In this document: piece after piece, positions 1 through 64,000 of the stretch
Numbering within the stretch: the first letter of the stretch is position 1
How the letters are laid out: the number at the start of each line of letters is the position of its first letter
IMG/VR virus record: IMGVR_UViG_3300033463_006479
Span: 128,464 to 192,463 of that record
DNA from: a virus
Taxonomy: Duplodnaviria > Caudoviricetes
Length of the DNA stretch: 64,000 nucleotides
Strand: one strand, 5' to 3'
Made by a program: the position numbers and the translations under genes
The notes under the pieces: model-generated
The model's database searches: none
The model's input: the letters and a program-made list of their open reading frames with translations, nothing else
Told to the model about the DNA's origin: nothing

Positions 1-45
1 GAAGGTTTTTGAGACCTTTGCGTCTACCAGTTCCGCCACTCGACC
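1..45 (-). tRNA. trnL: tRNA-Leu(CAA), truncated by window edge
   Basis: Anticodon arm AAGGT-CTCAAAA-ACCTT, D arm and 5' acceptor GGTCGAG on minus strand. Confidence 0.85.
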
Positions 46-120
46 AAAAAACCAACAGCGGTTATTCATCATTGATGGATTTGTATCCCTACCTGCTTTC
101 TACAAAGTGCAGGACGAGGC

Positions 121-318
121 TCATTCGCCGCAGCCCCTCGTTTTGGCAATATGCTGGTTCGTTTCATTTCGCCGTTGAATTTCATCAACAAGTTCAAGAT
201 ATTCTTCAGCTGATGGTGATGTGTTGTGAAGATGCTTGTACTTTGAAAGTTTTTCATCAAGTTCTTCACGGCTCATATTTTCAAGTTTTTGTTTAAGGAT
301 TTCCGTTGTTTTATCCAT
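121..318 (-). CDS. small hypothetical protein (MDKTTEILKQ..., 65 aa)
   Basis: ATG at 318 after AT-rich leader, between tRNAs; helical charged composition. Confidence 0.55.
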   Translation of the reverse strand: MDKTTEILKQKLENMSREELDEKLSKYKHLHNTSPSAEEYLELVDEIQRRNETNQHIAKTRGCGE

Positions 319-348
319 ATATGTTATGTTTTTGTTTTCTGATATGTG

Positions 349-433
349 TGGCTTGGGCGGGACTCGAACCCGCACGCCCGCAATGGGCAACAGATTTTAA
401 GTCTGTCGTGTCTACCAATTCCACCACCAAGCC
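349..433 (-). tRNA. trnL: tRNA-Leu(TAA)
   Basis: Cloverleaf, loop CTTAAAA, long variable arm, GTTCGAG T-loop. Confidence 0.95.
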
Positions 434-444
434 AGACAATCAAG

Positions 445-528
445 TCGGCGAGGCGGGGGTCGAACCCGCACGCCCTTTCGGGCACTTGCTCCTAAAACAA
501 GCACGTCTGCCAATTCCGCCACTCACCG
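445..528 (-). tRNA. trnL: tRNA-Leu(TAG)
   Basis: Loop TTTAGGA, long variable arm, acceptor CGGTGAG/CTCGCCG. Confidence 0.9.
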
Positions 529-538
529 CAATATAATG

Positions 539-612
539 TCGATAAGGTGGGATTCGAACCCACAATAACACGAATCTGAATCGTGTGCGTCTGCCAGTTG
601 CGCCACTCATCG
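539..612 (-). tRNA. trnL: tRNA-Leu(CAG), short variable loop
   Basis: Loop TTCAGAT in CACGA/TCGTG stem; only about 4 nt of variable region. Confidence 0.8.
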
Positions 613-633
613 TTTGATATTCATATTCGTTTG

Positions 634-717
634 TGGTCGAGGCGGGATTTGAACCCGCATACCCTTTCGGGCAACAGTCCCTCAAACTGCCGTGTCTGCC
701 AATTCCACCACTCGACC
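634..717 (-). tRNA. trnL: tRNA-Leu(GAG)
   Basis: Loop TTGAGGG, long variable arm. Confidence 0.92.
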
Positions 718-885
718 ATTTTGTCAGTTCTTCCATCGGACGATTATACTGACAACCCAATCCACCGATTTTCGTACACTTTCCAAGTATGTCGGCAACT
801 TCCAGCCGCTCACACGGACTGGTTACGGTACGTGACCGTGAGAATGTGCGGATAATAACACACTTTCTTCCTTGCCAGGTCGGAG

Positions 886-957
886 AGCAGGTGATGGGAA
901 TCGAACCCACATTTCCAGCTTGGAAGGCTGAAGCACTAACCGTTGTGCTACACCTGC
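886..957 (-). tRNA. trnG: tRNA-Gly(TCC)
   Basis: Loop CTTCCAA, U73 discriminator. Confidence 0.95.
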
Positions 958-1175
958 ATAAAGAAAGATGGCTGGTTTGTCGTTATGCCAGCAAAGCACG
1001 CTTCCGCCATACTTCAAACGGGGTTTCACACCTCGTTACATCTTTTTAGCCACCGAGCGTTTGACCGATTTCGCCATCGCCATACCAATATAGTATGCAC
1101 GAGCAGGACTTGAACCTGCATTCATCGCAAACCACTGCGACCGTCCGAGTTGAACGGAACTGATTCGGTGTTCTG

Positions 1176-1247
1176 TAGCGGAGGACGGAATCGAACCGCC
1201 GACCTCAAGGTTATGAGCCTTACGAGCTACCTCTGCTCCACTCCGCA
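1176..1247 (-). tRNA. trnM: tRNA-Met(CAT), initiator-like
   Basis: Loop CTCATAA; GGAGCAG..GGTAGCTCG D arm and 1:72 mismatch typical of fMet. Confidence 0.9.
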
Positions 1248-1420
1248 CTATTAAAAACTGGCGGCGGCGTTGTGGCTTATACGTAAATCACCACACCTTT
1301 GATTTCAGATTTTAGGCCAGTTCGGATTTTCGTGTTTATATCAAAAACAAGAAATGCGAAACAGACTTCACATCATCCTATAACCATTAAGTCAAAAGAA
1401 CAACGTTTGACACCAGTTTG

Positions 1421-1496
1421 TTGAACCGATTGGATTCGAACCAACGCAGCACAAAGTTAATTGTGTCGTGCTACCGAAATGTTACACCACGGTTCA
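1421..1496 (-). tRNA. atypical tRNA, 6-nt anticodon loop (TTAACT), identity undetermined
   Basis: Acceptor TGAACCG/CGGTTCA, D and T arms present; anticodon loop non-canonical. Confidence 0.6.
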
Positions 1497-1524
1497 TCCG
1501 TTTGTATGGAAATGAAAAAAATTG

Positions 1525-1640
1525 ATTGGCAGGCAGGAGTCGAACCCACACATCGGTCTTGGACAAGATTAAATACTGCTGATAATTTCTTTGGCCAAGA
1601 AACATTTTCTTACCGTGCTCTACCTTTAAGCTACTGCCAA
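1525..1640 (-). ncRNA. tRNA scaffold with ~44-nt insertion in anticodon arm (hairpin + ATCAGCAG)
   Basis: Acceptor TTGGCAG/CTGCCAA, D arm, T arm; CGGT/ACCG stem encloses TTTCTTG-GCC-AAAGAAA-TTATCAGCAG. Confidence 0.75.
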
Positions 1641-1744
1641 ATGTCCGTTTTCGTTTTGTCCTCCTTGCAAATAATGAGCTCCTCATCCAAGGCTGGTTGT
1701 TGCACTATGTCGAAATACGGTAAAGAACACTACAACCTTTCACG

Positions 1745-1829
1745 TGGGGGAGGAGGGATTCGAACCCCCTGTGTTTCTATGTAACGGATTTACAGTCCGC
1801 CGCCCTTCCACCATCAGAGCAGCTCCCCC
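1745..1829 (-). tRNA. trnY: tRNA-Tyr(GTA)
   Basis: Loop CTGTAAA, long variable arm. Confidence 0.95.
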
Positions 1830-1840
1830 ATTTACGCCAA

Positions 1841-2344
1841 CTATTTGCTGGCGATTTCTTTTACTGCATTTGCGATAACACCATTGTTCGCATTAGGATA
1901 TTTAACCTTCACTCTTGCGATAATATCTTTGGTATATCGTTGCAGTTGTTTAGTGTCAAACGTTTCACCATTGTTGTTTTTTTCAGAAACAAGTATATCA
2001 ACTTGCTTTTCGGTTTCATTGCGAACTTCCTCAACGCTCGGCTCTTTCGGCAAGAGTTTTTCAAGTTCAGAAGCCTCAAATTCGTTCACCTTTCTGTTTT
2101 CAACGGCTATTTTGTTGTCATCACCAGCCTTGGCAAACTCCTGCGCAGCCGTGCGGCAACGTTTCAGCATAGAACGGAGAATTTCAGTTTCCTTTTCGTC
2201 ATTAGGAAGTTTTGTTCCGTTATGCACGGCGTTCACCATTTCGGTCTTGACACCTTTCCAGAAATTCGTTTTTAATTTCACGGCGCAGTCTTTTTCTTCA
2301 AACATAGCGTCCGCAATGTGTTTGTCAAGCGTTTCAAAAATCAT
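1841..2344 (-). CDS. GatB/YqeY domain protein
   Basis: 167 aa helical protein with YqeY-like pattern (IADAM...LRSMLKR..AAQEF...E...LEKLLPKEPS.EEV). Confidence 0.75.
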   Translation of the reverse strand: MIFETLDKHIADAMFEEKDCAVKLKTNFWKGVKTEMVNAVHNGTKLPNDEKETEILRSMLKRCRTAAQEFAKAGDDNKIAVENRKVNEFEASELEKLLPKEPSVEEVRNETEKQVDILVSEKNNNGETFDTKQLQRYTKDIIARVKVKYPNANNGVIANAVKEIASK

Positions 2345-2371
2345 AACTTTGTGTTTTTATTGTTGTTTTTG

Positions 2372-2444
<73 letters not shown>

Positions 2445-2606
2445 ATTCAGATAAAGGACATTTGAATATTTTAACCAATAAACTATACAGCCTTGTTAGA
2501 CCATAACACGGACTCGAACCGCTCGGTTGCTTTGTCGTGCACAACTCCGCAACCAATTTCTTCCAAACCACACGATATTTGCAACTATCACGTGTTGTCT
2601 TTATCT

Positions 2607-2683
2607 TGGTGGACACTGGTGGGACTTGAACCCACGACATCCTGCTTGCAAGGCAGGCGTTCTTCCAACTGAACTACAGGCCC
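2607..2683 (-). tRNA. trnA: tRNA-Ala(TGC), CCA encoded
   Basis: Loop CTTGCAA, G3:U70. Confidence 0.92.
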
Positions 2684-2689
2684 AAAAGT

Positions 2690-2975
2690 GCAGCATACCG
2701 AAGTTTTTGCAATGTGCATCGGCCTCTATCGCTGCTGCGGCGAAAAAGCCTCTTTAGTTATTCGGTGAGGCTTGATTTCCGTTCACGCTCGTTTTGCTGC
2801 GGAAGTTTACTCGCATCGTGGAATTGTCACCACGCTCTCCCGCTTTGTGGCGGGAATGTCACTTGACACTTATACGCCTCAACTTTCCAATGCCGTCCGT
2901 TTTCGAAAATTATAATTTCGGTTTCGGCATATCAGCACAAGTCAGCGATGCTTGAACACCAGTCTGCAAGCACTG
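2690..2975 (-). ncRNA. structured ncRNA with RNase P-like or group II intron-like motifs
   Basis: Multiple hairpins; GGAAAGTTGAGGC, GTGGTGACAATTCCAC, GAGTAAACTTCCGCAGCAA, GCAAAAACTTCGGTAT; no ORF. Confidence 0.4.
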
Positions 2976-2980
2976 TGTTG

Positions 2981-3052
2981 TTGTCCCGACCAGAATCGAA
3001 CTGATATTACTTGTGCCAAAAACAAGTGTAATAGCCATTATACCACAGGACA
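2981..3052 (-). tRNA. trnQ: tRNA-Gln(TTG)
   Basis: Loop TTTTGGC in CTTGT/ACAAG stem. Confidence 0.88.
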
Positions 3053-3183
3053 TTACAAGCAACCGTTTTTATCTCTCGGATAGGTTGCTCACCTGCACCG
3101 CTTCCTTTTTTATGTTTCCGTGGCACTGCGGTTTTGACACGGCGAAACGAGGTTTTACACAAAAATTGTTAAAGTCAAAGAAA

Positions 3184-3250
3184 ACAAGGTGCATATGGAA
3201 ATAACAAATTTAGGTGTTGTTTGGAATAATGTTGCTGTACGCACCTTTTG
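3184..3250 (-). ncRNA. stem-TACAGCAA small RNA, copy 1
   Basis: AAGGTGC-GTACAGCAA...GCACCTT-G. Confidence 0.75.
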
Positions 3251-3288
3251 AACTATAAATTAACTATGAATGAAAAATGCCATAAAAA

Positions 3289-3355
3289 ACAAGACACACA
3301 AAAAAGATTCAAAGTGACAGTTTGATTTTTTTATGAATTGCTGTATGTGTCTTTG
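3289..3355 (-). ncRNA. stem-TACAGCAA small RNA, copy 2, with Asp(GTC)-like anticodon stem-loop
   Basis: AAGACAC-ATACAGCAA...TCAAA-CTGTCAC-TTTGA...GTGTCTT-G. Confidence 0.8.
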
Positions 3356-3457
3356 CGTATCTGGCAGGAGTCGAACCTGCGCCCTTGAGGATATGCCTCA
3401 CGTTCTTACCGACATCTCCACGTTGGAATCCCACCAACGCTTCACCACTACAGATAC
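3356..3457 (-). ncRNA. tRNA-like RNA with expanded D region and aberrant anticodon loop
   Basis: Acceptor GTATCTG/CAGATAC, T arm GCAGG-TTCGACT-CCTGC; extra hairpin CGTTGG/CCAACG in D region. Confidence 0.65.
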
Positions 3458-3537
3458 TGACAGAGGATAGGTTTGTTAAAACTATATGTGATTTGCAACT
3501 CAACATAAAGCTGTAACAATTAACATCATTCTGTTTG

Positions 3538-3611
3538 CGGTGTGTACGGGACTTAAACCCGTGACCTCCGCCGTGACAGGGCGGCATTCTAATCAACTGA
3601 ACTAACACACC
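3538..3611 (-). tRNA. trnD: tRNA-Asp(GTC)
   Basis: Loop CTGTCAC, G73. Confidence 0.92.
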
Positions 3612-3617
3612 ATTTTG

Positions 3618-3742
3618 TCGGGGGTGGTGGATTCGAACCACCATAACGGCTACCCAAAAGCAAAATTGAAATAAAATTGCTGTCCAATTCTCATACAAGA
3701 ATCGTCAAAAAAATACGTGTCCTACCATTAGACGAACCCCCG
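3618..3742 (-). tRNA. trnP: tRNA-Pro(TGG) interrupted by a 54-nt insertion (3662-3715) in the 5' anticodon stem
   Basis: Removing 3662-3715 restores CGGCT-TTTGGGT-AGCCG in a 71-nt cloverleaf with C1:G72, A73; insert holds a hairpin + ACAGCAA. Confidence 0.75.
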
Positions 3743-3750
3743 TTAAAAAA

Positions 3751-3821
3751 ACAAGATACTAAAAATGTAGCGATTTCAAATTACGAGTTTGATGCTTTTG
3801 TTTTTGCTGTATGTATCTTTG
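3751..3821 (-). ncRNA. stem-TACAGCAA small RNA, copy 3, with Thr(CGT)-like anticodon stem-loop
   Basis: AAGATAC-ATACAGCAA...AGCA-TCAAA-CTCGTAA-TTTGA...GTATCTT-G. Confidence 0.8.
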
Positions 3822-3850
3822 GTTTTCATAATGATATATACTGACTGTTG

Positions 3851-4050
3851 CAGACGGCAAAGGAATCGAACCTTTGAATCTTCACCATATCAAGAGCCTA
3901 CTTTGTCGGTTAGTTGACTGACAACCGTGATGATAACTATAAACCGATTGTTTCGGAACTTATACCCGTTCATATTCCAGAACGGTGACGTGTCGCCACG
4001 CCCCACATCTTGATACGGAATTGACGCATTTCCGTTTATGCTATCCGTCT
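3851..4050 (-). ncRNA. tRNA scaffold carrying a ~130-nt structured insert in place of the anticodon arm
   Basis: Acceptor AGACGG/CCGTCT, D stem GCAT/ATGC, T arm AAAGG-TTCGATT-CCTTT; TATCAAGA/TCTTGATA helix encloses the insert. Confidence 0.7.
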
Positions 4051-4184
4051 ATTAAAAAGTGCAGGAAACCATTGTTTGCTGGGATTGGTCTGACTATGAG
4101 TAAAGTAATGATGGAAATGACCAGTCGCCACAAATGTTTGTGTTTATTACTGATGTCTAAAACTGCACTTATATTTTAATGATG

Positions 4185-4595
4185 TTATTTCTTTTTCCAA
4201 TGTGATTTAATCCCTCCGCATTTTCTACTGCAACAAGGATTTGGGTGCGTTGATAAATTACGTTTATCAAAAATGAATTTCTCACCACAAACTGGACAAA
4301 CACATTCAATAAAAGTTTTTGATTGTTTCTTTTTTGAATTATTTTGTCTTTTTGATATAACTTGTAAGTTCTCTATCCTATCATCCATTCTATCACCATT
4401 TATGTGGTCAACTTCATCATCATTTGCCACATCACAACTATAATATGAAGTATAAAGATATTTTGCATAAGACATTGAATGTTTTTCGCCATTTGCATAT
4501 TTCATAGTTGCAACTCTTCTGGGTTCTTTGTTTATATTTACATAAACACTGGTTACACCTTTATTTTTATAGTATTCACTAACATCAATTTTCAT
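4185..4595 (-). CDS. HNH homing endonuclease with C-terminal Zn finger
   Basis: VDHINGDRMDDRIENLQ HNH_3 motif; CPVCG...CCSRKC. Confidence 0.9.
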   Translation of the reverse strand: MKIDVSEYYKNKGVTSVYVNINKEPRRVATMKYANGEKHSMSYAKYLYTSYYSCDVANDDEVDHINGDRMDDRIENLQVISKRQNNSKKKQSKTFIECVCPVCGEKFIFDKRNLSTHPNPCCSRKCGGIKSHWKKK

Positions 4596-4614
4596 AACAA
4601 GTTTAATTTGCTTG

Positions 4615-4688
4615 TAGCGATGGCGGGACTTGAACCCGCAACCTCCTGCTTATAAGGCAGGTCCTCTAACCATTAAGGATACACCGCT
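4615..4688 (-). tRNA. trnI: tRNA-Ile(TAT)
   Basis: Loop CTTATAA in CCTGC/GCAGG stem, A73. Confidence 0.88.
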
Positions 4689-4733
4689 ATCTTGTCGTTC
4701 TATAAATTATGTATAAACGAACAATCAAGGAAA

Positions 4734-4810
4734 ACAAGACACTTTGAAATAGCGTATTCATATTAAAAGTATGGTGCTTGTTCATTTAAGGATTGCTGTA
4801 AGTGTCTTTG
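4734..4810 (-). ncRNA. stem-TACAGCAA small RNA, copy 4, with Lys(TTT)-like anticodon stem-loop
   Basis: AAGACAC-TTACAGCAA...AGCAC-CATA-CTTTTAA-TATG...GTGTCTT-G. Confidence 0.8.
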
Positions 4811-4883
4811 TCCACCCGCAGGGATTCGAACCCCAATCTTGAGTTCCGTAGACTCACGTTCTAATCCGTTGAACTACGGGTGG
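4811..4883 (-). tRNA. trnR: tRNA-Arg(ACG)
   Basis: Loop CTACGGA. Confidence 0.93.
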
Positions 4884-4888
4884 TTTTG

Positions 4889-4963
4889 CGGGGGAGGTGA
4901 GACTCGAACTCACAACCATCGGCTTAACAGGCCGCCGCTCTGACCGATTGAAGCTACTCCCCC
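4889..4963 (-). tRNA. trnN: tRNA-Asn(GTT)
   Basis: Loop CTGTTAA, G73. Confidence 0.93.
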
Positions 4964-4969
4964 GTTTTG

Positions 4970-5041
4970 TAGTCCCAGCGGGAATCGAACCTGCATTTAG
5001 AGTTTAGGAAACTCTCGTTCTGTCCGTTGAACTATAGGACT
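4970..5041 (-). tRNA. trnR: tRNA-Arg(CCT)
   Basis: Loop TTCCTAA. Confidence 0.92.
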
Positions 5042-5046
5042 GGATT

Positions 5047-5129
5047 ACAAGGTGCTGGGTAACGAATAACAAAAATGAAACAGAATTTTAATTGTAAATG
5101 CTATGATATTTTTGCTGTATGCACCTTTG
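5047..5129 (-). ncRNA. stem-TACAGCAA small RNA, copy 5
   Basis: AAGGTGC-ATACAGCAA...GCACCTT-G. Confidence 0.75.
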
Positions 5130-5203
5130 TGGATACTGGTGGGACTTGAACCCACGACATCCTGCTTGCAGGGCAGGCGTTCTCCCAACTGAACTACAGA
5201 CCC
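5130..5203 (-). tRNA. trnA: tRNA-Ala(TGC), second near-identical copy with C33
   Basis: Near duplicate of 2607-2683; loop CCTGCAA. Confidence 0.85.
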
Positions 5204-5410
5204 AGAAATACAAGGTTTATGTTCTGACCAGCGTCTTCACCGCCAAGCCAATTTCATCTGTTTACGTCCTCGCAAACCTTGCAAAACAAAGGAGTGTGGC
5301 GCAGTTCACCATCAGCCACATTTAGGGCTTTTTTCTTATGGATAGAATTAAAGCGTAAAAACCTTTCCATATACCGAGCAGAAGTGAAGATTCTGGCGGG
5401 TAATGAAATG

Positions 5411-5483
5411 TCGTCCCAACGGGATTCGAACCCGTGACTCCACCGTGAAAGGGTGGCGACTTAAACCACTTGTCGATAGGACG
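5411..5483 (-). tRNA. trnE: tRNA-Glu(TTC)
   Basis: Loop CTTTCAC. Confidence 0.93.
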
Positions 5484-5848
5484 GTGCGTATATGCCATTC
5501 CATTCGGACACTATCGCATTATAGCAAACGTGCGGTAATGTAGAACGTGGATGCGATTGTGTCGCCGCAGCAGTTTTTACATTTTCTTATTGCTTCTCGC
5601 TGAACTGTGGCCAATCCAAACCAAACGGCATATAAGGAAACCGCAGGTAAGTATAGTTGTCTTGCATCGGCGGGCGGTTTCGTATGACCGACACAAATGT
5701 CTCTTGGACGTTATGTTCGCCGCACATTGCGGCATTGCTTGACTGACGGGCGGTTTGACACCTACCGTTCCGACAGCTGCAACCAGTATATATCATTTCA
5801 ACTGGATTTAGAAAACTATGATTTACAAAGGTTTAAAGACTTCCTTAA

Positions 5849-6603
5849 CCTACCACACTATGTTACCATAGCCAAATAATATCACCAAAACAGTCTGAAA
5901 CAAATCAGTTTTCATACATTTGTTACACACTTTGTATCAGGTGTGCAGCCGTGACAGCTCTGTTTTATTATCTGTTGTGGTCTGGAGCACATTATAGCCA
6001 TATCGGAAATTCTGCGCAGTTATAATAACATTTTAAATTTAATGAATTGTTGAGGGTCATACCCGCTCTACCGTATAGAATAATCAAGTAAATAGACCAT
6101 TCTTTCTTGTTTCATCCTGCCACTACTTTTTAAGTCTGTTGTCAGACAGTCATCCATAGTTGGGCAGTCCGCAAGCGTAAATTTGGTGTTACGGACACCT
6201 ATTATTAAAAATTCCGACTGTAGGCTCGTCCTCTATGCTCTCTACACATTTATGATAATGTTTTTCAATCAAAGAATTGCCATCATCTGATTGAAAACAA
6301 GGCAGCAAAAGGGGATTCTACGCAGGCAATTTATTCTCATAGCCCGATTCTCTTTTGCCGCACATTATCATTTTAGCACGGTATTGTCCCCGCACGTTAT
6401 TGGTTAGTGCTGCCGCAGACATCACAAACAAATTCGCTTATGACGGCTGCTGGCGGTATGATGATAAAATGTGTACGGTGTTGCGATTTGGCCATAAGCC
6501 AGAACGGAACTGCACAACACGTTATCGTCAATGGGGATGTCCACCGTTTTAGGGACGTTCTACTACGGGTTGTTCACGCCGTAGCACTCCAAATATAAAT
6601 TCA
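5849..6603 (-). ncRNA. ORF-less group I intron
   Basis: P1 CGCTTTGAAT/ATTTGGAGTG with U.G; P2 CTACGG/CCGTAG; P3 CGTCC/GGACG; P AACGGTGGACATCCC; Q GACAATACCGTGCTAA; R AAATGTGTAGAGAGCAT; S ATAATGTGCTCC; P8 AGCC..TCGGAA/TTCCGA..GGCT; P9 ACCAC...GTGGT then terminal G. Splice sites approximate. Confidence 0.85.
6071..6201 (-). ncRNA. orphan TnpB omegaRNA-like module (IS607/RAGATH-18-type) in intron P8 loop
   Basis: Hairpin GGTGT-CCGTA-ACACC; TACG-CTTG-CGGA-CTGCC...GGCAG-GATGAAA-CAAG; terminal hairpin + ATACGG complementary to loop CCGTA. Confidence 0.7.
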
Positions 6604-6667
6604 AAGCGGGTTGGTGAGCATCTTGCAGAAATTCTGGAAGATGCCGCACACTCCCGTCTGATACGTT

Positions 6668-6788
6668 TCGTATGGAGAAACGGGTTTCTCCTTCTTGTTT
6701 CCACCTGCCGACACTTCTTGGATTCATTTCTGAACGCAATATGTAATCTGGCAGTCCGCAAGCGTTACTTCGGCGGTACGTCCGCCTA
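6668..6788 (-). ncRNA. orphan TnpB omegaRNA-like module, upstream copy
   Basis: Hairpin GGCGG-ACGTA-CCGCC; AACG-CTTG-CGGA-CTGCC...GGCAG-GTGGAAA-CAAG; hairpin GGAGAAA/TTTCTCC + ATACG. Confidence 0.65.
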
Positions 6789-6861
6789 CCATCCGATTGT
6801 CGCATCTGTTTTGGCAACGCCTCCACAGAGCATCGGAATTTCCTTATAGTGCCTTTCGCCA

Positions 6862-7380
6862 ATATGTCAAAGAACTTTGTTCTTATTCCAATATAATAAA
6901 AAATTCGAGAAATCGTGAAATGTTTTTGTCAAATGACCGCCTCTCGGTTTTCATCATATTTTCAAAGAACGCTGCGTATTTAATATAATAAAAATTTTCG
7001 GAATATGCAAAATGTTTTTGCAAAAACTTCAGTTTTCATCATATCAAAGAGCCGCATTTTAGTTTCGCAGTTGTTATCAAAAACAACGCTGCAAAAATAC
7101 AACTTTTTTTAATGCTGTCAACAATTTCGTAAAAAAGTTTTCAACAAAGTTATCAACAGCCGTTGTGTTTCATATCTTCAAAGAACGTTACTCAATCAAT
7201 ATAATAAAAATTTTGAAAAATGGAGAAAACATTGCAACATTTTTCGTTTATCATATCAAAGAGCGTTTTGCCGTTTTTTAGTGTCGGCGCATCACTGTCA
7301 TAATGACTTTGCAAAGATACAACCTTTTCTAATAGTGTCAATACATTTTTCAATAAACTTATCAACAGAGTTATCAACAA
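6862..7380 (-). promoter_or_regulatory. five tandem promoters, each followed by a boxA antiterminator
   Basis: TTGACA..TAnnTTTGC at 7341-7311 and 7121-7091; TTTTTATTATATT at 7198, 6982, 6890; G(T/C)TCTTTGA at ~7264, 7186, 7052, 6970, 6875. Confidence 0.8.
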
Positions 7381-7436
7381 TCTTATTTAATTCAACATTC
7401 ACAATATCAGCAATTTCAATTATCAAAACAAACAGC

Positions 7437-7471
7437 AAAAAAATTGGCGGCATATTTTTGATATACCGCCA
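7437..7471 (-). terminator. intrinsic terminator
   Basis: TTGGCGG/CCGCCAA hairpin followed by T-run on minus strand. Confidence 0.7.
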
Positions 7472-7600
7472 ACCGAATATTTTTTGTACGATATATCGCA
7501 TCACGAACCATATTCGTCATTATAGTTCGCCCAAAAGAGTTGTGATTTACTTGGTCGGATATCGTATAGCTTTGTCATAGTTACTATCGTTTTTTCTTTT

Positions 7601-7684
7601 TTTATTTATACGAGCGATTTTTCGCTTTTTTCTGTTTTTATTTATACGAGCGATTTTTCGCTTTTTTCTGTTTTTATTTATACG
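7601..7684 (-). repeat. 36-bp tandem repeat, each unit with a TATAAATA late promoter
   Basis: Units start at 7601, 7637, 7673; related copy at ~7905-7926. Confidence 0.85.
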
Positions 7685-7960
7685 GATTGATGTCGGTTTA
7701 TTGATATTCTAATTAGTTTTGGCTGATAACAGACTCACCTGCAATTTGCTCAACTTCCCTTTGCGTATAGGTTTTGCCGTTACACTCATAAAGTTTCTGA
7801 CCATTGTTATATCCGTTGAAATGGTAGGTTATTTCATTTATAATTATGTCGTTTCCGTCTTTTACTACATTTGTGTCACTCATATACATCCTATGTTTTT
7901 CGTCTTTTTCTGTTTTTATTTATACGAACAGCTTTTTTATTTTTTTACAGATGAAATATG

Positions 7961-8809
7961 TTAAAGTGAAAGTATTGTTTTTCTGACAGCATCACGGACT
8001 TTTCGTTTTTCGTTTGTATTCAATTCATTGAATTTGAACACAACTTGTTCTTCACTATATCCATTGGTGTCTGGCTCTGAATATCCGATAAGATACATAT
8101 TGCCATAGTAATCACTTTCTTCGTGAGGATATATTTGGAACAATATGGAATCGTTCATTCCATCAAATTTACGAATATGCAAATCAGATTGCGATAGCCA
8201 TAAGTTATACATACCAGCCCCAGCGTCTTCAAGTTTTGACAGATTTTTTCTTGCAATATCGCACAAATCTTCAACATACAATTTGTTTTGGAATGAGGTA
8301 TCATTTGACAAATCAGACAATCTGTCTTTTGTTACTGGCTTTATGTTCAGTTTTTCATCAACTTTTGATATTGTGTTGATAACTGCAATGGCTGTTGGAA
8401 AATCGTCAATTATTTTGTCAAACTGGAACGGCAGTGAGTCTATCAGATTTTCTTCCAAGCCGATTATGTCACACGTGTTTATATATGGGCTTTTCACGCA
8501 TTTGACAAAGATATGCTTTGTTCTGTTTTTTTCCAATGAGTGAACATTGACAGAATAGCCGCTCTCCATCGCTTCTTTTATAGTGTCGGTAAGATGTTCA
8601 TACGAAAACACCTCAACAAAATCGTTCTCACCAAATGCGCCGATTGAACGCATAAACTGCGTTAATTGTGCGTATGACATATTTTCAAGTTTGGCACGAA
8701 GGACATTAATGTCTTTGGCTTCATTTGATATGCCTTGCATTCTGGTTTTCGTCATTGGCTTGACGTTCAGTTTTTCGGAAATATATTTGTTTGTGTTGAG
8801 TATTTTCAT
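7961..8809 (-). CDS. hypothetical virion internal protein with two EKLNxKPxTK motifs
   Basis: MKILNTNKYISEKLNVKPMTK and internal DEKLNIKPVTK. Confidence 0.75.
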   Translation of the reverse strand: MKILNTNKYISEKLNVKPMTKTRMQGISNEAKDINVLRAKLENMSYAQLTQFMRSIGAFGENDFVEVFSYEHLTDTIKEAMESGYSVNVHSLEKNRTKHIFVKCVKSPYINTCDIIGLEENLIDSLPFQFDKIIDDFPTAIAVINTISKVDEKLNIKPVTKDRLSDLSNDTSFQNKLYVEDLCDIARKNLSKLEDAGAGMYNLWLSQSDLHIRKFDGMNDSILFQIYPHEESDYYGNMYLIGYSEPDTNGYSEEQVVFKFNELNTNEKRKVRDAVRKTILSL

Positions 8810-8817
8810 ATTGTTGT

Positions 8818-10044
8818 TTAAATTCTTTTAGGTTGTTTTGATTTTTTTCTTGCGATTGGAGTTTTGCTGAATGCGTTTGCTGTATTGCAAATAACAGAAA
8901 TATCCCAGCCAGACAAATCACAATCAAATTGTGAACATCCGAAAAACATATCCTCTATTGTTTCAACACTGCTGACATCCCACAATGATATGTCACCATT
9001 GAAATCCGAATAGGCGAACATAGCATTCATATCCTTTACATTTCCGACATTCCAATTTGATATGTCGCCATTGAAAGATGAGCCATAGAACATTTTTGTC
9101 ATTTTTTCAACATTTCCAACATCCCATTTTGATATGTCATTATTAAATCTTGAAAGGTTGAACATCTGCTCCATATTTTCAACTCTGGAGACATTCCATT
9201 TGGAAATATCGCCATTGAACGTTGTCCTGCTGAACATATACGACATATACTTGACTTTTGACACATTCCACGCCGTAAGATTCTGGTTGAAATCAAGATT
9301 GTTATGAAACATTGATGTCATATTCTCAACATTGCCGACATTCCATTTGGAAATGTCTCCATTGAAATATCCGCTTTTTGAATTGCCGTTCTCGCAACAG
9401 AACATACTTGACATATTTTCCACCTTGCCGACATTCCATTTTGATATGTCCCCGTGAAATTTAGTGAATGCGAACATAAAACTCATATTCTCCACATTGC
9501 TTACATTCCATTTTGATATGTCCCCGTCAAATTCACATTCACAGAACATAGCACTCATATCCACAGCACTGGAAACATTCCATTTTGAAATATCGCCATT
9601 GAATATTGAATCGGCAAACGCCCTATTGAAATTGGTTACATTTGATACATCCCATTCTGATATGTTTCCGTTGAATTTTGAACTGTCAAAAATATACTGC
9701 ATATTCGTAACATTGGAAACATTCCATTTGGATATGTCGCCATTGAATTTCGTATTGTAGAAAAGCCAGCCCATATCCGTAACATTGGAAACATTCCATT
9801 TGGATATGTCAATGTTTTCAATATCCATTCCCCAAAACAATGCGTTCATATCAGTTATTTTTGAAACATCAATGTCATTCAAATCATAATTTGAACAGTC
9901 TATGTGTTCCTTTATGGCCGCAATAAGTTCATCTTTTGTTTTTGGATGATATTTGTATGGACGCAGTTCAGTAAGCCTTGCTTTTGAAACTGGCCTTATG
10001 TTTAATTTTTCTGAAATGTATTCCTCGGAATCAAGTATGTGCAT
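8818..10044 (-). CDS. BspA/DUF285 repeat protein with capsid-targeting-like leader
   Basis: Many F(N)GDISKWNVSNVxNM..MF repeats. Confidence 0.92.
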   Translation of the reverse strand: MHILDSEEYISEKLNIRPVSKARLTELRPYKYHPKTKDELIAAIKEHIDCSNYDLNDIDVSKITDMNALFWGMDIENIDISKWNVSNVTDMGWLFYNTKFNGDISKWNVSNVTNMQYIFDSSKFNGNISEWDVSNVTNFNRAFADSIFNGDISKWNVSSAVDMSAMFCECEFDGDISKWNVSNVENMSFMFAFTKFHGDISKWNVGKVENMSSMFCCENGNSKSGYFNGDISKWNVGNVENMTSMFHNNLDFNQNLTAWNVSKVKYMSYMFSRTTFNGDISKWNVSRVENMEQMFNLSRFNNDISKWDVGNVEKMTKMFYGSSFNGDISNWNVGNVKDMNAMFAYSDFNGDISLWDVSSVETIEDMFFGCSQFDCDLSGWDISVICNTANAFSKTPIARKKSKQPKRI

Positions 10045-10052
10045 AAGTCAGA

Positions 10053-10598
10053 TTATTGTTCCGTGATGGCATTCTTGCTTTCCATATCGGCAAGAAAATC
10101 GTTGAGGTTTTTAAGATGTTCTTCCTCGTCAGCAAGAATATGAACAACCATATCATAAGTGGTTGTATCCTTGTCACGCAAGAAATCAAGCGTTTTCTGA
10201 TAGCCGTCAATGGCACATTGCTCGTGAGTTATGTTCATATGCACGAGTGCTTTCGTGTCATACGGCTTTTGTGGCATAGTGTAATGGCATTCGCTTAAAG
10301 TAACGAGATACGTTATGTCTTTCAAGCGTTCAATGTCGCCGCCAAGTTCAGAAATGCGTTTCAATATCTTTTCGGCGTGGTCGTTCAGCTCGTCATCGGC
10401 CATTTCCTTGAATGTCTTTTCAATGTTCGGTCTTTCACTTCCAACGAGAAAATCAGCAACGGTATTGTAATGATACCACTGCAAAACTTCTTCTGCATAG
10501 CGTTTTTCAAGGATTGCTATAACTTCCTGCACATCTATTCTGTCACTAACAGATTCATTTACTCTTTTGAAATTGAAATAATTGCTTAATTGCTTCAT
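10053..10598 (-). CDS. ferritin-like (DpsL/bacterioferritin) protein
   Basis: DDELNDHAEKILKRISELGG, EQCAIDGY, ILADEEEH di-iron motifs. Confidence 0.88.
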   Translation of the reverse strand: MKQLSNYFNFKRVNESVSDRIDVQEVIAILEKRYAEEVLQWYHYNTVADFLVGSERPNIEKTFKEMADDELNDHAEKILKRISELGGDIERLKDITYLVTLSECHYTMPQKPYDTKALVHMNITHEQCAIDGYQKTLDFLRDKDTTTYDMVVHILADEEEHLKNLNDFLADMESKNAITEQ

Positions 10599-10670
10599 TG
10601 GTTTCTATATATTATTCCGAATATATTTATAAACAAAAAAGCCAGCAAACCGCTGGCCTTAATCATATTG

Positions 10671-12974
10671 TCAATCTCCATAATCGTCTTTTTTGGCATT
10701 CTCGTCAAGCTCTATGTAACATCGTTTCAGCTGGTCAAGTGCTGGATTGACACACCATTTCAAATGTTTCTTGAACTGCTTTCTTATGTTGTGGTTGTAA
10801 ATAAGGAACAGTATCTTCTTTTTCCAAGTGAGCAGTTTTCCTAATGTTCTGCCACTGAACTCTCCATCAGTAAGAAACAACCACACGGAGTTTCTGTCGC
10901 TCTCTATGGTTTTTATAATATAATTGACACACTTGCCTATATTTGTTCCACTACCAGCAGCATTATCTTGGCACATATTTATTATCTGTGTAACAACGCT
11001 ATCGTGATGTTCTTTCACATAGTCGGCTTCAAAATGAAGCATTGCATCAAAGTCAATGTTTGTTGCAAAAGGTATCAATGTTATTCCAGAATAAGCGAGT
11101 TTGTCGCAACAATTAACTATTGTATTTGCAAACAGTTCAATAATGCTATAATTTACACTTATTGACGTATCTACAAATATGTTTATGTATTGCGGTGCTG
11201 CATCGTTTTTCGGATGGTAGGGGCGTATCATATCGTGTGCGATTGTTCTTCTGTCACCCCAACGAACCCTATGTTTGTCTGGAATTTTATGGCGTTTGCC
11301 TGCATAAAGCGTGTTGTCTTCCAGAAACGTCTTGATTATCTCTTGCCACAACTCGTCCATAACAGCATCCTTCATTTTTATGCTTGTGCATATTTTTTCA
11401 AGTGTACTATTTGGCTTGTTCTTGATTATTTCATCACGGAGTTTGCTTACGGATTCGGTATCAATGGAATCCTTGCTCTGTATGCTGCTCATTATCTTGC
11501 TTGCCGTTGCATCGTCAAACCCGCTTCGTCTTAAACTATCTCCAAGTTTTCCGTTAACTTCACTTTGTTTGATTATCTCGCCGACAAATCTGTTTTTTCC
11601 ACCAGAACCGTTTTCACTATATCTTATTTCTGGTATATTGTCATTTTTGTTCTGCTTCCTTTTTCTGTTCTTTTCCTTTCTTATGTTGTCATCATATTCG
11701 GAATATCCGTGCTGCTTTTCAATACTTCTTTGCTGGTTGCCGTCATTGCCACCTGCATTGTTTTGGTCTGATTGGTTTTTATCACCATTTTTCCCGTTTT
11801 GCGAGTTACTGGAGCTGCTGTTTTTTCCGTTCATTTGATTGTCAGCAGCATCAACAGCATTGTCTGCCGCATCTTGTGCCTTGTTGTTTTCTTCTTGCGC
11901 TTTCTTTGCATTTTCTCTTGCACCTTTTGTATCTCCTTTTGCTGCGGATTCATTTGCTTTGTCTGCCGCCTCTTGTGCATCGTTTGCTGCATCTTGTGCA
12001 TCGTTTGCGTGTTCTTGCGCCTTATCTGCCGCTTGTTGTGCTTTGTCGGCTTCATCCTTTGCTGATTTGTATTTATCTGAACCAGTTCCGTATTTTTGTC
12101 TTGCTTTTTCTGCGGCATCAGACAATTCATCAGCGTTTTCTTGTGCGTCATTTGCGGCTTCCTGCGCATCGTTGGCTGCGTCTTGTGCGGCATCAGCGGC
12201 ATTTTGTGCTTCTTCTGCCGCTTCGTCAGCAGACATATTTGAAGTATCGTTCTTTGATTTTCCGTGAGATGATTTTCTGTTGTTTTCTTTGGACTCTTTC
12301 GCTGCATCATCGGAAAACCAAGAGTTCATTTTTGAATCGGCATTTGCATTTTCAGCATCCTCGGAATGTTTTTTTGCGTTTTCCGCTTCACGTCTTGCCG
12401 TTTCCATATCACCTTTTTCTGCGGCTGACTTTGAGTTGTCTGCTGCTGTTTGTGCTTTGTCAGCAGATTTCTTTGCGTCTTCTGCTGCTTTTCTCGCATC
12501 GTTTGCTGCATCTTGTGCTTCATTTGCCAAATCCTTTGCTTCAGAATACTCGTTTGAGTTTTCACCAAATTTGGATTTTGCTTTATCAGCCTCCGACTTT
12601 GCATTGTCTGCTGATTTTTGTGCTTTATTGGCGGACTGTTCTGCACTTTCAGCAGAACGCTTTGCTTTATCGGCGAATTTCTGTGCACGTTCAGACACTT
12701 GCGATGGTGTCATATCAGACATATCTTCATCATCCGAAAATTCCATATCATTATCATCAGACGAAGAATCACCACCGCCATTGTTCTTTTGCGGAACAAT
12801 GCGTTTTTCCTTATACGTTTCTGGTTTTTCTTCATCATTGTCTTGGCCACCAAAAGGCGGAGCATCCATAAGGGACTGCTGAATTTCACCTATACTGTCG
12901 CCAATACCTTGTATGAGGCCGTCCTCATATCTTTGATATTCATTTGGTATCAATATGTTATCCGTGTTTGCCAT
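10671..12974 (-). CDS. Ala-rich coiled-coil protein with C-terminal VWA domain
   Basis: Duplicated A/Q/D-rich helical block; IFVDTSIS MIDAS, GSGT, FLTDG. Confidence 0.8.
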   Translation of the reverse strand: MANTDNILIPNEYQRYEDGLIQGIGDSIGEIQQSLMDAPPFGGQDNDEEKPETYKEKRIVPQKNNGGGDSSSDDNDMEFSDDEDMSDMTPSQVSERAQKFADKAKRSAESAEQSANKAQKSADNAKSEADKAKSKFGENSNEYSEAKDLANEAQDAANDARKAAEDAKKSADKAQTAADNSKSAAEKGDMETARREAENAKKHSEDAENANADSKMNSWFSDDAAKESKENNRKSSHGKSKNDTSNMSADEAAEEAQNAADAAQDAANDAQEAANDAQENADELSDAAEKARQKYGTGSDKYKSAKDEADKAQQAADKAQEHANDAQDAANDAQEAADKANESAAKGDTKGARENAKKAQEENNKAQDAADNAVDAADNQMNGKNSSSSNSQNGKNGDKNQSDQNNAGGNDGNQQRSIEKQHGYSEYDDNIRKEKNRKRKQNKNDNIPEIRYSENGSGGKNRFVGEIIKQSEVNGKLGDSLRRSGFDDATASKIMSSIQSKDSIDTESVSKLRDEIIKNKPNSTLEKICTSIKMKDAVMDELWQEIIKTFLEDNTLYAGKRHKIPDKHRVRWGDRRTIAHDMIRPYHPKNDAAPQYINIFVDTSISVNYSIIELFANTIVNCCDKLAYSGITLIPFATNIDFDAMLHFEADYVKEHHDSVVTQIINMCQDNAAGSGTNIGKCVNYIIKTIESDRNSVWLFLTDGEFSGRTLGKLLTWKKKILFLIYNHNIRKQFKKHLKWCVNPALDQLKRCYIELDENAKKDDYGD

Positions 12975-12976
12975 TG

Positions 12977-13831
12977 TTAGTTATTTGAAAATCTCCTTTT
13001 TAATTCATCAGCAACTTTTGTCATATCACCGCCATATTTTTCCATCATTTTTTCAATGTCGTTGATTGTTGCGATAGCGTTTCTGTTATTGGCGACATAC
13101 AATTTTCTGATAAGTTCCCTGCCGTCACGATGCCCGTTTTTCCATTCAGAACTTGTCGGTATCTTTTCCTTTTTCTTATTTTGCCGTTTTGCTTGCGGTT
13201 GCGGATTCTTTTTGCACTGTTCTACCACATTCTTGTACCTTTTCATAATTGTTTCCATAGGCAATCCTGCAACATCCTTGCTGTAACAACCACCGATTTG
13301 TTTCCAAAAATCTGGCGGGCATATATTATCGCCTACCATTATACCATTAACCTCCAAATCGCCAGCAATGTTCAAATCTTTCCAATTTGCTTTTATTTCT
13401 TGGTTTTCATTATAAGATAACATTCTTGGTATATGGGCAAGCATAGAGTGCATAGCCTCGTGGTACAATATTCTAAAAACGGCAAGTGCGTTCATTCCAA
13501 GGCCGTGCGGAGGATTGTCATATAAGAAACCGACATTTATATAATACACCATTTTTGAATCCACACACATAGTATCTGTTATCGTGTCATCAAGCAAATA
13601 AATTATTGAACAATTTTTAATATATTTGTATTCATAGGGCTGCGTATTCTTGAAATATGCGATTGCACTATTTACAAGGTCAACAAACTCTATGCCATCA
13701 ACAAGATTGCCATCAGACATACGGATTTTGCCAAGTGCGGCAAGCTCATCGGCATTGCCGCCATTTGTATTTCCATAACTCTCAAGAATGATGGAATAAT
13801 GTGATGTATTATATACGTATTCCTTATCCAT
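12977..13831 (-). CDS. putative metallopeptidase (DUF2201 N-terminal-like)
   Basis: TMCVD, ILYHEAMH (HExxH), NIAGDLEVN. Confidence 0.8.
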   Translation of the reverse strand: MDKEYVYNTSHYSIILESYGNTNGGNADELAALGKIRMSDGNLVDGIEFVDLVNSAIAYFKNTQPYEYKYIKNCSIIYLLDDTITDTMCVDSKMVYYINVGFLYDNPPHGLGMNALAVFRILYHEAMHSMLAHIPRMLSYNENQEIKANWKDLNIAGDLEVNGIMVGDNICPPDFWKQIGGCYSKDVAGLPMETIMKRYKNVVEQCKKNPQPQAKRQNKKKEKIPTSSEWKNGHRDGRELIRKLYVANNRNAIATINDIEKMMEKYGGDMTKVADELKRRFSNN

Positions 13832-13834
13832 AAA

Positions 13835-16726
13835 TTAGTCTATCATAGAATTTCCTATACTGTCAAACAAAGTGTCCAAATCAACATTCGGATGGCTTTG
13901 TTCATAATCACCGATTATGCGTGCATATTCATTGAAGTTCGGGTCAGTATTGTCAAGAAGGTTGCAGTATTTACAAATTCTTGCAATAAGGTCTGGAACT
14001 GGTGATGAAGATTGTGTATCAAAATTGTCGTTCAAGAAATGGATTATGGTTTCCAAATCTTTTGGCGGTATTTTATCAGAAGCATCAAACATTGATTGTA
14101 TTTCACGTTTCAAGTGGTTTGTAACCGCAACCGCATTCACATTGGTATCAACTTTAAGATTTGGATTGTTTACAATACGGTCGTATGTGTATCTGAATGA
14201 ATCAGAGCCGCCATTTTCAATGTATTCCTCAACATATTCTTGAGCAATGTCATCTGGAAGGAAACCAGCCACATAAGTCAAGAATGTATCATAACCGAGG
14301 TCGGCATAGGATTTAACGCCTTCAATCTTGCACACCTTATTCAATTCCGAGATAGCCCTCGACCATTGTCTTGGTGAAATGCTTCTTGTTTCCATATCGT
14401 CTTCCGTTGCATCGGGGTCAATGTTATGCCATCTTGAATTTGGCGTGTCTTCACCTCTCGCACCAATGAACTCAATCGTAAAATCATCAAATCCGCCTTT
14501 GTCTTTAGCCCATTTAGACCAATCCTTGAATGTAGGAACAAAGTTATATGATTTCAACCTCTGTTTAAGTGCTGGCGGAGCATCACTCCAACTTCTTTTG
14601 ACACGAACATCGTCTGTCGGACGGTTTGAACAAGCCATACAATACCACTTGCTTCCAAGTCTGTATCCGCCAGTTGTTTGGCGTGTCATCATAATTTGTG
14701 CGATACCGAACAATGTGTCTGGGTCGGCACGCAAAAACTCGTCAAACATAAGGATACCTCCGCCGCCGTGCGTTTCGGTATCTTCCATATATCCTTCTTT
14801 GTCATATATAACGCTGACGTGTCCGTTAGCAACAGCGTTTCTTGCTTTGTCAAGTTCTTTATCTCCAGTAGGCAGCCACATAGGAAGCCAACTTTTAGGA
14901 ACGTCTGATGAATGCGCTGTGATAAATTTCTCACAGTCTTTGTCTGTCATATTATGTGCCGCCATATATTCCTTGACAAACGGGATATTCTTTACTCGTT
15001 CAATATCGTCTTGTGTTATCTTGACTGGCATAGGCATAAACAAGTCGCCAGCCTGCAATATTGAACAATCAACAACTATAATTGAGAATTTGTCGTTATT
15101 GCTTCCGCCACTTTCCGCAACGACATCGTTGGCCGCATCAACAATATCTTTCGGTATGGTAGTCTTACCAATACCAGGCGCACCCCATATCACCATAGGT
15201 TCAAATATGATTGGCTTGTCACCTTTCATACCTTTCAATATGGTGTTCAGCATACTTTTGAGCGTTTCGCTTTTTATGTCTTTAGCACCGATGTTCTTAT
15301 ATGTCTGTCCTCCGATTTTCTCAACACTTTTCAGACCGACACGGCGTTCATTGACTTCAAGGGATTCGCTTATTGCGCTGCTTGACAATTTGGAAGTGTA
15401 TTCCATAAACTTGAAGTAATTGTCAAACTCTTGGCTGTTCTCTGGTATTTCGTCATAATACCCAGACTTCTGCGGATAATTGACTGGTTTCCCACATTCA
15501 GCATAAACACCAGCAACACGATATTTCTTCAAGAAATCAACAATGTTCTGCGGGAGATTAGCACCGAACATATCAAGTGTTTTCCCCACAACAAACGTGA
15601 ATCCGTCTTTGAGTTTTACACCGACCGTTTCAAAAGCGTCCTTTATTTTGCTGAAAGACCTTTGGGCAAAATCTCTGATAACGCCTTCATTCATACCATA
15701 TTGTTCGTTGATGAACTCCATAGTATCCAACACATATTTCTTTTCATTAGTTGTATCCATAATGGCCTGCATTCTGTATTTTTTAATATCACTTGTTTTT
15801 CGCTTAATGTCATCTGCACTGCCAATCCAAGCACCCATACGTTTTTTGACGGATTCCGTATCATCGGCGGAAGTCCTTCCGATAACTGGGAGATAACCGA
15901 GTTCTTGGTTTATAGTCAAAGCCCATCTTCTCAAAACATCCTTCTTGTCAAAGTCAGAACCGATAAACATATTCTTTATATTCTGTGCCTTTTTAAGTTC
16001 CCAGTCCTTTATGGAATCGTTGTTGAATGTGGATTTGTAGAACATACCTTCAAAGCAAGTTCCGTTTGAAACATTCCAGTTGCTCAAATCAACATTCGGC
16101 AAATCCTTGAATGCGAACACAGCCGTAAAATCACGGACATCTGTCACATTGAAGAACGAATATGGAAGTTCAACATCCTGCGTTGTAACAGCATCACCCC
16201 AAGGGCTGTCTTTCGGGTTTGTGATAAGATGATAAACCAAATCCGATGCGAAGTTTATATCGTGCAAGTTCTGGTCAACATAAGCATCGCCCTTTACATT
16301 GGTAAGGGTTATCTCTTGATGGCTCATCCAGTCGTTGAGTTCGTCCTTCAGTTTTTTCTCCTTTGCCTTTATTTCCTCTTGCTTGTTTCTTTTTCTGACT
16401 TGTTCGGCTTCCAAATCGCTCATTGACCTTATTTTGCTATAATCGGTATCATCGTCTGGTATGCTATCTTCGTCAGTTTCTTCTTTTGATTTAACTCTGT
16501 CAAATAAGCCCTCATTGACAACACGGCCTTCAGTAAGAAAAGATGCGGTCTTTGTCTTTTCAAGAAGTTCATTGACGGATTCATTGATTGCCGCCTCGTT
16601 CTCCTTATAAAACTGTTCATAGAGTTTTCGTTTTTCGGAAATTGAAAGGCTCTTATCCACGTTTTTCCAGAAGTTCTCATAAGCGAACTTCGACATTATT
16701 CCTATATTGTAATTGAATGCTCCCAT
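13835..16726 (-). CDS. MoxR-type AAA+ ATPase with N-terminal DUF285 repeats
   Basis: IWGAPGIGKT, LMFDEFLRA, ACSNRP, PALKQR, SPRQW; LSNWNVSN repeats. Confidence 0.85.
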   Translation of the reverse strand: MGAFNYNIGIMSKFAYENFWKNVDKSLSISEKRKLYEQFYKENEAAINESVNELLEKTKTASFLTEGRVVNEGLFDRVKSKEETDEDSIPDDDTDYSKIRSMSDLEAEQVRKRNKQEEIKAKEKKLKDELNDWMSHQEITLTNVKGDAYVDQNLHDINFASDLVYHLITNPKDSPWGDAVTTQDVELPYSFFNVTDVRDFTAVFAFKDLPNVDLSNWNVSNGTCFEGMFYKSTFNNDSIKDWELKKAQNIKNMFIGSDFDKKDVLRRWALTINQELGYLPVIGRTSADDTESVKKRMGAWIGSADDIKRKTSDIKKYRMQAIMDTTNEKKYVLDTMEFINEQYGMNEGVIRDFAQRSFSKIKDAFETVGVKLKDGFTFVVGKTLDMFGANLPQNIVDFLKKYRVAGVYAECGKPVNYPQKSGYYDEIPENSQEFDNYFKFMEYTSKLSSSAISESLEVNERRVGLKSVEKIGGQTYKNIGAKDIKSETLKSMLNTILKGMKGDKPIIFEPMVIWGAPGIGKTTIPKDIVDAANDVVAESGGSNNDKFSIIVVDCSILQAGDLFMPMPVKITQDDIERVKNIPFVKEYMAAHNMTDKDCEKFITAHSSDVPKSWLPMWLPTGDKELDKARNAVANGHVSVIYDKEGYMEDTETHGGGGILMFDEFLRADPDTLFGIAQIMMTRQTTGGYRLGSKWYCMACSNRPTDDVRVKRSWSDAPPALKQRLKSYNFVPTFKDWSKWAKDKGGFDDFTIEFIGARGEDTPNSRWHNIDPDATEDDMETRSISPRQWSRAISELNKVCKIEGVKSYADLGYDTFLTYVAGFLPDDIAQEYVEEYIENGGSDSFRYTYDRIVNNPNLKVDTNVNAVAVTNHLKREIQSMFDASDKIPPKDLETIIHFLNDNFDTQSSSPVPDLIARICKYCNLLDNTDPNFNEYARIIGDYEQSHPNVDLDTLFDSIGNSMID

Positions 16727-16747
16727 TATAATGCTATTATATTTGTA

Positions 16748-18733
16748 CTATTTCGTTTCCATTTTTCTTCTCAATGACTTTCTCCAGTCCTCACCATATA
16801 TAAAGTCTGATTTGAGTACGCCGTTTGTGAATGTACGCCAAGAAATCTTGCAGTCGCCGTTTTTCTTTATCTCGTTTTCAACAAACTCAATAACCTCATC
16901 AACATATTGCGGTGGAACATCCCAAGTTTCATCGTTTTCAGCTTTCACTTGAAGCAGTTTCTCTTTGATTTTAGCCCAAAGTACCAATGAAGGCGGTGCA
17001 AATTCAAAGAAAAGGCTTCGGCCTTCAACCGCATCCCAAGAGTTCTTACCCATAATCTTTGCCAACGCTTCTGGTGTTTCATTTGTAATAATGAGAAAAC
17101 GGCTCATAACACGCATTTTGTCTGGAAGGTATCTGACTTGGGTTTTTAGTTTTTCAATCTCATCCTCCTTTTCCTCTTGCTTTTTGGCTTTCGCTATTGC
17201 TTTTCTGTTTGCTGTTTCTGGACATTCCTTTTCATACATCTTGCGGTAATTCACAATGTCGCCAACTGTGCAGTCGGTTATGCCGTAGTAATTTCCACGA
17301 GGCCCCTCGCCAGTTGCAGTTCCTCTCGGTGCTTCTATCTGTGGGAACACACCAGCATCGACTTCAAGAACGTGTTTCCAGAATGCACGCTGGAATCCAG
17401 TATCAAACAAGTTCGGTGTATCATCAAACACAAGCAATTTTCCGTTATTGTCATAAACAAAATCGTAAAGCTGCGATGCGTTACAAGTTGAAGTTCCACG
17501 CTGTGCATAATCAATGTTGTCTTTCAATCGCATTTCATTACGCACATCTTTCCAAGCCTCCGATTTTCCGACACCGCCCTTACCAGATATGAATATGCAA
17601 GGTGCGCCAATTTTGTTGTTTTTTAGTTTTTCGCTTTTTGACGATTTGCAATATTCAACCATTCTTCTGATATTGCGTTTCAAATAATCCATATCGTCAA
17701 AATACTTGTCGCACAATTCATAGAATTTTTCCATATTGCCGCCATACACATATTGAGCAACAGTAACATCAAGACCACGATATATGAGTTTTTCACTCAT
17801 AGGTGCTGGAGTTTTTACGGTAACACCTTCGTTTGTTGTAACTTTGACATCAATACCAAATCTTTCACTTGTGCAAATGATTTTCACAATGGCACAATAG
17901 GTTTCAACAGATGCGGTTGATGTGCTGCCGCTTCCGTTTGATAAAATCTCACGATACTTTTGGCCGTTTGCCGTATTGTTACGCAAGTCAAACACGATTT
18001 GGATTGGACTGAAATTTGAGTTTAGTTTTTTGAGTTCGTCAGCAAATTTGAATATGCCTTCACGGGACAGATTCTTGCCGACATTATGCTTCATTTTATT
18101 CTCATCGTCAAATATGAAATTCTTTATGACACGATAACGCTCTGTAGCTTCAACCATATCATAGGTTCTCAAAATGTCATCGTGTGAAGTAACACCCTCG
18201 TTCAATGCGGCATAACCCGTACCAGCATTTCGGCCTTCATACATACCGCCTTTATATGCGGATGGGTTCTTGATTATGTCAAAGAGAAGTCCGAGCATTT
18301 TAACCAAGCCCATATTTTTTGCACTTATCGTATAGTCAGCCGTTTGATGGTCGCTTTCCAAATCATAATTAAGATAATATCGGATTACCGAATTATCGCC
18401 AATGCCGATAGGTGTTACAGTTACAGCAAGACCTTTTCTGATTCCGCTCAAAATGAGTATTGTACTGATACCGTCAATCACCTTGAAATATGTGTGATAA
18501 TACGCTTTCCATCCGCAATTCTTGTTAAGCATACTGACAACAAGTTCCGCCATTTTTTTCATCTTCTTGTTATCTGAAACGACAATGTTCGGGTTTGTCA
18601 TAGTTGCGGATGCGTTGAGTTCATCGGCAAGTATTGATGTGCCGTTTATAATCTCACTTCCGTTTTGTCTGATTATGCCAGTGGATTCAAGAACTGGTGC
18701 TGGCCTATTTGTATAATCTGATAGTTTTTTCAT
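16748..18733 (-). CDS. P-loop ATPase
   Basis: ISGKGGVGKS Walker A, LLVFDD Walker B, LIITN sensor. Confidence 0.8.
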   Translation of the reverse strand: MKKLSDYTNRPAPVLESTGIIRQNGSEIINGTSILADELNASATMTNPNIVVSDNKKMKKMAELVVSMLNKNCGWKAYYHTYFKVIDGISTILILSGIRKGLAVTVTPIGIGDNSVIRYYLNYDLESDHQTADYTISAKNMGLVKMLGLLFDIIKNPSAYKGGMYEGRNAGTGYAALNEGVTSHDDILRTYDMVEATERYRVIKNFIFDDENKMKHNVGKNLSREGIFKFADELKKLNSNFSPIQIVFDLRNNTANGQKYREILSNGSGSTSTASVETYCAIVKIICTSERFGIDVKVTTNEGVTVKTPAPMSEKLIYRGLDVTVAQYVYGGNMEKFYELCDKYFDDMDYLKRNIRRMVEYCKSSKSEKLKNNKIGAPCIFISGKGGVGKSEAWKDVRNEMRLKDNIDYAQRGTSTCNASQLYDFVYDNNGKLLVFDDTPNLFDTGFQRAFWKHVLEVDAGVFPQIEAPRGTATGEGPRGNYYGITDCTVGDIVNYRKMYEKECPETANRKAIAKAKKQEEKEDEIEKLKTQVRYLPDKMRVMSRFLIITNETPEALAKIMGKNSWDAVEGRSLFFEFAPPSLVLWAKIKEKLLQVKAENDETWDVPPQYVDEVIEFVENEIKKNGDCKISWRTFTNGVLKSDFIYGEDWRKSLRRKMETK

Positions 18734-18771
18734 TTTTTATAATTTTCCGATATTATTTATATGTATTGGCA

Positions 18772-19545
18772 TTATTTCCGTTTTCCAAATTCAGATATTT
18801 GTATGACATCTGTATGACTTAAAGTGGTTTCGCCCTTTTTAATCATATCTGTACAAATATACCATTTTTTATCCCCTTGATGCCAGTTAAGCATTGCATA
18901 TTTTATTTCATTGCCGTTTATGTCGTGTGACGGATATTTGAAAGGATATTTGCTGTCGCTTGCTATCTCCGAATGAAAGCAGCAGTATTCGTATTTTTTA
19001 GGAACATAATCACTTCGTATATATAGCGAAACAGATTTGCCGAATAATGAAAGGTCATCCAATCGTTCTTCTACATTTTCATAATTCCAAATGTGAGGGT
19101 CATCATAACGCCTTGGCTTATTAATCAATAAAGCTGCTGGCATAAGAGCATTCATATTATTCCTTTTTCCTATGACATATCGGTTTTCCATAAGCAACTG
19201 AATAGCATATGGATATATGTTTTTTTCAATATCAACAAACCATTCGGAATCTGTATGGTATTCCTTTTGCTGGTCAATGTAACATCTGTTGGTTATTGAA
19301 GACTTGACAACGCAAAAATAATCAATTTCAAAATTGTATGGATACCAAACACTTTGTGTGATTAAAGCAGCAGCAACGGCCTTTATCAAATCGTGCTGCG
19401 TTTTTGGATATTGCATATTGCATACGTCATCATACGATATGCGTCTTTTGTCCAATATGTTACGAACATTGCCAAGATTTGTTTTTGTGATTGGCCTTAT
19501 GTCAAGTTTTTCGTTTATGAAATTTGATGCGTTGAGTATCTCCAT
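18772..19545 (-). CDS. hypothetical protein, EKLDIRPITK leader family
   Basis: MEILNASNFINEKLDIRPITK. Confidence 0.75.
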   Translation of the reverse strand: MEILNASNFINEKLDIRPITKTNLGNVRNILDKRRISYDDVCNMQYPKTQHDLIKAVAAALITQSVWYPYNFEIDYFCVVKSSITNRCYIDQQKEYHTDSEWFVDIEKNIYPYAIQLLMENRYVIGKRNNMNALMPAALLINKPRRYDDPHIWNYENVEERLDDLSLFGKSVSLYIRSDYVPKKYEYCCFHSEIASDSKYPFKYPSHDINGNEIKYAMLNWHQGDKKWYICTDMIKKGETTLSHTDVIQISEFGKRK

Positions 19546-19553
19546 ACAGCATA

Positions 19554-20105
19554 TTATATTGCAAGTTTAACAACAACTTCCTGCGCACGGAATGTGCAGT
19601 TAAATGTTTTCATATCTATCATATTGCTTGAGAAGTTGAAATCCAATCCGTCTATGGCCGTGAACAAAACATTCTTGTATTCTATCGTGAACACCTCATA
19701 TCCGTTGCCGTCAAAAATTCTGACAAAAGGAACGCCGTTTATAAACTTGTCTTCGGATGACGAATAATAGTAATAGAACAAATCTAACATAAGAAAATAG
19801 TTCACATAGCCGTCATACAACTGCTGTGTTACGGTAAATTCTTTTGGCATAAGTCTTTCTGGTGAATATGCAGAACGATAGATTCTTGAATACGGGGTTT
19901 TTCTGTCGTATTGTTCAACAACATCAAACTGCACATTTTGCATATTGAATCCCTGCACCCCGTAATTGACATAATCAATGCAGCGGTCAAAGACGTTGCC
20001 TGGGATGCGTTGGAGATAGGGCATATACTTGTCGTTTATCTCGTCTGGTATGAGTGTCTTCGCAAAGAAGAACTCAAACATATTGTTTCTTGCTGGAAGT
20101 AACAT
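19554..20105 (-). CDS. tail tube-fold protein (T4 gp3/gp19-like)
   Basis: 183 aa beta-rich tube-like pattern (FTVT..DG..NY, I.YKNV..TAI.GLDF, TF.CTF); late promoter at 20121-20128. Confidence 0.55.
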   Translation of the reverse strand: MLLPARNNMFEFFFAKTLIPDEINDKYMPYLQRIPGNVFDRCIDYVNYGVQGFNMQNVQFDVVEQYDRKTPYSRIYRSAYSPERLMPKEFTVTQQLYDGYVNYFLMLDLFYYYYSSSEDKFINGVPFVRIFDGNGYEVFTIEYKNVLFTAIDGLDFNFSSNMIDMKTFNCTFRAQEVVVKLAI

Positions 20106-20150
20106 TTGAGTCTTTTTCTTTATTTATAAATATACGGAAAAGCAATCCGA

Positions 20151-21209
20151 TTGATGAAGATATTAAGTTCAAAAGATTTCGCAAGTTTACACGAAAAACT
20201 CGACATACGTCCAATCACAAAGGATATGCTTTCCGATATGTCAGATGAACGCATATTGAAAGAGAAAATGCACGCAAGGAAAGACACGAAAGAATATGCT
20301 GAATTTATCTGGTACACATATGCAAAGATACAGAAAAGAATAATTGAAGGGAACTATAAAGTTGAGGTATCTGGCAAATTGACATTAAAAGGCGAACTTG
20401 GATATACTCACAACCAAGAAAATATATGGATTGTCGAATTGCCGTTAATATCAAGCAATGTGTATAAAATAAAAGATTTGACGGATTACGAATGTTCTCC
20501 GTATTGGCCGAAACCGCCATATCATATTTGGATAACATCAGCAGAAAACGCATATTCCGATGAGGTAAAAAAGGATGTGTGGAAAAAAATCGGAATGGAA
20601 CTGAAACCAATATATGAACTCGTTGCAGACAAAAATGGGTTATACAACAAAAAAATAACAGATGCTATAACATTAAAATTCAATAAAGCAAACTGGGGGA
20701 TAAATGCGCATCAAGAATTGATAGATGGACTTGAAAATGCGATAGGTGACGTGAATGTGAAATTGCAATATACAGTCAGAGGTTTGGGTGATAACACAAT
20801 AGAGCCAATTGTATATATATGTTTGAATAAAAACGAAAAGGGTATAGATAGGCATAGCAGCAATGTCTTTTGGTTCGATTTAAGTTATGGTAAAATAGAA
20901 TGCAGAAATATGCCGCATTTGTATCTGTCGCCGTTTGACAAAAGCGGAAATAATCCATTTAATCCGAGTTTGAAATATTTGGCTATGCGAAGTTCTGATA
21001 ATTTGCTGAAAGAATGTGGTATGAAACCTTGGAGAAAGGTATCTTACAAAACACCGCAAGATGTCATAAACAAAATATCAAGATATGTGAACGACAGCAT
21101 ACGTCTTATGGACATATATTGTGGAACGAATGTCAAATTGTTAGGCGGAAAAGATATGATTGGCGTTTTGGACATATCAATCGCTGATGCGAATATGGAA
21201 AATATATAA
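20151..21209 (+). CDS. hypothetical protein, EKLDIRPITK leader family
   Basis: MMKILSSKDFASLHEKLDIRPITK; TATAAATA at 20125. Confidence 0.75.
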   Translation: MMKILSSKDFASLHEKLDIRPITKDMLSDMSDERILKEKMHARKDTKEYAEFIWYTYAKIQKRIIEGNYKVEVSGKLTLKGELGYTHNQENIWIVELPLISSNVYKIKDLTDYECSPYWPKPPYHIWITSAENAYSDEVKKDVWKKIGMELKPIYELVADKNGLYNKKITDAITLKFNKANWGINAHQELIDGLENAIGDVNVKLQYTVRGLGDNTIEPIVYICLNKNEKGIDRHSSNVFWFDLSYGKIECRNMPHLYLSPFDKSGNNPFNPSLKYLAMRSSDNLLKECGMKPWRKVSYKTPQDVINKISRYVNDSIRLMDIYCGTNVKLLGGKDMIGVLDISIADANMENI

Positions 21210-21214
21210 TAAAA

Positions 21215-21448
21215 ATGAGTACGATACTTGCACTTGAAGAATTTATAGTGGAAAACGACAATGAACTTTTTTTGGAAGTTCTCGAACACTTCAAAAAACA
21301 ATATCCGAGAAGAAGGATTGAAGTCAAAAGATACGGCTATGGAAACATAGTGAGCATTGACGGTGAGGACAAATTCAATACGAGCGGTTACAACCTGCTC
21401 TATAATATTAAACGTCTGTGCGATTGCCTTGAAGATGAATTGATTTAA
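21215..21448 (+). CDS. small hypothetical protein
   Basis: Tight operon packing; LEEFIVE leader. Confidence 0.65.
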   Translation: MSTILALEEFIVENDNELFLEVLEHFKKQYPRRRIEVKRYGYGNIVSIDGEDKFNTSGYNLLYNIKRLCDCLEDELI

Positions 21449-21450
21449 TT

Positions 21451-21963
21451 ATGATGAAGATATTGAAAGCAGCCGATTACATTGGTGAGAAACTCACAAT
21501 AAAGCCAGTTACAAAAACGAGATTGTCGGATATAAAGAAAGCCAACAGCGAGCGGCACACATATAGGATAGCCGAATGTGAGGTTATTATGGCTGAAGAT
21601 AATTATGTCAATGGCGAGGATGAGGGTATATCTTTTCCATTTGTGATAACTCATATTAAAACAGCAAACAGTTTGGAAAACCTTTTGCGCAACTTCAATG
21701 ATGATGTTTGCCGTGGTCACGCATTTGATATTGAAGATTTTGTTTATGACACAGAAACTGACGGTAGAGTTGATATGTCTGTTACAAGTATGTTGATAAC
21801 AACAAATTTCAATTTCAAAGAACCTACACAAAATGATTGGGAAAGATTCAAAGAAGGCAAAATCAATATGACATCGCTAATATTCCAACTTCTCATAGAG
21901 AAAGACGAATTTGTTGATGACATATCAGAAGATTGTGAAAAAATAGGTATTATAAGTAGGTAG
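21451..21963 (+). CDS. hypothetical protein, EKLTIKPVTK leader family
   Basis: MMKILKAADYIGEKLTIKPVTKTRL. Confidence 0.75.
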   Translation: MMKILKAADYIGEKLTIKPVTKTRLSDIKKANSERHTYRIAECEVIMAEDNYVNGEDEGISFPFVITHIKTANSLENLLRNFNDDVCRGHAFDIEDFVYDTETDGRVDMSVTSMLITTNFNFKEPTQNDWERFKEGKINMTSLIFQLLIEKDEFVDDISEDCEKIGIISR

Positions 21964-21987
21964 TGTTTTATACATTGCAAAAAATAA

Positions 21988-22459
21988 CGGAATTATCCCT
22001 TTTAGTCTTGTAACACGCTTTTATAAATATACAAGAAAAATATAAACTTGAATTATGACACATATTAAAAGAATCAATGAAATGAACCAACAAATTTTTC
22101 TAAAAAATTTGGATGATTTCAAAATACATATCACAAGTGTTGATGTTTATGATAAACATATCAAAACCGACATTAAAAATGGAGATATGATGGATTTTGA
22201 TACATTTTCTGTAAAATGCAACAATATAGATAAATATGGCGGTCATTATAGTGTTGAAATTGACAAAAAGGATGAAAATACTTATGTTGTTGTTTGTATT
22301 GATGATGAAGGTAGTGTTTCTTGCGAAATTGCATTTACAATTATTTACTTTAATCCAAATTCGGCAGATGACATTTTTACTTGTATGATAAATCGTTCAA
22401 ATGTTTTACGTTAATCGTATAACAAGAATTGCATTACAAGACTAAAAGGGATAATTCCG
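21988..22459 (+). mobile_element. non-autonomous cassette bounded by a perfect 26-bp inverted repeat shared with the tnpB element
   Basis: CGGAATTATCCCTTTTAGTCTTGTAA (21988-22013) and its exact reverse complement (22434-22459). Confidence 0.8.
22055..22414 (+). CDS. hypothetical cargo protein (HIKRINE leader)
   Basis: 119-aa ORF after TATAAATA at 22022. Confidence 0.75.
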   Translation: MTHIKRINEMNQQIFLKNLDDFKIHITSVDVYDKHIKTDIKNGDMMDFDTFSVKCNNIDKYGGHYSVEIDKKDENTYVVVCIDDEGSVSCEIAFTIIYFNPNSADDIFTCMINRSNVLR

Positions 22460-22521
22460 AAAAAGAATAACCGACCTGGCAAGGAAACAAAATTTCCATT
22501 GGTGAGCGTATCACCGAAAAG

Positions 22522-22548
22522 AAAAAGCCTCCGATTTGGAGGCTTTTT
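22522..22548. terminator. bidirectional intrinsic terminator
   Basis: AAAAAGCCTCC-GATTT-GGAGGCTTTTT between convergent genes. Confidence 0.88.
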
Positions 22549-22580
22549 CAATTAATGGAAAGATTTGAAAAATTCAGAAA

Positions 22581-22769
22581 TTAGTTTTCTTTATTCTCTT
22601 GTTTTTCTTCTTCCGCAGCATTCTCATTATTGAAGAACTCTGGGGACAGTTTTGTGATGGCGGCATAAACCAAGGATGCGTCCTTTAACGTATATGCACC
22701 AGCCTTCTGTCCAATTACGGCTGCTTGGATAAGCACGTTGATTGCTTCTTTTTCGTTCATATTACTCAA
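22581..22769 (-). CDS. small hypothetical protein
   Basis: Coupled to hsp20, ends before terminator. Confidence 0.65.
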   Translation of the reverse strand: MSNMNEKEAINVLIQAAVIGQKAGAYTLKDASLVYAAITKLSPEFFNNENAAEEEKQENKEN

Positions 22770-23208
22770 TGTTTATTTGTTTATTAATCGTTTTCTGTTC
22801 TCGTTTCGGCATAACAACCGTCAGAACGCCATTTTCAAGATGTGCTCTGATTTTGCTTTCATCAACACAATCGTCAAACGGGATTTTGATTTTTTCGTCT
22901 TTTCCCATCTTCAAAAATGTACGGTCAAAGCCTTCACCTTTAACGCCAACGCTGACATAGTTTTCTCCGTTGTTTGTACATTCAATAGACATACAAAGTT
23001 CGGACTTGTCAACCTCTGGCATAAGAAGTTTCACGATGACCGCCTTGTCGTTTTCTTCTCTTTTGCAATTACTCATAGCGCAAAAATGGAAGAAATCCTT
23101 GTTGCCATTCTTTTTTTCTGGAAACGTTTTCTTGAAAGCGGAATCCATTTTTTCAAAATCAACGCCCATTGCGTCAAATAAATTTGTCAAATCTGTAATG
23201 TAACTCAT
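22762..23208 (-). CDS. Hsp20 small heat-shock protein
   Basis: LLMPEVDKSEL, VDESKIRAHLENGVLTVVMPK. Confidence 0.88.
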   Translation of the reverse strand: MSYITDLTNLFDAMGVDFEKMDSAFKKTFPEKKNGNKDFFHFCAMSNCKREENDKAVIVKLLMPEVDKSELCMSIECTNNGENYVSVGVKGEGFDRTFLKMGKDEKIKIPFDDCVDESKIRAHLENGVLTVVMPKREQKTINKQINIE

Positions 23209-23322
23209 AACTTTGCTTTATATTAAATAATAAAAATTTTTGTTTTATGAACAAAATATGATTTTTTTGTTTCAGATTAATGAATACAATTTGCGTGCCA
23301 AACACGTCTGTCTGACATTTTG

Positions 23323-24669
23323 TCAGTTTTTCAATGATTTTTTCAGTGATTTCAAGTCATCAAGGTACATATCGGCAGGAACTCGCTTCTTCATAATTTC
23401 AAGTTCCAGTTTCTTGGCATCGTATTCTTTGAGCAATTCGGCATAGCGTTCTTTTGTGAGCGAGTATATCGGCATATTTATGAGATAGTCAAATGAATTT
23501 GAAACCTTGTCAAACTTTTTGTTTTCAAGCCAATCGCAAATTTCTTTTTTAGGAACATTGCTGACTTTAAGTTTTTTGTCAATTATTGCCTTTATGAATT
23601 TTGCACGATTTCCGAGAATAAGGATTTCCTTCATAAGCATATCTATAATATGTTTCTTCCGTTTCTCGTACCAAGAAAGTCTGAACTTGCAGAAATACGG
23701 TATGATATCCTCGGCTCTTTCAAACTGCAAAAGTCTGTCATTTTCATCAACCGATATTATGATTTCTGTTTCAGAGCTGTTTACACGCAAAACCGATTCC
23801 AGTTTGTTTGTGTCTATAAGTTCTTTCAATGCGGCTCGTGTGAATTTGAGAACATAATCAACGCCAGACGAACTGTTGTTCTCATAATCAACAATCACTT
23901 TTTTGTCAATCAAAGAATCAAGGTATTCTTCATATTTCTCAAAAGTTATCGCTGGCGGCAAATCGGTTACACGGACAGTTGTCGTATTGACAATTTTATA
24001 AATGCCAGATATATTCCACTTGTTAGGGTTGTCATTGTCACGAACAAATGTGCCGCCAAATTCAGAAAGCCAAGGTTTCAGTTCCTTTACTTTTTTATTG
24101 TTGAGAAATGCTATGCAGGCATCAACAACATCCTCTGGGTTTCTGTTGAGAATATTTGTTGAAAAGCCTACAGCAATTCCAGAACTGCCGTTCAACAATA
24201 TTGTCGGTATGATTGGAAGAAAGAACAATGGTTCAATTTCATAACCTTCTTCCATTCGTTTTTCAAGCAATTCAAAATCCTTATAAAGAAGTCTGAAGTT
24301 TTTTGAAAGTTTAGTTCCTATATATCTCGGAGCACCAGCATCTGGAACACGCAGGCTTCCGTATTGGCCGTGGCCTTCAAGAAGCGGTAGGCTGTTCTTG
24401 AATGTCTGTCCCATATTGGTTATGGCATCGTTCATACTTTTGTCGCCGTGAGCGTAAAGGGCAAGCGAAGAAACCTCACCGCCAAGCTGATAAACCTTCA
24501 TTGGTTTCTCATTGCCAGTTTTCCATATTTTGTTGGCGATGAAAATTATCTTTCGCTGAACTGGTTTTAACCCATCAATGCAACTTGGTATGGCACGGTC
24601 TTCAATGACCGACTTTGCAAAAAGAAGTTGGTCAACGTCAAGAAAGTTGTCTATTGTTCGTGTTCTCAT
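23323..24669 (-). CDS. DNA topoisomerase II medium subunit (T4 gp52-like)
   Basis: RAIPSCIDGLKPVQRK, YAHGD, GAPRY catalytic Tyr, NGSSGIAVGF. Confidence 0.95.
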   Translation of the reverse strand: MRTRTIDNFLDVDQLLFAKSVIEDRAIPSCIDGLKPVQRKIIFIANKIWKTGNEKPMKVYQLGGEVSSLALYAHGDKSMNDAITNMGQTFKNSLPLLEGHGQYGSLRVPDAGAPRYIGTKLSKNFRLLYKDFELLEKRMEEGYEIEPLFFLPIIPTILLNGSSGIAVGFSTNILNRNPEDVVDACIAFLNNKKVKELKPWLSEFGGTFVRDNDNPNKWNISGIYKIVNTTTVRVTDLPPAITFEKYEEYLDSLIDKKVIVDYENNSSSGVDYVLKFTRAALKELIDTNKLESVLRVNSSETEIIISVDENDRLLQFERAEDIIPYFCKFRLSWYEKRKKHIIDMLMKEILILGNRAKFIKAIIDKKLKVSNVPKKEICDWLENKKFDKVSNSFDYLINMPIYSLTKERYAELLKEYDAKKLELEIMKKRVPADMYLDDLKSLKKSLKN

Positions 24670-24673
24670 CTGA

Positions 24674-25237
24674 TTATGCTGAAAGTCTTTTTGAGAAAAT
24701 CAAGTTACGTAATTCCATAAGTCGCAAATATTCATCAACATCACAACCAAAATGTTCAGACACAAAATCTTCAATTTCTGGAACTTTATAATTTTCAACT
24801 TCAGTTGTTGTATATGCTTTCGGAAACAAATCTATTGTGTTGTGCTCATTAACACTAAATAAACGGTATTGGTCGTAAGACGGATATGCCTCTGTGTTAT
24901 ATACCCGTTCATCAGCAAGAAAGCATACAGCGGTCGGCAAACCGTTCAAATCTTCCTCATAGAAAGCGCAGTTCGGTACTTTAAGCTGGTCAAGTGCCGA
25001 CATAGCATCAATCAAATCTATATACACGCCAGCATCAAGCACAATCATTGTCTTGAAAATGTTAGCCCAGTCATTATAAGCATCACGGTCACAGACATTG
25101 TATTTGTGTTCGTCTTTGATTTTTTCGGAATACTCCACAACAGCGTGAAGCGATTGTATTCCTTTCTGCATAGGATTCAACTGGCGTAGAACCATTGAAT
25201 ACATACGCTGTTCAAGTTTTTTATCGTTGTCTTGCAT
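24674..25237 (-). CDS. PTH2-like (peptidyl-tRNA hydrolase fold) phage protein
   Basis: IQSLHAVVE, KTMIVL, FYEEDLNG.PTAVC. Confidence 0.5.
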   Translation of the reverse strand: MQDNDKKLEQRMYSMVLRQLNPMQKGIQSLHAVVEYSEKIKDEHKYNVCDRDAYNDWANIFKTMIVLDAGVYIDLIDAMSALDQLKVPNCAFYEEDLNGLPTAVCFLADERVYNTEAYPSYDQYRLFSVNEHNTIDLFPKAYTTTEVENYKVPEIEDFVSEHFGCDVDEYLRLMELRNLIFSKRLSA

Positions 25238-25255
25238 TAAAAATAAAATTAAAAG

Positions 25256-25831
25256 TTAAACAATTTTTGCGTCCTTAACGTCCTCTTTGGTTGAATTTCT
25301 GAATATAGTGTCAAACACGCCGCCATAATAACCAGTTTTCGCCATAATTCTCAATGCTTCATCAGAGTTCCATTCCCCTATTGAATAATAATCATCAAAA
25401 CTGATGTCTTTCAAAACAAGTTCGGCGGTAACATCAAAATAATAGTCGCCTATTTTGTTAAAAGCGTGGTCTATTGGAAAACTTCCGTACAATGTCATAT
25501 AGCCTTCCACATATTTTATATCTTCCCAGCCATATGTTTTCCCGTCTATGTTCAATGTGATTTCATCAAACGATTCAAGTATTTGAGCCGTATGCAATGC
25601 GTTGGAATAACATTCTTTTTTCTTGAATTTGCCGTTGCGTTTTAGAATATTTATTGTAGATGCATCAAATAGTTCATATACCGAAGTACACTTAACGTGC
25701 TTAACAGATTCAAGTTTCTTATTAAAGTAATCACGCTGATAGCCAGATGATTGTTCCGCAAAAAAACGAAGCATATCAACTATCGAATTGCTGCTTGATT
25801 CCGTTATGAACTCAATATATGATTTAACCAT
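25256..25831 (-). CDS. hypothetical protein with Cys-His-Asp (papain/transglutaminase-like) motifs
   Basis: MVKSYIEFITES leader; ECYSNA, YVEGY, IDHAFN, YFDVT. Confidence 0.6.
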   Translation of the reverse strand: MVKSYIEFITESSSNSIVDMLRFFAEQSSGYQRDYFNKKLESVKHVKCTSVYELFDASTINILKRNGKFKKKECYSNALHTAQILESFDEITLNIDGKTYGWEDIKYVEGYMTLYGSFPIDHAFNKIGDYYFDVTAELVLKDISFDDYYSIGEWNSDEALRIMAKTGYYGGVFDTIFRNSTKEDVKDAKIV

Positions 25832-25857
25832 TTTTCAAAAATATGTTTCCTTATTTA

Positions 25858-27182
25858 CGAAATTATCCCTTTTATTCTTGTATTATTTATAAGACTTCAA
25901 GTTCAATAGTCGCTTCGTTGCTGTCCGATTGTTCACCAGTTTTATTGGGTCTTGCAAACGGTTGGTACACAGCTCCACGACCGTACTCGGCATTCCTTGC
26001 CGAGATATGTCTCTGCCATTCGTCTGGTTCATATTGTTCGTTGTTCTTCGCCGCATTGATGTCTCTGTCGTGATGAGCACCACAGTTCGGACAAGTCCAA
26101 TATCTTACTGCCAGATTTTTGACTTTCTTGTTTATATAACCGCACTCGCTGCACATCTGGCTTGACGGATAATATCTGTCAACTTTCATCATAGTCTTGC
26201 CGTTCCAAGCACATTTGTATTCAAGTGTCTGAACGAACTGATACCAGTTGCATTCGGATATGGATTCAGCAAGTTTGTGATTTTTCATCATACCTTTTAC
26301 ATTCAAATCCTCAACTTTTATCAAGTCATAAGTTTTGACCAGTTCTGCGGTTATCTTATGTATGTAGTCAGTTTTGATGTCTGTGATTTTCTGGTAGATT
26401 CGGTTGCATTTCAATACTTGGTTTTCATATCTCTTGCTTCCATAGACCTTCCTTGCCAGACATCTCTGATATTTTTTCAGTTTTCTTTTGTAATATCTGA
26501 TTATGCTTCGTTTGCTTGCATATTTGAATCCCTTGCTTGTGATTATAAGTTCCTTTATTCCGAGGTCAAGACCTACACGTTCATAAGTTTTGTTTCTTGG
26601 TGTGTAGTCCTGCTTGACCGTTATCGCTATGTAGTATCTGCCAGCCTTGTTTTTTGATATTGTGGCAAAGCAGATTTTACCTACAATTCCACGCTCCATA
26701 ACTATGTCTATTCCGCTTTTGAGCTTCGGAATGTATAGTTTGTTATCCTTGATATGAAATGTGTTAGGCTGTGCAATCTTGAACGACTGCTTGTCTCTTC
26801 TGTTCTTGAACTTCGGATAGGAGCTTCTGTGCTTGTAGAAATTGTCATACGCAGTATGCATATTCTTCAAACTGCATTGCAAAGACTGCAAAGGAACAAT
26901 GTTCAAGAACTCAAATCCTTCAAACTTGCGGATTTCTGTTAATTTACCAGACTGCACATTGTATGAATCACTTGTCTTTGCTTCATCATACTGTTTTTTT
27001 TTCTCGTTTAGAAAATGGTTGTACACAAACCTGCAACATCCGAACACATTGGCAAGATAAACTTGCTGCTCCTTGTTCGGATACAACCTAAACTTGTACG
27101 TGTACATTCTCTCCATCTGATTAAAACACTATACCATATTTATATTACTCACATTTTTACAAGACTGAAATGGATAATTCCA
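25858..27182 (-). mobile_element. tnpB-only IS607/IS1341-like element with imperfect 26-bp inverted ends
   Basis: Ends at 25858-25883 and 27157-27182, each 3 mismatches from the 21988 repeat; no tnpA inside. Confidence 0.82.
25887..27116 (-). CDS. tnpB: TnpB RNA-guided endonuclease
   Basis: YKFRLYPNKEQ HTH, GLDLG (D), VEDL (E), CSECG/CPNCG Zn ribbon, DRDINAAKN (D). Confidence 0.96.
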   Translation of the reverse strand: MERMYTYKFRLYPNKEQQVYLANVFGCCRFVYNHFLNEKKKQYDEAKTSDSYNVQSGKLTEIRKFEGFEFLNIVPLQSLQCSLKNMHTAYDNFYKHRSSYPKFKNRRDKQSFKIAQPNTFHIKDNKLYIPKLKSGIDIVMERGIVGKICFATISKNKAGRYYIAITVKQDYTPRNKTYERVGLDLGIKELIITSKGFKYASKRSIIRYYKRKLKKYQRCLARKVYGSKRYENQVLKCNRIYQKITDIKTDYIHKITAELVKTYDLIKVEDLNVKGMMKNHKLAESISECNWYQFVQTLEYKCAWNGKTMMKVDRYYPSSQMCSECGYINKKVKNLAVRYWTCPNCGAHHDRDINAAKNNEQYEPDEWQRHISARNAEYGRGAVYQPFARPNKTGEQSDSNEATIELEVL

Positions 27183-27193
27183 TTTATATGTGC

Positions 27194-28180
27194 CTATTTG
27201 ACATCAGCAACAGTATAGTACACATTGCTGATAAACATTTTCGGGATTGCAGTGAACGTATAGCACGCATTTTTTATTTCTGGTGCGGCGTTGTCACGCC
27301 AAAAATCAATGACAATATCATCATCGCCTTGTTTGCCACGTGGGTCAATTTCAATTATAGCATAGTTATGAATATGTTTCATATCTATAATTTTTCGCAA
27401 ATTGGAGATTGTATCTTCTTTTGTATCACATCTTCCACACAAGAAAATCTTTTCTGGAAAATACCTGTAACCAGTTTGCGATTTAGAATCTGATTGCGAC
27501 CTAACACGACCGACTTTTGGTCGGAGTCCAACACGCATTATGCTGTTAATGTTTTTTATATCTGTTATATGATAGACATATTGGTTTCTTTTTATTTCGT
27601 CATTTATACATTCAGTATAATATGGCTCAATAAAAACTGTAAGTTTCCCATTAACTGATTCTATAATAGTTATATAATAAAGATACAACTCCAATAAATC
27701 ATATAATTTATCGGACATTGGTGATGACAACAACATATTTGTTCCAACACAAGTATCATCTACAATAGAACAATTTGAACTGAACGATATGCTTATTGTA
27801 TCTATATCATTAGCTACATTATCGTCATAACCGCACACAGCATTATATTCGGAAACAAGTAAGTTTATTTTGTCAATAAGGGGTTTTGCGTTATGTGTGC
27901 GTAACGATTCATTAATATTAATTATGTGATTTATATGCCCGCACATAGGCCGTTCCCGTATTCCAGACCATTGCCAGTTTTTACTGTAGTAATAACCAAG
28001 AGCATAATCAACAATCTCGTCATCTGAATTTTTTTCATCAATATGGCTTAAATCAAAAAACTCTTCAATTGTACGGAAATCATAACCCTCTTGTATTGAA
28101 GATAGTCGCAACGGTATATTTGAATATTTTTCGTAATCCGTTTTCATAATAAATTTCATTTGATTTTTTATCCATATCAT
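27194..28180 (-). CDS. hypothetical protein with C-terminal ADP-ribosyltransferase-like motif
   Basis: YVYHITD..NINSIMRVGLRPK...KIFL. Confidence 0.5.
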   Translation of the reverse strand: MIWIKNQMKFIMKTDYEKYSNIPLRLSSIQEGYDFRTIEEFFDLSHIDEKNSDDEIVDYALGYYYSKNWQWSGIRERPMCGHINHIININESLRTHNAKPLIDKINLLVSEYNAVCGYDDNVANDIDTISISFSSNCSIVDDTCVGTNMLLSSPMSDKLYDLLELYLYYITIIESVNGKLTVFIEPYYTECINDEIKRNQYVYHITDIKNINSIMRVGLRPKVGRVRSQSDSKSQTGYRYFPEKIFLCGRCDTKEDTISNLRKIIDMKHIHNYAIIEIDPRGKQGDDDIVIDFWRDNAAPEIKNACYTFTAIPKMFISNVYYTVADVK

Positions 28181-29751
28181 TTTTGTTTTGAAGCATCTGT
28201 GAACAAATCAAACTTGATTGCTGGATATGATTCATAATCCTCAATACGTATATCTTCTGGCGTTATCTGGTCATAACGCAAAACCGTTTGAGGAAGAACA
28301 AGTTTGGCCGCACCGAACAAATGGGGGTTTCGTTCAAGCATTTCAAGAACGCCGTCCGTGTGGTTTTTGTAAATGTGTGCGTTTCCAAGAGAACCAGCAA
28401 GCATCTTCGGGCACATATTGACTGTCTTTGCTATGATTGACAGAAGTATGGCATAACTCAATATATTGAACGGAATACCCAATGCCATATCACAAGAACG
28501 CTGTATCCAACGCATACTCAAATAGTATTCTGGTATGTTGTATGTTTTCAGCACATACTCCATATTCATACCTTTTGTATCAAGACCTATTGTGTTGTAA
28601 TACAATTCAACTCTTTCGTCAAAAGGTATGGGTTCTGCATAGAACTCCATAGCATAATGACAAGGCGGCAATGCCATTTTATCCATAAAAGCAGGATTCC
28701 AAGCAGACACAACAAGCCGTCTATTGTTCGGGTCTGTTTTTAATTTTTCAACAACGGCATCCAACTGGTTCACACCAGAATGACCGAAGTCTGTCCATTG
28801 TGAGCCGTAGATTGGACCGACATCGCCAAAAGTATAATTCTCTCCATCAATGTCAATACTTGTTTCGTTTTTAACACCATCCAAAAAAGTATCAAAATCA
28901 ACTGGTTCGATATTCGCTGATTTGGCAATTTTCACATAATGGGCATACGCATCCTTATCCCATATATGAACATTTCTGTCAACCAGATATTTAATGTTCT
29001 TGCATCCGTTAAGAAACCAAACAAGTTCCACAACAACAGCATTTAAAGCCATTTTCTTTGTTGTGAGAACTGGCAGACCTTTGCGTAAATCAAAATGCAG
29101 ATGTGCATCAAATATACTGCGGGCAGTTCCTACCCTTGTGGGTGTATCAACACCATTTTCAAGAATATCACGCAGCAGGTTCAGATATTGTATGTCGCAA
29201 TGTGATTCGTGTCGTTTTCTGAACATTGTGAAAAACGTATGGTCATCGACATCTTCAATCATACGGACATCATATTTTTTCTGAAATCTTCCGCCATTTG
29301 TGGCATTGCCTATAGTGTACCAGAATTTTGGAAAATATGTGTCAAATTTTTCAATGCTGCAATTCTTGATGACACTGCAATAAATGGTATCGGCCAAGTC
29401 ATTGTCCATAACATATTTGTAAACCTGCGCCCCGCCAATATAATACACTTGTTTATAGCCCAACGTTTCAGCAATACTTTCAGCCTCATCAAACGATGAG
29501 GCATAAGCAAGCCAAGTTTTGTCAGAAGGCTGCGACACGCCATTGGTGTCGGCCTTTGAAGTAACCACTATATTCACTCTGTTTTTTAGCGGATGACCAA
29601 TGGATTCAAATGTGGTTCTACCCATAATGACAGCTTGCCCTTTTGTAAGACGGACAAACCTTCTCATATCGCTTTTGTTTTCCCAAGGCATTTTGCCGTT
29701 AAGTCCGATACCGCCATTCTGACTGACGGCAACAACAACATTTCTAATCAT
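28177..29751 (-). CDS. bifunctional dihydrofolate reductase-thymidylate synthase
   Basis: GIGLNGKMPW, VIMGRTTFESI, IGGAQVY; then GPIYGSQW, MALPPCH, QRSCD, IPFN, GNAHIY. Confidence 0.95.
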   Translation of the reverse strand: MIRNVVVAVSQNGGIGLNGKMPWENKSDMRRFVRLTKGQAVIMGRTTFESIGHPLKNRVNIVVTSKADTNGVSQPSDKTWLAYASSFDEAESIAETLGYKQVYYIGGAQVYKYVMDNDLADTIYCSVIKNCSIEKFDTYFPKFWYTIGNATNGGRFQKKYDVRMIEDVDDHTFFTMFRKRHESHCDIQYLNLLRDILENGVDTPTRVGTARSIFDAHLHFDLRKGLPVLTTKKMALNAVVVELVWFLNGCKNIKYLVDRNVHIWDKDAYAHYVKIAKSANIEPVDFDTFLDGVKNETSIDIDGENYTFGDVGPIYGSQWTDFGHSGVNQLDAVVEKLKTDPNNRRLVVSAWNPAFMDKMALPPCHYAMEFYAEPIPFDERVELYYNTIGLDTKGMNMEYVLKTYNIPEYYLSMRWIQRSCDMALGIPFNILSYAILLSIIAKTVNMCPKMLAGSLGNAHIYKNHTDGVLEMLERNPHLFGAAKLVLPQTVLRYDQITPEDIRIEDYESYPAIKFDLFTDASKQK

Positions 29752-30320
29752 TTCAAATTCTCCTTTAAATATTCATTAGCCTTTCTGAAAAGTTCCTTTG
29801 TCTTGGAAAGCGACATTCCCATAGTTTCGGAAATGCTTATGAAATCGGTTTTTCCGTTGTGTGTTTCCTTGAAACCATATTTCATATCAACAATGTCCCT
29901 GCTTTTTGAATCAAGACTTCCCACAAGACGTTTGTAATCCATAATGACTTCATTATAAATTGCATCATTGAACTGCACAAATTCCGTATCATCGCCATCA
30001 TCATAGGTAATGCCGACATAACTATGCGTGATATTATCGTATTTCTTGAAACCAGAATTAAGTCTATGATACGGGATATGAACGACATTACGCTGAAGGT
30101 TAATTTCGTTCTTTGCATATTCAGTCATAAGAGGTTTGCAGAAAACCCAGAAGTTAGGATTTTTTGCAGAATCGTATTTTTCCATACTTTTGACAACAGC
30201 AAGCGCACACACCTGCCGCACGTCATTTTGTGTTTCCTCGTTGAAACAGTTGAATTTGCAGAATATATAACTTACAATCCTGCTGAAATCCTTTGACTTG
30301 AGAAGTTCATTTATTTCCAT
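29748..30320 (-). CDS. sigma70-family RNA polymerase sigma factor-like protein
   Basis: Region 2-like (DVRQ..ALAVVKSMEKYD...F..F, VVHIP) and region 4 HTH (RDIVDMKYGF...ISETMGMS). Confidence 0.75.
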   Translation of the reverse strand: MEINELLKSKDFSRIVSYIFCKFNCFNEETQNDVRQVCALAVVKSMEKYDSAKNPNFWVFCKPLMTEYAKNEINLQRNVVHIPYHRLNSGFKKYDNITHSYVGITYDDGDDTEFVQFNDAIYNEVIMDYKRLVGSLDSKSRDIVDMKYGFKETHNGKTDFISISETMGMSLSKTKELFRKANEYLKENLK

Positions 30321-30601
30321 AGCACATCGATTTTTTTGTACATAGCGTTTTTGATAGTTTCAAGGCCGTTTTTTTCTTCAAATCTTGAATCACCGCTTGA
30401 CGAAAAAATCACAAAGTGCTGTTTTTTGGTATCCCAATAGGCAAGCCCGTAAACGCCATACTTGACGATTGCATTGTCTTTTTCGGAATTGGACTTGTTT
30501 GTGTCGGCAAACAAGTCAAGTTGTACATTTCTCTTCACGGCATACACTATGCCATAGCCGCCTTCTGACGGCTTTTCATTTCTCGAATCTTTCCAGTCCA
30601 T
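30311..30601 (-). CDS. hypothetical protein with QLDLF motif
   Basis: 96-aa ORF in operon. Confidence 0.65.
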   Translation of the reverse strand: MDWKDSRNEKPSEGGYGIVYAVKRNVQLDLFADTNKSNSEKDNAIVKYGVYGLAYWDTKKQHFVIFSSSGDSRFEEKNGLETIKNAMYKKIDVLWK

Positions 30602-30632
30602 ATATGTAAATTTTTAAAAGTTATCAAAAAAA

Positions 30633-31364
30633 TCAATCCTTAATAATCGTAACATTACTGTAATCAATCGGTGTGTAATATTTCCTATTGTCAATTATAG
30701 TTTTCGCTTCCATATAGTATGAATCATACTCATCTTTTCCAAGAGCCACAATCTCGTTATCCTTAAATCCCATAATAGGATTTGAATATATAGCGGTCTG
30801 CTCATAGTCAAATCGGTTTATCTTGACAAGGACACGGTTTCCATTATAATCAATGCCGAAAGCATCAGTGTACATAAGGTCTGTGCTCTTTTTCATAAAA
30901 TAATCTGGATAACCATCATTTGCGTGGACATCGTTTTTTGGCTCTGGCTGGACAGCTGATGTCTTTTTGTGCGGTTCTGGTGTCGCATAGTCGTTGGTTG
31001 AAATTACCACTCGTGTTTCCTCTGGAATTGCAGTTATGGTGTTTTGCGGTTTCACGCTTTTCCACACAAATCGGCCATCTATTTTTTTCAGATAATTATG
31101 GCGCAAAGAACAAAGTTCAAAATCCTTATCAGTTTCAATTTTTTCTATTAGATTGAACAGATTTTCCGCTATTGTTTCTGGACTATAATGCTTGCAATAC
31201 AATTCATACAACTTTGATACGCAAGACACTGCGTTATCACCGCCAGCATTATCATTGAACACGCCATCGTTATACGTAGCACACCACTCCCCGTTTGAGA
31301 ATTGTATGTTTATGTTTTTGCTGTCATCGCCGAACAAAGCGAGTTTTTTTGTCAAATCGTCCAT
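30633..31364 (-). CDS. hypothetical protein
   Basis: Long ORF; start probably MDDLTKK. Confidence 0.7.
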   Translation of the reverse strand: MDDLTKKLALFGDDSKNINIQFSNGEWCATYNDGVFNDNAGGDNAVSCVSKLYELYCKHYSPETIAENLFNLIEKIETDKDFELCSLRHNYLKKIDGRFVWKSVKPQNTITAIPEETRVVISTNDYATPEPHKKTSAVQPEPKNDVHANDGYPDYFMKKSTDLMYTDAFGIDYNGNRVLVKINRFDYEQTAIYSNPIMGFKDNEIVALGKDEYDSYYMEAKTIIDNRKYYTPIDYSNVTIIKD

Positions 31365-31366
31365 AG

Positions 31367-31923
31367 TTACACATTGAATATTTTTGTAAAATCTTTGAGA
31401 TAGTCGCAACGGATTATTTTCTCACATCCGCCAAGCGTGCGCAAATCAACAAACTGGTTGTATGTCGCATAGATGAGAACTCCGTATTCAGCATCAACAC
31501 CAGCGAATTTCTTGGGATTGTCATCAATGAAAAAATCAAGTCTGCCAAATCTGTTCTTGTCGTGCAGGAAACACAAGTCGTTGAACTTGAATCCGTTTTT
31601 AACAAGCCACTCAATCGTATATATTTTTTGTGATGAGTTTGGCTGTGTGGTCAATATGACAACATCGTTGCGTGATGCAAGTTCGTTGAACGCTTCTTTT
31701 GCACCATCAATTACTGGTGCGTCATAGAACAGTTCCTTGCAATGTTTGTTGAAAAAGAAATCGTCAGCGTCATCCAACATAGGAAACGACTTCTTCAAAT
31801 CATAGAAAACCATATCTTTTATGGTCTTGTTCTCATTAAATTCCTTATTGTAAACGTCAATGGCTGCGAGAGTGAAATCCCGCAGCACTCCATCAACATC
31901 TATGCCTATACGTTTTCTGCTCA
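31367..31923 (-). CDS. 5'(3')-deoxyribonucleotidase (HAD family)
   Basis: IGIDVDGVL, FFIDDNP; start MSRKR (approximate). Confidence 0.88.
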
Positions 31924-31988
31924 TTTTACCGAATTTTGAGTGTAATAATCCTAATAGTATATAATAAAAAACAGAATTTTTGTGACTG

Positions 31989-33131
31989 TTATTTGCAATA
32001 AATTTTTCGTTCAAGCAACTCACCGATTTCAGAATCATATACCACATAATACTGACAAGGTTCTTCATATGCAAATCCGTTTGTCATAGCAAATGTGTTA
32101 TACCCGATAATGCTTCCATTGACGGCTGCGTTTGTGATTGATGTGCAGCAATGAAAATGGCCGAGGAATATGCGGTCTTGATTGAACGTGTTGTTCCATT
32201 TCAAACTCAATCTGTTTAATGCTGGATAGATTCCGCAAACTGTTCCAGTTCCGCTGCCCCTAATCTGGAATCCGTGGCAGAAAATGAAACGCCTTCCATC
32301 ATCGGTATCCACAATGGCAAGTTCGCTGTCTGGAATATTGAATACAATCGGAAGTTTTGCCGTGCCACATTGCTGTTCAATGTTTTTATACATAAGCCAT
32401 TCATAACTCAACTTGTAACCGTTGGCGTGCTGTATCTTTTTTGTGGTACGGGAATGGTTTCCGACAATACCAATAAACTGGATTTGCTTCAACTTTGTAT
32501 TGTTACACAAAAAGCAAAGGCCGCTGTAAATCAGATTTTGAGCGAGCAATGTGGCTTCAAGCGGAGACATACCATTTGTCTGCGACAGCTCATCGTGTAT
32601 GTAACCAGAGATTGTGTCACCGAGGCTTGCAAAAATCAATCGTTCAACACCGTCCTTGTTAAGACAGCAGGCGAGGTTTGTAAAATATGTTTCAATCCTC
32701 TGCTTGGCAATGTCAATGTTATATTCATTCTTGCCGAGAACCGATGCAGCCGTTACCGTTTCCTCAATATGAGCATCAGAGAATAGTGCAATGGCATATT
32801 TGCTGCCTTCAGCCTTTTTCTTGAATTTGAAGTCATATTTTTCAAACGGCAGGGATTCAATGTTTTTCAATTTTTTGAAATTCTCGAACTCTGGGTCAAT
32901 AATGGGTTGTTCCTGCATTTCTTCATCCGAACCAGCGTTTTTCGGTATTGGGGATTTGAATGTATAGGTAACATTCCCGTTTTTATAATAGCCGTAGTTT
33001 TTGAGTGATTCGGCTATGTTGTCACGTTTTCTGTGAATGGTCTTTGCCATTTTGCGTATGCTCGGATATTCAGAGCCGTCACTGCCGACAATCGGGTTGC
33101 ATACGCTTGGTGTGATTTTAAAATTTGACAT
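31989..33131 (-). CDS. metallophosphoesterase
   Basis: SDAH, LGD, GNHSR, HG, GHFH. Confidence 0.85.
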   Translation of the reverse strand: MSNFKITPSVCNPIVGSDGSEYPSIRKMAKTIHRKRDNIAESLKNYGYYKNGNVTYTFKSPIPKNAGSDEEMQEQPIIDPEFENFKKLKNIESLPFEKYDFKFKKKAEGSKYAIALFSDAHIEETVTAASVLGKNEYNIDIAKQRIETYFTNLACCLNKDGVERLIFASLGDTISGYIHDELSQTNGMSPLEATLLAQNLIYSGLCFLCNNTKLKQIQFIGIVGNHSRTTKKIQHANGYKLSYEWLMYKNIEQQCGTAKLPIVFNIPDSELAIVDTDDGRRFIFCHGFQIRGSGTGTVCGIYPALNRLSLKWNNTFNQDRIFLGHFHCCTSITNAAVNGSIIGYNTFAMTNGFAYEEPCQYYVVYDSEIGELLERKIYCK

Positions 33132-33139
33132 AGTATATG

Positions 33140-34090
33140 TTATTTAGTTATTTTTCTGATAAGAATACGTTTATAGACACATTTGCCATTGACTATAAAC
33201 TGACCGCCAGCAACACCTTCGCCACCATTCCCATTAAGGTCGTGCTCGTGACCTATAAGTTCAAATTGATTGCTATTATACTTATCTATAAAAGTTACTG
33301 GAACACCCATAAGACCATCATAATCCAATGGTATGTCTTCAGTTTTGTCAATATTTATTGCATCAAAATTATCATATTTAGGATAAACCGATACTTCGTA
33401 TTGTTTTCCAGTATTCAGCATTTCTGGCTCGTATCCGTGTTTCAAATTTGTAAACCATCGGACACCTCTGACACGTATGGTCTTTCCACATTCTGTTGTT
33501 TTTCCACAAGCACCTTCATATGTACCATATTCATTTGGAACGCCAAATAAACAGCCACCACCACGTATTGTAACGCCAAGCCTTATGTTTCCATTTTTAA
33601 TATGTTGGAACAATTCTTTTGTGGTAACTGCGTTTACATTGCCTATTGCAAGAAACAGCTTGTTATATTGAATCATAAAACGCACAAATTCCCTAAACAT
33701 AGAAAATGGCGGGTTTGTGATAACAATATCACATTGTTCAAGTAATCTTATACATTCCATTGAACGAAAATCGCCATCACCATTAAAATATGTTACATTT
33801 GTATCTATACCATCATATTCTACATAAAACGCACGTTCATCATTGTTAAGGTCAAGCAAACTGCGTTTTTTATAACAACTTGCAATGAGTTTGCGTAGTC
33901 CAAATGTCTTGAAGTTGTTTTTCAAATATTTGTAAAAATTGCTAACACGATAATCATCGCAGTTGCAATATATCGTTTTTCCAACAAAAAACTTGGCATA
34001 ATGACACAACTCATTTTCGACTTCCACATATCTTGTGTAGAACTCGTCCATTTTGTCATTTTTTGCTATGTTAAGTCCCTTGTTGTTCAT
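33140..34090 (-). CDS. adenine DNA methyltransferase, EcoRI family
   Basis: DEFYT, YCNCDD, GDFRS, ITNPPFS. Confidence 0.9.
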   Translation of the reverse strand: MNNKGLNIAKNDKMDEFYTRYVEVENELCHYAKFFVGKTIYCNCDDYRVSNFYKYLKNNFKTFGLRKLIASCYKKRSLLDLNNDERAFYVEYDGIDTNVTYFNGDGDFRSMECIRLLEQCDIVITNPPFSMFREFVRFMIQYNKLFLAIGNVNAVTTKELFQHIKNGNIRLGVTIRGGGCLFGVPNEYGTYEGACGKTTECGKTIRVRGVRWFTNLKHGYEPEMLNTGKQYEVSVYPKYDNFDAINIDKTEDIPLDYDGLMGVPVTFIDKYNSNQFELIGHEHDLNGNGGEGVAGGQFIVNGKCVYKRILIRKITK

Positions 34091-34827
34091 TAAAAAAGTT
34101 TTTTACCAGATTCGTCTATACGTTTTTTGGCTATCTCAAAATATTTTTCTTCAATCTCAATACCTATGAAATTCCTATTGGTGTTCATACAAGCAACACC
34201 AGTAGAGCCGCTGCCCATACAGTTGTCAAGAACAACTCCATCCTCTGGGCAATACGACTTTACAAGAAACTCCATAAGTTCAACTGGCTTTTGTGTCGGA
34301 TGCACTTGGTCTTGCCTTCTCCATTTCTGCGGAAAGTCAAGTACAGTGGACGGATGGCGAGTGCCCTTGTTGTCGGTTTGCACACCCTTTATGCCATATT
34401 GCATATTGTTCACCTTATTGGGTGTATATTTCCTTTTATATGGTGTCCCCTTATGCATTTGTGGTTCATAATACGCAGCACTTTCACCAAACACCAAAAC
34501 CATCTCGTGTTTTTTTAGTGGCATATATTTAGCGGTAAGTGGTGAACCAGACTTTGACTTTTGCCATACCATATCATATCTGAACAGCCGCTCATTTGAC
34601 AAAGCAAGTTTGAAAGCAAACAGTCCAGCACCAAAAAGAACAATGTTTCCCTTTGGCTTTATAATTCTTTCGTATGCAGCCCACATATCATCAAAAGGTA
34701 TAACGGTGTCCCATCTGTTCGCCGTAGTGCCATACGGAAGGTCGCACAGAACAAGGTCAATGCTATGGTCTGGTATGTGTGCCATAACATCAAAGCAATC
34801 CCCGTTATACAAATTGAATGAGCTCAT
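34090..34827 (-). CDS. N4/N6 DNA methyltransferase (beta class)
   Basis: DLPYG, HPTQKP, DNCMGSGST. Confidence 0.93.
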   Translation of the reverse strand: MSSFNLYNGDCFDVMAHIPDHSIDLVLCDLPYGTTANRWDTVIPFDDMWAAYERIIKPKGNIVLFGAGLFAFKLALSNERLFRYDMVWQKSKSGSPLTAKYMPLKKHEMVLVFGESAAYYEPQMHKGTPYKRKYTPNKVNNMQYGIKGVQTDNKGTRHPSTVLDFPQKWRRQDQVHPTQKPVELMEFLVKSYCPEDGVVLDNCMGSGSTGVACMNTNRNFIGIEIEEKYFEIAKKRIDESGKKLF

Positions 34828-34830
34828 AAA

Positions 34831-35808
34831 TCAAAAAAGTTTCTTTGTATCTTTTGTATTATCTGTATTGTTTATTATAGTTCTAACCGAATTTGAAAAA
34901 TCATCACATTCAACAACACGCTCTTTCGGATATTCATATATTTTGTTTCTTTTTATAAATTCTTCTCGAAGTGATTTGGTTTCCTTTTTATCACGCCCAA
35001 GAACAAACGCATATTTATGCTTTGGCGGAAACTTCAATTTAACAGATTTTTCGTACATCTCATTTGAATAGTCACGAAGTTTGCGTTCAATATCATCTGG
35101 TATTCTTTCCCAAAAAATATGCTGGTCATCGTTCCATTCCTTTCTCCACACAATACCTAAATCTTTAGCATAGTGCTTATAAAAACTTCTTGTCCGAAAT
35201 GTTCTATCTGTTACAATTTTTGTTGGATTATATGGATTGATGCATCGTATGGATGTTCCGCTATTCTTTCCGAGATAGTAAAAATTAAGTGCTTGATAAA
35301 TAGACCCCTTTTCTTTCGCTTGTGTATCGCTATAACAAGTAAAAAGTCTATAATCAGTATTTGCAACCATCCATTTTATGCACCACATAAGAAACTTGCT
35401 CCCAAGATTAAATGGTGTCCAACTTGCACTTGCACCTCTTGATATAAGACGTTCAAGTTTTTTTGTTTTTTCGCCAAGCAAATTACTAAAAGCGTTTGGC
35501 ATAGACATTATTATGACACCGCCAAGAATACCTTTATATGTAGCACCAAACCAATGTGTCGGAAAACTTCCTATTGTTCCAAGCCATTCGTACCTTTTTA
35601 TAAATTCAGTGGCATTTGTCTTTTCCACATCGGTTATTATTGGATGAAATTCAAAATCGGACAATTTTATATTAGATATGTCATCATCACTCCAACCATA
35701 ACGTTTTTTATCATATTCCAACGTATCAAGCCGCCTCTGGTATTGATAACACCAATCTTTGTCAAAGCCAACAATTTTTTTCAACAAATCTAAATTACTC
35801 ATAAACAA
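34831..35808 (-). CDS. Mom-like (GNAT-fold) DNA modification enzyme
   Basis: FIKRYEWLG, LISR, CYSD..AKEKGSIYQALNFYYLG. Confidence 0.7.
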   Translation of the reverse strand: MFMSNLDLLKKIVGFDKDWCYQYQRRLDTLEYDKKRYGWSDDDISNIKLSDFEFHPIITDVEKTNATEFIKRYEWLGTIGSFPTHWFGATYKGILGGVIIMSMPNAFSNLLGEKTKKLERLISRGASASWTPFNLGSKFLMWCIKWMVANTDYRLFTCYSDTQAKEKGSIYQALNFYYLGKNSGTSIRCINPYNPTKIVTDRTFRTRSFYKHYAKDLGIVWRKEWNDDQHIFWERIPDDIERKLRDYSNEMYEKSVKLKFPPKHKYAFVLGRDKKETKSLREEFIKRNKIYEYPKERVVECDDFSNSVRTIINNTDNTKDTKKLF

Positions 35809-35833
35809 TTACCAAATTTATGTAATTTAATTA

Positions 35834-36640
35834 TTAAAAAAGCGATTTTGTTTTTTCTTCAAGTCCTTCTATGTTTTCAACCAAAGCGTTTATGATTTGA
35901 TATTGTTTTAGTCGTTTCATAGCAATACCTTTGGTGTATTCTTTCCAATCAAATGTCTTGAAAAACTCTATAATTTCATTTTTTCTCGGATGCGTTATTT
36001 TTATTTTGTATTCACCAGAATAGTGCTCGTTATCATTAGTGAGAATTTTGCCAACAGTCCCGTTACCCCAATAGCACATTCTAATATCGTAATCTTTTAT
36101 GGATTCATATCCTTGTTTGTCCTGCCTATAAAACACAATTCCGTTAATATGCTTTTTTTCGGTTTCATTTATGCCACGCAATGGTCTTTTGTATATATTG
36201 AAACAGCAATGCAGGTTTCTTCCAGAATAAGACATTTCACCCAAATCTTCAGAATAAATCAAATCAAACTTATATAATGAGTTTGTGTTGTTCAACTGGC
36301 TTATCGGAAGAACAAATGCTATGTAGTCAGCAATATCAACTGACTTGTTATAGAAATCTGTTGCAAGTTTCAGTTTTTCTCCATAAGGCGGGTTTCCAAT
36401 GACAAGTCTGCCTTTTTTATATGCTATGTCAATGGAAAGATAATCGCCCTTTTCTATTCCGTCTGCCTCTGGCTCTATATCAATGGCACGACAATCCAAC
36501 TGATTTGAAAATGAGCCATTACCAGCTGAAGGCTCAATTATATCAGTTATATTGCCATAACCTATGATTTCAAACGTTTTGTCTATAAGACGTTTCGCCA
36601 AATCAACTGGAGTATAGTATTTGTCTAATAGCAGTTTCAC
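35834..36640 (-). CDS. N6-adenine DNA methyltransferase
   Basis: DKYYTP, IEPSAGNGSF, IGNPPYG. Confidence 0.88.
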   Translation of the reverse strand: MKLLLDKYYTPVDLAKRLIDKTFEIIGYGNITDIIEPSAGNGSFSNQLDCRAIDIEPEADGIEKGDYLSIDIAYKKGRLVIGNPPYGEKLKLATDFYNKSVDIADYIAFVLPISQLNNTNSLYKFDLIYSEDLGEMSYSGRNLHCCFNIYKRPLRGINETEKKHINGIVFYRQDKQGYESIKDYDIRMCYWGNGTVGKILTNDNEHYSGEYKIKITHPRKNEIIEFFKTFDWKEYTKGIAMKRLKQYQIINALVENIEGLEEKTKSLF

Positions 36641-36648
36641 GATTAAAA

Positions 36649-37053
36649 TTAAAGTTCAAAGTATGAGCAAACTGTATCATAAATAGCAGCCATACAAGCA
36701 TCACGCTTGTCTGTATAAACAAATCGGCTGTCAATGTCAAATTTGGCATCTTTCCAAGAAATCCGATATGTGACAGAAGTTTCAATATGCGTACCTTCAA
36801 TCTTGAAGTTTTCATTCGGCTTGTTCATAACTTCATATTCATTTGTTATGATGCCAGTGATTTTTCCCTTTGAAACGGTAACGACATCGTTCACATCGTC
36901 ATAACATTTGAAATACACCGTATCTCCGATTGAAAGTTCGTGCCACCCGAACTTGTTGTTCGTCTTTGTGTCATTGATTGCGTGTCTGCCAGCATCCATA
37001 ATGACACGGAGAGCGTTCTCCATTTTCTCAAAATTGCGTTTGTTATTGCCCAT
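36649..37053 (-). CDS. hypothetical protein
   Basis: Coupled ORF. Confidence 0.7.
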   Translation of the reverse strand: MGNNKRNFEKMENALRVIMDAGRHAINDTKTNNKFGWHELSIGDTVYFKCYDDVNDVVTVSKGKITGIITNEYEVMNKPNENFKIEGTHIETSVTYRISWKDAKFDIDSRFVYTDKRDACMAAIYDTVCSYFEL

Positions 37054-38098
37054 TGCGTATAAGTTTTTTTGATATTTTCTTTATGTTGGCTTTTACCTTG
37101 TCATCATAATCCAGAACTGTATCAACATATCGGTCAAGCATATCCTCAATGCTCACACACTCGCTCATATTGACTTTTTGTGAAACAACCTCCAACTTGC
37201 TTTTCTCTGGTATGAATGTTATGTTTTTAATTTCCTTGCAGTTGTTTGTGTATGCGTAAATCTTATGGAAACAGAACTTTGACAAAAGGTCAGAATCCAC
37301 AGTAATTTCCATATACTTGTTTTTGCAAAATTCCTTGAACTCGTAAAGCGTAAGTTCTTTAACATCGTCATAATGGACACGTTTGAACTCTGGTGAAATT
37401 TCATTTTTATAAAATGTTTCAACGCCGTCTTCGGAAACGCAAAGCACGCCTCTGTCGTTCTCCCTATCGTTTTGCGACATTTGATATGGAGAGCCAATAT
37501 AACACACATTCTTGTATTTCTGTCTGTGATGTATATGACCAGAATAAATCCTGCAACCAAGACCGACATTTTCAACCTTAACGTCAGATTCGGATTTTGT
37601 TCCAGATGCGTTCATTGTTATGCCATTGAAGTCTGCGTGACAAACAACCATATTGACACCAGACATCTTATGCAATTCGGCAGTAAGATTTTCGCTGTCA
37701 TTTATCCAAGGTACAAAACCTATCGTGCGGTTTCCGACAGAAAATTTTTGTGGTGTCTTTATGACACGAACATTCGGAATGTATTTCAAGCAATCGGTTG
37801 AAGATATGTCATTACTGTTGTTTTCATAGGCATCGTGATTTCCGCAAATAACAATGATTTGTGAGAAGAAATCGCCAAGGCGTTCAAAAACGGACATAGC
37901 GAAGTTCAATGTGGACAATCCGACAGTCTGGCGATTGTCAAAGACATCCCCGCAATGGATTAGGACATCTCCACGTTGCACTTTTTCATCAAATAAAGGA
38001 TATAGGAAGTTCTCGAAACAATCCTTGAATTGTTCCTCCCATACCTTTGAATTGTTCTTCAAGCCGAAATGTGTGTCGGAAATAAACCAGACGTTCAT
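37043..38098 (-). CDS. recombination nuclease (T4 gp47/SbcD/Mre11)
   Basis: SDTHFG, GDVFDNR, GNHD, SGHIH, YIGSPY. Confidence 0.92.
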   Translation of the reverse strand: MNVWFISDTHFGLKNNSKVWEEQFKDCFENFLYPLFDEKVQRGDVLIHCGDVFDNRQTVGLSTLNFAMSVFERLGDFFSQIIVICGNHDAYENNSNDISSTDCLKYIPNVRVIKTPQKFSVGNRTIGFVPWINDSENLTAELHKMSGVNMVVCHADFNGITMNASGTKSESDVKVENVGLGCRIYSGHIHHRQKYKNVCYIGSPYQMSQNDRENDRGVLCVSEDGVETFYKNEISPEFKRVHYDDVKELTLYEFKEFCKNKYMEITVDSDLLSKFCFHKIYAYTNNCKEIKNITFIPEKSKLEVVSQKVNMSECVSIEDMLDRYVDTVLDYDDKVKANIKKISKKLIRNGQ

Positions 38099-38584
38099 TT
38101 AGAAAAGTTTTGTCCACCCGTCATCACAGACAAGCAGGTTGTTTAACATTGCCTTGTTTGTAGTATATTTTGAAAGCTCCTCATATAACTTGACTTTTGC
38201 ACCATTCGGTAGGTCTTTAATGACCATATCATATTTGAGGTTGAAATAGTCACAATAGATAAGGAGTATGTTGCTTAATGATGTTATGTTCTTGAATATG
38301 ACATATATTTTAAGAAGGTTCATCGGTATCTCCGCTATTCCAAGTTTTCTGGAATCCACATTGAATATGTCATTGCAGTCACGGATGTCCATAGTCTTGA
38401 TATAGTTCACGACACTTTCCTCAATCTCATCAACCACACCGCCATAGTCGTTCACCGCAAACACATCCATATCATCGGCCATAACACGCTTCATTGATGA
38501 TATGCTGTCCGCTTCAGCAAAGGTATCTTTATCGTTATTGTAATAGATACCACGAAGTTTGTTAACGTCAATTCTTTTGCCCAT
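38099..38584 (-). CDS. hypothetical protein ending in TKLF
   Basis: Coupled ORF between helicase and gp47. Confidence 0.7.
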   Translation of the reverse strand: MGKRIDVNKLRGIYYNNDKDTFAEADSISSMKRVMADDMDVFAVNDYGGVVDEIEESVVNYIKTMDIRDCNDIFNVDSRKLGIAEIPMNLLKIYVIFKNITSLSNILLIYCDYFNLKYDMVIKDLPNGAKVKLYEELSKYTTNKAMLNNLLVCDDGWTKLF

Positions 38585-39266
38585 TCTTTACCATTTTGAA
38601 AAAGTCACCGATGGCTATATTCATAGTTTCACCAGTTTTTTTGTTACGCACACAAATCTCGGATTCGGCGCAAACGCATTTTCCGATATTTGACTGGCCG
38701 ACATAACAGACAAGTGTTTTTTCGTCATATCCACCAGTGAGCGAATCTATATATTTATAACCGCTTGGTATTTTCTTACTTGTGTCTTGATAATGGGATG
38801 ACGGCTCAAAAAAGTCAAGCCCCTCATCAAAATTAAAATTGACACCATTTGAAAGGCCGACCGTATCAACAATCTTCTGAACAACACTGTCAACATTGTC
38901 AATATTGACATTTGTCATTTTGGCAAACTCAATACTATCAACAAGGTTTTTCTGCAAATACTTCCATTTAATCCAAGCCTCCGCAGTCTTTTTCAACCAA
39001 TCGCTGTCATAGTTTTCCGTATCAATAGCATACACGGTATCAATGAGTTCATCATCAATGTCAATCTTCTCGCTGTCGTGTACGAGGGCTTTCATCTGAT
39101 TGGCCGTAGGTATTTCCTTATACTTGTCATAGAACCTTTTGGCAATGAGTATGAGTGCGGAAAGGGTCTTGTTTCCAAAAAAACTCTTGTCCACATTCCT
39201 ATAATATGTGGGGTTGTCCAAAATATATTTGAAAACAACGCTTTCGTTAGTCGTTACTTTCTCCAT
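38568..39266 (-). CDS. DnaB/gp41 helicase N-terminal half fused to a 36-aa N-intein (split gene)
   Basis: Walker A GQSNIGK followed directly by CVCAESEICVR...IGDFF and a stop (intein 38568-38678). Confidence 0.85.
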   Translation of the reverse strand: MEKVTTNESVVFKYILDNPTYYRNVDKSFFGNKTLSALILIAKRFYDKYKEIPTANQMKALVHDSEKIDIDDELIDTVYAIDTENYDSDWLKKTAEAWIKWKYLQKNLVDSIEFAKMTNVNIDNVDSVVQKIVDTVGLSNGVNFNFDEGLDFFEPSSHYQDTSKKIPSGYKYIDSLTGGYDEKTLVCYVGQSNIGKCVCAESEICVRNKKTGETMNIAIGDFFKMVKNGQKN

Positions 39267-39519
39267 CCCAAGGTGTCTTTATTATGGTTATTGTACCATT
39301 GTTCATTTTTATATAACCGTCATCCTGCAAAATTCCAAGGAGGTCTTGGATTGTTTCTTCCTCAACTTTTACAGCATCAAGCAATTTTTCATATTTGAAT
39401 TTAGAGCCGCATATAGTGGCCATTTCAAACAACAAATCGTTTGTTGTCGGGTATGATTCTTCGTATTGAAAAGTCCCCGTTATATATTTCACGGGGACTT
39501 TGTTATAGTTGATAGCCAT
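39247..39519 (-). CDS. small hypothetical (winged-helix-like) protein
   Basis: Coupled between recA-C and helicase. Confidence 0.65.
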   Translation of the reverse strand: MAINYNKVPVKYITGTFQYEESYPTTNDLLFEMATICGSKFKYEKLLDAVKVEEETIQDLLGILQDDGYIKMNNGTITIIKTPWDGESND

Positions 39520-40211
39520 TAGTCTTCAAGTTGGTCTTTGATGAGGTTATTGACATTGGTTTCGGAATCGTTCATACCTTCGTCATCGTCAAGTATGTTC
39601 TCAATGTCATCATTGTTCTTGCTATCGCTGTAAGCGAACAATTTTTTGATAACATTTTCGTCAAGGCGTTTCAACGCATTCTCATTCCACACCTTTGCCG
39701 AACATACTTCAGCCCATTTGAAAGGCTCGGTTTGAAAATCGGTACAAATGTATCTGCCAGCATCAGACGGATAGAAATACAAGTTTTCATCAAGCGGATG
39801 CTGTCTGCATTTTTCCTTTTCAACATCTGGAAGTTTTGAATAATCTTTGGTGTTGATAAATTTGCCACGACCGATTCCACAAGCATCCCAACTCATATAC
39901 TCCTGCAACCCAACATATTTGTTCATACCTTTCTGAAATGAAATGTGGAACTTGACAGGTCTCGGAACACAGAAGCGGTTTTTCTGCGGTTTGGCTGTAA
40001 CAATGATACCAGTCTGTTCAGTACCGCCATCCTCTTTGAGTTTGGCCTTTGACATATTCAAAATGATTGACGAACCATACAAAAGACCTGTATTATGATT
40101 AATAGCACCATTATCTGTAATATAATGTTGTACATCGGCAACAGTCAAATCATTTACTTTCGTACAAAAGTTTTCTTTTACACTTTTTACTTTTAATGTC
40201 TTTAATTGCAT
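39519..40211 (-). CDS. uvsX: C-intein (40 aa) + RecA/UvsX C-terminal extein
   Basis: VNDLTVADVQHYITDNGAINHN|TGLLYGSSII; KNRF. Confidence 0.9.
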   Translation of the reverse strand: MQLKTLKVKSVKENFCTKVNDLTVADVQHYITDNGAINHNTGLLYGSSIILNMSKAKLKEDGGTEQTGIIVTAKPQKNRFCVPRPVKFHISFQKGMNKYVGLQEYMSWDACGIGRGKFINTKDYSKLPDVEKEKCRQHPLDENLYFYPSDAGRYICTDFQTEPFKWAEVCSAKVWNENALKRLDENVIKKLFAYSDSKNNDDIENILDDDEGMNDSETNVNNLIKDQLED

Positions 40212-41163
40212 AATCAACTTCTTTTTTAATTGTTTGTATATTATTATTCTTAACAAATATATCATTTATTCGTATAATCCCCAAAATATCATCACGCAAA
40301 TTAAATATAACAGAATCTCGCAATTCATCATAATCTGAATTATGCCAATATGTTCCATCATATTCTAATATAATAATGCCGTCATCGTCAATTATATACC
40401 CATCACATACAATATATTGCTTATTATATTTAATAGATAATTCTGTATTTTGAACATTAATACCAAAATGAAGATGTTTAACCTCGAACATCAAAGAAGA
40501 TAAATTATCAAAAAAAGCATTCTCTTCTTTTGACGTATAAGGTGTCCGTTTATGCCAAAATTTATCTGGATTGTCTTTATATATTTTCTTTTTTTTATCA
40601 GATAATTCTTGAATATGTTTATAATAATCGTCTTCATTGGCATAACATTCTTTGCAAGAACAGTTGTACCTTTTTATCATTTGTTTAGCCTCGTCTTCAT
40701 TAAAACCAAGTTTTGTCCAGTAAGCAATAGACCAAGCAGACATTTTTGACAATTCTTCGTGCGTATATTTTTTATATTTTAATTCAGTAAATAATTTTTG
40801 AAATTCACTAACTTTTTCATTAGATTCCTTTTCAGAATACCCACGTGAGATATAATATTCTGGACATCGTTTACTATTTTTACGTTGTTGGATTGAAATA
40901 CGTTGTATTATATCACAATCGTCCGTCCAACCCATAGATTTCCAATAATCTACAGACACCAAACTTGAACCTTTTCCGCCACGTAAAGATTTCATATAAT
41001 TTGACATATTATCATACACGCTTCTCATACGTTTGGTTTTTGACTTTTTGAATATATCATATAAATGGTATATAAGTTCAATGTTGTTTATATTGATATT
41101 TGGAAATGCTTCAGATATGTATTTTTGAAAATCATTAAAATTTTTTATGTCATCGTATTTCAT
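40150..41163 (-). CDS. free-standing homing endonuclease (Vsr/DUF559-like)
   Basis: TSKEE, CDG, ILEYDGTYWH, D..RD; late promoter at 41178-41185; AT-rich. Confidence 0.8.
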   Translation of the reverse strand: MKYDDIKNFNDFQKYISEAFPNININNIELIYHLYDIFKKSKTKRMRSVYDNMSNYMKSLRGGKGSSLVSVDYWKSMGWTDDCDIIQRISIQQRKNSKRCPEYYISRGYSEKESNEKVSEFQKLFTELKYKKYTHEELSKMSAWSIAYWTKLGFNEDEAKQMIKRYNCSCKECYANEDDYYKHIQELSDKKKKIYKDNPDKFWHKRTPYTSKEENAFFDNLSSLMFEVKHLHFGINVQNTELSIKYNKQYIVCDGYIIDDDGIIILEYDGTYWHNSDYDELRDSVIFNLRDDILGIIRINDIFVKNNNIQTIKKEVDYAIKDIKSKKCKRKLLYESK

Positions 41164-41206
41164 CACACTTTTTATTTTATTTATAAAGTGCAATGCGGTG
41201 GGTTAT

Positions 41207-42175
41207 TTATGGAACAAATTGTTTTATTTCATCACCTTCAACTAAATCTTTTGCGTATATCCAATTTTTTTCATCATTAACATCACCATTTTCATCTCCA
41301 ATATAAAAACGATGGTCTTTAGAACAAGTAATAGCACTACCGTCCTCAAATTCAACAGTATATGTTGGCTTATTAAATTCCCAAGTATTTAAAATTTCAC
41401 GATTTCCACACAATGTCATAACACTATCGCCAACCTTAATATCTTCTATATTTTTATATAAACCATCAGACATTAAAACTTTTGAACCTGGAACCAAACA
41501 ACCACCAGATTGAATATCGGATGAATACAAGTCGAGTGATTTGTATGTATGGTTTGTGAAAATGAAACTGCCGCCAATGATACCGAGTTTGGACATCATA
41601 ATTCTGAATATGGATTTCATCATCTTGGCTCGGCTCATATCAGCCTTGTCAGAATATGCCTTGGCATCGTCAATCTCTTTTTGAGATGCGAGGTTTCCAG
41701 CACTATCAAGAGCAATGAAAAGTTTTGGTATTTCATTTCCGTTTTCTTTCTGCTCAACAAGCATATCAATAACATTTGTAACATTACTTCTAAACTCTTG
41801 AACTGTTTGCACTGGTTCATAACGAAACATAGATAAATCAATTCCGAATTTTTCAGCAAGGTCTCCATCAACTGCATTTTCACTATCGTAAAAAATGATA
41901 AAATATCCGAGTTTCTGTGCTTCACGGCACATATTCAGCAAAAGATACGTTTTGCCAGTTGAGTTCTCACCTGAAAGGCATACGCTTCTGTTGTTCGGAA
42001 TACCTTTCAGAAGGCTTCCGCTCATACAAGCGTTGAGCAGATAGTTTCCAGTTGATATGTACTCGGTTATTTTTGATGTGCCGCCGCCCTCGGAGAGCAG
42101 AGCACCGAACTTTGAATTTTTGCTCATTGCCTTGTTTAAGTCGGCAATGGAAAATACACCAGATTGTTTTGCCAT
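41207..42175 (-). CDS. uvsX: RecA/UvsX N-terminal extein + 97-aa N-intein
   Basis: ISTG, GENSTGKT, YDSE, LDS, FTNH, QSGG|CLVPGSKV...TCSKDHRF. Confidence 0.93.
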   Translation of the reverse strand: MAKQSGVFSIADLNKAMSKNSKFGALLSEGGGTSKITEYISTGNYLLNACMSGSLLKGIPNNRSVCLSGENSTGKTYLLLNMCREAQKLGYFIIFYDSENAVDGDLAEKFGIDLSMFRYEPVQTVQEFRSNVTNVIDMLVEQKENGNEIPKLFIALDSAGNLASQKEIDDAKAYSDKADMSRAKMMKSIFRIMMSKLGIIGGSFIFTNHTYKSLDLYSSDIQSGGCLVPGSKVLMSDGLYKNIEDIKVGDSVMTLCGNREILNTWEFNKPTYTVEFEDGSAITCSKDHRFYIGDENGDVNDEKNWIYAKDLVEGDEIKQFVP

Positions 42176-42204
42176 AATAAACTTTTTTCTAAATTTTACA
42201 AATA

Positions 42205-42540
42205 TTAAAAATCATAATCGCATTCTTCGTCTTCATCATCTTTGTCATCTTCCACTTCTTCATATTCATTGTCAGATGTCAAATCAACAACGCCGTCATT
42301 GACATAACCTATATATTTAAAAATCCCATTATAGCATTGAACTATATAATCTTCACTTCCGCTGAACGTATAGTTATTTCCGACTGTTGTGTCAATATGC
42401 AGACACAACTCAATTTTAGATTCATCAGAACCAGATTGTTTCGTTTCTGATTTGGTGATATATATACTTTCTATCGTTGGAAGTTCAAGCTGTATGAGTT
42501 TCCCATACGGAAATTCCTTTGATGCAACATTTATCCACAT
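42205..42540 (-). CDS. hypothetical protein, acidic C-terminus
   Basis: ORF after TTTTTATTATATT promoter at 42566. Confidence 0.7.
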   Translation of the reverse strand: MWINVASKEFPYGKLIQLELPTIESIYITKSETKQSGSDESKIELCLHIDTTVGNNYTFSGSEDYIVQCYNGIFKYIGYVNDGVVDLTSDNEYEEVEDDKDDEDEECDYDF

Positions 42541-42591
42541 AGTATTTAATTTTTTGGTACAATCTAATATAATAAAAAAATCGCAAAAATG

Positions 42592-43440
42592 TCAGAACAA
42601 TGTCTTCTTTTTGCAACCTTTCAGATATAAACTTTCATAAACAACACTGTCTTTCTTCCCGACAAACAACCTATTGAATGAACTATTGCCGCTTTGCAGA
42701 TATTCGTGGCTATCATACAAATGCTGTGGTACTTCATATGTGTTATCATCATCACCACTAACTCCATCAAAAGACAAAGCATAAGCACAATTCAAGCCGC
42801 TCATCCATTTCCACAAGGCATCGCAATCAATAGCACCATAATACATTCCTTTAGTTTTTGCATACGGAGGGTCAAGATAAACGAAATCATCTGGATTCGG
42901 ATTTATGTTAGAATATGGACAACATATAAATTCAACATTTTTATCATTTAACACACCATTCCATTCAATAAGAATATCACGCAATCCGTCTGGTACTATA
43001 CCGCATCGTGTAACGTGAAATGAATTGTTGAAATCCCCATCTGAATTGTATCTCGGCATACCATTTGTTACGGTACGCATTATGAACATAAAATCAAGCG
43101 GGTCGTGCATCTTATTGTAGCGTTCACGGATAGAATAGTAATATTCTTTTTTTTCTTCCAAATCTTTTTTGGAATTGAGTTCATTCCACAAACGGGTATA
43201 ATGTTCAAGTATGTCGTAAGGTCTGTACTTTATACAATTCCACAAGTCAATAAGCCCTTGGTTTATGTCACTGCATACATAATGTTTCACACGGATATCG
43301 CTTGACAACAATCTGCGCATAACAGAAGCACCTCCGCAGAACGGCTCGTAATAGGTTTCTATGTTTTTAGGAAAGAAACTTATTATGCTTTCCGCTTGGC
43401 TTCTTTTGCTGCCGCTCCATTTTATAACTGGTTCAAACAT
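42592..43440 (-). CDS. dam: Dam-family DNA adenine methyltransferase
   Basis: IKWSGSK, EPFCGGASV, YLDPPY. Confidence 0.92.
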   Translation of the reverse strand: MFEPVIKWSGSKRSQAESIISFFPKNIETYYEPFCGGASVMRRLLSSDIRVKHYVCSDINQGLIDLWNCIKYRPYDILEHYTRLWNELNSKKDLEEKKEYYYSIRERYNKMHDPLDFMFIMRTVTNGMPRYNSDGDFNNSFHVTRCGIVPDGLRDILIEWNGVLNDKNVEFICCPYSNINPNPDDFVYLDPPYAKTKGMYYGAIDCDALWKWMSGLNCAYALSFDGVSGDDDNTYEVPQHLYDSHEYLQSGNSSFNRLFVGKKDSVVYESLYLKGCKKKTLF

Positions 43441-43468
43441 TGTTTTCTTGATAAATGTTTCAATTCAA

Positions 43469-44089
43469 TCACCATACGTATTTGCTGAATTTAGGCAATT
43501 TGTTTTCTTTCAATTCTATTGGTGCGCCTTTTGCAAAATCTGTATTTCGTTTAACATTGGAAACATTCCAAGTGGATATGTTGCCGTCAAAATCTTTGGC
43601 ATTGTATAGCATCATATACATATTTCTAACATTGCTCACATCCCAACTTGAAATATCTTGATTGAACTTCTTTGTTTCGTAAAACATATAAGACATATTT
43701 CTGACCTTGCTTACATTCCATTTTGATATGTCGCCATTAAAACATCTGCATTGGTTAAACATCGCCTCCATATTCTCCACATTCCCAACATCCCATCCAG
43801 ACAAGTCCCCGTCAAACGGAGTTCGCTGAAACATACAGAACATATTTTTGACGTTGGAAACATCCCATTTTGAAACATCTCCGCAGAAATGTGTGCCAGC
43901 AAACAAGTTTGACATATCATCAATAGCGGAAACATCAATGTCATTCAAATCGCAGTTATAGCCATACTCTTTCATTCTCTTGAATGCCAGCTCAAACAAT
44001 TCATTCTTTGTTCTTGGGTAGAATTTGCCGTTGCGGTGAATCCGCATACTATCAAGTCTGGCTTTCGTTATTGGAGTTATATTTAACAT
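43469..44089 (-). CDS. BspA/DUF285 repeat protein
   Basis: DLNDIDVS, F.GDISKWNVS repeats; LNITPITKARL leader. Confidence 0.92.
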   Translation of the reverse strand: MLNITPITKARLDSMRIHRNGKFYPRTKNELFELAFKRMKEYGYNCDLNDIDVSAIDDMSNLFAGTHFCGDVSKWDVSNVKNMFCMFQRTPFDGDLSGWDVGNVENMEAMFNQCRCFNGDISKWNVSKVRNMSYMFYETKKFNQDISSWDVSNVRNMYMMLYNAKDFDGNISTWNVSNVKRNTDFAKGAPIELKENKLPKFSKYVW

Positions 44090-44634
44090 ATTTCTTTTCC
44101 TGCTTCAATGTTTTCAAGTATGCTGTCAAATTTGAGTCCGTGCAAACGGCGTTGTTCACGCAGCATTTTTTTCAAATCATTGTCATACAATTCATTTGCC
44201 TTGGAATATTCGCTCTCCAACACATAATCTTCCATTCTGCCGATTATTGACACGCATCTTCTGCTCAAATCAAGCAATTCAGATTCGATGCCACAACGAA
44301 GTTCGTTTGATTTGAATCCGTCATTATGATATTCCTTTGCCTTATATGGGAACTCATATTTTAACTTTCCGTCATCGTCAATTACAGCATAGCAGGTAAA
44401 CTGAAATGTGTTATTCAACTGATTTACCATATTCTTGAACTCACCGTCAAGAACCAAATCACATAGCATAGGTTGTAACTTTTTCTCATATTCCACAATA
44501 CGAAGTTTCAATGTGATAATGTAGTTAAAAAGTTTTGTCACATACTTGATACGCTGTTTGACGATTAATCTGTCTTGGTTTACGATTTTCCAAGTTTTTT
44601 TGAATGTGTAAATTAGGTCTTTGATTTTTTTCAT
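44083..44634 (-). CDS. hypothetical protein
   Basis: ORF after promoter motif at 44654. Confidence 0.7.
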   Translation of the reverse strand: MKKIKDLIYTFKKTWKIVNQDRLIVKQRIKYVTKLFNYIITLKLRIVEYEKKLQPMLCDLVLDGEFKNMVNQLNNTFQFTCYAVIDDDGKLKYEFPYKAKEYHNDGFKSNELRCGIESELLDLSRRCVSIIGRMEDYVLESEYSKANELYDNDLKKMLREQRRLHGLKFDSILENIEAGKEIC

Positions 44635-44712
44635 CTGATTTTCGCTTTTTAGTAATATAATAAAAAAATCAAAAAAATGAAACTCATTATAAATATACTT
44701 TGAAGATTTTTT

Positions 44713-45642
44713 TTGAAAATGAAAATTTACACAACAGACGAACTTATAAGAATACTGGAAAACAAGGCCGCATTGTTCAACGGAATGACACTTGACGAGG
44801 TTGCCGACAAATATGAGAACTTCAAAGGTAGCGACAAAGCACTGTTGCGTTCAGTCGCACGCCTTTTCCAGAAAATAAATTATACCGAGGACTATCTTGA
44901 TGTATTGAACACACTTCTTGATGACAAACGTGTGCGTAACATTATGCGTAAAGGTTTTGGCGGAAATTGGGGTGACACGACAATTCGTGTTTCAAGGAAT
45001 ATCACAAAAAGAACGGATTCCGTGTTCCCGACACAAAGCGAGATTGATATGAACAAAAGTTTGAAATGGGGATTGATAAACTATAACGGAACTGTGGATA
45101 AGCAAATACACGCAGAGCCGCCTATGCTGAAAGGTATTCCGATTATAACATTTAACGGCAAATACATACTTGACGGACACCACAGATGGTCACAAATTTA
45201 TTGTTTCAACAAAGTTAGGGATGGTGAACCGACAAAATTCGCAGCCATAAATTTCATAAATAAGGATATGCGTCCGCTTGACATATTGAAAGTCATACAG
45301 ACAACAATAGGTCTGGATTTGCAACCAGAAAAAATTGAGCCGCACGTTGCCAGCGAAAACCCGAAAACGAACTTGTTGAATGATGCTTGTACGGAAACCG
45401 AAGTCAGAAGCCTTGTTGAAGAACTGATAACGGATGAAACTGTTGATATTATGATAAAATTCCACAGCAGGGACGGCGTGAAAAACAAGATTTCCGCTAT
45501 GGACTTCATTATTGGGAATTGTATGGATATGAAAAAATACAACAACTGCATACGGAATGCACCCAATCGTGGGGCTATGCCACAGACCGATGCCGATGAC
45601 CAACTCATAAAAAACATCAAACAAACAACCGATTTGTCCTAA
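44713..45642 (+). CDS. ParB/Srx-domain protein
   Basis: FPTQSEI, PIITFNGKYILDGHHRW; TATAAATA at 44688. Confidence 0.8.
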   Translation: MKMKIYTTDELIRILENKAALFNGMTLDEVADKYENFKGSDKALLRSVARLFQKINYTEDYLDVLNTLLDDKRVRNIMRKGFGGNWGDTTIRVSRNITKRTDSVFPTQSEIDMNKSLKWGLINYNGTVDKQIHAEPPMLKGIPIITFNGKYILDGHHRWSQIYCFNKVRDGEPTKFAAINFINKDMRPLDILKVIQTTIGLDLQPEKIEPHVASENPKTNLLNDACTETEVRSLVEELITDETVDIMIKFHSRDGVKNKISAMDFIIGNCMDMKKYNNCIRNAPNRGAMPQTDADDQLIKNIKQTTDLS

Positions 45643-45660
45643 AAATATAACGCCATTATA

Positions 45661-46074
45661 ATGAACATTCTGAAATACAAAAACTTCGTGAATGAGAAAC
45701 TTAACATAAAGCCCGTCACAAAAACTTTGCTTACTGCAATAAAGGACGGGAAAAAAGGAATCAAAATATATCAAGACCGATGGGGACAAGCGTTTATCAG
45801 CGAAGCACCATTGGAATCAAAAAAACTGACTCATATTGATACAAAGTATTCGTTAAGTGATGTGGATGATTTTCTTGATAATGAACTCGAACCAACCAGC
45901 AAACTATATTCAGCCGCAATGATTCAAACCTTGCTGGATTATTTTGGATTTGAAAACATTGACGATATGATTGACGCTAAAATTGGGATGTTTGACCCAG
46001 ACACGATAAACGACACAATTCCGAAATACATAGAAACAGCAACCGACTGCGTTAGGTGGATTTTGAAACATTAG
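45661..46074 (+). CDS. hypothetical protein, EKLNIKPVTK leader family
   Basis: MNILKYKNFVNEKLNIKPVTK. Confidence 0.75.
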   Translation: MNILKYKNFVNEKLNIKPVTKTLLTAIKDGKKGIKIYQDRWGQAFISEAPLESKKLTHIDTKYSLSDVDDFLDNELEPTSKLYSAAMIQTLLDYFGFENIDDMIDAKIGMFDPDTINDTIPKYIETATDCVRWILKH

Positions 46075-46081
46075 ACGATTT

Positions 46082-46531
46082 ATGAAAATTCTGCATTCTG
46101 AAGATTATGTGAACGAGAAACTTGCTATAAAGCCAGTTACTAAAAATATGCTTTCCAATCTAAAGCCATTGCATACTTTCAGAAAAAATATGTTTTGCAC
46201 TGGGGATGTGTGCGTCGCAAGCGGCAATAGGAATTATGTGTTCATATCAAATGATGATATGTTGAAATACGACTACAATTCCATTTTTGATTTCAGTACG
46301 ATATTCAACATAGAATCCACAAACAGAGAAGGTTTCTTAATTCGGTATTTTGAAGAAAGCGAATGGGTGTTTTTGAAAATGATTTATTTGGATGATGAAT
46401 TGTCGGCTAACGATGTGAACATACATATTTTGGAAATATACAGAAACAAGGTGAGACAGCCATTGAAAGATGACTATTTCAAAAACCCGCCAAAGACAAG
46501 ACTTATATTTCAGAGAATCATAGAATTATAA
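46082..46531 (+). CDS. hypothetical protein, EKLAIKPVTK leader family
   Basis: MKILHSEDYVNEKLAIKPVTK. Confidence 0.75.
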   Translation: MKILHSEDYVNEKLAIKPVTKNMLSNLKPLHTFRKNMFCTGDVCVASGNRNYVFISNDDMLKYDYNSIFDFSTIFNIESTNREGFLIRYFEESEWVFLKMIYLDDELSANDVNIHILEIYRNKVRQPLKDDYFKNPPKTRLIFQRIIEL

Positions 46532-47188
46532 CAGAACAACCTTCACGTACAAGTCCTGCCGTTTCCCATCACAATAATACCCAAATTCTGGAACACGCAG
46601 ATACATACCGCTTTTCACATTGCACGGAAGTTGCACATATCTACCCTCCCCGTTCACATTGACATAGAAAATGTCTGTATGGTCTTTTGGATGGCAATAT
46701 GTGTAGCATAGCATATATTTTCCGTTATGCTTGTTGAATGAAAACCTTTCTGGTGTGTCAATGATAACGGTAACAAACAGATTTGTTCTCACACCAAGTT
46801 CGTTCTTTCTTCCACGTCCAGAAAACGAAACCGTTTCCATATATCCGATATGCGGTTTTATTTTTATGTTTATATAGTCGCCATCGTCAAATGTTATCTT
46901 GCGGCTGCATCCGTTAAAAGCCTCGTCAAGTGTTATATGCACATCAACGCTGGTGTCGTACTCTGTTTTTGTCAAATTCCCATCGGTTTTGACAGAATTG
47001 ATATATTTTCTAACTACAAATCCATTGATTATTCGCTTGTATGCGTCTATGATAATTTTGTAAATTTCCTCATCCCCCCCTTTGTCTGGATGCATAGTAT
47101 GCGACAATTCACGAAACCTTTGTTTTACCTTTTTCAATTTCGTGTTGTCTGGCAAATCCAATATTTTATATGGATTATATTCCATCAT
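46526..47188 (-). CDS. dnaJ: DnaJ-domain protein
   Basis: NPYKIL, HPDKGG, ITLDEAFNG, DLYVKV. Confidence 0.9.
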   Translation of the reverse strand: MMEYNPYKILDLPDNTKLKKVKQRFRELSHTMHPDKGGDEEIYKIIIDAYKRIINGFVVRKYINSVKTDGNLTKTEYDTSVDVHITLDEAFNGCSRKITFDDGDYINIKIKPHIGYMETVSFSGRGRKNELGVRTNLFVTVIIDTPERFSFNKHNGKYMLCYTYCHPKDHTDIFYVNVNGEGRYVQLPCNVKSGMYLRVPEFGYYCDGKRQDLYVKVVLL

Positions 47189-48042
47189 AGCACATATTCA
47201 TTTCTCGGTTTTTTATAACCTATTTCTTCAAGCATTTCAGCATACTTGCTGCAAATATCATTGTATCGTTTTGATTTGTCAGACACTTTTCGTTCCTTGT
47301 TGCAACTGTTTGAAACTATGCCGCATTTGCTATAGCCGACATAAACATAGCCAACAAGGGGTATGTGCGTTTCAACAAAACTATGGCTTATGACACACCA
47401 CATCGGGTCATCAATTCTCTCCGTGTCATCAACAAAACGAAACCTATGGTCACGCATAGCCTTTTTTGAAATTATCTTTGGGTGAAGATTTGATTTGAAT
47501 GGATGGATATTGTCGTATATGTCTTGCTTGTTTTTAAAACGAAACCACATATCACCAATACTCACATATTCAGTTTTGTCACAAGGAGTTCCGCCAGCAA
47601 ATGTTTTAAGGTTTGTCATAAAGCATCCGTCACGATAGACAATACTCGTGTATCTCGTGGAAATCATTTCTGTATTCGGGTATTGCATTGATGCTTTCCT
47701 TATATGCTCAAGTATGTTTTCACCAAGAAAATCATCGTGGTCAAGAAATATGACAAAATCATCGTCCTGCACGCAGTTTGAAAAACCGAGATGCTTCATA
47801 ATGCCTGGAAATTGGCGGTTTTCCGATGCACGAACAATCCGAATTTTATTCATACGGTCTTTCTTTTTGGAAAGAACAGCGTTTGTTTCAAACTCATTCT
47901 TGCACGCTTCTTCAAAATATCCGTCATCGCTTGCATCCACAACTATAAACTCAAAGTCATCAAACTTCTGCGAAAACACGCTTATCAATGTTGCATACAA
48001 AAGCGGCGGTTTTTTATGCGTGGGCATTACTATCGAAATCAT
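47185..48042 (-). CDS. glycosyltransferase family 2
   Basis: ISIVMPT, FEFIVVD, FLDHDD. Confidence 0.88.
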   Translation of the reverse strand: MISIVMPTHKKPPLLYATLISVFSQKFDDFEFIVVDASDDGYFEEACKNEFETNAVLSKKKDRMNKIRIVRASENRQFPGIMKHLGFSNCVQDDDFVIFLDHDDFLGENILEHIRKASMQYPNTEMISTRYTSIVYRDGCFMTNLKTFAGGTPCDKTEYVSIGDMWFRFKNKQDIYDNIHPFKSNLHPKIISKKAMRDHRFRFVDDTERIDDPMWCVISHSFVETHIPLVGYVYVGYSKCGIVSNSCNKERKVSDKSKRYNDICSKYAEMLEEIGYKKPRNEYVL

Positions 48043-49985
48043 CAGAACAAAGATTTTACTTGTTTTCTCGTAACCTTGCCTTCCTTGTATTCACGCTTGG
48101 CGTTTCCCGCTTCAAGCAAAGCCTTTTTACGAAGTGAGGAATCACCGCCAAACCATACATTCAATTTATCATCGCTTGAATCCGTCATATCATAATAGTA
48201 CAATCTCGGATTTCTTATGATTTCAGCATATTCGGAATCGGTCAATGCGGCAAGACCTTTCTTATATGAAACATCCCACTTTGACACATCGTTCTTTTTC
48301 TGCCAATCATCCCATTCATCGTCATAGTAGAAATCAACACGTTTTCCAGTTTTCTTATTCTTTGCTATAATTACTGGTGTTTCGCAACGGGCAACCCTAT
48401 GTTCCTTGAACAGTTCTGGCCACCATCTTTCAAAAAGGTTTACAAGCAGGCTCGCACAACTTATTCCGTCCACATCGGCATCGCTGTATATGTGTATCTC
48501 TCCATAACGAAGGTTGTCCTCAATCATCATTCCGTTCTTGTCATACACAAACGGGCTTTTGCCGAATTGCAATCCCAATGCGCCAAGAATGCTTTTTATC
48601 TCTTGGTTTTCAATGGCCTTTTTTTCGCTGACTTCACGGACGTTCAGCGACTTGCCTTTTAACGGAAAAGCACCTTGCGTTTCTGGGTCTCTGTATTTTC
48701 TGAAACCAGCCATAGGGGAATCCCCCTCGCAAAGCATAAGCGTGCATTTCCGTCTGTTCTTACCCTTGGCCTCAACAAGTTTGTTTATTTTGACCTTGGT
48801 CAGCATTTTGTTTGCGTTGCGTACAGCAGCACGGTCATCGGCTTCAGCTTTCTTTGAAACCCAGTCCATAATGGATTGTGTTATCTCCGATGCGAATACC
48901 GCTTTCAGCGTTTTCTCGGAAACAGAATGGCTTGTTCCGAAATTTCTGACATCGGTTATGAGTTTTTCCTTTGTCTGCGAGCTGTATGCTGGATTATCAA
49001 CAGAGCAGGAAACGAACACCCATAATTTATTTTTGATGTCATTTGGTTTTAATTCAGTCTTATATTTTTTCTTTATGCGTTCACGCAGATACGCAACAAC
49101 TTGGTCTGCTATGTAATTGACGTGCGTGCCGCCGTCCTTTGTTTCGGCGGAATTGACCATTGATATATGCGTGAATGTGTCAGACGGGGCAAAACCGACT
49201 TCCCAACTTTTTCCTTTTTCAAATATAACGCCATCGCAATACATATTGCAATATGCTTCAAACGATTTGAATGAGAATGTTTCCCCGTTGAACTTTATCT
49301 TTAAGTTAGGATTTGTCGCAGCAGCATCAATGACACGTTTCTGCATCATAAGCAAATGCGCCTCGTCAATTTTTGATATCCCAAATCTTGACAAATCTGG
49401 TTCAAATATGATTTCGGTGTATTTCTTTTTTGATGCCTTGACTTTGGGCTTTGACTGCTTTGACATATTCTTTTCAAAAACCTGCACAAACTCGTTTTTT
49501 CCATCAGCGGTTTTTACAGTAAATTTGTTTGAGAATATGTTGGTCAATGTAGCACCAAGTCCGTTAGTACCAACCCAATCACGCTTTTCGTTATCGTCAA
49601 AATTCGACCCTGCTCGGAGGTTCGAAAAAATTAATGAGGGAACATACATCTTGGCTGTCTTGTGCATAACAACTGGTATGCCGCCATTATCATAAACAGA
49701 GATTGTGTTTTTCTCACAATCAACCGAAACATTTATCGTATTGAGTTTCTTGTTCCGTTTTGACTCATCCACAGAATTGCTGAAAATTTCGTCAAACAAC
49801 TTCAGCAACGCTGGCACATATTGGATATTTTTTTCAACGAACTTGCCTTCGGATTTGTCGTACACCCATTCGGTCGTAAGTTCGGTGAGAACGGTAGAAC
49901 CCACGTATGTGCCTGGCCTCAAGAGGACGTGTTCGGTCTCCGTGAGTTTCTTATATGTTTCCTCTATAGTCTTTGATTTTGCCAT
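48042..49985 (-). CDS. DNA topoisomerase II large subunit (T4 gp39+60 fused)
   Basis: HVLLRPGTYVGS, EIFSNSVD, GTNGLGA, EGDS, PLKGK, DADVDG, YKKGL. Confidence 0.95.
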   Translation of the reverse strand: MAKSKTIEETYKKLTETEHVLLRPGTYVGSTVLTELTTEWVYDKSEGKFVEKNIQYVPALLKLFDEIFSNSVDESKRNKKLNTINVSVDCEKNTISVYDNGGIPVVMHKTAKMYVPSLIFSNLRAGSNFDDNEKRDWVGTNGLGATLTNIFSNKFTVKTADGKNEFVQVFEKNMSKQSKPKVKASKKKYTEIIFEPDLSRFGISKIDEAHLLMMQKRVIDAAATNPNLKIKFNGETFSFKSFEAYCNMYCDGVIFEKGKSWEVGFAPSDTFTHISMVNSAETKDGGTHVNYIADQVVAYLRERIKKKYKTELKPNDIKNKLWVFVSCSVDNPAYSSQTKEKLITDVRNFGTSHSVSEKTLKAVFASEITQSIMDWVSKKAEADDRAAVRNANKMLTKVKINKLVEAKGKNRRKCTLMLCEGDSPMAGFRKYRDPETQGAFPLKGKSLNVREVSEKKAIENQEIKSILGALGLQFGKSPFVYDKNGMMIEDNLRYGEIHIYSDADVDGISCASLLVNLFERWWPELFKEHRVARCETPVIIAKNKKTGKRVDFYYDDEWDDWQKKNDVSKWDVSYKKGLAALTDSEYAEIIRNPRLYYYDMTDSSDDKLNVWFGGDSSLRKKALLEAGNAKREYKEGKVTRKQVKSLF

Positions 49986-50460
49986 CTAATTTGTCCAATG
50001 CTTCTTTTAATGTTATACCTGCCTGCAAAGCAATACCATCGCAACGATACTGGCTTTCCCGAACATAAACCCAAGCCGCACGGCCAGAGTTTATTTCCGC
50101 AGCACTCAACGAGTTATTGCCATATTCGCAAGGCATAAGTATATCGTCCCTATTTATAAGTGTGAGCGTTATCGTGTATATGTTATAACAGACTCTTGTT
50201 CCATTCTCATCCAGATAACTATCGTAAGGCTCACCAGCCTCCGAATCATAAGGATAGTCCGACCAGTCATCACCCCACTGATTTCTCATATAGGCTACGG
50301 TAAACCAAAGTTTGAGATAATGCTCTCCAGTTTCCTCATCTTCAAAGCAATCTGCAAAACACAATTTGGTTGCGTGATTTGAATCGCTTGATTCGAGGTC
50401 GTTCAAAAAATCTTCAAAGAACGCAACATCTTTTATGGCTTCGGTCAAATCAACATACAT
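49951..50460 (-). CDS. hypothetical protein
   Basis: QWGDDWSDYPYD.EAGEPY motif. Confidence 0.7.
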   Translation of the reverse strand: MYVDLTEAIKDVAFFEDFLNDLESSDSNHATKLCFADCFEDEETGEHYLKLWFTVAYMRNQWGDDWSDYPYDSEAGEPYDSYLDENGTRVCYNIYTITLTLINRDDILMPCEYGNNSLSAAEINSGRAAWVYVRESQYRCDGIALQAGITLKEALDKLDGKIKDYRGNI

Positions 50461-50463
50461 ACG

Positions 50464-51069
50464 CTATTCTCCGATAAGTTTTTCAAGCATTTCCTTATGT
50501 TCCTCCGTCTGCGGAGTTCCAGAAAAGTTATAATAGTTGAACAATACTATTTTGTCTTTGTCTGAAATACGGGCATAGGAATCCGAATAATAAACGGTTG
50601 CGACAAAACTGTTCACATATCTTCTGAACAGCGTTTTCAGCTCGGTATCAAAATCATCATAATAAACATCCTTACCGAAAACGGTTATAGGAAACTGGTT
50701 GTGTATGAATTTCCTTATGGTCATCAAACGCTGCTTGCCGTCAATAACGAACACAACCACATTGTTATCCGCATCCTCATCCTCAACGACAATGAACTCG
50801 TCAATGGGCTTTCCGAGAAGAACATTGACAATGAAGTTCTTTTGCTGGTGGGATTCCCAAACATACGGCCTTTGTAATTTCACATTGTAGTCTGGAAGAA
50901 AAACGTCAAAGTCGTATGTGCGTTTGCGATGGTTCAGACTTTCAGATGAAAGCGAATCAAACAGCTTCGGGTCAAGGATTATGCTTTTGTTAAGAGCCAA
51001 TTTGGTCGGTATGCTTGTAATCCCGCTGCTGGTGCGAATGTCATTAAATGTGATTTTCTGTCCGTTCAT
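50464..51069 (-). CDS. DUF262 (ParB-like, GmrS-type) protein
   Basis: LQRPYVWE, VIDGKQRL; host-type promoter at ~51090-51120. Confidence 0.82.
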   Translation of the reverse strand: MNGQKITFNDIRTSSGITSIPTKLALNKSIILDPKLFDSLSSESLNHRKRTYDFDVFLPDYNVKLQRPYVWESHQQKNFIVNVLLGKPIDEFIVVEDEDADNNVVVFVIDGKQRLMTIRKFIHNQFPITVFGKDVYYDDFDTELKTLFRRYVNSFVATVYYSDSYARISDKDKIVLFNYYNFSGTPQTEEHKEMLEKLIGE

Positions 51070-51148
51070 ATCATTTTTGTTTTTGTGCTGCAAAAATACA
51101 ATATTATTTCAAATTCGCAACACAAAAGATGAAAAAGTTATCAACAGC

Positions 51149-53149
51149 CTACTTGGTGCTTACGTTGAATTTGAGTTTGTTGTTTTTCTTGTCCATAGTT
51201 ATGCTGACCTTGTTCTTGTCTTCACCGCAGTTGATGATTAGGTCGGTAATCTCATCCGATATGTCGTGTTGTATGGCTCGTATCAATGCCCTTGCGCCCA
51301 TCTTCTCATCTGCGGATTTTTTGACAATATAGGATTTCGCATCGCCGCTTATGGAAAGTGAAAACCCCAAGTCTTTCAAGGATTCACGGACTTCCTCAAT
51401 CTCATTGCTGAATATTTTTTCAAGTTCCTTTTCTCCGAGTTCGTTGAAATAGCAGATGCAATCAATACGATTTAAAAACTCTGGGGAAAATATCCTATTG
51501 ACTGTGCTTTCAATTATCTTCCTTCGGTTTTCTTCATTCTTCTTTTCCATATCGGTTTTGGCTGATGCAAATCCGATAACACCACTTGCGTTTTTGGCTT
51601 CCTTTACGCCAGCGTTGCTTGTGAGGATTATGATTGTATTGACGGCAGAAATCTTAACTCCATTTGCGTCAGTTATATAACCCTCATCAAGTAATTGAAG
51701 TATTGTGTTGAATATGGACGGGTGCGCCTTTTCAATCTCGTCAAACAGAATTACCGAATACGGATTGTTCTTGATTGCGTTGCAGAGAACACCGCCTTCA
51801 CCATAACCAACGTAGCCTGGGGGTGCTCCGATGAGTTTGTTCACGCTGATTTCATCGGAATACTCGCTCATATCAAGCCTAATCATAGAATCTTCAGAGC
51901 CGAAAAGATATTCGGAAAGTTTCTTTGCAAGGAATGTCTTTCCGACACCAGTAGAGCCGAGGAATATGAAGTTTCCGACAGTATGGTTTTTCTTGCGAAG
52001 GCCAAGGCGGTTTCTTTTAACAGTCTTGCACACCATAGAAACGGCATCGTCCTGCCCGATTACCTTTTTGGATATGTCGCCTTCCATATTCTTCATCCTT
52101 GTCATATCGCTTTCCGTAAGTTTGGCTACTGGAACACCAGCCATATCGCTGATTGCAAGATAAACATCATCATCGGTAACAATGTTCGGCGTGTCGGATG
52201 CATCGGAAACAGTAACCGCTTCGTCAATATAGCATTTCAAATTGGAAACATCATCATTGAGTTTTAGCATACGTGCCAGTTTGTCCGTAAGGGAAATCTG
52301 GCCGTCATTGGCAAGTTTGTCAATCTCGGATTGTTTTTCGCCAAGGGATTTCGTTTTCTTAATAACGGAATGGTCTGGCATATGCTTTCTGTTGGAATAC
52401 CTTGCATAGATATGTTCCATAACAAGTATGCACTTTTTAGGCATCTGAAATCCGTTTTTCACATATTTGTCAGACAGCATAACAATCTTGTCTGCGGTCT
52501 GCTCGTCCATAACTGTTCTGAACATAAGGTTGTATTCTGGAAGCCTTTTCCGAAGTATGGCCTTCGTGTTGTCCGCAGACTGCGGCTTCACGTTTATTCT
52601 TGTAAAATGGCGAAGAAGGTCATACTTGTTCTCTATGCCTTTCATATCGTTGTTGTTGCAGCAGCATATAACTCTAACACCATATTTTATGGCACGCTCA
52701 ATATGCTGCCATATCATAATGTTCACGATATTGTCGTTGATTAGGGCGGCGATGTTGTCAATATAAAGTATTCGTTTCTCTGGTGCATCCATTATATATC
52801 CGAACACGCTGTTCAAGCGTTCCTCATAATCGGTTACGGATTTGATGCCATCGCTCAATTTCAACTGAAAAAGTTCCATAATCTCACAACTGAAAAATTG
52901 TGAAGGGCAGTTGTAAGTATCAAACAAATGTTGTATGTGCTTGACGAGCGATGTTTTTCCGACACCGTTACCGCCAGTAACTATGACATTGTTGTTCGGT
53001 ATCGCAAGAGCATCGAACACACGGCGTGAATAATCTTCAAAAAACATTGATTCTGCGGCCTCAACTTTTTTAAGGCACGGGTTTTCCTTATTGCTGTCCC
53101 CGTAGATTTTCACGGGTTCGCTTTCTGGCATTTCGACTTTCATCTTCAA
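51149..53149 (-). CDS. ClpA/ClpC-like AAA+ ATPase lacking the N-domain
   Basis: GNGVGKT; VIGQDDAV, GSTGVGKT, DMSEY, GAPPGYVGY, DEIEKAH, IGF loop, GARAL. Confidence 0.93.
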   Translation of the reverse strand: MKMKVEMPESEPVKIYGDSNKENPCLKKVEAAESMFFEDYSRRVFDALAIPNNNVIVTGGNGVGKTSLVKHIQHLFDTYNCPSQFFSCEIMELFQLKLSDGIKSVTDYEERLNSVFGYIMDAPEKRILYIDNIAALINDNIVNIMIWQHIERAIKYGVRVICCCNNNDMKGIENKYDLLRHFTRINVKPQSADNTKAILRKRLPEYNLMFRTVMDEQTADKIVMLSDKYVKNGFQMPKKCILVMEHIYARYSNRKHMPDHSVIKKTKSLGEKQSEIDKLANDGQISLTDKLARMLKLNDDVSNLKCYIDEAVTVSDASDTPNIVTDDDVYLAISDMAGVPVAKLTESDMTRMKNMEGDISKKVIGQDDAVSMVCKTVKRNRLGLRKKNHTVGNFIFLGSTGVGKTFLAKKLSEYLFGSEDSMIRLDMSEYSDEISVNKLIGAPPGYVGYGEGGVLCNAIKNNPYSVILFDEIEKAHPSIFNTILQLLDEGYITDANGVKISAVNTIIILTSNAGVKEAKNASGVIGFASAKTDMEKKNEENRRKIIESTVNRIFSPEFLNRIDCICYFNELGEKELEKIFSNEIEEVRESLKDLGFSLSISGDAKSYIVKKSADEKMGARALIRAIQHDISDEITDLIINCGEDKNKVSITMDKKNNKLKFNVSTK

Positions 53150-53180
53150 TCGGTTTAGATAAACAGAAATTTATATCGTT

Positions 53181-53804
53181 TTATGATTGCTTTTTGTACA
53201 GTTCCAAAAATTCTTCAACGCTGATTACGTGAAGAATGTTGTCTCGGTCTGCAATCATTTCATCATAAGTCAATTTTGATTTATTGGGAAACACTAAATC
53301 TTGTGGATTTTCGTGGTATTCAATAATGCAGCATCCGCAGTCGGTATCAACCGTCTTGAAATCAATGCCCTGCTCGTGCAGCATAGTTATAGCCTTCCAA
53401 ACGTCACCATTCCAACCGCCGACAATCCTCGGAACAAGTTGAGCCTCATAGTTGAGCGGTATGCAATCGTGTACTACAATACGCCCGCCCTTGTTCAAAT
53501 GTTTCAATCCGTTGATAATATCCCTTCCAGCAAAATCCTCTTTGTGCATACCATCAACAAAAATTATGTCAAACTTCTGCTCGGTCTGTGCAAACAGTTC
53601 GTCAGATGTCATACGCCAAGTCAGACAAGGCGGAATCATATCCTCGTTTTGTATCAAGTCTTTGAACTCTGTGAACGGGTCAACGCAGTATTTGTTCTCA
53701 CATTCAACAAAAACAAAACAGCGGCCATCATCCAATCCTATTTCAAGGTAACTATTGTAGTTGTTTTGTTTAATCAAATAGTTTATTATGTCTGTGTGAT
53801 TCAC
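53181..53804 (-). CDS. class I SAM-dependent methyltransferase (Methyltransf_24-like)
   Basis: SYLEIG, FDIIFVDGMH, IVVHDC; GTG start abuts element end. Confidence 0.85.
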   Translation of the reverse strand: MNHTDIINYLIKQNNYNSYLEIGLDDGRCFVFVECENKYCVDPFTEFKDLIQNEDMIPPCLTWRMTSDELFAQTEQKFDIIFVDGMHKEDFAGRDIINGLKHLNKGGRIVVHDCIPLNYEAQLVPRIVGGWNGDVWKAITMLHEQGIDFKTVDTDCGCCIIEYHENPQDLVFPNKSKLTYDEMIADRDNILHVISVEEFLELYKKQS

Positions 53805-54095
53805 GGAATTATCCCTTTTAATTTTGTTAAACTTCAAGTTCAATAGTCGCTTCATTGCTGTCCGTTTGTTCACCAGTTTTCTTGGGTTTTGCAAACGGTT
53901 GGTTTACAGCTCCACGACCGTACTCGGCATTCCTTGCCGAGATATATCTTTGCCATTCATCTGGTTCATATTGCTCGTTGTTCTTCGCCGCATTGATGTC
54001 TCTGTCGTGATGAGCACCGCAGTTCGGGCAAGTCCAATATCTTACACCCAGATTTTTGACTTTCTTGTTTATGTAACCACATTCGGAACACATTT
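53804..54095 (-). pseudogene. tnpB: tnpB 3' remnant retaining the omegaRNA and right end
   Basis: Near-identical to 25895-26160; 26-bp end at 53804-53829. Confidence 0.9.
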
Positions 54096-54142
54096 GATTT
54101 AAATTTTCATACTACAATATAATAAAAAAATCGGAAAATCGG

Positions 54143-54298
54143 CTATTTGTTGCCATCATTTCCGTTTTTTGCGTCTTCCCACATCTTTCTCAACATCTCA
54201 AGTTTGCGTTCACGTTCTTCTTCACGCTCCTTGTTTGTCTTTTTCTTAACTGGATTTACCGTATGTCTTATCTTAAATCTTCCGCAGTTGCAGCCCAT
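54143..54298 (-). CDS. small protein MGCNCGR... (51 aa)
   Basis: ATG at 54298, TAG at 54143, follows structural gene. Confidence 0.6.
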   Translation of the reverse strand: MGCNCGRFKIRHTVNPVKKKTNKEREEERERKLEMLRKMWEDAKNGNDGNK

Positions 54299-54314
54299 TT
54301 GTTTCTAATGTTTT

Positions 54315-56432
54315 TCATCGCAGAACGTCATAATCAAATGAATTGTCCGTCATAGTCGGGTTTATGCAGACGAACTCAATAATCGGATTGTCGTGGGTTA
54401 TGTCTGATGCTGGAACAACAACGCCGCAGCCCCAAGCTCCGTTGCCGCTCTTGTCGGATGCATCGGTTTTCAATACGATGTCCCTGCCGTTCAAATCATA
54501 GGTGCTCATATTCTTGAACACAACTCTCAATATTTGGCCTTCACGCCAAGAGTTGAAAGTATCGTCCACGAACAAATTTATGTCATAAGCGGACGGCGTG
54601 TTTTCAACCACCCATATACGAGCCATATTGGTTGCTTCCTTCAAATTGATGTGAATATCATTGTTATTTCTGTCATTGTCATTCAAATTGATTGCGTTGG
54701 TGCTGCTGATTGCATTGCCATCAACCATAACGGCAGGAAGATTGTAACCATTGTTGGCTGTGCTTATCGTTATCTCGTATGGAACGCTGTCATCAATGGA
54801 AACGCCATACCCCTTATGAATTACATCGGTGTTATATTGCAGCCTTGTGGTGAGCCTGCCGTTCACAATGGAATTGATGTCATCGCTGTTTCTTGCAATC
54901 AAATCAACCAGCGTGCTTCTGTCGGCAAACGCAAGGTTTGCATTTTCCACACTTCGTTCAAGCTCCCCTACCCTTCTGACAATATCATTGTAGTTGGTCA
55001 TAAACAAAAGCACATTCTCCAAATCAGTAAGCCTTGAATTGAGGTTGTTCACACTGCCGTTCATCCTTGTAAACATATCGGCAGATTGCAGCATACGTGT
55101 CATAGCATCGCTGAACAGACTCATAGAGAATGTGTTGTATTCGTTCACCATTGTAGTAACGCCCTGCTTGTTAGGCTCAATGTCAATACGCAGGTTGAGT
55201 TTGAATCCGTAACTGTTTCCATTCTGAACACCGCTAAACGGCTTATATTTCGGATACCTCTGGAAATAATCACAAATGTTTGTAACCTTTATATCGTCAA
55301 GGAACAAAATGCCGTACAAGTTTGAAGTCCTTTTTCCAGAACTTTTATCCACAATGTCATAATAAACGAGAACTGTGTTGAACTCAAAACTTCCACTCAA
55401 AGCAGACTTGTTGTAATCATCAATAGTGACCATACCTCCTTCAACAATGTCCTTGTATGAGTTCGCTTCAAAGTCAATGCACATACCATCAATTCCACTG
55501 CGATACAAATAATTGTCATAAGGGCTTCCGTCATTGAATATTGTGGTTTCTGGCACACTTGCCCCATTCAAAGCGTTTTCTATATTATATGAATAATTGT
55601 TATGGTCATCATACAACGCTTCATAAGCAATACCAGTCGGGTCTGTGTAATGCTGTCCGAGTATGAAATTATAATCATTCTGGCCGCTAACATTTGAAGC
55701 ACTATTAGTTGAACCAGCCGTAAAATTGCCGTCAAATTCTTCTTTGAAAAGAACTGTTGGCGTATAACCAGCCTCACTTGGGACGTGGACATAGACTTCT
55801 GTATAAGCCTCTTCCGCAATATCAACATTGTTTGTTATGTCAATCTGACCTATATAACGAACAACTGGTTTATAACTTTCATCACTTCCATTGAATAATG
55901 TACAACCTTCCATATAACGATGCTCGTGATGGTTGATTAAGGATTGTGCTGTCTGATTGTCACCATTCACCCAATTCATAGCACCCATCTCTTTCAAAAA
56001 ATGCCAGAATACACGTTCTGCAACTGAACGGTCAGTATCATTATCATCAGAAAGGGTTATCAAAAGTTCCTCCATATTGAAAAGATAATCCTGCATAAGT
56101 TCAGCAAATCTGGCTTTTGAAGGAACTTGGGTGCTTTGACTATTACATCTGTCAAGCATATCCTTTATGCCAACTAACTGCAAATAATTTTGTTTATAAT
56201 TTCCACTGTTTCTATTATAAGAACTGCTATCACCTTGATAACCAGTTTCTGGTTCAACGTCTCTGTCTGGATTTATAATATCTGGCAAATCAAGACATAC
56301 AAAATGTGAGAACACAAATTCCTTATCGCTATTGGCAAGACACTTTGAAAGGTCTCTTGCTGCACTGGAAAATGTGTAAAAAGTTGTTCCATTTTCATTC
56401 AATGGTTTTATGACTGGAGTAAATGCTGCCAT
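54315..56432 (-). CDS. probable virion structural protein
   Basis: 705 aa, TATAAATA at 56461-56468, N/D/S-rich with coiled coil. Confidence 0.6.
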   Translation of the reverse strand: MAAFTPVIKPLNENGTTFYTFSSAARDLSKCLANSDKEFVFSHFVCLDLPDIINPDRDVEPETGYQGDSSSYNRNSGNYKQNYLQLVGIKDMLDRCNSQSTQVPSKARFAELMQDYLFNMEELLITLSDDNDTDRSVAERVFWHFLKEMGAMNWVNGDNQTAQSLINHHEHRYMEGCTLFNGSDESYKPVVRYIGQIDITNNVDIAEEAYTEVYVHVPSEAGYTPTVLFKEEFDGNFTAGSTNSASNVSGQNDYNFILGQHYTDPTGIAYEALYDDHNNYSYNIENALNGASVPETTIFNDGSPYDNYLYRSGIDGMCIDFEANSYKDIVEGGMVTIDDYNKSALSGSFEFNTVLVYYDIVDKSSGKRTSNLYGILFLDDIKVTNICDYFQRYPKYKPFSGVQNGNSYGFKLNLRIDIEPNKQGVTTMVNEYNTFSMSLFSDAMTRMLQSADMFTRMNGSVNNLNSRLTDLENVLLFMTNYNDIVRRVGELERSVENANLAFADRSTLVDLIARNSDDINSIVNGRLTTRLQYNTDVIHKGYGVSIDDSVPYEITISTANNGYNLPAVMVDGNAISSTNAINLNDNDRNNNDIHINLKEATNMARIWVVENTPSAYDINLFVDDTFNSWREGQILRVVFKNMSTYDLNGRDIVLKTDASDKSGNGAWGCGVVVPASDITHDNPIIEFVCINPTMTDNSFDYDVLR

Positions 56433-56692
56433 AAGTTTTATAATTTCTTTTAACTGATTATATTTATAATTGGTTTTTAAAATGTACCAAAAACGAAATG
56501 AATATCAAAGACATTTCAAAACCAACTGGAATCCAAACGAAAAATCGCCTTTAAAACCTTTAAAATCCTTTAAAAAATCGTTTTCTTCTTCATATAATTA
56601 TTGATTTTGTTTTTTTGAGATAATTGGTTGATAATGTGTGAAATATAAAAACAGTTTTTTCGAGAGGTCTTGTTTTTGGCATTTTTTGGGGT

Positions 56693-56762
56693 GTTGATAA
56701 CTTTGTTGATAACTTTTTGAATTTTTTTGTTGACAATATGAAAATAAGTTGTATTTTTGCAG
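56693..56762 (+). promoter_or_regulatory. Bacteroidetes sigma-type promoter with upstream TGTTGATAA pair
   Basis: TTGACA...AAGTTGTATTTTTGCAGCG, same core as the promoter at 7087-7105. Confidence 0.75.
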
Positions 56763-56800
56763 CGTAATCAAAAACGAATAACAGATAAAATTACAGAGTT

Positions 56801-57583
56801 ATGAGAAGCAACAACAAGCACATCGTTTTCTTTGACCTTGAAACAACTGGTCTTAACAAGGAAATTGACAGAATCATTCAAATCGGTATGGTCAAGGTTG
56901 ATTATAACGGCAAGTACATCAACCGCATTGAGCGCAAGTTCAACCCTTGCGGTGTCAAGTCCACACCAGAGGCTTTGGAAAAACATCACATTTCAGATGA
57001 GAGCCTTGTGTTTGAACCTACGTTTGAGGAATGTGCGGATATGATTCTTGAATTTCTTGAAGGCTGCGACATCGGAGGTCATAACTGCATCAAGTTTGAT
57101 GTTCCGTTCCTTTTGGCGGAGTTTGAGCGTTGCGGTCGCACGTTCACCATTGAGAAACGCCGTATCATTGACACCCGCAGACTTTACCTGCACTATCACG
57201 AGAAACATCTTGAGGATATGTATCGTGAGTATTGCCCAGACGGGGAAACCTATGTCGCTCACGATGCGTTGAGCGATACCAATATGACAATCTGCTTGTT
57301 CAACGCTATGTGTAAGGAGCATAACACGACCATTGAGGAAATTGACGAGGTTTGCGGTAATGATACACGAATTGATGTTGATGGCTTCTTTGTTCTCAAC
57401 AAGGATTTCAAGGTATGTATGGGAAAGGGCAAGAATGTCGGTATGCTGGTTGAGGATGTTGACCCGTCCTATTTTGAGTGGATGATTGAAAAGGCTGACC
57501 ATATCTCTATGGAAACTAAAAACCTTGCGGCTCGTGTTCTCAAATATATTGAGAAAGTGAGACCGAAGAGTCCTTTGGTATAA
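56801..57583 (+). CDS. DEDDh 3'-5' exonuclease (DnaQ-like)
   Basis: FDLETTG, GHNCIKFD, AHDALSD. Confidence 0.93.
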   Translation: MRSNNKHIVFFDLETTGLNKEIDRIIQIGMVKVDYNGKYINRIERKFNPCGVKSTPEALEKHHISDESLVFEPTFEECADMILEFLEGCDIGGHNCIKFDVPFLLAEFERCGRTFTIEKRRIIDTRRLYLHYHEKHLEDMYREYCPDGETYVAHDALSDTNMTICLFNAMCKEHNTTIEEIDEVCGNDTRIDVDGFFVLNKDFKVCMGKGKNVGMLVEDVDPSYFEWMIEKADHISMETKNLAARVLKYIEKVRPKSPLV

Positions 57584-57600
57584 TGTTGTTTTTATAAATA

Positions 57601-58140
57601 ATGAAAATATACAAGTCTGATATGGCACACATAATGAGAATTGATGAGATGGCAAGCACATCCGATGCCCAAAGCAAAATGGAAAAATGGCATAAAGGGC
57701 AACGAAGGCAGAACGTAAAAGCGTGTTCGGATGAAAAACTTAAAGCATACTATATGATTTGCTTGGATAAGGGTTATGTGATGGAGGCAAGCACGCTCTA
57801 TAAAGAAATTGTGGACAGAGATATTCAAGATGATGTTCCCGAAATGGTGTTTGACAAAGTGGATGGAAAACTTGACACCGATAGCATCTGCAAGTACATT
57901 GAGAATTATGTGAACAAAATAGGAGATAGTGGTGAAGATTTGTTTAAGTCTGTTGAAGGAAACTGTGTGTATTACAGTTGGGGACGTGACAAGCGTTTGC
58001 CTGCAACAGAGGATTATGATTGTATGATTGACAAAGACAATATGGTTATGAAAATGTATGTAAATGATAGTTCACCGATTGACCTAAATGACACACTTGA
58101 AGTAATCAATACTATCAATGATGAACTGTTCGGGGCATAG
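57601..58140 (+). CDS. hypothetical late protein
   Basis: TATAAATA at 57593; HIMRIDE leader. Confidence 0.7.
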   Translation: MKIYKSDMAHIMRIDEMASTSDAQSKMEKWHKGQRRQNVKACSDEKLKAYYMICLDKGYVMEASTLYKEIVDRDIQDDVPEMVFDKVDGKLDTDSICKYIENYVNKIGDSGEDLFKSVEGNCVYYSWGRDKRLPATEDYDCMIDKDNMVMKMYVNDSSPIDLNDTLEVINTINDELFGA

Positions 58141-58238
58141 ATTTGAACGGAATTGTAAGATTAAGATTGCTAATTCTGTTATATTTTGAGGCGGCTTTGG
58201 TCGCCTTTTTTGTTTGTATAAATAAAGAAAAACTTTTT

Positions 58239-58805
58239 ATGAAAATACTTGACAGCAATTCGTTTATTAAAGAAGGCTATATGAATGTGACTTGTGTCGT
58301 GAATAATACGCTTGAACTTAATGCTATTGACACCACTTGCAAATGGGATGGCGAGCATTGGTATTTCTATGAGCGTGAAGGGAACGGCGACATTGACGAT
58401 TTTAGAAAACTTGATAACAACCGAAACACGAATTTTGAGGTTTATCTGAACTTTGATTTTTCGTTGAAAGGCGATGAAATGGGTGAAGTCGGAAAATGCC
58501 GTGTTTCAATGATGGTGAACGTCCATTATATGAATATGGCTGAAGATGACTATGAGATTGAAGTCAGAACCATTGACAATATGGACGAGTTTAATGGTAT
58601 GCTGTATGGCTATGACATTGACACCGATGAATTGAAAAAGGTTTTGTCTGAATCTTGGGATGAGTTCTATGTTTATGAGAAAATCGGTGATGAACTTGAA
58701 GACCGTATAGGTTTGAAACGTATTGGCGATAAATCGGAGAAACTTTGTGCTGAAATCAAGGATAAGGCTATTGATGGTTTCCTTGATGAGTACGCAAACG
58801 AATAA
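58239..58805 (+). CDS. hypothetical late protein (MKILDSNSFIKE leader)
   Basis: TATAAATA at 58217; terminators at 58188-58211 and 58831-58860. Confidence 0.75.
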   Translation: MKILDSNSFIKEGYMNVTCVVNNTLELNAIDTTCKWDGEHWYFYEREGNGDIDDFRKLDNNRNTNFEVYLNFDFSLKGDEMGEVGKCRVSMMVNVHYMNMAEDDYEIEVRTIDNMDEFNGMLYGYDIDTDELKKVLSESWDEFYVYEKIGDELEDRIGLKRIGDKSEKLCAEIKDKAIDGFLDEYANE

Positions 58806-58891
58806 TACCATAGTTTATTTTAACTCACATAGCGGAACTGAAACCAGTTCCGCTTTTTTGTTTTATAAATATAAAGGAAGATTATCGTTTG

Positions 58892-59377
58892 ATGAACATA
58901 AAGTCGTTGCAGCCGAGATATAACACGAAAACCCATTTCAAGCAGGGTTTTTATATTCCGTTGTTTCCAGCGAAGTATTGCGGGAAGATGCCCATAATAT
59001 ATCGTTCAAGCTGGGAGTATAAGGTGTGCAAGTTTCTTGATGAGTGTGCGACTGTGTTGAGGTGGGGTAGTGAGTGCATAAAGGTTTCGTATTTCAGTAT
59101 GATTGACGAGAGATACCACGAGTATTTTCCAGATTTCTATTTTGAATACAAGACGAATGATGGTGTTAGGAAAATAATTGCGGAAGTGAAGCCGAAAAAG
59201 GATTTGACTTCGCCAGAAAAACCGAAGCGTATGACGGAAAAGGCTGTGGAGAAATACCAGTATCAAGCCAAGGTCTATATACGCAATATGGAGAAGGCGA
59301 AAGCCTGCCGCAACTATTGCGACCTTCACGGAATGGAGTACAAGTTCATAACGGAGGATTCGAAGTTGTCCTTTTAG
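58892..59377 (+). CDS. head completion nuclease (T4 gp4-like)
   Basis: IIYRSSWE, WGSE, YFPDF, EVKP, FITE. Confidence 0.9.
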   Translation: MNIKSLQPRYNTKTHFKQGFYIPLFPAKYCGKMPIIYRSSWEYKVCKFLDECATVLRWGSECIKVSYFSMIDERYHEYFPDFYFEYKTNDGVRKIIAEVKPKKDLTSPEKPKRMTEKAVEKYQYQAKVYIRNMEKAKACRNYCDLHGMEYKFITEDSKLSF

Positions 59378-59389
59378 AAAAACAAATGA

Positions 59390-61264
59390 TTGCTGATGGC
59401 TGAAAATATTTCTGGAGCGTTTGCTGATATGTTTAACCCATATTCCGATGTGTGGGAAGTTTCTGGTACTGGAGCACCTGCTTGGGCTTGGAAAAGGTCT
59501 AACAAGGATGGAACTGATGTTGTCGGTGATGTCTATACAACTGTAAATGTTGATAGTAACGACAAAAAGGAGAAGAAAACTGTTGCAAAGGATTTTTATG
59601 ATATTCGCACGGAAAGTCTGTATGCTCCGTTCAGTATGTTCTCACGCCATATGCTTATGGATTATATCGGTATTCTCGGCATTATGCGTGGTGGTGATGA
59701 GTCTGTCTTATCGAAGAACTTTGATACTGGCCTTGCCCGTGCTGGACTTATGTGGTCTAACGTAGAGCCGACATACAAGAATATCATTGATGCTTTTCAG
59801 AACATACAAGCTGGAAAATACAAGATACAAGATTTCATATACAACAAGTATTATAAGATGATACCGACAAACTACCTTATTACATTGAGGCGTTATGGTA
59901 TTCCTTGTACTGACATTCCGTTCACTTTGGCATATCCAGAGGACATACACGCAGATATGAACACGAGGTCTGCGTTGCTTCCGATAGCGACCGCAACAAC
60001 ATATATGTCGGAGGTTGCTGGAAACAAAATGGATGATATTTTGAAATTTACTTGGGGAACAAACTGGAAAGAACAGACTTCTGAAATACAGACCATTACC
60101 AGCGGAACGCCAGGAGCCTCCAGTTTCGGCATTGGCGGTATGCTTTTTGACAAGTCGCAGCAGTTCGGCACTGTCGGTGCTGGTGTGGGTGCTACATTCT
60201 TCAGTATGCTTTCTGGTCATAATTATTCACCGCAGCAGATGACCATTGCTGGGCAGGCTGCGCAGATAAATCCGTGGGAGAAATACTCAAAGTACACGCA
60301 GGGACCAGTTGACGTGGTGATGAAAACCAATATTCGTGACCTTGGTCTTAATTTTGAAAACAACTTCAATTTGAAGTTTGAATATGAGTTGAAATCCCTT
60401 CATTATGTAAACCCGAAGATTGCTATGCTTGATATTATAGGCAATATGATTCTTATGGGAACTAACACTGGTACTTGGTGGGGTGGTGCTACCCGTTATT
60501 ACGGAAATGGCGGTGGTTTCGGCAAACAGCCAGGAGACCTTGGTGCATTTGCCCGTGGTGACTATGCCGCATACGGAAAGAGCCTTGTTGAGGACGCTAT
60601 GGGGCAGATTGAGAGTTGGAATGGCGGCGAGTTCCCGCAGAGCCTTGAAGAATGGGCTACCTTGGCGAAGAATGTAATCAAGGGTGGCTTGCAGAATATC
60701 ATTGGTGGTCTTATAAACGGAAAGCTCGGAAAACTTGGTGTTACGCAGCCAGCACACGCATTGTTGAGCGGTGAGGCTACTGGTATGTGGCACGTTACCG
60801 TTGGCAATCCGCTCAATCCGATAGCGATGATGGGCAATATGGTTTGTAACCAGATTGAAATGCAGATGGGTGAAGGTCTTGGTTATGATGATTTTCCAGT
60901 AAATGTGGCATTCACTTGCCAGATAAAGCACGGCAAGCCACGTGATGCTGGTGATATTGAATCAATGTTCAATGCTGGTAAGGGACGTTATTTCCACACC
61001 CCGTATCTTGGAAATCTTGACAAGGACAATCCAGAGCACGCTGAATTGATTGCGTATTACAACCAGATTGCTGCTGGTAGAGAGAATATACCAATGAATG
61101 TCTATGGTGGGAATGGCAAAGGTGGGAATGGCAAAGGTGGAAATGGCAAAGGTGTTTCGTCAAAAAGACCAGAAGGCAAATATGCTGAAAGAAACGAACC
61201 TGGCAGAAAGGTGCAGGGCTATATGAACAAGCAGATAGACAAAATTATAAGTCTGATACGATAG
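59390..61264 (+). CDS. probable baseplate/tail structural protein
   Basis: Late operon with gp4; tube-fold-like segments; GGNGK x3 tail. Confidence 0.5.
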   Translation: MLMAENISGAFADMFNPYSDVWEVSGTGAPAWAWKRSNKDGTDVVGDVYTTVNVDSNDKKEKKTVAKDFYDIRTESLYAPFSMFSRHMLMDYIGILGIMRGGDESVLSKNFDTGLARAGLMWSNVEPTYKNIIDAFQNIQAGKYKIQDFIYNKYYKMIPTNYLITLRRYGIPCTDIPFTLAYPEDIHADMNTRSALLPIATATTYMSEVAGNKMDDILKFTWGTNWKEQTSEIQTITSGTPGASSFGIGGMLFDKSQQFGTVGAGVGATFFSMLSGHNYSPQQMTIAGQAAQINPWEKYSKYTQGPVDVVMKTNIRDLGLNFENNFNLKFEYELKSLHYVNPKIAMLDIIGNMILMGTNTGTWWGGATRYYGNGGGFGKQPGDLGAFARGDYAAYGKSLVEDAMGQIESWNGGEFPQSLEEWATLAKNVIKGGLQNIIGGLINGKLGKLGVTQPAHALLSGEATGMWHVTVGNPLNPIAMMGNMVCNQIEMQMGEGLGYDDFPVNVAFTCQIKHGKPRDAGDIESMFNAGKGRYFHTPYLGNLDKDNPEHAELIAYYNQIAAGRENIPMNVYGGNGKGGNGKGGNGKGVSSKRPEGKYAERNEPGRKVQGYMNKQIDKIISLIR

Positions 61265-61328
61265 AAGAAGCGGCGCAGGCCGCTTTTTTGTTTGTATAAA
61301 TAAATCAGAACTTCAAAATCTTAATCTT

Positions 61329-63713
61329 ATGAATGTTGCGCTTTGTGCGATAGCGAAATGCGAGAACCTTTATATCAATGAATGGGCTGAATATCATTTG
61401 AATCTCGGTTTCGACCATATCTATGTTTATGACAATAATGAAATTGATGGGGAAAAAATATCTGACGTGCTTTCTGATGATAGGATAACCGTTGTCAATT
61501 ATAGAGGAAAACACCAGTCTTCTTGCGAGACGCAGGTGAAAGCGTACAATGAGTGTTATAATGGATATGGCAAAATGTACGACTGGATTATGTTTATTGA
61601 CATTGACGAGTTTTTGACATTGGAAAAATTCGGAAATATAAATGCTTTTTTAAGTCAGAAATGTTTTGCTGATGCAAAAGCCGTGCGTTTTCATTGGAAG
61701 TGTTATTCTGATTCTGACAAATTGAAATATGAAGCTGGTTCTGTGATTTCGAGGTTTACTGAATTGTGTGAGAATGGTGAGGTAAACAAGTATTATAAGC
61801 AGATTTATAGGACAAAAATCCCGAAGTTTAAAATGATGAATGTTCATTATTGCGACTTTATTGGCGGTATATGTTATCCAGATGGAAGTTCAGCGAAATA
61901 CGTTATGCAGACAACTGACCCGAATGTTAAGCACGAATGTGGTTGTGTTCGGCATTATGTTACGAAATCGTTGGAAGAATTTGTTGATATAAAATGGAAA
62001 CGCAGGGGTAAAGGAAGTTCCAAAACAAGATTGAATAAGGATTTTTATTTCAAATACAATAAGAAAACTGAAGAAAAATCAAGATATTTTGACGAATATT
62101 TCAACAATGTTTCTAATGGTATTCATCCTACTGGAAACGATAATTCGCAAAACGATACGATATTACATAAATTATTAAAACCCAAGATTATGCCATACCA
62201 ACAAGAACCTCCAATTAAAAGTCAGACGCAAAGCCTCGGTAATGTGGATTACAGAACGCCGCAGGAACGTGCCGTATGTCCAGGTGCAAATAAAACCAAT
62301 AACCCAGCCATAAAGCACGGACTTCCGCAAAAACCAGTGCAGAACAATCTATCCGTTTCCGAATATCCGTTTGGTATAAGTATATGTATATCGGCTTGGA
62401 AATCGGTTGATTATATAGAAGAATGTTTGGATTCAGTTGCTGCGCAGACTTGGTTTAAAAATAACGACAACTATGAGATATTGCTTGGTATTGATGGTTG
62501 CGAGGAAACTCTTATGAAGGTGAAGGAGATTATGGGCAAATATAAGAATCTCAAAGTGATGATGATGGACAAGAATGTCGGTACTTATGTCACCTGCAAT
62601 ACCATTATGAAAGAGGCGAGATATGAGTGGTTGTTGAGATTTGACAGCGATGATACTATGCCGAATGATATGGTTGCCAAAATTTTTGCCAATGATTTGA
62701 AAAATGTTTCTGCTGTTCGGTATGAAAACCATAATTTTGGTGAGAATGATGCTCGTGGTCTGGCGTGGGGTTCGCATATGGTTAAACACGACATTTTTGA
62801 TAAATTTGGCGGATATAGGGATTGGAGAATATCGGCGGATTTTGATTTGTTGTATAGGATAGAACCAAAAAGTAATATCTTAAAGTTGTCATCGGTGTTT
62901 TATAACAGAAGGGTTAGGTTAGACGGTTTGCAGTATTCACCAGATACCAATATGAAATCTGCCAAAAGATTGGAATTAAAAAAATTCATATTGGAAAAAT
63001 CAAGGAACGAATGTGTTATTCCTTGTATTACTGAAAAATTTACATATATTTTTGATAATGTTGTTTACGGCATAATTGGTCTGACTACTTGGAAAAAACG
63101 AATAAATTATGTTTATAAGACAATAGAAACATTGGAAAAGAATAAAGGTTTCAAGATTGTTATGACATTAAGTTCTGATGAGTTTGTGAATAAGGAGTTG
63201 GATTTGCCAAAATCATTGTATGATTATGTTGAACGGGGTATTGTTGAGATTATTTGGGTTGAAAAAAATTATAGGTCTTTTAAAAAGGTTTTGTTCGCTA
63301 TGGATAAGTATAGGACGTTGCCAGTTATAACGGCTGATGACGATGCTTTATATCCAAATGATTATTGTAAAAAATTGTATTTGAATTATAGTAATGACAG
63401 AAAAAATATATACTATAATTCATCTGGACAAGGAAGCGGTTTTGGTTACATTTTTCCTCCATATGTGTTTAAGTCATATCCTTTTGTTATACTTGACGCT
63501 ATTTGCGAAAAATACAATAATGATGACTTGCTGTATATAAGACTGGCTGACAAACTTGGCGTTAAGCGAATATGTTTGAATGATAAAAAAGGAATACAGT
63601 TTCATCATCAAATTGAACCCATAGATATTATTAAAAAATATGCTAATCCAAACTATAAAAAAGAAGAAAGCGATTTTTATACAAAAATGATAGATTCCAT
63701 ACACTATGAATAA
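61329..63713 (+). CDS. multi-domain glycosyltransferase
   Basis: Three GT-A-like modules with IDIDE, FDSDD and ADDD DxD motifs; TATAAATA at 61295. Confidence 0.85.
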   Translation: MNVALCAIAKCENLYINEWAEYHLNLGFDHIYVYDNNEIDGEKISDVLSDDRITVVNYRGKHQSSCETQVKAYNECYNGYGKMYDWIMFIDIDEFLTLEKFGNINAFLSQKCFADAKAVRFHWKCYSDSDKLKYEAGSVISRFTELCENGEVNKYYKQIYRTKIPKFKMMNVHYCDFIGGICYPDGSSAKYVMQTTDPNVKHECGCVRHYVTKSLEEFVDIKWKRRGKGSSKTRLNKDFYFKYNKKTEEKSRYFDEYFNNVSNGIHPTGNDNSQNDTILHKLLKPKIMPYQQEPPIKSQTQSLGNVDYRTPQERAVCPGANKTNNPAIKHGLPQKPVQNNLSVSEYPFGISICISAWKSVDYIEECLDSVAAQTWFKNNDNYEILLGIDGCEETLMKVKEIMGKYKNLKVMMMDKNVGTYVTCNTIMKEARYEWLLRFDSDDTMPNDMVAKIFANDLKNVSAVRYENHNFGENDARGLAWGSHMVKHDIFDKFGGYRDWRISADFDLLYRIEPKSNILKLSSVFYNRRVRLDGLQYSPDTNMKSAKRLELKKFILEKSRNECVIPCITEKFTYIFDNVVYGIIGLTTWKKRINYVYKTIETLEKNKGFKIVMTLSSDEFVNKELDLPKSLYDYVERGIVEIIWVEKNYRSFKKVLFAMDKYRTLPVITADDDALYPNDYCKKLYLNYSNDRKNIYYNSSGQGSGFGYIFPPYVFKSYPFVILDAICEKYNNDDLLYIRLADKLGVKRICLNDKKGIQFHHQIEPIDIIKKYANPNYKKEESDFYTKMIDSIHYE

Positions 63714-63783
63714 TATTAAACAAAATTACAGCAAAATATGAGTATTGACAAATGGACATTAAAAACAAAGGAGGAAATGTAAT

Positions 63784-64000
63784 ATGAAAACGTGTATTTG
63801 TGCCATAGCAAAAAATGAAAACCGTTACGTTAAAGAATGGTGTGAATATCATACAAGAATTGGATTTGATACAATTTACATATTTGATAACAACGACCAA
63901 TGTGGAGAAAAAATAAAAGACGCAATATACGATTTAGAAAATGTAATTGTAGATGAGCGTTACCGAGGGAAAAATGATAAATTATACCAAACAAACGCAT
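63784..64000 (+). CDS. glycosyltransferase, truncated by window edge
   Basis: MKTCICAIAKNENRYVKEWCEYH..IGFDTIYIFDNND, paralog of the 61329 N-terminus. Confidence 0.85.
   Translation, partial: MKTCICAIAKNENRYVKEWCEYHTRIGFDTIYIFDNNDQCGEKIKDAIYDLENVIVDERYRGKNDKLYQTNA

What the first reader, a model, noticed from the sequence alone, without database searches (positions are those of the whole stretch)
3184..5129. Repeated 'stem-TACAGCAA' small RNAs displaying isolated anticodon loops: possible tRNA decoys
Seen: five copies (3184, 3289, 3751, 4734, 5047) of a covarying 7-bp stem (AAGGTGC/AAGACAC/AAGATAC) followed by NTACAGCAA and closed by the complement + G. A weaker variant lies at about 3474-3525. 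Three copies enclose 7-nt anticodon-type loops on 4-5-bp stems: CU-GUC-AC (Asp), CU-CGU-AA (Thr) and CU-UUU-AA (Lys). Two of these are preceded by AGCA, as after a D stem. The variant has a UU-GCA-AA (Cys-like) loop. Three copies start directly 3' of a tRNA or tRNA-like gene, so 3' processing would release them. Known: anticodon nucleases (PrrC on tRNA-Lys, PARIS AriB, colicin-type RNases) act in defence, and bacterial Y RNAs are tRNA mimics with a Ro60-binding stem. Inference: a modular protein-binding handle plus a variable anticodon bait, acting as anti-defence decoys or Y-RNA-like tethers.
Basis: partly seen in the sequence, partly recalled or inferred. Interest (0 to 1): 0.86.

Follow-up and report, generated by a model that had tools for sequence, protein, structure and literature searches.

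The report
Phage Y-RNA-like tRNA-mimic small RNAs
Five small structured RNA genes sit among this rumen phage's tRNA genes; they belong to a large uncatalogued viral family that shares one "handle", often displays a copy of a tRNA anticodon loop, and in other phages nearly always co-occurs with a Ro60-like RNA-binding protein, a gene not found in the part of this genome that is held.

Summary
Five elements lie on the minus strand at window 3186-3247, 3291-3353, 3753-3819, 4736-4808 and 5049-5127. A sixth lies outside the window at genome 118,537-118,606. All share a 7-bp covarying closing stem, then N-UACAGCAA, variable cargo, and an invariant G after the stem. The "weaker variant" near 3474-3525 is a different hairpin.

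No Rfam family matches. My covariance model finds 99 members in 44 viral loci, always on the tRNA strand inside tRNA arrays. Anticodon-type loops are enriched: 31 of 76 against 8 in shuffles. Lys-UUU dominates. In this window the Asp and Lys loops are identical to those of the phage's own tRNAs.

A DUF2828 protein is encoded in 38 of 42 element-bearing records and in 0 of 26 controls. Its predicted fold matches Ro60 over its full length. In relatives it sits beside an RNA ligase.

Here, no Ro60, TROVE or DUF2828 gene is present in the 192-kb record, which is estimated 70% complete. The gene is also missing from its syntenic site beside the portal gene.

Best reading: Y-RNA-like partner RNAs with tRNA-anticodon baits, probably used in conflicts over tRNA cleavage. 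The handle matches Dictyostelium Class I RNAs. This scan found the same family earlier on other genomes.

The parts
3186..3247 (-). Copy 1. The closing stem is AAGGUGC/GCACCUU, followed by G-UACAGCAA (core at 3232-3239). The cargo is 39 nt and has no canonical anticodon loop.
   Evidence: covariance model 49.1 bits.
3291..3353 (-). Copy 2. The stem is AAGACAC/GUGUCUU, with the core at 3338-3345. The cargo hairpin at 3309-3325 is UCAAA-CUGUCAC-UUUGA, an Asp GUC loop. The copy directly follows the tRNA-like gene at 3358-3470.
   Evidence: 58.2 bits. The loop is identical to that of the phage tRNA-Asp.
3753..3819 (-). Copy 3. The stem is AAGAUAC/GUAUCUU, with the core at 3804-3811. The cargo hairpin at 3776-3792 is UCAAA-CUCGUAA-UUUGA, a Thr CGU loop.
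   Evidence: 57.3 bits. It is covered without mismatch by a 179-nt contig from an RNA library.
4736..4808 (-). Copy 4. The stem is AAGACAC/GUGUCUU, with the core at 4793-4800. The cargo hairpin at 4759-4773 is CAUA-CUUUUAA-UAUG, a Lys UUU loop. The copy starts 1 nt after tRNA-Arg(ACG).
   Evidence: 61.7 bits. The loop is identical to that of the phage tRNA-Lys. Contigs from RNA libraries of three studies span it together with the neighbouring tRNAs.
5049..5127 (-). Copy 5. The stem is AAGGUGC/GCACCUU, with the core at 5112-5119. The cargo is 56 nt and has no canonical anticodon loop. The copy lies 3 nt after tRNA-Ala and 7 nt before tRNA-Arg(CCU).
   Evidence: 46.3 bits.
3470..3535 (-). It is a separate long hairpin and not a family member.
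   Evidence: Fold at -13.8 kcal/mol with TACAGC inside the stem. No model hit at E<=10.
348..5483 (-). The part of the phage tRNA array that lies in the window. It holds 17 tRNAs, plus unannotated tRNA-like genes, and hosts the elements.

Best explanation
These are genes for small non-coding RNAs of about 60-80 nt. They are transcribed with the tRNA array and probably released by the tRNA-processing cuts on either side.

Each RNA has a constant handle. Its two ends pair in a 7-bp helix with an A opposite an invariant G at the base. Next to the 5' strand lies an unpaired N-[U/A/C]ACAGCAA.

The handle most likely binds a phage Ro60-like ring protein (DUF2828/DUF7788 with a vWA domain), much as Y RNAs bind Ro60. 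The variable part presents a piece of tRNA. In this window that piece is an isolated anticodon stem-loop of Asp, Thr or Lys. In relatives it can be a whole or circularly permuted tRNA-like body.

I infer that this bait brings an anticodon-loop-recognising factor, such as a host anticodon nuclease or an RNA-repair enzyme, to the Ro60-like particle, or titrates it away. That would protect or repair tRNAs during infection.

Shown: the family, the handle, the tRNA-array context, the anticodon mimicry, the co-occurrence with the protein, and the protein's predicted Ro60-like fold.

Inferred: binding, processing and the anti-nuclease role.

The partner gene is not in the held part of this genome.
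For: - Handle conservation: ACAGCAA and the G after the stem are 96-100% conserved in 51 members that were not selected by the search pattern.
- Stem covariation: every position of the closing stem shows changes on both sides, with covariation 0.61 against 0.20 in shuffles. Because those rows had been picked for a paired stem, the unbiased check is that 47 of 110 free-stem pattern hits pair, against about 2% expected.
- Context: members are always on the tRNA strand, typically 1-5 nt after one tRNA and 6-11 nt before the next.
- Anticodon-type loops: 31 of 76 against 8.0 +/- 2.6 in shuffles; the strict CU-NNN-A form gives 15 against 1.2.
- Lys UUU accounts for 9 of 42 loops, but for only 18 of 433 tRNA genes in the same loci. 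G36 is followed by G37 in 5 of 5 cases and U36 by A37 in 20 of 20, as in real tRNAs.
- The window's Asp and Lys loops equal those of the phage's own tRNAs.
- DUF2828 is present in 38 of 42 element-bearing records, including 12 of 12 that are at least 90% complete, and in 0 of 26 element-free records.
- Fold: the DUF2828 model has pLDDT 76. Its top 13 PDB hits are all Ro60/TROVE, aligned over the full length, with E from 6e-10 to 1e-4.
- In relatives the DUF2828 gene sits beside an RNA ligase, and in one of them also beside phosphoesterases.
- This genome keeps RlaP and a polynucleotide-kinase-like gene.
- Long family members have the order T arm, capped acceptor stem, D arm. YrlA has the same order (PMC4201824).
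Against: - No TROVE, DUF2828 or RtcB gene is in the 192-kb record.
- In relative L135 the DUF2828-ligase module lies beside the portal gene. Here that site holds a sigma-like gene, a GmrSD-like gene and an EcoRI-type methylase. The partner may therefore have been lost rather than merely left unassembled.
- In this clade the RNAs and the protein gene are far apart: 197 kb in G020, and no model hit within 10 kb of the gene in L135/L136.
- Only 42 of 99 members carry an anticodon-type loop. Copies 1 and 5 here do not.
- Co-occurrence could reflect shared phage lineages rather than function.
- No binding, expression-end or phenotype data exist. RNA-library contigs could come from contaminating DNA.
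Confidence: 0.6

Rival explanations
1. The elements are processing punctuation. The handle would be a structured spacer recognised by an RNase, or would insulate neighbouring pre-tRNAs so that the array matures correctly. The RNA itself would have no function of its own.
For: The elements fit tightly between tRNAs, with 1-11 nt gaps on the same strand. Contigs from RNA libraries join copy 4 to the neighbouring tRNAs.
Against: Several loci hold clusters of elements with no tRNA called nearby, for example L016 and L101, and some of these lie beside DUF2828. Punctuation would not explain the enrichment of anticodon loops that obey the tRNA position-37 rules. It would also not explain the 38/42 against 0/26 link to a Ro60-like gene.
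Confidence: 0.12
2. The elements are decayed tRNA genes: relics that kept an acceptor-like stem and sometimes an anticodon arm.
For: They have tRNA-like size and position. They have a 7-bp terminal stem followed by one further base. Some carry anticodon arms, and a few relatives contain T and D arms.
Against: An 8-nt motif foreign to tRNA is near-invariant across distant phages, and the stem is kept by compensatory change. Neither ARAGORN nor the Rfam tRNA model matches them. Neutral decay would not conserve these features.
Confidence: 0.05
3. The elements are working minimal ('armless') tRNAs that are charged and decode Asp, Thr and Lys codons.
For: They have canonical 7-nt anticodon loops on 4-5-bp stems. 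They have a 7-bp terminal helix. The spacing between that helix and the anticodon arm, about 20 nt, is like that of a D-arm region.
Against: They have no T arm and no D arm. The base after the stem is G in every member, whatever the anticodon. In long relatives the acceptor stem is capped by a loop. The phage already encodes normal tRNA-Asp and tRNA-Lys. More than half of the members have no anticodon loop.
Confidence: 0.03
4. The elements act at the DNA level, for example as hairpin recombination or transposition sites, or as MITE-like repeats.
For: They have inverted-repeat ends. Mobile genes (an HNH endonuclease and TnpB) lie in the array.
Against: The stem sequences differ between copies within one genome. 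The motif is asymmetric and strand-specific relative to the tRNAs in every locus. There are no target duplications or identical copies.
Confidence: 0.03

Closest known systems
Bacterial and phage Y RNAs with Ro60 (YrlA/YrlB, Rfam RF02553; Thermus phage phiLo Yrl1/2)
   Same: In both, the 5' and 3' ends pair into a stem that carries a conserved protein-binding motif, and a variable module imitates tRNA. Long relatives of this family have the order T arm, capped acceptor stem, D arm, as YrlA does (PMC4201824). The partner is a ring-plus-vWA protein, and the DUF2828 model matches Ro60 structures, including phage phiLo Ro60. Both have RNA-repair genes as neighbours.
   Different: The motif is N-[U/A/C]ACAGCAA rather than GNCGAAN0-1G (the phiLo paper calls it the CGAA motif). 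The partner is DUF2828/DUF7788 rather than Pfam TROVE. Most members imitate only the anticodon arm, the one part YrlA lacks. The genes sit inside tRNA arrays and can lie far from the protein gene. RF02553 gives no hit on the elements.
Dictyostelium Class I RNAs (Rfam RF01414)
   Same: Both are about 60 nt long. Both have a short covarying stem that joins the two ends, and the same motif next to the 5' strand. The published search pattern is GTTGRCCTTACAGCAA...GTCAACTG (PMC5054030). The rest of the RNA is variable (PMC7919456). In the whole 192-kb genome the first and third best RF01414 hits are copies 4 and 2, aligned over the full model.
   Different: The scores of 16.7 and 15.4 bits are far below the 41.5-bit cut-off. 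Class I RNAs have a 6-bp GUUG-type stem with an invariant 5' G, a eukaryotic DUSE promoter, and a known binder that is an RRM protein (Rnp1A). They were reported as unique to dictyostelids.
T4 stable RNAs C and D in the tRNA cluster
   Same: They are small stable non-tRNA RNAs encoded within a phage tRNA gene cluster and co-processed with the tRNAs (from my own knowledge, not tested here).
   Different: No shared motif is known, and no sequence comparison was made.

Membership tests
Viral 'UACAGCAA-handle' RNA family (uncatalogued; model R1 built here) | A 7-bp closing stem formed by the 5' and 3' ends, maintained by compensatory changes | tested here: met
   All five copies have it; family covariation is shown.
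Viral 'UACAGCAA-handle' RNA family (uncatalogued; model R1 built here) | An unpaired N-[U/A/C]ACAGCAA directly after the 5' strand, and an invariant G after the 3' strand | tested here: met
   Model scores are 46-62 bits, with E from 4e-11 to 6e-8.
Viral 'UACAGCAA-handle' RNA family (uncatalogued; model R1 built here) | Lies on the tRNA strand within a viral tRNA array | tested here: met
Viral 'UACAGCAA-handle' RNA family (uncatalogued; model R1 built here) | The genome also encodes a Ro60-like DUF2828 protein | tested here: not met
   There is no hit in the held 192 kb, and the gene is absent from its syntenic site. The record is estimated only 70% complete, so absence from the phage is not shown.
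Y RNA / YrlA (RF02553) | A Ro60-binding module with the GNCGAAN0-1G motif | tested here: not met
   The sequence shows a different motif, and RF02553 gives no hit on the elements at E<=10.
Y RNA / YrlA (RF02553) | A tRNA-like domain with T arm, capped acceptor stem and D arm | tested here: not met
   The window copies carry at most an anticodon arm. Some relatives, for example L030, L098 and L106, do have the domain.
Y RNA / YrlA (RF02553) | Encoded next to a TROVE Ro60 gene and bound by it | tested here: not met
   PF05731 is absent from the record. Binding cannot be tested with these tools.
Dictyostelium Class I RNA (RF01414) | A short terminal stem plus the 11-nt motif ending in UUACAGCAA beside its 5' strand | tested here: inconclusive
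   The stem and 8 of the 11 motif letters are shared. The GUUG stem and the 5' G are not.
Dictyostelium Class I RNA (RF01414) | Reaches the Rfam gathering score | tested here: not met
   The best score is 16.7 bits against a cut-off of 41.5.
tRNA (RF00005) | A cloverleaf with D and T arms | tested here: not met
   Neither ARAGORN nor Rfam places a tRNA on the elements.

The most novel reading that the evidence does not exclude
The phage handle RNAs and the Dictyostelium Class I RNAs are one ancient class of ribonucleoprotein RNA, built on the same stem-plus-UACAGCAA protein-binding handle. In phages the exchangeable cargo forms a programmable set of tRNA anticodon-loop baits, with Lys-UUU the commonest. 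Carried on a Ro60-like particle, these baits neutralise host anticodon nucleases or direct repair of the tRNAs those nucleases cut.
Probability: 0.2. Interest if true: 0.92.

Novelty: new variant of a known kind. Interest (0 to 1): 0.8.

Why it matters
If this reading is right, large phages carry a second, undescribed kind of Ro60/Y-RNA particle. Its RNAs display individual tRNA anticodon loops.

That would link three open problems: what Ro60-Y RNA particles do in microbes, how phages cope with anticodon nucleases, and what the abundant Class I RNAs of social amoebae are for.

It also means that many 'spacers' in phage tRNA arrays are genes. Annotation pipelines and Rfam currently miss them.

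Tried and rejected
- Rfam at gathering score and at E<=10 gave nothing on the elements.
- Blastn of the region against 50,697 phage records matched only the tRNAs.
- A literature search for the motif alone returned only unrelated siRNA sequences. 'Permuted tRNA' together with 'bacteriophage' gave no phage example.
- I considered a self-cleaving ribozyme (HDV-like/theta, hammerhead, twister, hatchet). I rejected it because the first and last nucleotides pair with each other and no ribozyme model scored on the elements.
- I considered a Bacteroidetes-type promoter on the opposite strand. The spacing does not fit, and a promoter would not explain the covariation.
- I tried to find the partner gene of this very phage.
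  - Contigs carrying the window's last gene were found, but no DNA was served for them.
  - The closest DUF2828 protein found (84% identical to that of G020) lies on contigs of a related phage, not on this one.
  - The 511-aa ORF beside the portal gene, a candidate by position, is GmrSD-like.
- The 346-aa ORF next to the kinase is a primase, not a ligase.
- A profile of the DUF2828 proteins reached TROVE structures by sequence only at E=0.8.
- The protein atlas returned only viral DUF2828 clusters and no amoebal ones.
- Contigs from RNA libraries of three studies cover copies 3 and 4 and part of copy 5. They cannot show transcription, RNA ends or strand. Parts of the region without cover say nothing.
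Full report
**Context.** The window is the last 64 kb of a 192,463-bp viral contig with 38% GC. CheckV estimates it to be 70% complete. Near-identical DNA occurs mostly in bovine gut metagenomes. The genome has a T4-type terminase and portal. It carries a 16-kb array of 30 ARAGORN tRNAs, all on the minus strand at genome 117.9-134 kb, and 17 of them lie in the window at 348-5483.

**Observation.** Read on the minus strand, the five elements share one plan: (A)AAG-NNNN, one free base, UACAGCAA, 39-56 variable bases, NNNN-CUU, then G.
- Exact spans are 3186-3247, 3291-3353, 3753-3819, 4736-4808 and 5049-5127.
- The stems differ between copies but always pair: GGUGC, GACAC and GAUAC.
- A sixth copy, with stem GAGAAGC, lies at genome 118,537-118,606.
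- TACAGCAA is about five-fold over-represented in the window.
- Copies 2, 3 and 4 contain hairpins with the 7-nt loops CUGUCAC, CUCGUAA and CUUUUAA. The first and third are identical to the anticodon loops of the phage's own tRNA-Asp and tRNA-Lys.
- Copy 5 begins 3 nt after tRNA-Ala and ends 7 nt before tRNA-Arg(CCU). Copy 4 begins 1 nt after tRNA-Arg(ACG). Copy 2 abuts a tRNA-like gene.
The family model does not recognise it.

**A large viral family.** Rfam has no match, either at gathering score or at E<=10. I scanned IMG/VR with a pattern that fixes only AAAG, TACAGCAA and CTTGT.
- Of 110 distinct matches, 47 have all four free stem positions paired, where about 2% is expected.
- A covariance model built from 54 such sequences finds exactly the six copies in this genome. 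It finds 99 members in 44 loci.
- In the 51 members that do not fit my original pattern, ACAGCAA is 96-100% conserved and the G after the stem is 100% conserved. The preceding base is U, A or C.
- Every member lies on the same strand as the tRNAs of its locus, usually within a few bases of them.
- In the prokaryotic genome collection only 9 of the first 120 pattern hits are stem-closed. The convincing ones lie mostly in metagenome-assembled genomes. The family is therefore mainly viral.

**The cargo imitates tRNA.**
- Hairpins with a Y-U-NNN-R-N loop on at least 4 bp occur in 31 of 76 short members, against 8.0 +/- 2.6 in dinucleotide shuffles (maximum 17 in 500 shuffles). The strict CU-NNN-A form occurs in 15, against 1.2.
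- Among 42 such loops in the model-defined set, Lys-UUU accounts for 9, while tRNA-Lys(UUU) is only 18 of 433 tRNA genes in the same loci.
- Position 37 follows the tRNA rule: G after G36 in 5 of 5 cases and A after U36 in 20 of 20.
- Longer relatives (111-128 nt) enclose whole tRNA-like bodies. Some are in normal order, with the acceptor stem capped or extended.
- Others are circularly permuted: T arm, acceptor 3' strand, small loop, acceptor 5' strand, D arm. This is the order described for YrlA (PMC4201824).

**The partner protein.** After I had formed the 'Y-RNA-like or processing module' reading, earlier notes of this scan pointed to DUF2828. I tested that lead myself.
- PF11443 is present in 38 of 42 element-bearing viral records and in 12 of 12 that are at least 90% complete. 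It is present in 0 of 26 element-free records drawn from the same pattern scan.
- In many records the gene lies within 0-10 kb of the elements; in some it is far away.
- I modelled the protein of G020, a 413-kb relative. Proteins encoded in its tRNA-array region with a match here are mostly 58-84% identical to this phage's. The model has pLDDT 76.
- Its 13 best PDB matches are all Ro60/TROVE proteins, aligned over about 510-610 columns. They include Thermus phage phiLo, Xenopus, human and Deinococcus Ro60. Hits to the vWA domain alone come only after them.
- In G020 the gene is flanked by a 2H-type and a calcineurin-type phosphoesterase and by an RNA ligase. In relative L135 it is followed by an RNA ligase and lies near RlaP and a kinase.
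- Such gene sets are read as RNA-repair systems in jumbo phages (PMC7824862).

**This genome.**
- The held record has no TROVE, RtcB or DUF2828 gene, by Pfam or by tblastn with 12 family members.
- In L135 the order is portal, a 217-aa gene, DUF2828, RNA ligase, and its portal protein is 94% identical to ours. Beside our portal gene lie instead a sigma-like gene, a GmrSD-like gene and an EcoRI-type methylase.
- RlaP and a polynucleotide-kinase-like gene are present at 4.7-6.7 kb.
- Whether the partner sits in the missing roughly 30%, has been lost, or is supplied by the host stays open. A host source is conceivable because a TROVE hit does occur in Bacteroides thetaiotaomicron, one of the control genomes.

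**Expression.** Contigs from metatranscriptome libraries of three studies match copy 3, copy 4 and part of copy 5. One covers 3650-3828 with no mismatch. Two cover about 4730-4958 and join copy 4 to two tRNAs. Contigs cannot exclude DNA carry-over, so this is only a weak hint of co-transcription.

**Comparison with known families.**
- The architecture and the partner fold are those of Ro60-Y RNA particles, but the handle motif, the protein family and the anticodon-arm cargo differ.
- The handle is strikingly like that of Dictyostelium Class I RNAs. Those have a 6-bp end-joining stem, then CCUUACAGCAA, then a variable rest (PMC5054030; PMC7919456).
- The first and third best RF01414 hits in this genome are copies 4 and 2, but at 16.7 and 15.4 bits against a 41.5-bit cut-off.
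- I therefore do not file the elements under either family.

**Mechanism.**
- Most likely (0.6): handle-bound Ro60-like particles that display tRNA anticodon loops.
The RNA-ligase, phosphoesterase and RlaP neighbours fit too.
- That step is inference.
- Rivals are processing punctuation (0.12), tRNA relics (0.05), working armless tRNAs (0.03) and DNA-level repeats (0.03).

**Earlier reports.** The same family has been reported earlier in this scan on other genomes. The results above are my own tests.

Noticed in passing
window 3618-3742 (-): This is a tRNA-like gene with intact acceptor, D and T arms (Rfam tRNA 39 bits). ARAGORN reads a 50-nt 'intron' in it. The insertion holds a miniature handle-like hairpin: AGAAUU, then G-GACAGCAA, 9 nt, AAUUUU, then G. 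It may be a tRNA body tagged with the family's handle. Model R1 does not score it.
   Followed up: partly
window 3358-3470 (-): This is an unannotated 113-nt tRNA-like gene. It has a 7-bp acceptor stem, a canonical T arm and a long extra arm. Its anticodon loop is aberrant: UGGGAUU on a 6-bp stem. It directly precedes copy 2. RNA-library contigs cover it.
   Followed up: partly
window 1430-1500, 1530-1640, 2500-2560, 3850-3960 (-): Further sequences here have T-arm motifs (GGTTCGA...). ARAGORN does not call them as tRNAs. Some look like tRNAs with large insertions or with odd anticodon loops.
   Followed up: no
window 4171-4725: An HNH endonuclease ORF (4185-4595, PF13392) and tRNA-Ile(UAU) lie here. 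In one run's contig this 555-nt stretch is replaced by 78 other letters. It is therefore probably a mobile insertion in the array.
   Followed up: partly
genome 121,971-123,632 (L114:11971-13632, -), outside the window: A 553-aa TnpB/Cas12f-like ORF (PF07282, PF01385) is inserted in the middle of the tRNA array.
   Followed up: no
window about 25,880-25,925 and 53,815-53,862 (-), plus three more copies in the genome: A roughly 45-nt sequence, TGGTGAACAAnCGGACAGCAAyGAAGCGACTATTGAACTTGAAGT, is repeated five times. Each copy is followed by a stop codon and a conserved AAAAGGGATAATTCC. It looks like a shared gene end plus an intergenic signal.
   Followed up: no
genome 14-60 kb, outside the window: There are dozens of copies of a paralogous gene segment, 65-80% identical at the DNA level. 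This is a large multi-copy family, and its L135 counterpart is a 215-aa ORF.
   Followed up: no
genome 4,750-6,722 (L138): An RlaP nucleotidyltransferase and an AAA_33/KTI12-type kinase, both RNA-repair-associated genes, lie next to a T4-like primase.
   Followed up: partly
window 8818-10044 and 13835-16726 (-): Two large DUF285 repeat proteins are encoded just upstream of the tRNA array.
   Followed up: no

Follow-up and report, generated by a model that had tools for sequence, protein, structure and literature searches.

The stretch of DNA analysed here, hereafter the window, comprises 64,000 nt (positions 128464-192463) of G000, a 192-kb IMG/VR virus record with a CheckV completeness of 70% whose nearest named DNA matches are the Prevotella Lak megaphages. 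Seventeen tRNA genes are located on the minus strand between positions 348 and 5483, and an ORF for a 136-aa HNH endonuclease (4185-4595, minus) lies within this array. Between the terminator-like hairpin and promoter cluster on one side and the tRNAs on the other, ∼1.4 kb of non-coding DNA on the same strand holds two modules, A and B (Table 1). Both are sense-oriented behind the promoters and ahead of the tRNA array, as had been proposed in a first-pass annotation of the locus, and no minus-strand terminator-like site was predicted between the promoter cluster and the tRNA array, through A and B. A search with a 19-mer of the leader retrieved a single true syntenic relative, the 413-kb phage L058; with the neighbouring DUF285 protein as a query, no syntenic loci were retrieved.

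The non-coding stretch of ∼360 nt between the intron-like element and tRNA-Glu (5484-5840, minus) contains blocks conserved with L058:2690-3230, suggesting a structured leader RNA of some kind; it has no Rfam match. A GTTCTTTGA(CATATTGG) motif follows each promoter (6862-6880 and 7040-7060) and is found likewise after promoters preceding the tRNA arrays of two unrelated phage contigs (L100 and L102). This motif is a candidate for a leader signal, or one of the antitermination type, common to these operons.

Table 1. Features of the locus and related genes. Positions refer to the window, or to the whole record where prefixed with G000. R1 is a covariance model built exclusively from tnpB-linked copies of the scaffold.
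Feature	Position	Strand	Remarks
tRNA-Glu, first of the 17 tRNAs downstream of A and B	5410..5483	-	
Intervening sequence (group I-like intron homologue) holding B	5841..6609	-	nhmmer E 2e-122 to homologue profile
Guide position of B	6051..6070	-	first 18 nt equal to the B-less L058 allele, there behind TGGG
Module B, ORF-less omegaRNA scaffold and right end of IS607-type tnpB element	6071..6203	-	133 nt; R1 match over full length, 130.8 bits
Guide position of A	6648..6667	-	20 nt directly 3' of right end; 6668 is the last position homologous to tnpB right ends
Module A, ORF-less omegaRNA scaffold and right end of IS607-type tnpB element, divergent copy	6668..6790	-	R1 match over full length, 83.3 bits
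Promoter cluster of leader/tRNA operon	6890..7341	-	four promoter-like sites; repeat units seen in sequence; kept in L058
Terminator-like hairpin ending the upstream unit	7442..7474	-	14-bp stem and T run; kept in L058
Window's own tnpB, family 2, 409 aa	25887..27116	-	Pfam and NCBIfam TnpB matches
Truncated family-2 tnpB 3' piece (aa 319-408) and scaffold	53830..54099 (region 53827-54140)	-	tblastn, 92% identity
Cognate tnpB, family 1, 433 aa	G000:70592-71893		three TnpB Pfam domains; 57 kb from A/B
Scaffold of the genome's full copy	G000:71716-71862		R1 match end to end, 153.7 bits

A and B are homologous: they align end to end and have in common an exact 16-mer absent from the rest of the window, and the single architecture first read from their sequence is confirmed. 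The motifs on which that reading was based are all present in both: a 5-bp hairpin with an NCGTA loop, a CGGA // G-NN-GAAA junction framed by the CTTG/CAAG and CTGCC/GGCAG stems, a terminal hairpin and, at the 3' end, a ...TACG(G) able to pair with the first loop. A third copy of the scaffold in G000, 85% identical to B (85-89% between the scaffolds of B and of the full-length tnpB), overlaps the 3' end of the 433-aa ORF, here called the cognate, or family-1, tnpB.

TnpB/omegaRNA systems are the ancestors of Cas12 and are currently viewed as RNA-guided homing nucleases. The RuvC and zinc-ribbon motifs of the 433-aa protein align with those of ISDra2 TnpB (E 3e-53). Linkage of the scaffold to tnpB was found at 39 IMG/VR loci, mostly on contigs >100 kb and often several times per phage, as well as in Lak-A, Lak-B, Lak-C and four MAG contigs. 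In more than 40 linked copies, the scaffold begins within or just after the last codons of the gene and stops where the homology between copies stops. A and B are full-length homologues of this very segment, from the tnpB 3' end to the right-end boundary, which is the location of an omegaRNA. The objection that no cognate tnpB might exist, raised in the first-pass annotation itself, thus fails, a full-length gene with the same scaffold being present in G000 and in ∼40 related loci.

Using the cognate TnpB as a query, tblastn matched only the last ∼15-35 codon-equivalents at A and B, and no tnpB coding sequence was found upstream of A. No left-end homology was detected near either module, the other left-end-like copies in the genome all preceding other genes. 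As tblastn reaches only the tail encoded by the scaffold and no left end lies nearby, A and B are truly ORF-less, as initially described. Their identity as ORF-less omegaRNA/right-end modules of an IS607-type element is nearly certain.

The window's own TnpB is 39% identical to the cognate protein. The 3' end of its gene (27116-25887, minus) has the analogous hairpin and junction topology in a different sequence, as was noticed at the outset. The truncated family-2 piece begins with its own ATG, which opens an 88-aa zinc-ribbon/RuvC-III mini-ORF, and the TTTTTATTATATT promoter-type motif of the phage stands immediately before it. Outside the window, G000 encodes two TnpB/Cas12-like proteins of 545-553 aa with RuvC and zinc-ribbon motifs (G000:46437-48266, plus; G000:123808-121971, minus). 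In front of each of these genes lies a leader of ∼200 nt with 70-84% identity to the one at the left end of the family-1 tnpB, and this leader is thus common to different nuclease genes.

The fold of the scaffold was assessed in an alignment of 38 distinct copies (A, B and relatives). Seven helices are proposed: the first hairpin, a pseudoknot between its loop and the five terminal bases, the CTTG/CAAG and CTGCC/GGCAG stems, an extension of 3 bp, an inner hairpin and the terminal hairpin. The 33 pairs of this model, pseudoknot included, are standard in 95.3% of 1247 cells, with two-sided changes in 22 of the 33 pairs, and a control with slid partners gave 35-46% pairing. Within the pseudoknot, covariation replaces CCGTA:TACGG by CTGTA:TACAG or TCGTA:TACGA. 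All 33 pairs are intact in B and 31 in A, whose divergence is about 25%. The minimum free energy fold of B equals the consensus (z -3.5), and that of the genome's full copy also reproduces the model. The tnpB-linked copies score 121-165 bits with R1; B falls inside this range and A below it. At the junction of the two long stems, a 3-nt bulge followed by tandem G-A/A-G would give a kink-turn-like element, judging from the sequence.

A relationship to the kink-turn RAGATH-18 RNAs had been suggested for these modules. This membership is ruled out by the lack of a match to the Rfam model at E ≤ 10, both in positions 5400-7500 of the window and in the linked copy L002:1300-1800. Moreover, neither at the gathering cut-off nor at E ≤ 10 did any Rfam model match the two modules, the tnpB-linked scaffold or that of family 2. 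The scaffold family, with ∼45 members and strong covariation, is absent from Rfam.

The type of the parent element was deduced from its ends and its transposase. The left boundary could be located in cases with several copies to compare; these left flanks (13 copies) end in (T/A)GGG, and the right ends and scaffolds end in ...ACGG, usually followed by T; the junctions carry the GG core of IS607 elements next to a TGGG-type target. In CboIStron, TGGG has been defined experimentally as both the TnpA target and the TnpB TAM, and the scaffold ends in ...UCGG (PMC10690162). The ends found here mirror this organization and therefore indicate the IS607 type. A serine-recombinase TnpA beside tnpB is present in relatives: in L053, a 72%-identical relative, an IS607 transposase equivalog lies immediately upstream (NF033518, 200 bits versus a cut-off of 110). 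Of the two TnpB models, that of IS200/IS605 gives the cognate protein a higher score than that of IS607. The G000 record, at 70% completeness, contains neither an IS607 TnpA nor a Y1 transposase, its sole resolvase match being weak and of the invertase type, so that its copies are non-autonomous. A MAG contig carries an internal-deletion derivative of the same IS (L113:1476-1710) that retains both ends and is a true miniature element, the left end and the first 12 codons being fused to some 20 terminal codons of tnpB, starting near aa 358, and the scaffold.

B lies within a sequence that is found uninterrupted in relatives, in agreement with the nested position first proposed for it. Without B, window positions 6609-5841 are homologous to L058:2212-2684 and, in the 334-kb phage L008, to a pair of sequences measuring 518 and 569 nt, both of which were taken into the nhmmer profile. 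The final base is G in all four copies. In L008, tRNA-Arg(UCU) and tRNA-Ser(UGA) (680-1263 and 2676-3213, minus) each have an anticodon-loop intron of 518-569 nt according to ARAGORN. Introns in the anticodon loop of bacterial and phage tRNAs are group I introns. Since the homologues split tRNA anticodon loops, the group I label seems reasonable for the intervening sequence, although RF00028 matches neither the window copy nor the uninterrupted L058 copy nor the L008 tRNA introns. The P8 assignment first given to the loop that holds B is likewise tentative. RF00028 had a single match, below threshold and unrelated, at another place in the L008 record. The intron core may resemble the Azoarcus tRNA-Ile intron in sequence. 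Neither a split tRNA nor recognisable tRNA exons were found around the window copy. An IStron, which combines an intact IS605/IS607 element with the 3' part of a group I intron, is ruled out here, as only a 133-nt right-end stub is present, at an internal position.

Comparison with L058 gives the polarity of these events as insertion. This phage shares with G000 the terminator, the repeats of the promoter region, the leader, the intervening sequence and the initial tRNA-Glu, and has neither A nor B. Its sequence at the site of B reads ...AAGTGGG followed by 18 nt identical to those after the right end of B, and the same TGGG and target are found in L103, a short metagenome contig. Relative to L058, the flank to the left of B is short of about 16 nt, among them the TGGG; B thus arose by a deletion running from the left flank to just before the scaffold. 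The flank of A is too diverged from L058 for such a reconstruction.

Homology to tnpB right ends stops at ...TACGG in B and at ...TACGA in A, so the guide starts predicted from the sequence were correctly placed. The accompanying proposal to look for guide targets in phage DNA bore out for B, with its TGGG-flanked matches in L058 and L103, and not for A, for which no TGGG-flanked match was found in G000, IMG/VR or the syntenic L058. Besides L058, all exact matches to 16-mers of the two guides in IMG/VR lack a TGGG flank and share nothing beyond the 16-mer. From its sequence, the guide of B would thus have a natural TAM-flanked target, the empty allele. Such a TGGG and guide match is expected of any IS607 right-end remnant and by itself is no sign of function or selection. 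Near-matches to the guide of A (16/20) in a repeated DUF285 coding motif (window 9667; G000 33810, 44704 and 87069), located behind ATGG or ACGG, were judged to be a chance or repeat effect.

For the full-length copy, the first 11-12 nt of the guide equal the second half of a ∼24-nt motif present in at least 12 copies in G000 outside the window (15106, 26142, 26810, 28202, 28976, 29604 and 30495, plus; 51912-59612, minus), where no TGGG precedes it. This is probably a promoter or regulatory motif of the phage into which the IS inserted.

Decay of IS copies is known and expected, and we compared what is lost and kept in the partial copies. Nine distinct ones were found: A, B, two family-2 pieces in G000 and five in other records. 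All nine keep the whole scaffold and the right end, and none consists of the 5' part only. In five whole phage records and about 0.33 Mb of loci, the model matched no partial scaffold. The left end points of the family-1 partial copies fall between 0 and ∼215 nt upstream of the scaffold, never inside it. This distribution looks less like random erosion than like retention of a guide module. The scaffold itself served to find some of these loci, which inflates the count of 3' retention; in the unbiased subset, the scaffold is kept in 6/6. The four scaffold-only copies (A, B, L008 and L045) are all sense-oriented and located in tRNA arrays. An origin of such copies by TnpA recombination at an internal GG was rejected, as B and L045 keep 5-20 nt upstream of the GG.

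The 26 differences between B and the full copy were polarised with three outgroups. All but one of them occurred on the branch of B, some at positions conserved in 91-100% of the linked copies; an 11-nt deletion in the terminal hairpin is among them. The four substitutions in paired columns on this branch all preserve pairing, one of them being two-sided. In A, 12 of the 38 unpaired positions conserved in the family have changed (26/38 kept, versus 30-38 in linked copies), and the changes extend to the invariant unpaired motif that separates the third stem from the inner hairpin. Both modules thereby appear to show relaxed constraint. A 16-mer specific to the divergent middle region of A gave 17 matches, none with a scaffold, so that its parent subfamily was not found; A might descend from an unsampled subfamily instead of decaying.

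We propose that two insertions of IS607-type tnpB elements into the leader RNA of the phage tRNA operon left A and B, one near the 5' end of the leader and the other in a peripheral loop of the intron-like intervening sequence. Internal or 5' deletions would then have removed the left end and the nuclease gene while sparing exactly the omegaRNA scaffold and the right-end junction. The modules would be transcribed with the leader and fold into the scaffold, with the adjacent flank as guide. In G000, they would now be mainly relics under relaxed constraint, a reading to which we assign a probability of roughly 55%. The nuclease of A would probably fail to recognise this module by now. B has kept a competent structure, and the intact 433-aa TnpB could load it; its maintenance for that protein is not demonstrable.

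A possible alternative, already raised in the first-pass annotation and given less credence here, is that A and/or B are maintained as trans-acting guide cassettes loaded by the resident TnpB, B being a far likelier candidate than A. The complex would cut insertion-free alleles (TGGG and flank) in co-infecting relatives, and either the cassette and linked DNA would be copied into the rival by recombination, as a homing element free of nuclease and transposase, or the rival would be excluded. The presence in the same genome of a cognate TnpB that appears catalytically intact is in line with this idea, as are the full pairing of B, its R1 score within the range of linked copies and the sense orientation of both modules behind strong promoters. 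Moreover, the scaffold is complete in every partial copy, deletions tending to end a short way upstream of it, and ORF-less IS605 derivatives have already been proposed to encode omegaRNAs used in trans (PMC10055086). The match between the guide of B and the B-less alleles of L058 and L103 also fits; however, it holds for any right-end remnant and so is not evidence of selection. The branch of B, moreover, evolved ∼25 times faster than that of the full copy and was hit at otherwise invariant positions, whereas A has lost both the invariant single-stranded motif and a target. More speculatively, stubs made of scaffold and right end could be a life form of TnpB elements in its own right, guide-only drive cassettes that persist and spread between co-infecting jumbo phages, any resident TnpB of the family cutting the TGGG-flanked empty allele and repair copying the stub in. 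If true, such cassettes would do without transposase, nuclease and left end, and a site in a highly transcribed tRNA-operon leader or intron loop would give them expression at no cost to the phage.

It is improbable that the modules were exapted as structural RNA domains that aid the leader or intron RNA independently of TnpB, for instance as a shield of the 5' end, as a processing mark or as a compact, inert filler of the peripheral intron loop. Such a role would account for the preservation of the helices of A and not of the unpaired positions invariant in the TnpB family, and for the location of both modules inside a long conserved non-coding leader. However, the syntenic phage L058 manages without either module, the other scaffold-only copies occupy unrelated positions in tRNA arrays and no conserved partner was found. 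Non-autonomous miniature transposons of the PATE/MITE type, mobilised in trans by an IS607 TnpA, are very improbable: the L113 derivative illustrates that the family can give rise to such elements, but A and B have no left-end homology, and hence not the two ends of a PATE or MITE, and no transposase for them is encoded in the 70%-complete G000 record.

These modules can be compared with several known systems. As in the ISDra2 TnpB omegaRNA (PDB 8EXA/8H1J protein relatives), the RNA overlaps the tnpB 3' end, a pseudoknot joins the 5' loop to the 3' end and the guide lies downstream. ISDra2 belongs, however, to another transposon family, with a Y1 TnpA and a TTGAT TAM, and has no detectable similarity in RNA sequence. 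The RAGATH-18-derived reRNAs of IS607 TnpBs (ISFba1; PMC11061315) are alike in the kink-turn-like junction, the pseudoknotting and the guide RNA at the right end. The ISFba1 scaffold measures 187 nt, is fully separate from the ORF and works with AGGAG/GAGGG TAMs (PMC11061315), whereas the scaffold described here is ∼125-150 nt long, may overlap the tail of the ORF, has (T/A)GGG flanks and does not match the covariance model.

There is also a resemblance in layout to the IS607-family TnpB omegaRNA of the Clostridium botulinum IStron (PMC10690162): the left end borders on a G-rich (T/A)GGG, the flank beyond the right end serves as guide, the ...CGG with which the scaffold closes keeps the element's own junction from being a target, a serine-recombinase TnpA is present in some copies and there is an association with an intervening sequence of the self-splicing type. 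Here, in contrast, the scaffold has no Rfam match, the TnpB scores higher on the IS200/IS605 model, the nuclease gene is gone and remnant B occupies an internal loop of the intervening sequence rather than its 3' end. IStrons in general (PMC4227781, PMC10690162) likewise join an IS605/IS607 element to a self-splicing-type intron, by which the insertion is removed from RNA. In them an intact IS sits in the 3' part of the intron, whereas here an omegaRNA/right-end stub sits in a peripheral loop, in a non-coding host RNA and with RF00028 unmatched.

Finally, the PATE-like ORF-less derivatives of IS200/IS605 elements (Meers et al., PMC10055086) also have no protein genes, keep the omegaRNA and would need TnpB from another element in trans, and the supply of omegaRNAs in trans by ORF-less derivatives is already known as a proposal for them. 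PATEs keep both ends, and TnpA can move them; A and B have the right end only and cannot be transposed. The novelty lies in a form that recurs in jumbo phages, with the right end alone and exactly the guide scaffold preserved, in its setting in the leader of a phage tRNA operon and in its placement within an internal loop of an intron-like RNA. The combination with a cognate nuclease encoded at another locus of the genome, and with a TGGG-flanked target occurring naturally in a related phage, is equally new. If active, these stubs would be smaller than any RNA-guided selfish element described so far and would serve as a device of phage-versus-phage competition; if inactive, they provide a natural series for determining which part of a TnpB element decays last.

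What the first reader, a model, noticed from the sequence alone, without database searches (positions are those of the whole stretch)
5849..6603. Group I intron with variant P7 and no recognisable host gene
Seen: a full P1-P9 core is traceable, but P7 is GAGAGCAU/GUGCUCC rather than the usual GACUA/UAGUC. There is no endonuclease ORF, and the flanks (...ACCAACCCGCTT | TTAAGGAAG...) do not rebuild a tRNA or CDS. Inference: it either interrupts an unrecognised ncRNA spanning about 5490-6860, or acts as a processing device that excises (and possibly circularises) the omegaRNA-bearing RNA from the tRNA precursor.
Basis: partly seen in the sequence, partly recalled or inferred. Interest (0 to 1): 0.72.

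Follow-up and report, generated by a model that had tools for sequence, protein, structure and literature searches.

The report
Circle-forming group I intron, phage leader
A 755-base self-splicing-type (group I) intron sits in the non-coding leader of a rumen giant phage's tRNA operon; it appears as a full-length circle in four RNA (metatranscriptome) libraries and, in this lineage only, carries a transposon guide-RNA scaffold inside one of its loops.

Summary
The junction joins a terminal G to the first intron base, and the upstream exon ends in U.

Rfam's group I model finds nothing here. It also misses two compact relatives (232-234 nt, metagenome contigs L046 and L052) whose removal restores tRNA-Leu(UAA), so that negative says little. 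P3, P4, P2, P6 and P8 differ from the window but stay paired.

The omegaRNA scaffold (6070-6206) is 85% identical to the 3' end of an intact TnpB gene elsewhere in this phage. It is a lineage-specific insert in the P8 loop, and a variant without it (L045) is the form that also appears as a circle. The exons make no tRNA, and the 5' exon varies right up to the splice site.

Best reading: an active, ORF-less, IC3-like intron lodged in a leader. Whether the circle has a function is open.

The scan noted this stretch twice before on this genome, and noted possibly related tRNA introns in other genomes.

The parts
5849..6603 (-). The intron: 755 nt, ORF-less, group I (IC3-like). This is the segment found as a full-length circle.
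   Evidence: The circle joint 6602->5848 (1 nt ambiguous) is present in X7, X16, X17 and X20. The X7 contig of 784 nt equals 755 nt plus a 29-nt overlap. No ORF inside has a Pfam hit.
6604..6608 (-). Last bases of the 5' exon (CGCUU), which form the 5' strand of P1. U6604 makes the U-G wobble at the splice site.
   Evidence: CGCUU|U pairs with GGAGUG in 6 of 6 positions. In L045 only CUU|U is kept.
6585..6590 (-). Internal guide sequence (GGAGUG), lying directly before P2.
   Evidence: L046 and L052 have the same layout, with their guide GUGGGUC one base before P2. The motif is also kept in variant circle junctions (loose ends).
6563..6584 (-). P2 hairpin (CUACGG / CCGUAG).
   Evidence: Coordinates are. 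In L046 and L052 the sequences differ but pair in 8 of 8 positions, with two double changes between those two relatives.
6533..6557 (-). 5' strand of P3 (6557->6553), J3/4 (CUAAA), 5' strand of P4 (6547->6542), A-rich J4/5 and the 5' strand of P5 (6537->6533).
   Evidence: P3 is CGUCC/GGACG here and GAAACC/GGUUUC in L046 and L052, which gives 3 double compensatory changes. The first pair of P4 changes from AU to UA.
6392..6532 (-). P5 peripheral extension, about 140 nt and variable.
   Evidence: It holds 15 of the substitutions between the window and L045 (16 with 6396). The compact relatives lack it.
6362..6391 (-). 3' strand of P5, J5/4 (CAA), 3' strand of P4 (6383->6378), the conserved block GCUAAAA and the 5' strand of P6 (6371->6362).
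   Evidence: GCUAAAA is identical in L046 and L052.
6252..6361 (-). P6 extension (6361->6262) and the 3' strand of P6 (6261->6252).
   Evidence: The three substitutions in this strand of L045 all keep pairing as wobbles (10 of 10 paired). Run variants replace the extension with other inserts whose ends are complementary.
6227..6251 (-). J6/7, the 5' strand of P7 (G6242, bulged A6241, G6240...U6235), J7/3 (AGA) and the 3' strand of P3 (6231->6227). This is the classical 'R' block.
   Evidence: A 22-nt block is identical in L046 and L052. It forms a conserved island among the run variants.
6003..6224 (-). P8 domain: a CCUACAG...UAUGG pair of strands like an 11-nt tetraloop receptor, P8 itself (6217->6212 with 6008->6003), helix P8a and the L8 loop.
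   Evidence: P8a has two double compensatory changes between the window and L045 (read by eye). L046 has CCUAAAC...GCAUGG at the same place.
6070..6206 (-). TnpB omegaRNA scaffold ('module B') inserted in L8. No tnpB ORF is attached.
   Evidence: It is 85% identical over 148 aligned positions (137 nt of the window) to the 3' end of, and the bases just past, an intact 433-aa TnpB at G000:C1:71.5 kb (L010). The predicted fold is the same. It is absent from L045, which lacks 6073-6208. In the contigs of X16, X17 and X20 it is replaced by 60 letters.
5984..6002 (-). J8/7 and the 3' strand of P7 (GUGCUCC, 5990->5984). This is the classical 'S' block.
   Evidence: A 27-nt block is 96% identical in L046 and L052. 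P7 pairs in 7 of 7 positions in all four sequences.
5849..5983 (-). P9 region: a variable extension, a GNRA hairpin (CUAUG-GUAA-CAUAG, 5871->5858), the tail UGUGGUAG and the terminal G5849.
   Evidence: L046 and L052 have CUAC-GAAA-GUAG before their terminal G. G5849 is the base joined to U6603 in the circle.
6664..6793 (-). Context: a second, older omegaRNA-like scaffold ('module A') in the 5' exon.
   Evidence: It is 69% identical to the L010 scaffold, its stems covary and its fold is the same. It is almost unchanged in L045.
5484..5848 (-). Context: the 3' exon, a non-coding stretch between the intron and tRNA-Glu.
   Evidence: Only 4-5 differences in about 370 nt among the window, L042 and L045. 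RNA-library contigs cover about 5472-5822 in all four runs. No Rfam match.

Best explanation
This is an active, ORF-less group I intron of the IC3 type, the type found in tRNA genes. It belongs to a lineage whose compact members split phage-like tRNA-Leu(UAA) genes. Here it has landed in the non-coding leader of the phage's tRNA operon, at a CUU|U site that pairs with its GAG-containing guide.

Shown:
- The 755-nt segment occurs as a full-length circle (terminal G joined to intron base 1) in four RNA libraries.
- The catalytic core is invariant among strains, while the peripheral P5, P6, L8 and P9 parts vary.

Inferred:
- The ribozyme cleaves its 3' splice site, and its terminal G then attacks the 5' splice site. 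This is the 'circularisation pathway', which leaves the exons unjoined. Ordinary GTP-started splicing may occur as well.
- Because nothing needs to be restored, the intron is mainly a tolerated selfish element. As a side effect, its action cuts the leader (which carries omegaRNA module A) away from the downstream RNA and the tRNAs.
- The omegaRNA scaffold in L8 is the remnant of an IS605-type TnpB element that inserted into the loop. The sequence following it, the would-be guide, is simply the intron's own L8 sequence.
For: RNA-level evidence:
In X7 the contig is a closed 755-nt cycle.
- U at -1, G at the 3' end, and P1 pairing in 6 of 6 positions.

Relatives:
- L046 (=L051) and L052 share the 22-nt R block, GCUAAAA and the 27-nt S block, in the same order.
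- Removing their 234- or 232-nt inserts gives tRNA-Leu(taa) with ARAGORN; the unspliced L052 sequence gives none.

Covariation:
- P3 has 3 double changes and P4 has 1. P2, P6 and P8 are replaced but stay paired. The three changes in P6 of L045 all become wobbles. P8a has 2 double changes.
- The core is 100% identical between the window and L045, while the adjacent 282-aa protein is 91% identical.

omegaRNA module:
- 85% identical to the 3' end of the L010 TnpB, and absent from L045.

Literature:
- Full-length circles arise without exon ligation (PMC6274462).
- Full-length circles and ORF-less forms are reported for IStrons (PMC4227781).
Against: - Rfam RF00028 gives no hit at all. This is weakened by the same miss on L046.
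- No self-splicing assay was done.
- No ligated-exon joint was listed, so splicing proper is unshown.
- The runs are contigs from RNA libraries, and the same junction was not checked in DNA runs. A DNA origin of the joint is unlikely but not formally excluded.
- Only two sequence sub-families were available for covariation.
- The near-perfect conservation of the leader and the 3' exon could mean that the surrounding RNA is functional and that the intron's cuts matter.
Confidence: 0.78

Rival explanations
1. The intron is a domesticated processing and circularising device. The phage uses the ribozyme to make a stable circular RNA and to cut its tRNA-operon leader at two fixed points without re-joining it. 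In this lineage the circle carries a TnpB guide-RNA scaffold. This would yield a nuclease-resistant omegaRNA for the TnpB encoded at 71.5 kb, and a defined 3' end for module A.
For: - The circle is full length, which is the product of the pathway that leaves exons unligated (PMC6274462).
- The intron sits at the same site in every strain fetched (L042, L043, L045).
- After the scaffold insertion, helix P8a is kept by compensatory changes.
- An intact TnpB with an 85% identical scaffold is encoded in the same genome.
- Module A and the 3' exon are nearly invariant.
Against: - Variants without the scaffold show the same circle junction, so the omegaRNA is not the reason for the circle.
- The would-be guide is the intron's own loop sequence, as expected of a plain IS remnant. 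It has no other match in the 192-kb record.
- Full-length circles are a general side product of group I introns (literature).
- No evidence of TnpB binding.
Confidence: 0.17
2. The intron interrupts a large structured non-coding RNA of about 600 nt (6860->6604 joined to 5848->5490), and that RNA must be re-joined to work. This is the 'ROOL-like' reading from another note.
For: - Both flanks are non-coding, lie in RNA-library contigs and are almost invariant among strains.
- A 10-bp complement links 6852->6843 with 5640->5631 (seen in the sequence).
Against: - No Rfam family, ROOL and GOLLD included, matches either flank at E<=10.
- The 60 nt just before the splice site carry a 15-nt and a 12-nt indel plus substitutions between the window and L045.
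- One 10-bp complement in 1.4 kb is about what chance gives.
- No exon-ligation joint was listed (contigs cannot show absence).
Confidence: 0.1
3. The circle is not made by a group I ribozyme. Either it is a DNA-level product (a tandem duplication or an excised IS-type circle), or the RNA ends are joined by a ligase after cuts by other nucleases.
For: - Rfam finds no group I intron.
- An IS605-type remnant lies inside the segment.
Against: - The junction has only 1 nt of overlap, so there is no repeat for recombination.
- It joins a terminal G to the base that follows a U paired to a guide, as group I chemistry requires.
- The IS remnant is internal and dispensable.
- Homologues split tRNA genes exactly, and the core covaries.
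Confidence: 0.04

Closest known systems
IC3 group I introns in bacterial tRNA anticodon loops (cyanobacterial tRNA-Leu(UAA), Azoarcus tRNA-Ile)
   Same: - It has the P1-P9 core.
- P7 has a bulged A followed by G-C and A-U pairs.
- The J4/5 and J5/4 joiners are A-rich.
- P8 is flanked by strands like an 11-nt receptor, and a GNRA hairpin precedes the terminal G.
- It has no ORF.
- Its closest fetched relatives (L046, L052) split tRNA-Leu(UAA).
- The comparison with the published IC3 layout rests on my own knowledge plus PMC13168695 for the list of Azoarcus helices.
   Different: - It is 755 nt long instead of about 200-250, with long P5, P6, P8 and P9 extensions.
- The distal part of P7 is changed on both strands.
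- It sits in a non-coding operon leader, not in a tRNA.
- It is seen as a full-length circle, whereas Azoarcus circles form after splicing at internal sites.
- In L046 and L052 the insertion lies between positions 33 and 34, not 34 and 35.
IStrons (CdISt1, BcISt1, the C. botulinum IStron): a group I intron fused to an IS605/IS607 element with TnpB and omegaRNA
   Same: - A group I intron and a TnpB omegaRNA lie on one RNA.
- ORF-less derivatives and full-length circles are known for IStrons (PMC4227781).
- Intron and guide RNA share one transcript (10.1101/2023.11.20.567912).
   Different: - In IStrons the IS part follows the ribozyme core and its end is the 3' splice site. Here the scaffold sits inside the P8 loop, 220 nt before the 3' end.
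- No tnpA or tnpB ORF is attached; the matching TnpB is 63 kb away.
- Sister strains have the same intron without any IS part, so the intron is not the vehicle of the IS.
Full-length circles of nuclear group I introns (Didymium and others)
   Same: The circle contains every intron base, terminal G joined to base 1. The literature ties this to 3' splice-site hydrolysis and unligated exons (PMC6274462).
   Different: Those introns sit in rRNA genes of protists. This one is in a phage, and its circle is recovered in gut and rumen RNA libraries from cattle and sheep.
Group I introns of gut jumbo phages (Jug phages, crAss-like phages)
   Same: They are common in large phages of Bacteroidota, and metatranscriptome reads have been used to confirm them (PMC12880540).
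   Different: Those introns interrupt protein genes (terL, nrdD, DNA polymerase) and average about 206 nt. This one has no host gene and is 755 nt long.

Membership tests
Group I intron | Matches the curated covariance model (Rfam RF00028) at its gathering score. | tested here: not met
   There is no match at gathering score or at E<=10, even on 411 nt alone, nor in a whole-record search. As a control, the tRNA-Leu-splitting relative L046 is also missed, so the test is insensitive for this lineage.
Group I intron | The 5' exon ends in U, which forms a U-G wobble with an internal guide (P1). The intron ends in G. | tested here: met
   CGCUU|U pairs with GGAGUG in 6 of 6 positions. G5849 is terminal, and both borders are fixed by the RNA circle junction.
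Group I intron | A P3-P9 core in the canonical order, with the P3/P7 pseudoknot and a guanosine-binding P7 (a bulged base followed by a G-C pair). | tested here: met
   All helices were located. P7 pairs in 7 of 7 positions with bulged A6241. P3 shows 3 double compensatory changes against L046 and L052, and P4 shows 1.
Group I intron | Homologues interrupt genes, and exact removal restores them. | tested here: met
   After removal of the 234- or 232-nt inserts, L046 and L052 give tRNA-Leu(taa); the unspliced L052 sequence gives none. In the window itself the ligated exons give no known gene.
Group I intron | Self-splicing started by guanosine, with exon ligation. | not testable with these tools
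   No ligated-exon joint was among the 15 joints listed, and contigs cannot show absence. An in vitro assay is needed.
Group I intron | Intron circles are formed by attack of the terminal G. | tested here: met
   The full-length circle junction is present in 4 RNA libraries of 4 studies.
IStron | An IS (tnpA and/or tnpB with its ends) lies between the ribozyme core and the 3' splice site, and the whole unit is excised. | tested here: not met
   No ORF is present. Only a 137-nt scaffold remains, it lies in L8, and it is absent in sister strains.
TnpB omegaRNA | The scaffold overlaps the 3' end of a tnpB gene and is followed by a guide taken from the flanking DNA. | tested here: inconclusive
   The scaffold is 85% identical to that of the intact TnpB at L010, with the same predicted fold. 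However, no tnpB is adjacent here, and the following bases are the intron's own L8 sequence. Binding was not tested.
ROOL / GOLLD large phage RNAs | Matches the Rfam models. | tested here: not met
   No such match in 5300-7400 at E<=10.

The most novel reading that the evidence does not exclude
The phage has put a group I ribozyme to work. The ribozyme cuts the tRNA-operon leader at two fixed points without re-joining it, and releases a long-lived circular RNA. In this lineage the circle presents a TnpB guide-RNA scaffold. That would make it a natural ribozyme-circularised omegaRNA, acting with a TnpB encoded elsewhere in the genome, for instance against sister phages whose intron lacks the insert.
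Probability: 0.15. Interest if true: 0.85.

Novelty: new variant of a known kind. Interest (0 to 1): 0.6.

Why it matters
Group I introns are common in large gut phages, but they are normally read as neutral passengers in genes that must be repaired. This one has nothing to repair, yet it is kept with an invariant core and turns up as a full-length circle in four independent RNA libraries. That makes it a clean natural case for asking whether intron circles and unligated-exon processing are used by a phage.

It also shows a second way, besides IStrons, in which a TnpB guide-RNA scaffold and a group I ribozyme come to share one RNA. If the circle binds TnpB, it would be a natural counterpart of the engineered circular guide RNAs.

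On the practical side, Rfam's single group I model misses this whole lineage, tRNA-splitting members included. Phage tRNA arrays are therefore probably under-annotated for such introns.

Tried and rejected
Rfam:
- Searches of the window, of 5300-7400, of 6205-6615 and of the whole record found no RF00028 match at the element.

Scans for relatives by exact pattern:
- IMG/VR, seven patterns: only chance hits or none (checked).
- GTDB genomes: one chance hit in a GC-rich coding region.
- First metagenome pattern: none. It ended in a base that the tRNA-Leu relatives do not share.
- The search for related loci with the neighbouring protein: none.

Other searches:
- Two encoding-contig look-ups returned places without DNA.
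- blastn against phage records hit only the omegaRNA part, in Lak phages.
- The group I hits in Lak phages are ordinary GACUA-type introns and were of no help.
- The would-be guides of modules A and B have no second match in the 192-kb record.

Analyses that gave nothing usable:
- Covariation in the P5 extension between the window and L045 was checked and is not convincing: 5 pairs are broken and there are no double changes.
- MAFFT could not align the 755-nt and 234-nt forms, so pairs were counted by script on located helices.

From, usable only here:
- No 'skips 755' (ligated exon) joint was among the 15 joints listed.
- Little or no contig cover lies at 7050-7500 and over the tRNA genes at 4700-5450.
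- The contig depths differ (circle against flanks).

None of these can count as evidence with contigs.

Ideas rejected:
- A permuted-intron or circular-exon reading was considered and dropped, because the conserved core lies inside the circle.
- A degenerate tRNA as host was considered and dropped.

Full report
**Setting.** The window is the last 64 kb of a 192-kb virus record from cattle gut, estimated 70% complete. Its only DNA matches in phage records are to Lak megaphages of Prevotella. On the minus strand the order is as follows:
- an AT-rich, repeat-rich promoter-like zone (about 7900->6870);
- 1.4 kb without ORFs (6860->5484);
- an array of 17 tRNA genes.

The finding lies in the ORF-free stretch.

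**Check of the observation.**
- Rfam's group I model (RF00028) does not match the element. This holds at gathering score, at E<=10 on 2.1 kb, at E<=10 on 411 nt, and in a search of the whole record.
The 5' exon ends CGCUU and can pair with GGAGUG 13 nt into the element.
- G(A)GAGCAU (6242->6235) pairs with GUGCUCC (5990->5984). It has a bulged A followed by G-C and A-U pairs, which is the arrangement of a guanosine-binding P7.
- The element ends in G5849.
- No ORF inside has a Pfam match, also with TAG read as Q.

**RNA evidence.** Twenty public runs hold the stretch or part of it, six of them RNA libraries. I laid the contigs of four RNA runs from four studies (cattle and sheep gut).
- All four contain a joint from 6602 back to 5848 ('goes back 755'), with one base of ambiguity.
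- In X7 the contig is a closed cycle (784 nt = 755 + 29 nt of overlap).
- In X16 and X17 the cycle is about 615 nt, because 6022-6208 is replaced by 60 letters and another peripheral part differs.
- A junction of the terminal G with intron base 1 is a full-length intron circle. According to PMC6274462, such circles arise by a pathway that does not ligate the exons. Full-length circles were also found for the bacterial IStron BcISt1 (PMC4227781).
- These are contigs, so they cannot show RNA ends, levels or the absence of a form.

**Relatives.** Contigs encoding close homologues of the neighbouring 282-aa protein gave three strains.
- L042 (98.8% identical) and L043 carry the same element.
- L045 carries it without 6073-6208.
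- Between the window and L045 every core helix and joiner is identical.
- Apart from the missing scaffold, L045 differs at 38 intron positions (L042 adds four of its own). They fall in the P5 extension, the P6 region, L8 and the P9 extension.
- The neighbouring protein is only 91% identical.
- The three substitutions in the 3' strand of P6 all turn Watson-Crick pairs into wobbles.

A metagenome scan with an 18-mer from the P7 3' block then found L046 (=L051) and L052.
- Both lie in tRNA arrays. L046 also has an HNH endonuclease and a dCMP deaminase, as in phages.
- Each holds a 234- or 232-nt insert. It carries the same 22-nt block J6/7-P7-J7/3, the same GCUAAAA and a 96% identical 27-nt block J8/7-P7'-J7/9, all in the same order.
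- Removing the insert gives tRNA-Leu(taa) with ARAGORN; the unspliced L052 sequence gives none.
- These are therefore true tRNA introns, and the window's element is their homologue.
- Rfam misses them as well, so the negative Rfam result says little.

**Covariation**.

| Helix | Window | L046 / L052 | Result |
|---|---|---|---|
| P3 | CGUCC / GGACG | GAAACC / GGUUUC | 3 double changes |
| P4, first pair | A-U | U-A | 1 double change |
| P2, P6, P8 | own sequences | wholly different sequences | all paired |
| P2 (L046 against L052) | - | differ from each other | 2 double changes |

- Because P3 crosses P7, this supports the pseudoknot that defines the fold.
- P8 is flanked by CCUACAG...UAUGG. 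In L046 the flanks are CCUAAAC...GCAUGG, which produced a weak Rfam hit to a receptor-containing RNA.
- By my own knowledge this is the 11-nt tetraloop-receptor arrangement of P8 in IC3 introns such as Azoarcus.
- A GNRA hairpin precedes the 3' tail in all members.
- Helix coordinates are given under 'parts'.

**The omegaRNA module.**
- 6206->6070 is 85% identical to the last 130 nt of, and the bases just past, an intact 433-aa TnpB gene at 71.5 kb of the same record. That protein has HTH_OrfB, OrfB_IS605 and TNB domains. The predicted fold is the same.
- Homology starts and stops sharply.
- L045 shows the empty state. What follows the scaffold in the window (UAGAGCGGG...) is already present in L045's loop.
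- That is the relation expected between an IS605-type right end and its flank, so the 'guide' is the intron's own L8 sequence.
- The helix that closes L8 (P8a) is kept in both states through two double changes (read by eye).
- I read module B as a remnant of an IS that inserted into L8.
- It is not an IStron in the defined sense. The IS part is internal, has no ORF, and is missing from sister strains that make the same circle.

**The exons.**
- Ligating 6604 to 5848 gives no tRNA or tmRNA, and neither flank matches an Rfam family.
- The 5' exon holds an older omegaRNA-like scaffold (module A, 6793->6664). It is 69% identical to the L010 scaffold, its stems covary, and it is almost invariant in L045.
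- The 60 nt between module A and the splice site carry a 15-nt and a 12-nt indel between the window and L045. Only CUU is left before the cut.
- That fits an intron which needs just three or four bases of guide pairing. It does not fit a host RNA whose junction must be exact.
- The 3' exon is nearly invariant, and RNA-library contigs cover it. What it is remains unknown.

**Mechanism.**
- Shown: the circle with group I end chemistry, the conserved covarying core, and homology to tRNA introns.
- Inferred: hydrolysis at the 3' splice site followed by attack of G5849 on the 5' splice site. This gives the circle and two unjoined exon RNAs. GTP-started splicing may run in parallel.
- I rate a selfish intron with incidental processing as most likely, and a recruited processing or circular-guide role as possible (about 0.15-0.2).

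**Novelty.**
- Already known: group I introns in large gut phages (PMC12880540), tRNA introns, ORF-less IStrons and full-length circles.
- Not found in the papers searched:
  - a 755-nt ORF-less member in an operon leader with no gene to restore;
  - recovery of its full-length circle in several gut and rumen metatranscriptomes;
  - a TnpB scaffold lodged in P8, with the cognate TnpB encoded in trans.

Earlier notes of this scan read the same stretch twice, and reported possibly related tRNA introns in other genomes. I used them only as leads.

Noticed in passing
window 6664-6793 (minus): A second omegaRNA-like scaffold without an ORF ('module A') lies 60 nt upstream of the 5' splice site. It is 69% identical to the L010 scaffold, its stems covary, and it is almost unchanged in L045, although the bases right after it differ.
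   Followed up: partly
window 5484-5848 (minus): The stretch between the intron and tRNA-Glu is nearly invariant among strains. RNA-library contigs of about 270-350 nt (about 5472-5822) cover it in all four runs. It contains two AAACCGCCCG motifs and an end-pairing 5489-5508 / 5615-5634. It has no Rfam match, and what it is remains unknown.
   Followed up: partly
window 6843-6852 and 5631-5640: A perfect 10-bp complement links the start of the leader RNA with the 3' exon. This is the 'end-paired' idea of another note. One such match in 1.4 kb is about what chance gives, and no covariation data are available.
   Followed up: no
window 6649-6654 (minus): The 5' exon contains a second copy of the guide hexamer GGAGUG, which could compete for the CGCUU of P1. 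L045 does not keep it.
   Followed up: no
G000:C1 (whole record); loci L007-L013: The 192-kb record holds seven matches to the TnpB TNB domain: six in open frames of 408-589 aa and one in a short 94-aa frame. Only the one at 71.5 kb (L010) has a scaffold like module B.
   Followed up: partly
L046 2578-2811; L052 952-1183 (minus): The compact tRNA-Leu(UAA) introns lie between positions 33 and 34 of the anticodon loop (CU|UAAAA), not at the classical 34/35 site. The L052 tRNA has a short variable arm although its anticodon is UAA.
   Followed up: partly
run X16, loose end before window 5853: One RNA-library contig joins the window-type intron 3' end (…CAUAGUGUGG) to what reads as the 3' half of a tRNA (anticodon-stem strand, variable loop and T arm). 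Window-type introns therefore also sit in tRNA genes in the rumen.
   Followed up: no
Lak-A1 MK250015 209334-209571; Lak-B1 MK250020 162.7-165.1 kb (L036-L040): Lak megaphage records give sub-threshold but significant RF00028 matches (46, 33 and 29 bits) with the usual GACUA-type P7, and several cluster within 2.5 kb in Lak-B1. These records carry no annotation.
   Followed up: partly
L001 1881-3140 (Lak-A1): The Lak-A1 match to module B is the 3' end of a TnpB gene read with one in-frame TAG. This is consistent with the TAG recoding reported for Lak phages.
   Followed up: no

Follow-up and report, generated by a model that had tools for sequence, protein, structure and literature searches.

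The window analysed here, 64,000 nucleotides long, represents the final 64 kb of an IMG/VR record of 192,463 bp that was judged to be ~70% complete. It encodes a topoisomerase II large subunit together with many orphan proteins. The minus strand carries, at 6862–7380, a stack of five promoters, each followed by a GYTCTTTGA motif resembling the boxA element of bacterial rRNA (rrn) operons. Two of these promoters are of the Bacteroidota type (TTG-N19-TAnnTTTG), while the other three are copies of TTTTTATTATATT. A preliminary description had proposed five promoter and boxA units in tandem, and all ten elements were recovered at the positions first noted. Between the stack and the first tRNA gene lies an ORF-poor leader RNA of ~1.4 kb (5484–6866, minus strand), and 17 co-oriented tRNA genes follow (348–5483, minus strand), forming the first part of a longer array.

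Elements of the leader stack and its operon

Directly upstream of the stack, a strong terminator-like hairpin of 14 pairs with a T-run was predicted at 7437–7474 on the minus strand. No other minus-strand terminator-like site was predicted in window positions 1–8000, including the 7.4 kb that follow. The predicted terminator insulates the leader against upstream transcription, closing the upstream unit. The same hairpin and T-run are found directly before the promoter stack of a relative with a complete 413-kb genome (L019, at about 1697–1735).

All the elements of the stack are located on the minus strand and are given here in the order of transcription. The first promoter, H1 (7311–7341; TTG-N19-TAtcTTTG, with TTGACA at 7336–7341 and TAtcTTTG at 7312–7319), is preceded by two TGTTGATAA(C/G) direct repeats 12 nt apart (7358–7379) and followed by boxA-1, GCTCTTTGA (7256–7264), 47 nt past its -7 box. 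P1, an exact match to the phage class motif TTTTTATTATATT (7198–7210), is followed after 11 nt by boxA-2, GTTCTTTGA (7178–7186). The second Bacteroidota-type promoter, H2 (7091–7121; TTG-N19-TAttTTTG, with TTGACA at 7116–7121 and TAttTTTG at 7092–7099), has TGTTGATAAC / TGTTGAAAAC repeats upstream (7137–7158). Its boxA-3, again GCTCTTTGA (7044–7052), is located 39 nt past the -7 box, with a hairpin before it. P2 (6982–6994) and P3 (6890–6902) are also exact matches to the phage class motif. The former is followed after 11 nt by boxA-4, GTTCTTTGA then AAATAT, which we call the leader-type extension (6962–6970), and the latter after 14 nt by boxA-5, GTTCTTTGA then CATATTGG, the spacer-type extension (6867–6875). 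This last copy runs directly into the conserved 5' end of the non-coding RNA (ncRNA) located downstream.

H1 and H2 had been described as host-type promoters. Their positions stand, but the type is the Bacteroidota -33/-7 arrangement (TTG-N19-TAnnTTTG) and not the -35/-10 arrangement of E. coli. The consensus of Bacteroidota sigma-A promoters is reportedly -33 TTTG / -7 TAnnTTTG, and both H1 and H2 conform to the sigma-A pattern (TTG, 19–21 nt, TAnnTTTG).

H1 with P1 and H2 with P2 are two copies of a duplicated 215-nt module. The copies are only 71% identical; therefore, the motifs were kept while the remainder drifted. Each promoter is copied together with its boxA, so that RNA begun at any of the five starts contains the last boxA at the least.

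The motifs are also much denser here than expected. GYTCTTTGA occurs eight times in the window, against 1.44 expected from shuffled sequences, and five of the eight occurrences fall inside the ~400-nt stack. The whole 192-kb record contains 18 matches, including these five. At the density found outside the leader, ~0.014 matches would be expected per 410 nt on one strand, giving a Poisson probability of ~4e-12 for five or more. Similarly, TTTTTATTATATT with up to one mismatch was found 12 times in the window (six of them exact), compared to 0.97 expected. We also folded the 467-nt leader. The boxA copies had mean unpaired probabilities of 0.15–0.58, against 0.38 overall, and were thus not preferentially unpaired, although a thermodynamic fold is of limited value for an AU-rich RNA that would be bound during transcription.

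Downstream of the stack, the longest frames on the transcribed strand of 5484–6866 comprise 99 and 70 aa, both with TTG starts. Rfam was searched with the gathering threshold and again with a permissive E-value, and no family was retrieved in this region except the flanking tRNA-Glu. Repeat blocks spaced 588 nt apart are present inside it. The complete tRNA array contains 30–31 tRNAs over 16 kb, extending to genome position 117925. An HNH endonuclease ORF (4185–4595) and a 167-aa ORF (1841–2344) are embedded in the part that lies within the window, and TnpB-like and glycosyltransferase genes are found further along. The operon had been taken for more than 7 kb of untranslated RNA. It is indeed largely untranslated, but it is not one plain 7-kb RNA, being made up of the ncRNA, 17 tRNAs and embedded ORFs. 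The transcript is, thus, a tRNA, small-RNA and putative intron operon with embedded ORFs.

The region is represented by contigs in four RNA libraries from the rumen, belonging to four studies, and RNA depth is high over 5503–6671 in all four. A 755-nt back-joined circle (6602 to 5848) was detected in each of these libraries, which argues for RNA rather than DNA carry-over. The ncRNA was present in bovine and sheep gut metatranscriptomes. In the leader, contigs of three studies cover or approach boxA-3 (X1, 6574–7113; X2, 6669–7049; X3, 6574–7038), and one contig reaches 7297. Three boxA copies are fully covered by RNA contigs; therefore, a leader with at least three boxA copies is present in RNA. 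The contigs cannot place transcript starts, and their ends (7297, 7113, 7049 and 7038) match no single predicted start. Likewise, depth increases stepwise through the stack, but these values are per contig and cannot be used, and the lack of cover upstream of 7340 is not evidence of silence. Depth over the protein genes at 8008–9000 was approximately zero in three of the four runs, X2 showing depth in one bin (8676–8842).

Resemblance to the rrn boxA of Bacteroidota

To compare the phage motif with that of potential hosts, 120 Bacteroidota 16S loci were fetched by their 5' end, 103 of which were usable, and all 9-mers in the 500 nt upstream were counted. The commonest was GTTCTTTGA, present in 48 loci, or in 81 if one mismatch is allowed, and G[CT]TCTTTGA was found in 50 of the 103 leaders. 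The next commonest 9-mers upstream of the 16S genes were TAnnTTTGC words, which correspond to the -7 promoter box. In host leaders, GTTCTTTGA reached a density of 0.97 per kb, compared to 0.015 per kb per strand for non-rrn flanks. Host boxA lies 75–250 nt ahead of the 16S gene, often 36–47 nt past a -7 box and hairpin. The distance from -7 box to boxA is broadly spread among hosts, from 12 to 315 nt, and the 39 and 47 nt measured in the phage are compatible with it but not diagnostic. The word also occurs in 13 of 43 Bacteroidota 16S–23S spacers, mostly as GTTCTTTGACATATTGG.

The likeness runs past the nine nucleotides initially described. The 9-nt core holds, and beyond it a T at +14 is shared by all five phage copies and the host consensus, while G at +15 is present in four of the five, the H1 copy having A. 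The 17-mer at boxA-5, GTTCTTTGACATATTGG, is identical to the 16S–23S spacer boxA of several Bacteroidota, and boxA-4 reads GTTCTTTGAAAATAT, as in many host leaders. GTTCTTTGAAAATATTGAA was found in five host leaders (L139, L177, L209, L229 and L235), and the first 15 nt at boxA-2, GTTCTTTGAAGATAT, are those of the rrn leader of a Bacteroidaceae genome (L206). BoxA is followed by a conserved tail, ATATGATGAAAAC or CATATTGG, which is without structure and agrees with the host rrn flanking sequence.

A matrix built exclusively from host leaders was then used to scan both strands of the 192-kb record. Its four best hits were three copies of the stack (boxA-5, boxA-4 and boxA-2, in that order) and, in fourth place, a copy in the leader of a CRISPR array. 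When only the flanks were scored, four stack copies and the CRISPR copy were the top five of 18 matches, and boxA-1 scored +6.2 against the host rrn matrix. The phage motif, as read from these comparisons, equals the boxA of Bacteroidota rrn leaders and spacers. The comparison with host rrn boxA that had been proposed at the outset thus yielded an identical core, with leader-type and spacer-type extensions both represented in the phage. One further GYTCTTTGA word, inside a 127-aa ORF at genome position 117554, also scores well. Most of the other matches to this word in the record and in three relatives were discarded as boxA candidates, as they lie inside long ORFs and look like chance occurrences.

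Based on the promoter type and the form of boxA, the host phylum was assigned to Bacteroidota, and the source is, on sequence grounds, a giant phage of rumen Bacteroidota. A megablast search of 5400–7700 against 50,697 deposited phage genomes gave zero matches. A gene search of the ~70% complete record found no RNA polymerase (RNAP) beta-type gene. NusB was not found in the record either, which covers ~70% of the genome, while it was present in the Bacteroides thetaiotaomicron control genome. A Sigma70_r2 search of the record returned a sub-threshold match, and there is a weak sigma-like ORF at 29748–30320.

The flanks also bear on whether the motif might be a phage-specific device. In a nut site of the lambda type, boxA would depend for its function on a boxB hairpin and on an N-like protein of the phage, such proteins being small, disordered and diverse. 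Among phages, the lambdoid group is the classic example of boxA use (PMC12360218). However, no conserved hairpin follows the five copies, nor boxA in an alignment of nine phage-type units, the tail is host-like, and the layout at H1 and H2, with a hairpin, an A-rich tract and boxA, is that of host rrn leaders. We, therefore, regard a nut-type arrangement as highly improbable.

Distribution of boxA among promoters and phages

The promoter classes of the stack are also used elsewhere in the genome. Exact TTTTTATTATATT sites number 11 in the record and 39 in the complete 413-kb relative, compared to one for the reversed control, and they are co-oriented with start codons located 5–47 nt after them. 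The eight exact sites of the record that lie outside the stack precede an ATG by 5–25 nt, and none of the eight has a boxA. In the 413-kb relative, 30 sites were inspected. A boxA follows at +10 to +12 in five of them, each at the head of a non-coding RNA: four belong to the syntenic tRNA leader and one heads a 260-nt ncRNA ending in a terminator. The remaining 25 lack boxA; in 18 cases an ORF starting with ATG lies no more than 50 nt away. Fisher's test for the restriction of boxA gave p values between 6e-8 and 7e-5, the latter when the seven unclear sites are taken as contrary cases.

The host-type class, consisting of two TGTTGATAAC repeats plus TTG-N19-TAnnTTTGC (searched as TTG-N19-21-TAnnTTTGC), has about a dozen members genome-wide, and a paired repeat of the H1 type is found upstream of ~12 promoters of this class. 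Outside the stack, the strict matches with TGTTGATAAC repeats have ORFs at +19 to +42 and no boxA. A third close copy, which was aligned with H1 and H2, is located at genome positions 119166–119098 and drives a 148-aa ORF. The stop codon of this ORF is overlapped by GTTCTTTGA, and ~550 nt of non-coding RNA, tRNA-Cys and tRNA-Ile come after it. A similar arrangement is seen at the CRISPR array of the phage (27 repeats of 36 nt, with a 66-nt period), where GTTCTTTGACATATTG, the fourth hit of the matrix scan, is located after the stop codon of an 814-aa ORF and ~80 nt before the array. At the ends of these two ORFs, boxA, thus, occurs without a nearby promoter. As an exception in the opposite direction, an internal promoter of the tRNA array, before tRNA-Ser, has no boxA.

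Taken at face value, the predicted boxA is found in this phage and its 413-kb relative only where untranslated RNA begins, and never on promoters of the same two classes that serve protein genes. We consider this restriction to untranslated units the strongest functional argument available.

It also bears on the view that GYTCTTTGA acts on DNA or on the initiating complex, as an operator for a regulator of the phage or an initial-transcribed element of strong promoters, that merely resembles boxA. The nearly fixed position of the motif in the phage-type units, 9–14 nt past the promoter, would fit such an element. However, the motif follows two unrelated promoter types at distances of 9 to 47 nt, occurs at the two promoter-free ORF ends and is missing from the eight record promoters and the 25 sites of the relative mentioned above. 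Moreover, it is always on the transcribed strand, and its flanks match the host rrn leader and spacer forms beyond the core. A DNA element of this kind is, in our judgement, very unlikely.

Related phages retain the motif. The syntenic leader of the 413-kb relative contains four promoter and boxA units, the same ncRNA start and 23 tRNAs, and the P3 and boxA-5 unit is conserved there together with the next ~25 nt. In a 128-kb contig, two boxA copies lie ahead of tRNAs, and in a 334-kb contig one is placed 9 nt past a host-type -7 box, with tRNA-Tyr 20 nt downstream. When nine phage-type units were aligned, the only invariant runs were the promoter 13-mer and G-TCTTTG, although three isolated upstream columns were likewise invariant, and mean column identity was 59%. 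As far as these alignments indicate, related phages have preserved boxA, and the sequence around it has drifted.

The search was extended to IMG/VR. A loose pattern combining a 10-nt promoter core with boxA gave 116 matches, mostly redundant chance occurrences inside ORFs of abundant phages, and was set aside; the scan used required the 13-nt promoter and boxA. With this stricter pattern, the pair was found 20 nt before tRNA-Leu, tRNA-Arg and tRNA-Met in five unrelated contigs of different sample origin; in one further contig it precedes tRNA-Glu by 206 nt. One other phage family (L024, L078 and L341) is an exception, with promoter and boxA directly before the ATG of a 162-aa ORF.

These comparisons also inform the alternative that the stack is a sink for Nus factors, in which five boxA copies on an abundant transcript would soak up NusB–S10 and host rRNA synthesis would collapse, read-through being secondary. 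The presence of as many as five boxA copies on a transcript, together with the high RNA depth of the region, would suit a sink, and the extra copies would be needless for antitermination because the last one is on every transcript. Against this, a lone boxA heads the CRISPR array, the 260-nt ncRNA of the relative and tRNA groups elsewhere, which fits a function in cis. The number of boxA copies tracks the number of promoters, as expected from whole-module duplication, and one upstream boxA of the 413-kb relative has decayed to GTTCTTTGT. We consider a sink as the main role quite unlikely.

Proposed function and relation to known systems

Antitermination of the rRNA type is textbook biology in E. 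coli, where the complex is known as rrnTAC. The binding of boxA by NusB has been tested in B. subtilis only recently (PMC13753749). Nascent boxA recruits NusB–S10, which together with NusA, NusG and SuhB gives an elongation complex that resists Rho and pausing (PMC12360218, PMC13753749). A Rho factor exists in Bacteroides (PMC12360218). A long transcript free of ribosomes, such as that of the phage operon, is of the kind that Rho would cut, and the stack was, therefore, read as a set of antitermination modules. We consider it probable that the stack is the control region of a phage non-coding RNA operon and loads the host rrn antitermination complex. The core of the initial proposal, a host rrn-type boxA after each promoter serving a long untranslated operon, passed every test that could be made on sequence.

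In the proposed mechanism, the five modules, two of the Bacteroidota sigma-A type and three of the phage-wide type, would fire into one minus-strand transcript, each writing a host rrn boxA into the first 5–50 nt of the RNA. The nascent boxA would be bound by host NusB–S10, which, together with NusG, NusA and SuhB-like factors, would render the host RNA polymerase resistant to Rho and to pausing, a state that is otherwise kept for rRNA. The polymerase thus modified could traverse the ~1.4 kb of structured ncRNA, and then many kilobases of tRNAs and small RNAs, without protection by ribosomes. The presence of boxA after the second promoter class suggests that the host core polymerase may act there too, perhaps with a phage sigma factor. 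If TTTTTATTATATT were instead recognized by a polymerase of the phage, the Nus factors of the host might fail to act at these units.

The same complex might instead serve maturation. The motif would then be a mark for RNA processing or folding, either an RNase landing site or an entry point for the rrn complex as a chaperone, through which the intron, the ncRNA and the tRNAs mature while termination is unaffected. The rrn complexes are described as RNA-folding aids besides antiterminators (PMC12360218, citing Huang 2020), and the downstream RNA is highly structured and processed into a circle. Yet such a role is compatible with antitermination, as it requires the same factors, and the CRISPR array and short tRNA groups need little folding help. 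Moreover, no conserved sequence that could pair with boxA was noticed downstream. As the sole function of the motif, we regard processing as unlikely, and antitermination as the preferred reading.

Compared with the rrn system (boxA with NusB, NusE (S10), NusA, NusG and SuhB), the putative phage system shares the core, both extensions, the tandem promoters, the promoter-proximal position, the location on the transcribed strand and the long untranslated RNA. H1 and H2 even keep the order of the host rrn leader, in which the -7 box is followed by a hairpin, an A-rich tract and, at about +40 to +50, boxA. It differs in being phage-borne, in serving tRNAs, small RNAs and a putative intron-bearing ncRNA, and in having five modules of two promoter classes.

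A functional parallel is found at bacterial CRISPR arrays, the one published setting outside rRNA in which boxA is used for read-through, where a boxA upstream protects the long untranslated array from Rho (Stringer et al. 2020, eLife e58182, as cited in PMC7862264 and PMC13753749). The phage likewise has a leader boxA that would guard an untranslated array, and owns such a site before its 27-repeat array, but here the element is carried by a phage and is chiefly directed at an operon of tRNAs and ncRNA. As in the N/nut system of lambda, a phage boxA and host Nus factors would here give a termination-resistant polymerase. Lambda, however, needs N and boxB and acts on protein-coding operons, whereas the phage stack has host-like flanks and no conserved boxB-like hairpin. 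[quoted passage not shown] 2017, PMC5725501). It resembles the sites predicted here as a Nus-factor target outside rRNA with a consensus boxA, and the sole comparable case in our data is the boxA before the ATG in the other phage family mentioned above.

In the literature searched, we found no description of boxA antitermination in Bacteroidota and none of a boxA ahead of a phage tRNA operon. What is new at this locus is a predicted boxA of the rrn and CRISPR type that is carried by a phage, has multiplied along with its promoters and would serve an operon of tRNAs and ncRNA.

More broadly, and tentatively, since we would put this generalization at somewhat below even chances, large Bacteroidota phages may tag all their non-translated RNA with the host boxA. 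The tag would be placed at the 5' end or right after the last stop codon of tRNA operons, ncRNAs, CRISPR arrays and, in other phages, tmRNA-like genes, and never on protein genes with the same promoters, while the five-fold stack might also drain NusB–S10 from host rRNA synthesis.

The locus represents a natural experiment, in which the same promoters have a boxA where the RNA is untranslated and lack it where the RNA is translated. In practical terms, the promoter and boxA pairs are ready parts for long guide or tRNA arrays in Bacteroides or Prevotella, and the engineered use of boxA in Legionella provides a precedent (PMC7862264). The antitermination reading predicts that Rho limits the non-coding arrays of phages and that giant phages keep the host polymerase for these arrays. 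If the tagging of all non-translated RNA holds true, a word of 9–17 nt would locate non-coding transcription units in the genomes of uncultured phages of gut and rumen Bacteroidota, and these phages would depend on the host core polymerase and Nus factors, and face the threat of Rho, throughout infection.

Repeats and candidate factors at the phage promoters

Every Bacteroidota-type promoter in the phage is directly preceded on its 5' side by paired TGTTGATAAC repeats with a spacing of 12 nt, and about 12 such sites occur in the record, including those at window positions 7358-7379, 7137-7158, 56692-56713 and 51137-51146. These pairs are candidates for an activator binding site or an UP-like element.

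A different set of repeats lies upstream of the leader. Three 36-nt tandem repeats, each containing TATAAATAAAAAC, occupy positions 7590-7697 of the minus strand, with a fourth TATAAATAAAAAC repeat copy at 7913 (minus strand). Next comes a short conserved stretch, possibly holding an ORF of 25 codons, that closes at the terminator at 7474-7437 (minus strand). Four such 36-nt repeats are found at the equivalent place in the 413-kb relative (L019, 1400-1540). TATAAATAAAAAC is similar to the T4 late promoter word TATAAATA. The repeats may represent a third promoter class, serving a tiny gene.

A 190-aa ORF (window 29748-30320, minus strand) has weak similarity to sigma factors (PHROG 1740, E 6e-5; Pfam Sigma70_r2 under the cut-off) and is a candidate for the factor that recognises the TTTTTATTATATT promoters. 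A 276-aa protein encoded on the minus strand at 11112-11942 of L257, the piece of the same record that also contains the CRISPR array (genome about 83111-83941), combines an HTH at its N-terminus with an RNA polymerase alpha-subunit-like C-terminal domain (RNA_pol_A_CTD, E 5e-15). This protein may be a phage-encoded factor docking on promoters or polymerase.

The leader and the tRNA array

In one contig from the rumen RNA library X1 (depth 23), position 6876 is joined directly to 7437, so that the entire promoter stack is missing, and unknown letters are present at the join. The probable source of this contig is a related strain whose leader differs in content.

Within the array, an internal promoter, TTTTTATTATATA, is predicted 6 nt 5' of tRNA-Ser on the minus strand, outside the window (G000:C1:121163-121175, in coordinates of the whole phage record). 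It lacks a boxA, indicating that some array starts are untagged. An HNH endonuclease ORF (window 4185-4595, minus strand; Pfam HNH_3, E 6e-8) is located between array tRNA genes. Also outside the window, a non-coding RNA of ~350 nt (G000:C1:118280-118630, minus strand) lies 3' of the stop-codon boxA; it carries a terminal T-arm-like GGTTCGATTCC stem and received no call from ARAGORN or Rfam.

The CRISPR array and boxA in other contigs

Outside the window, the phage also has a CRISPR array (G000:C1:76042-77785; L257 4043-5786) in which a 36-nt repeat occurs 27 times with a period of 66 nt. Its leader contains GTTCTTTGACATATTG about 80 nt 5' of the first repeat, and the 814-aa ORF located upstream has no match in Pfam or PHROG.

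In four other IMG/VR contigs (L017, L038, L057 and L113), GTTCTTTGA is located 6-7 nt 5' of sequences resembling tmRNA 5' ends (GGGGNNG...GGAUUUGAC), suggesting that phage-borne tmRNA-like genes may also be headed by boxA. In three more (L024, L078 and L341), the promoter 13-mer and a boxA stand immediately 5' of the ATG of a 162-aa ORF (GTTCTTTGAtATG). This boxA, reminiscent of the suhB-type leader boxA, is an exception to the rule that the element marks untranslated RNA units and not protein genes under the same promoters.
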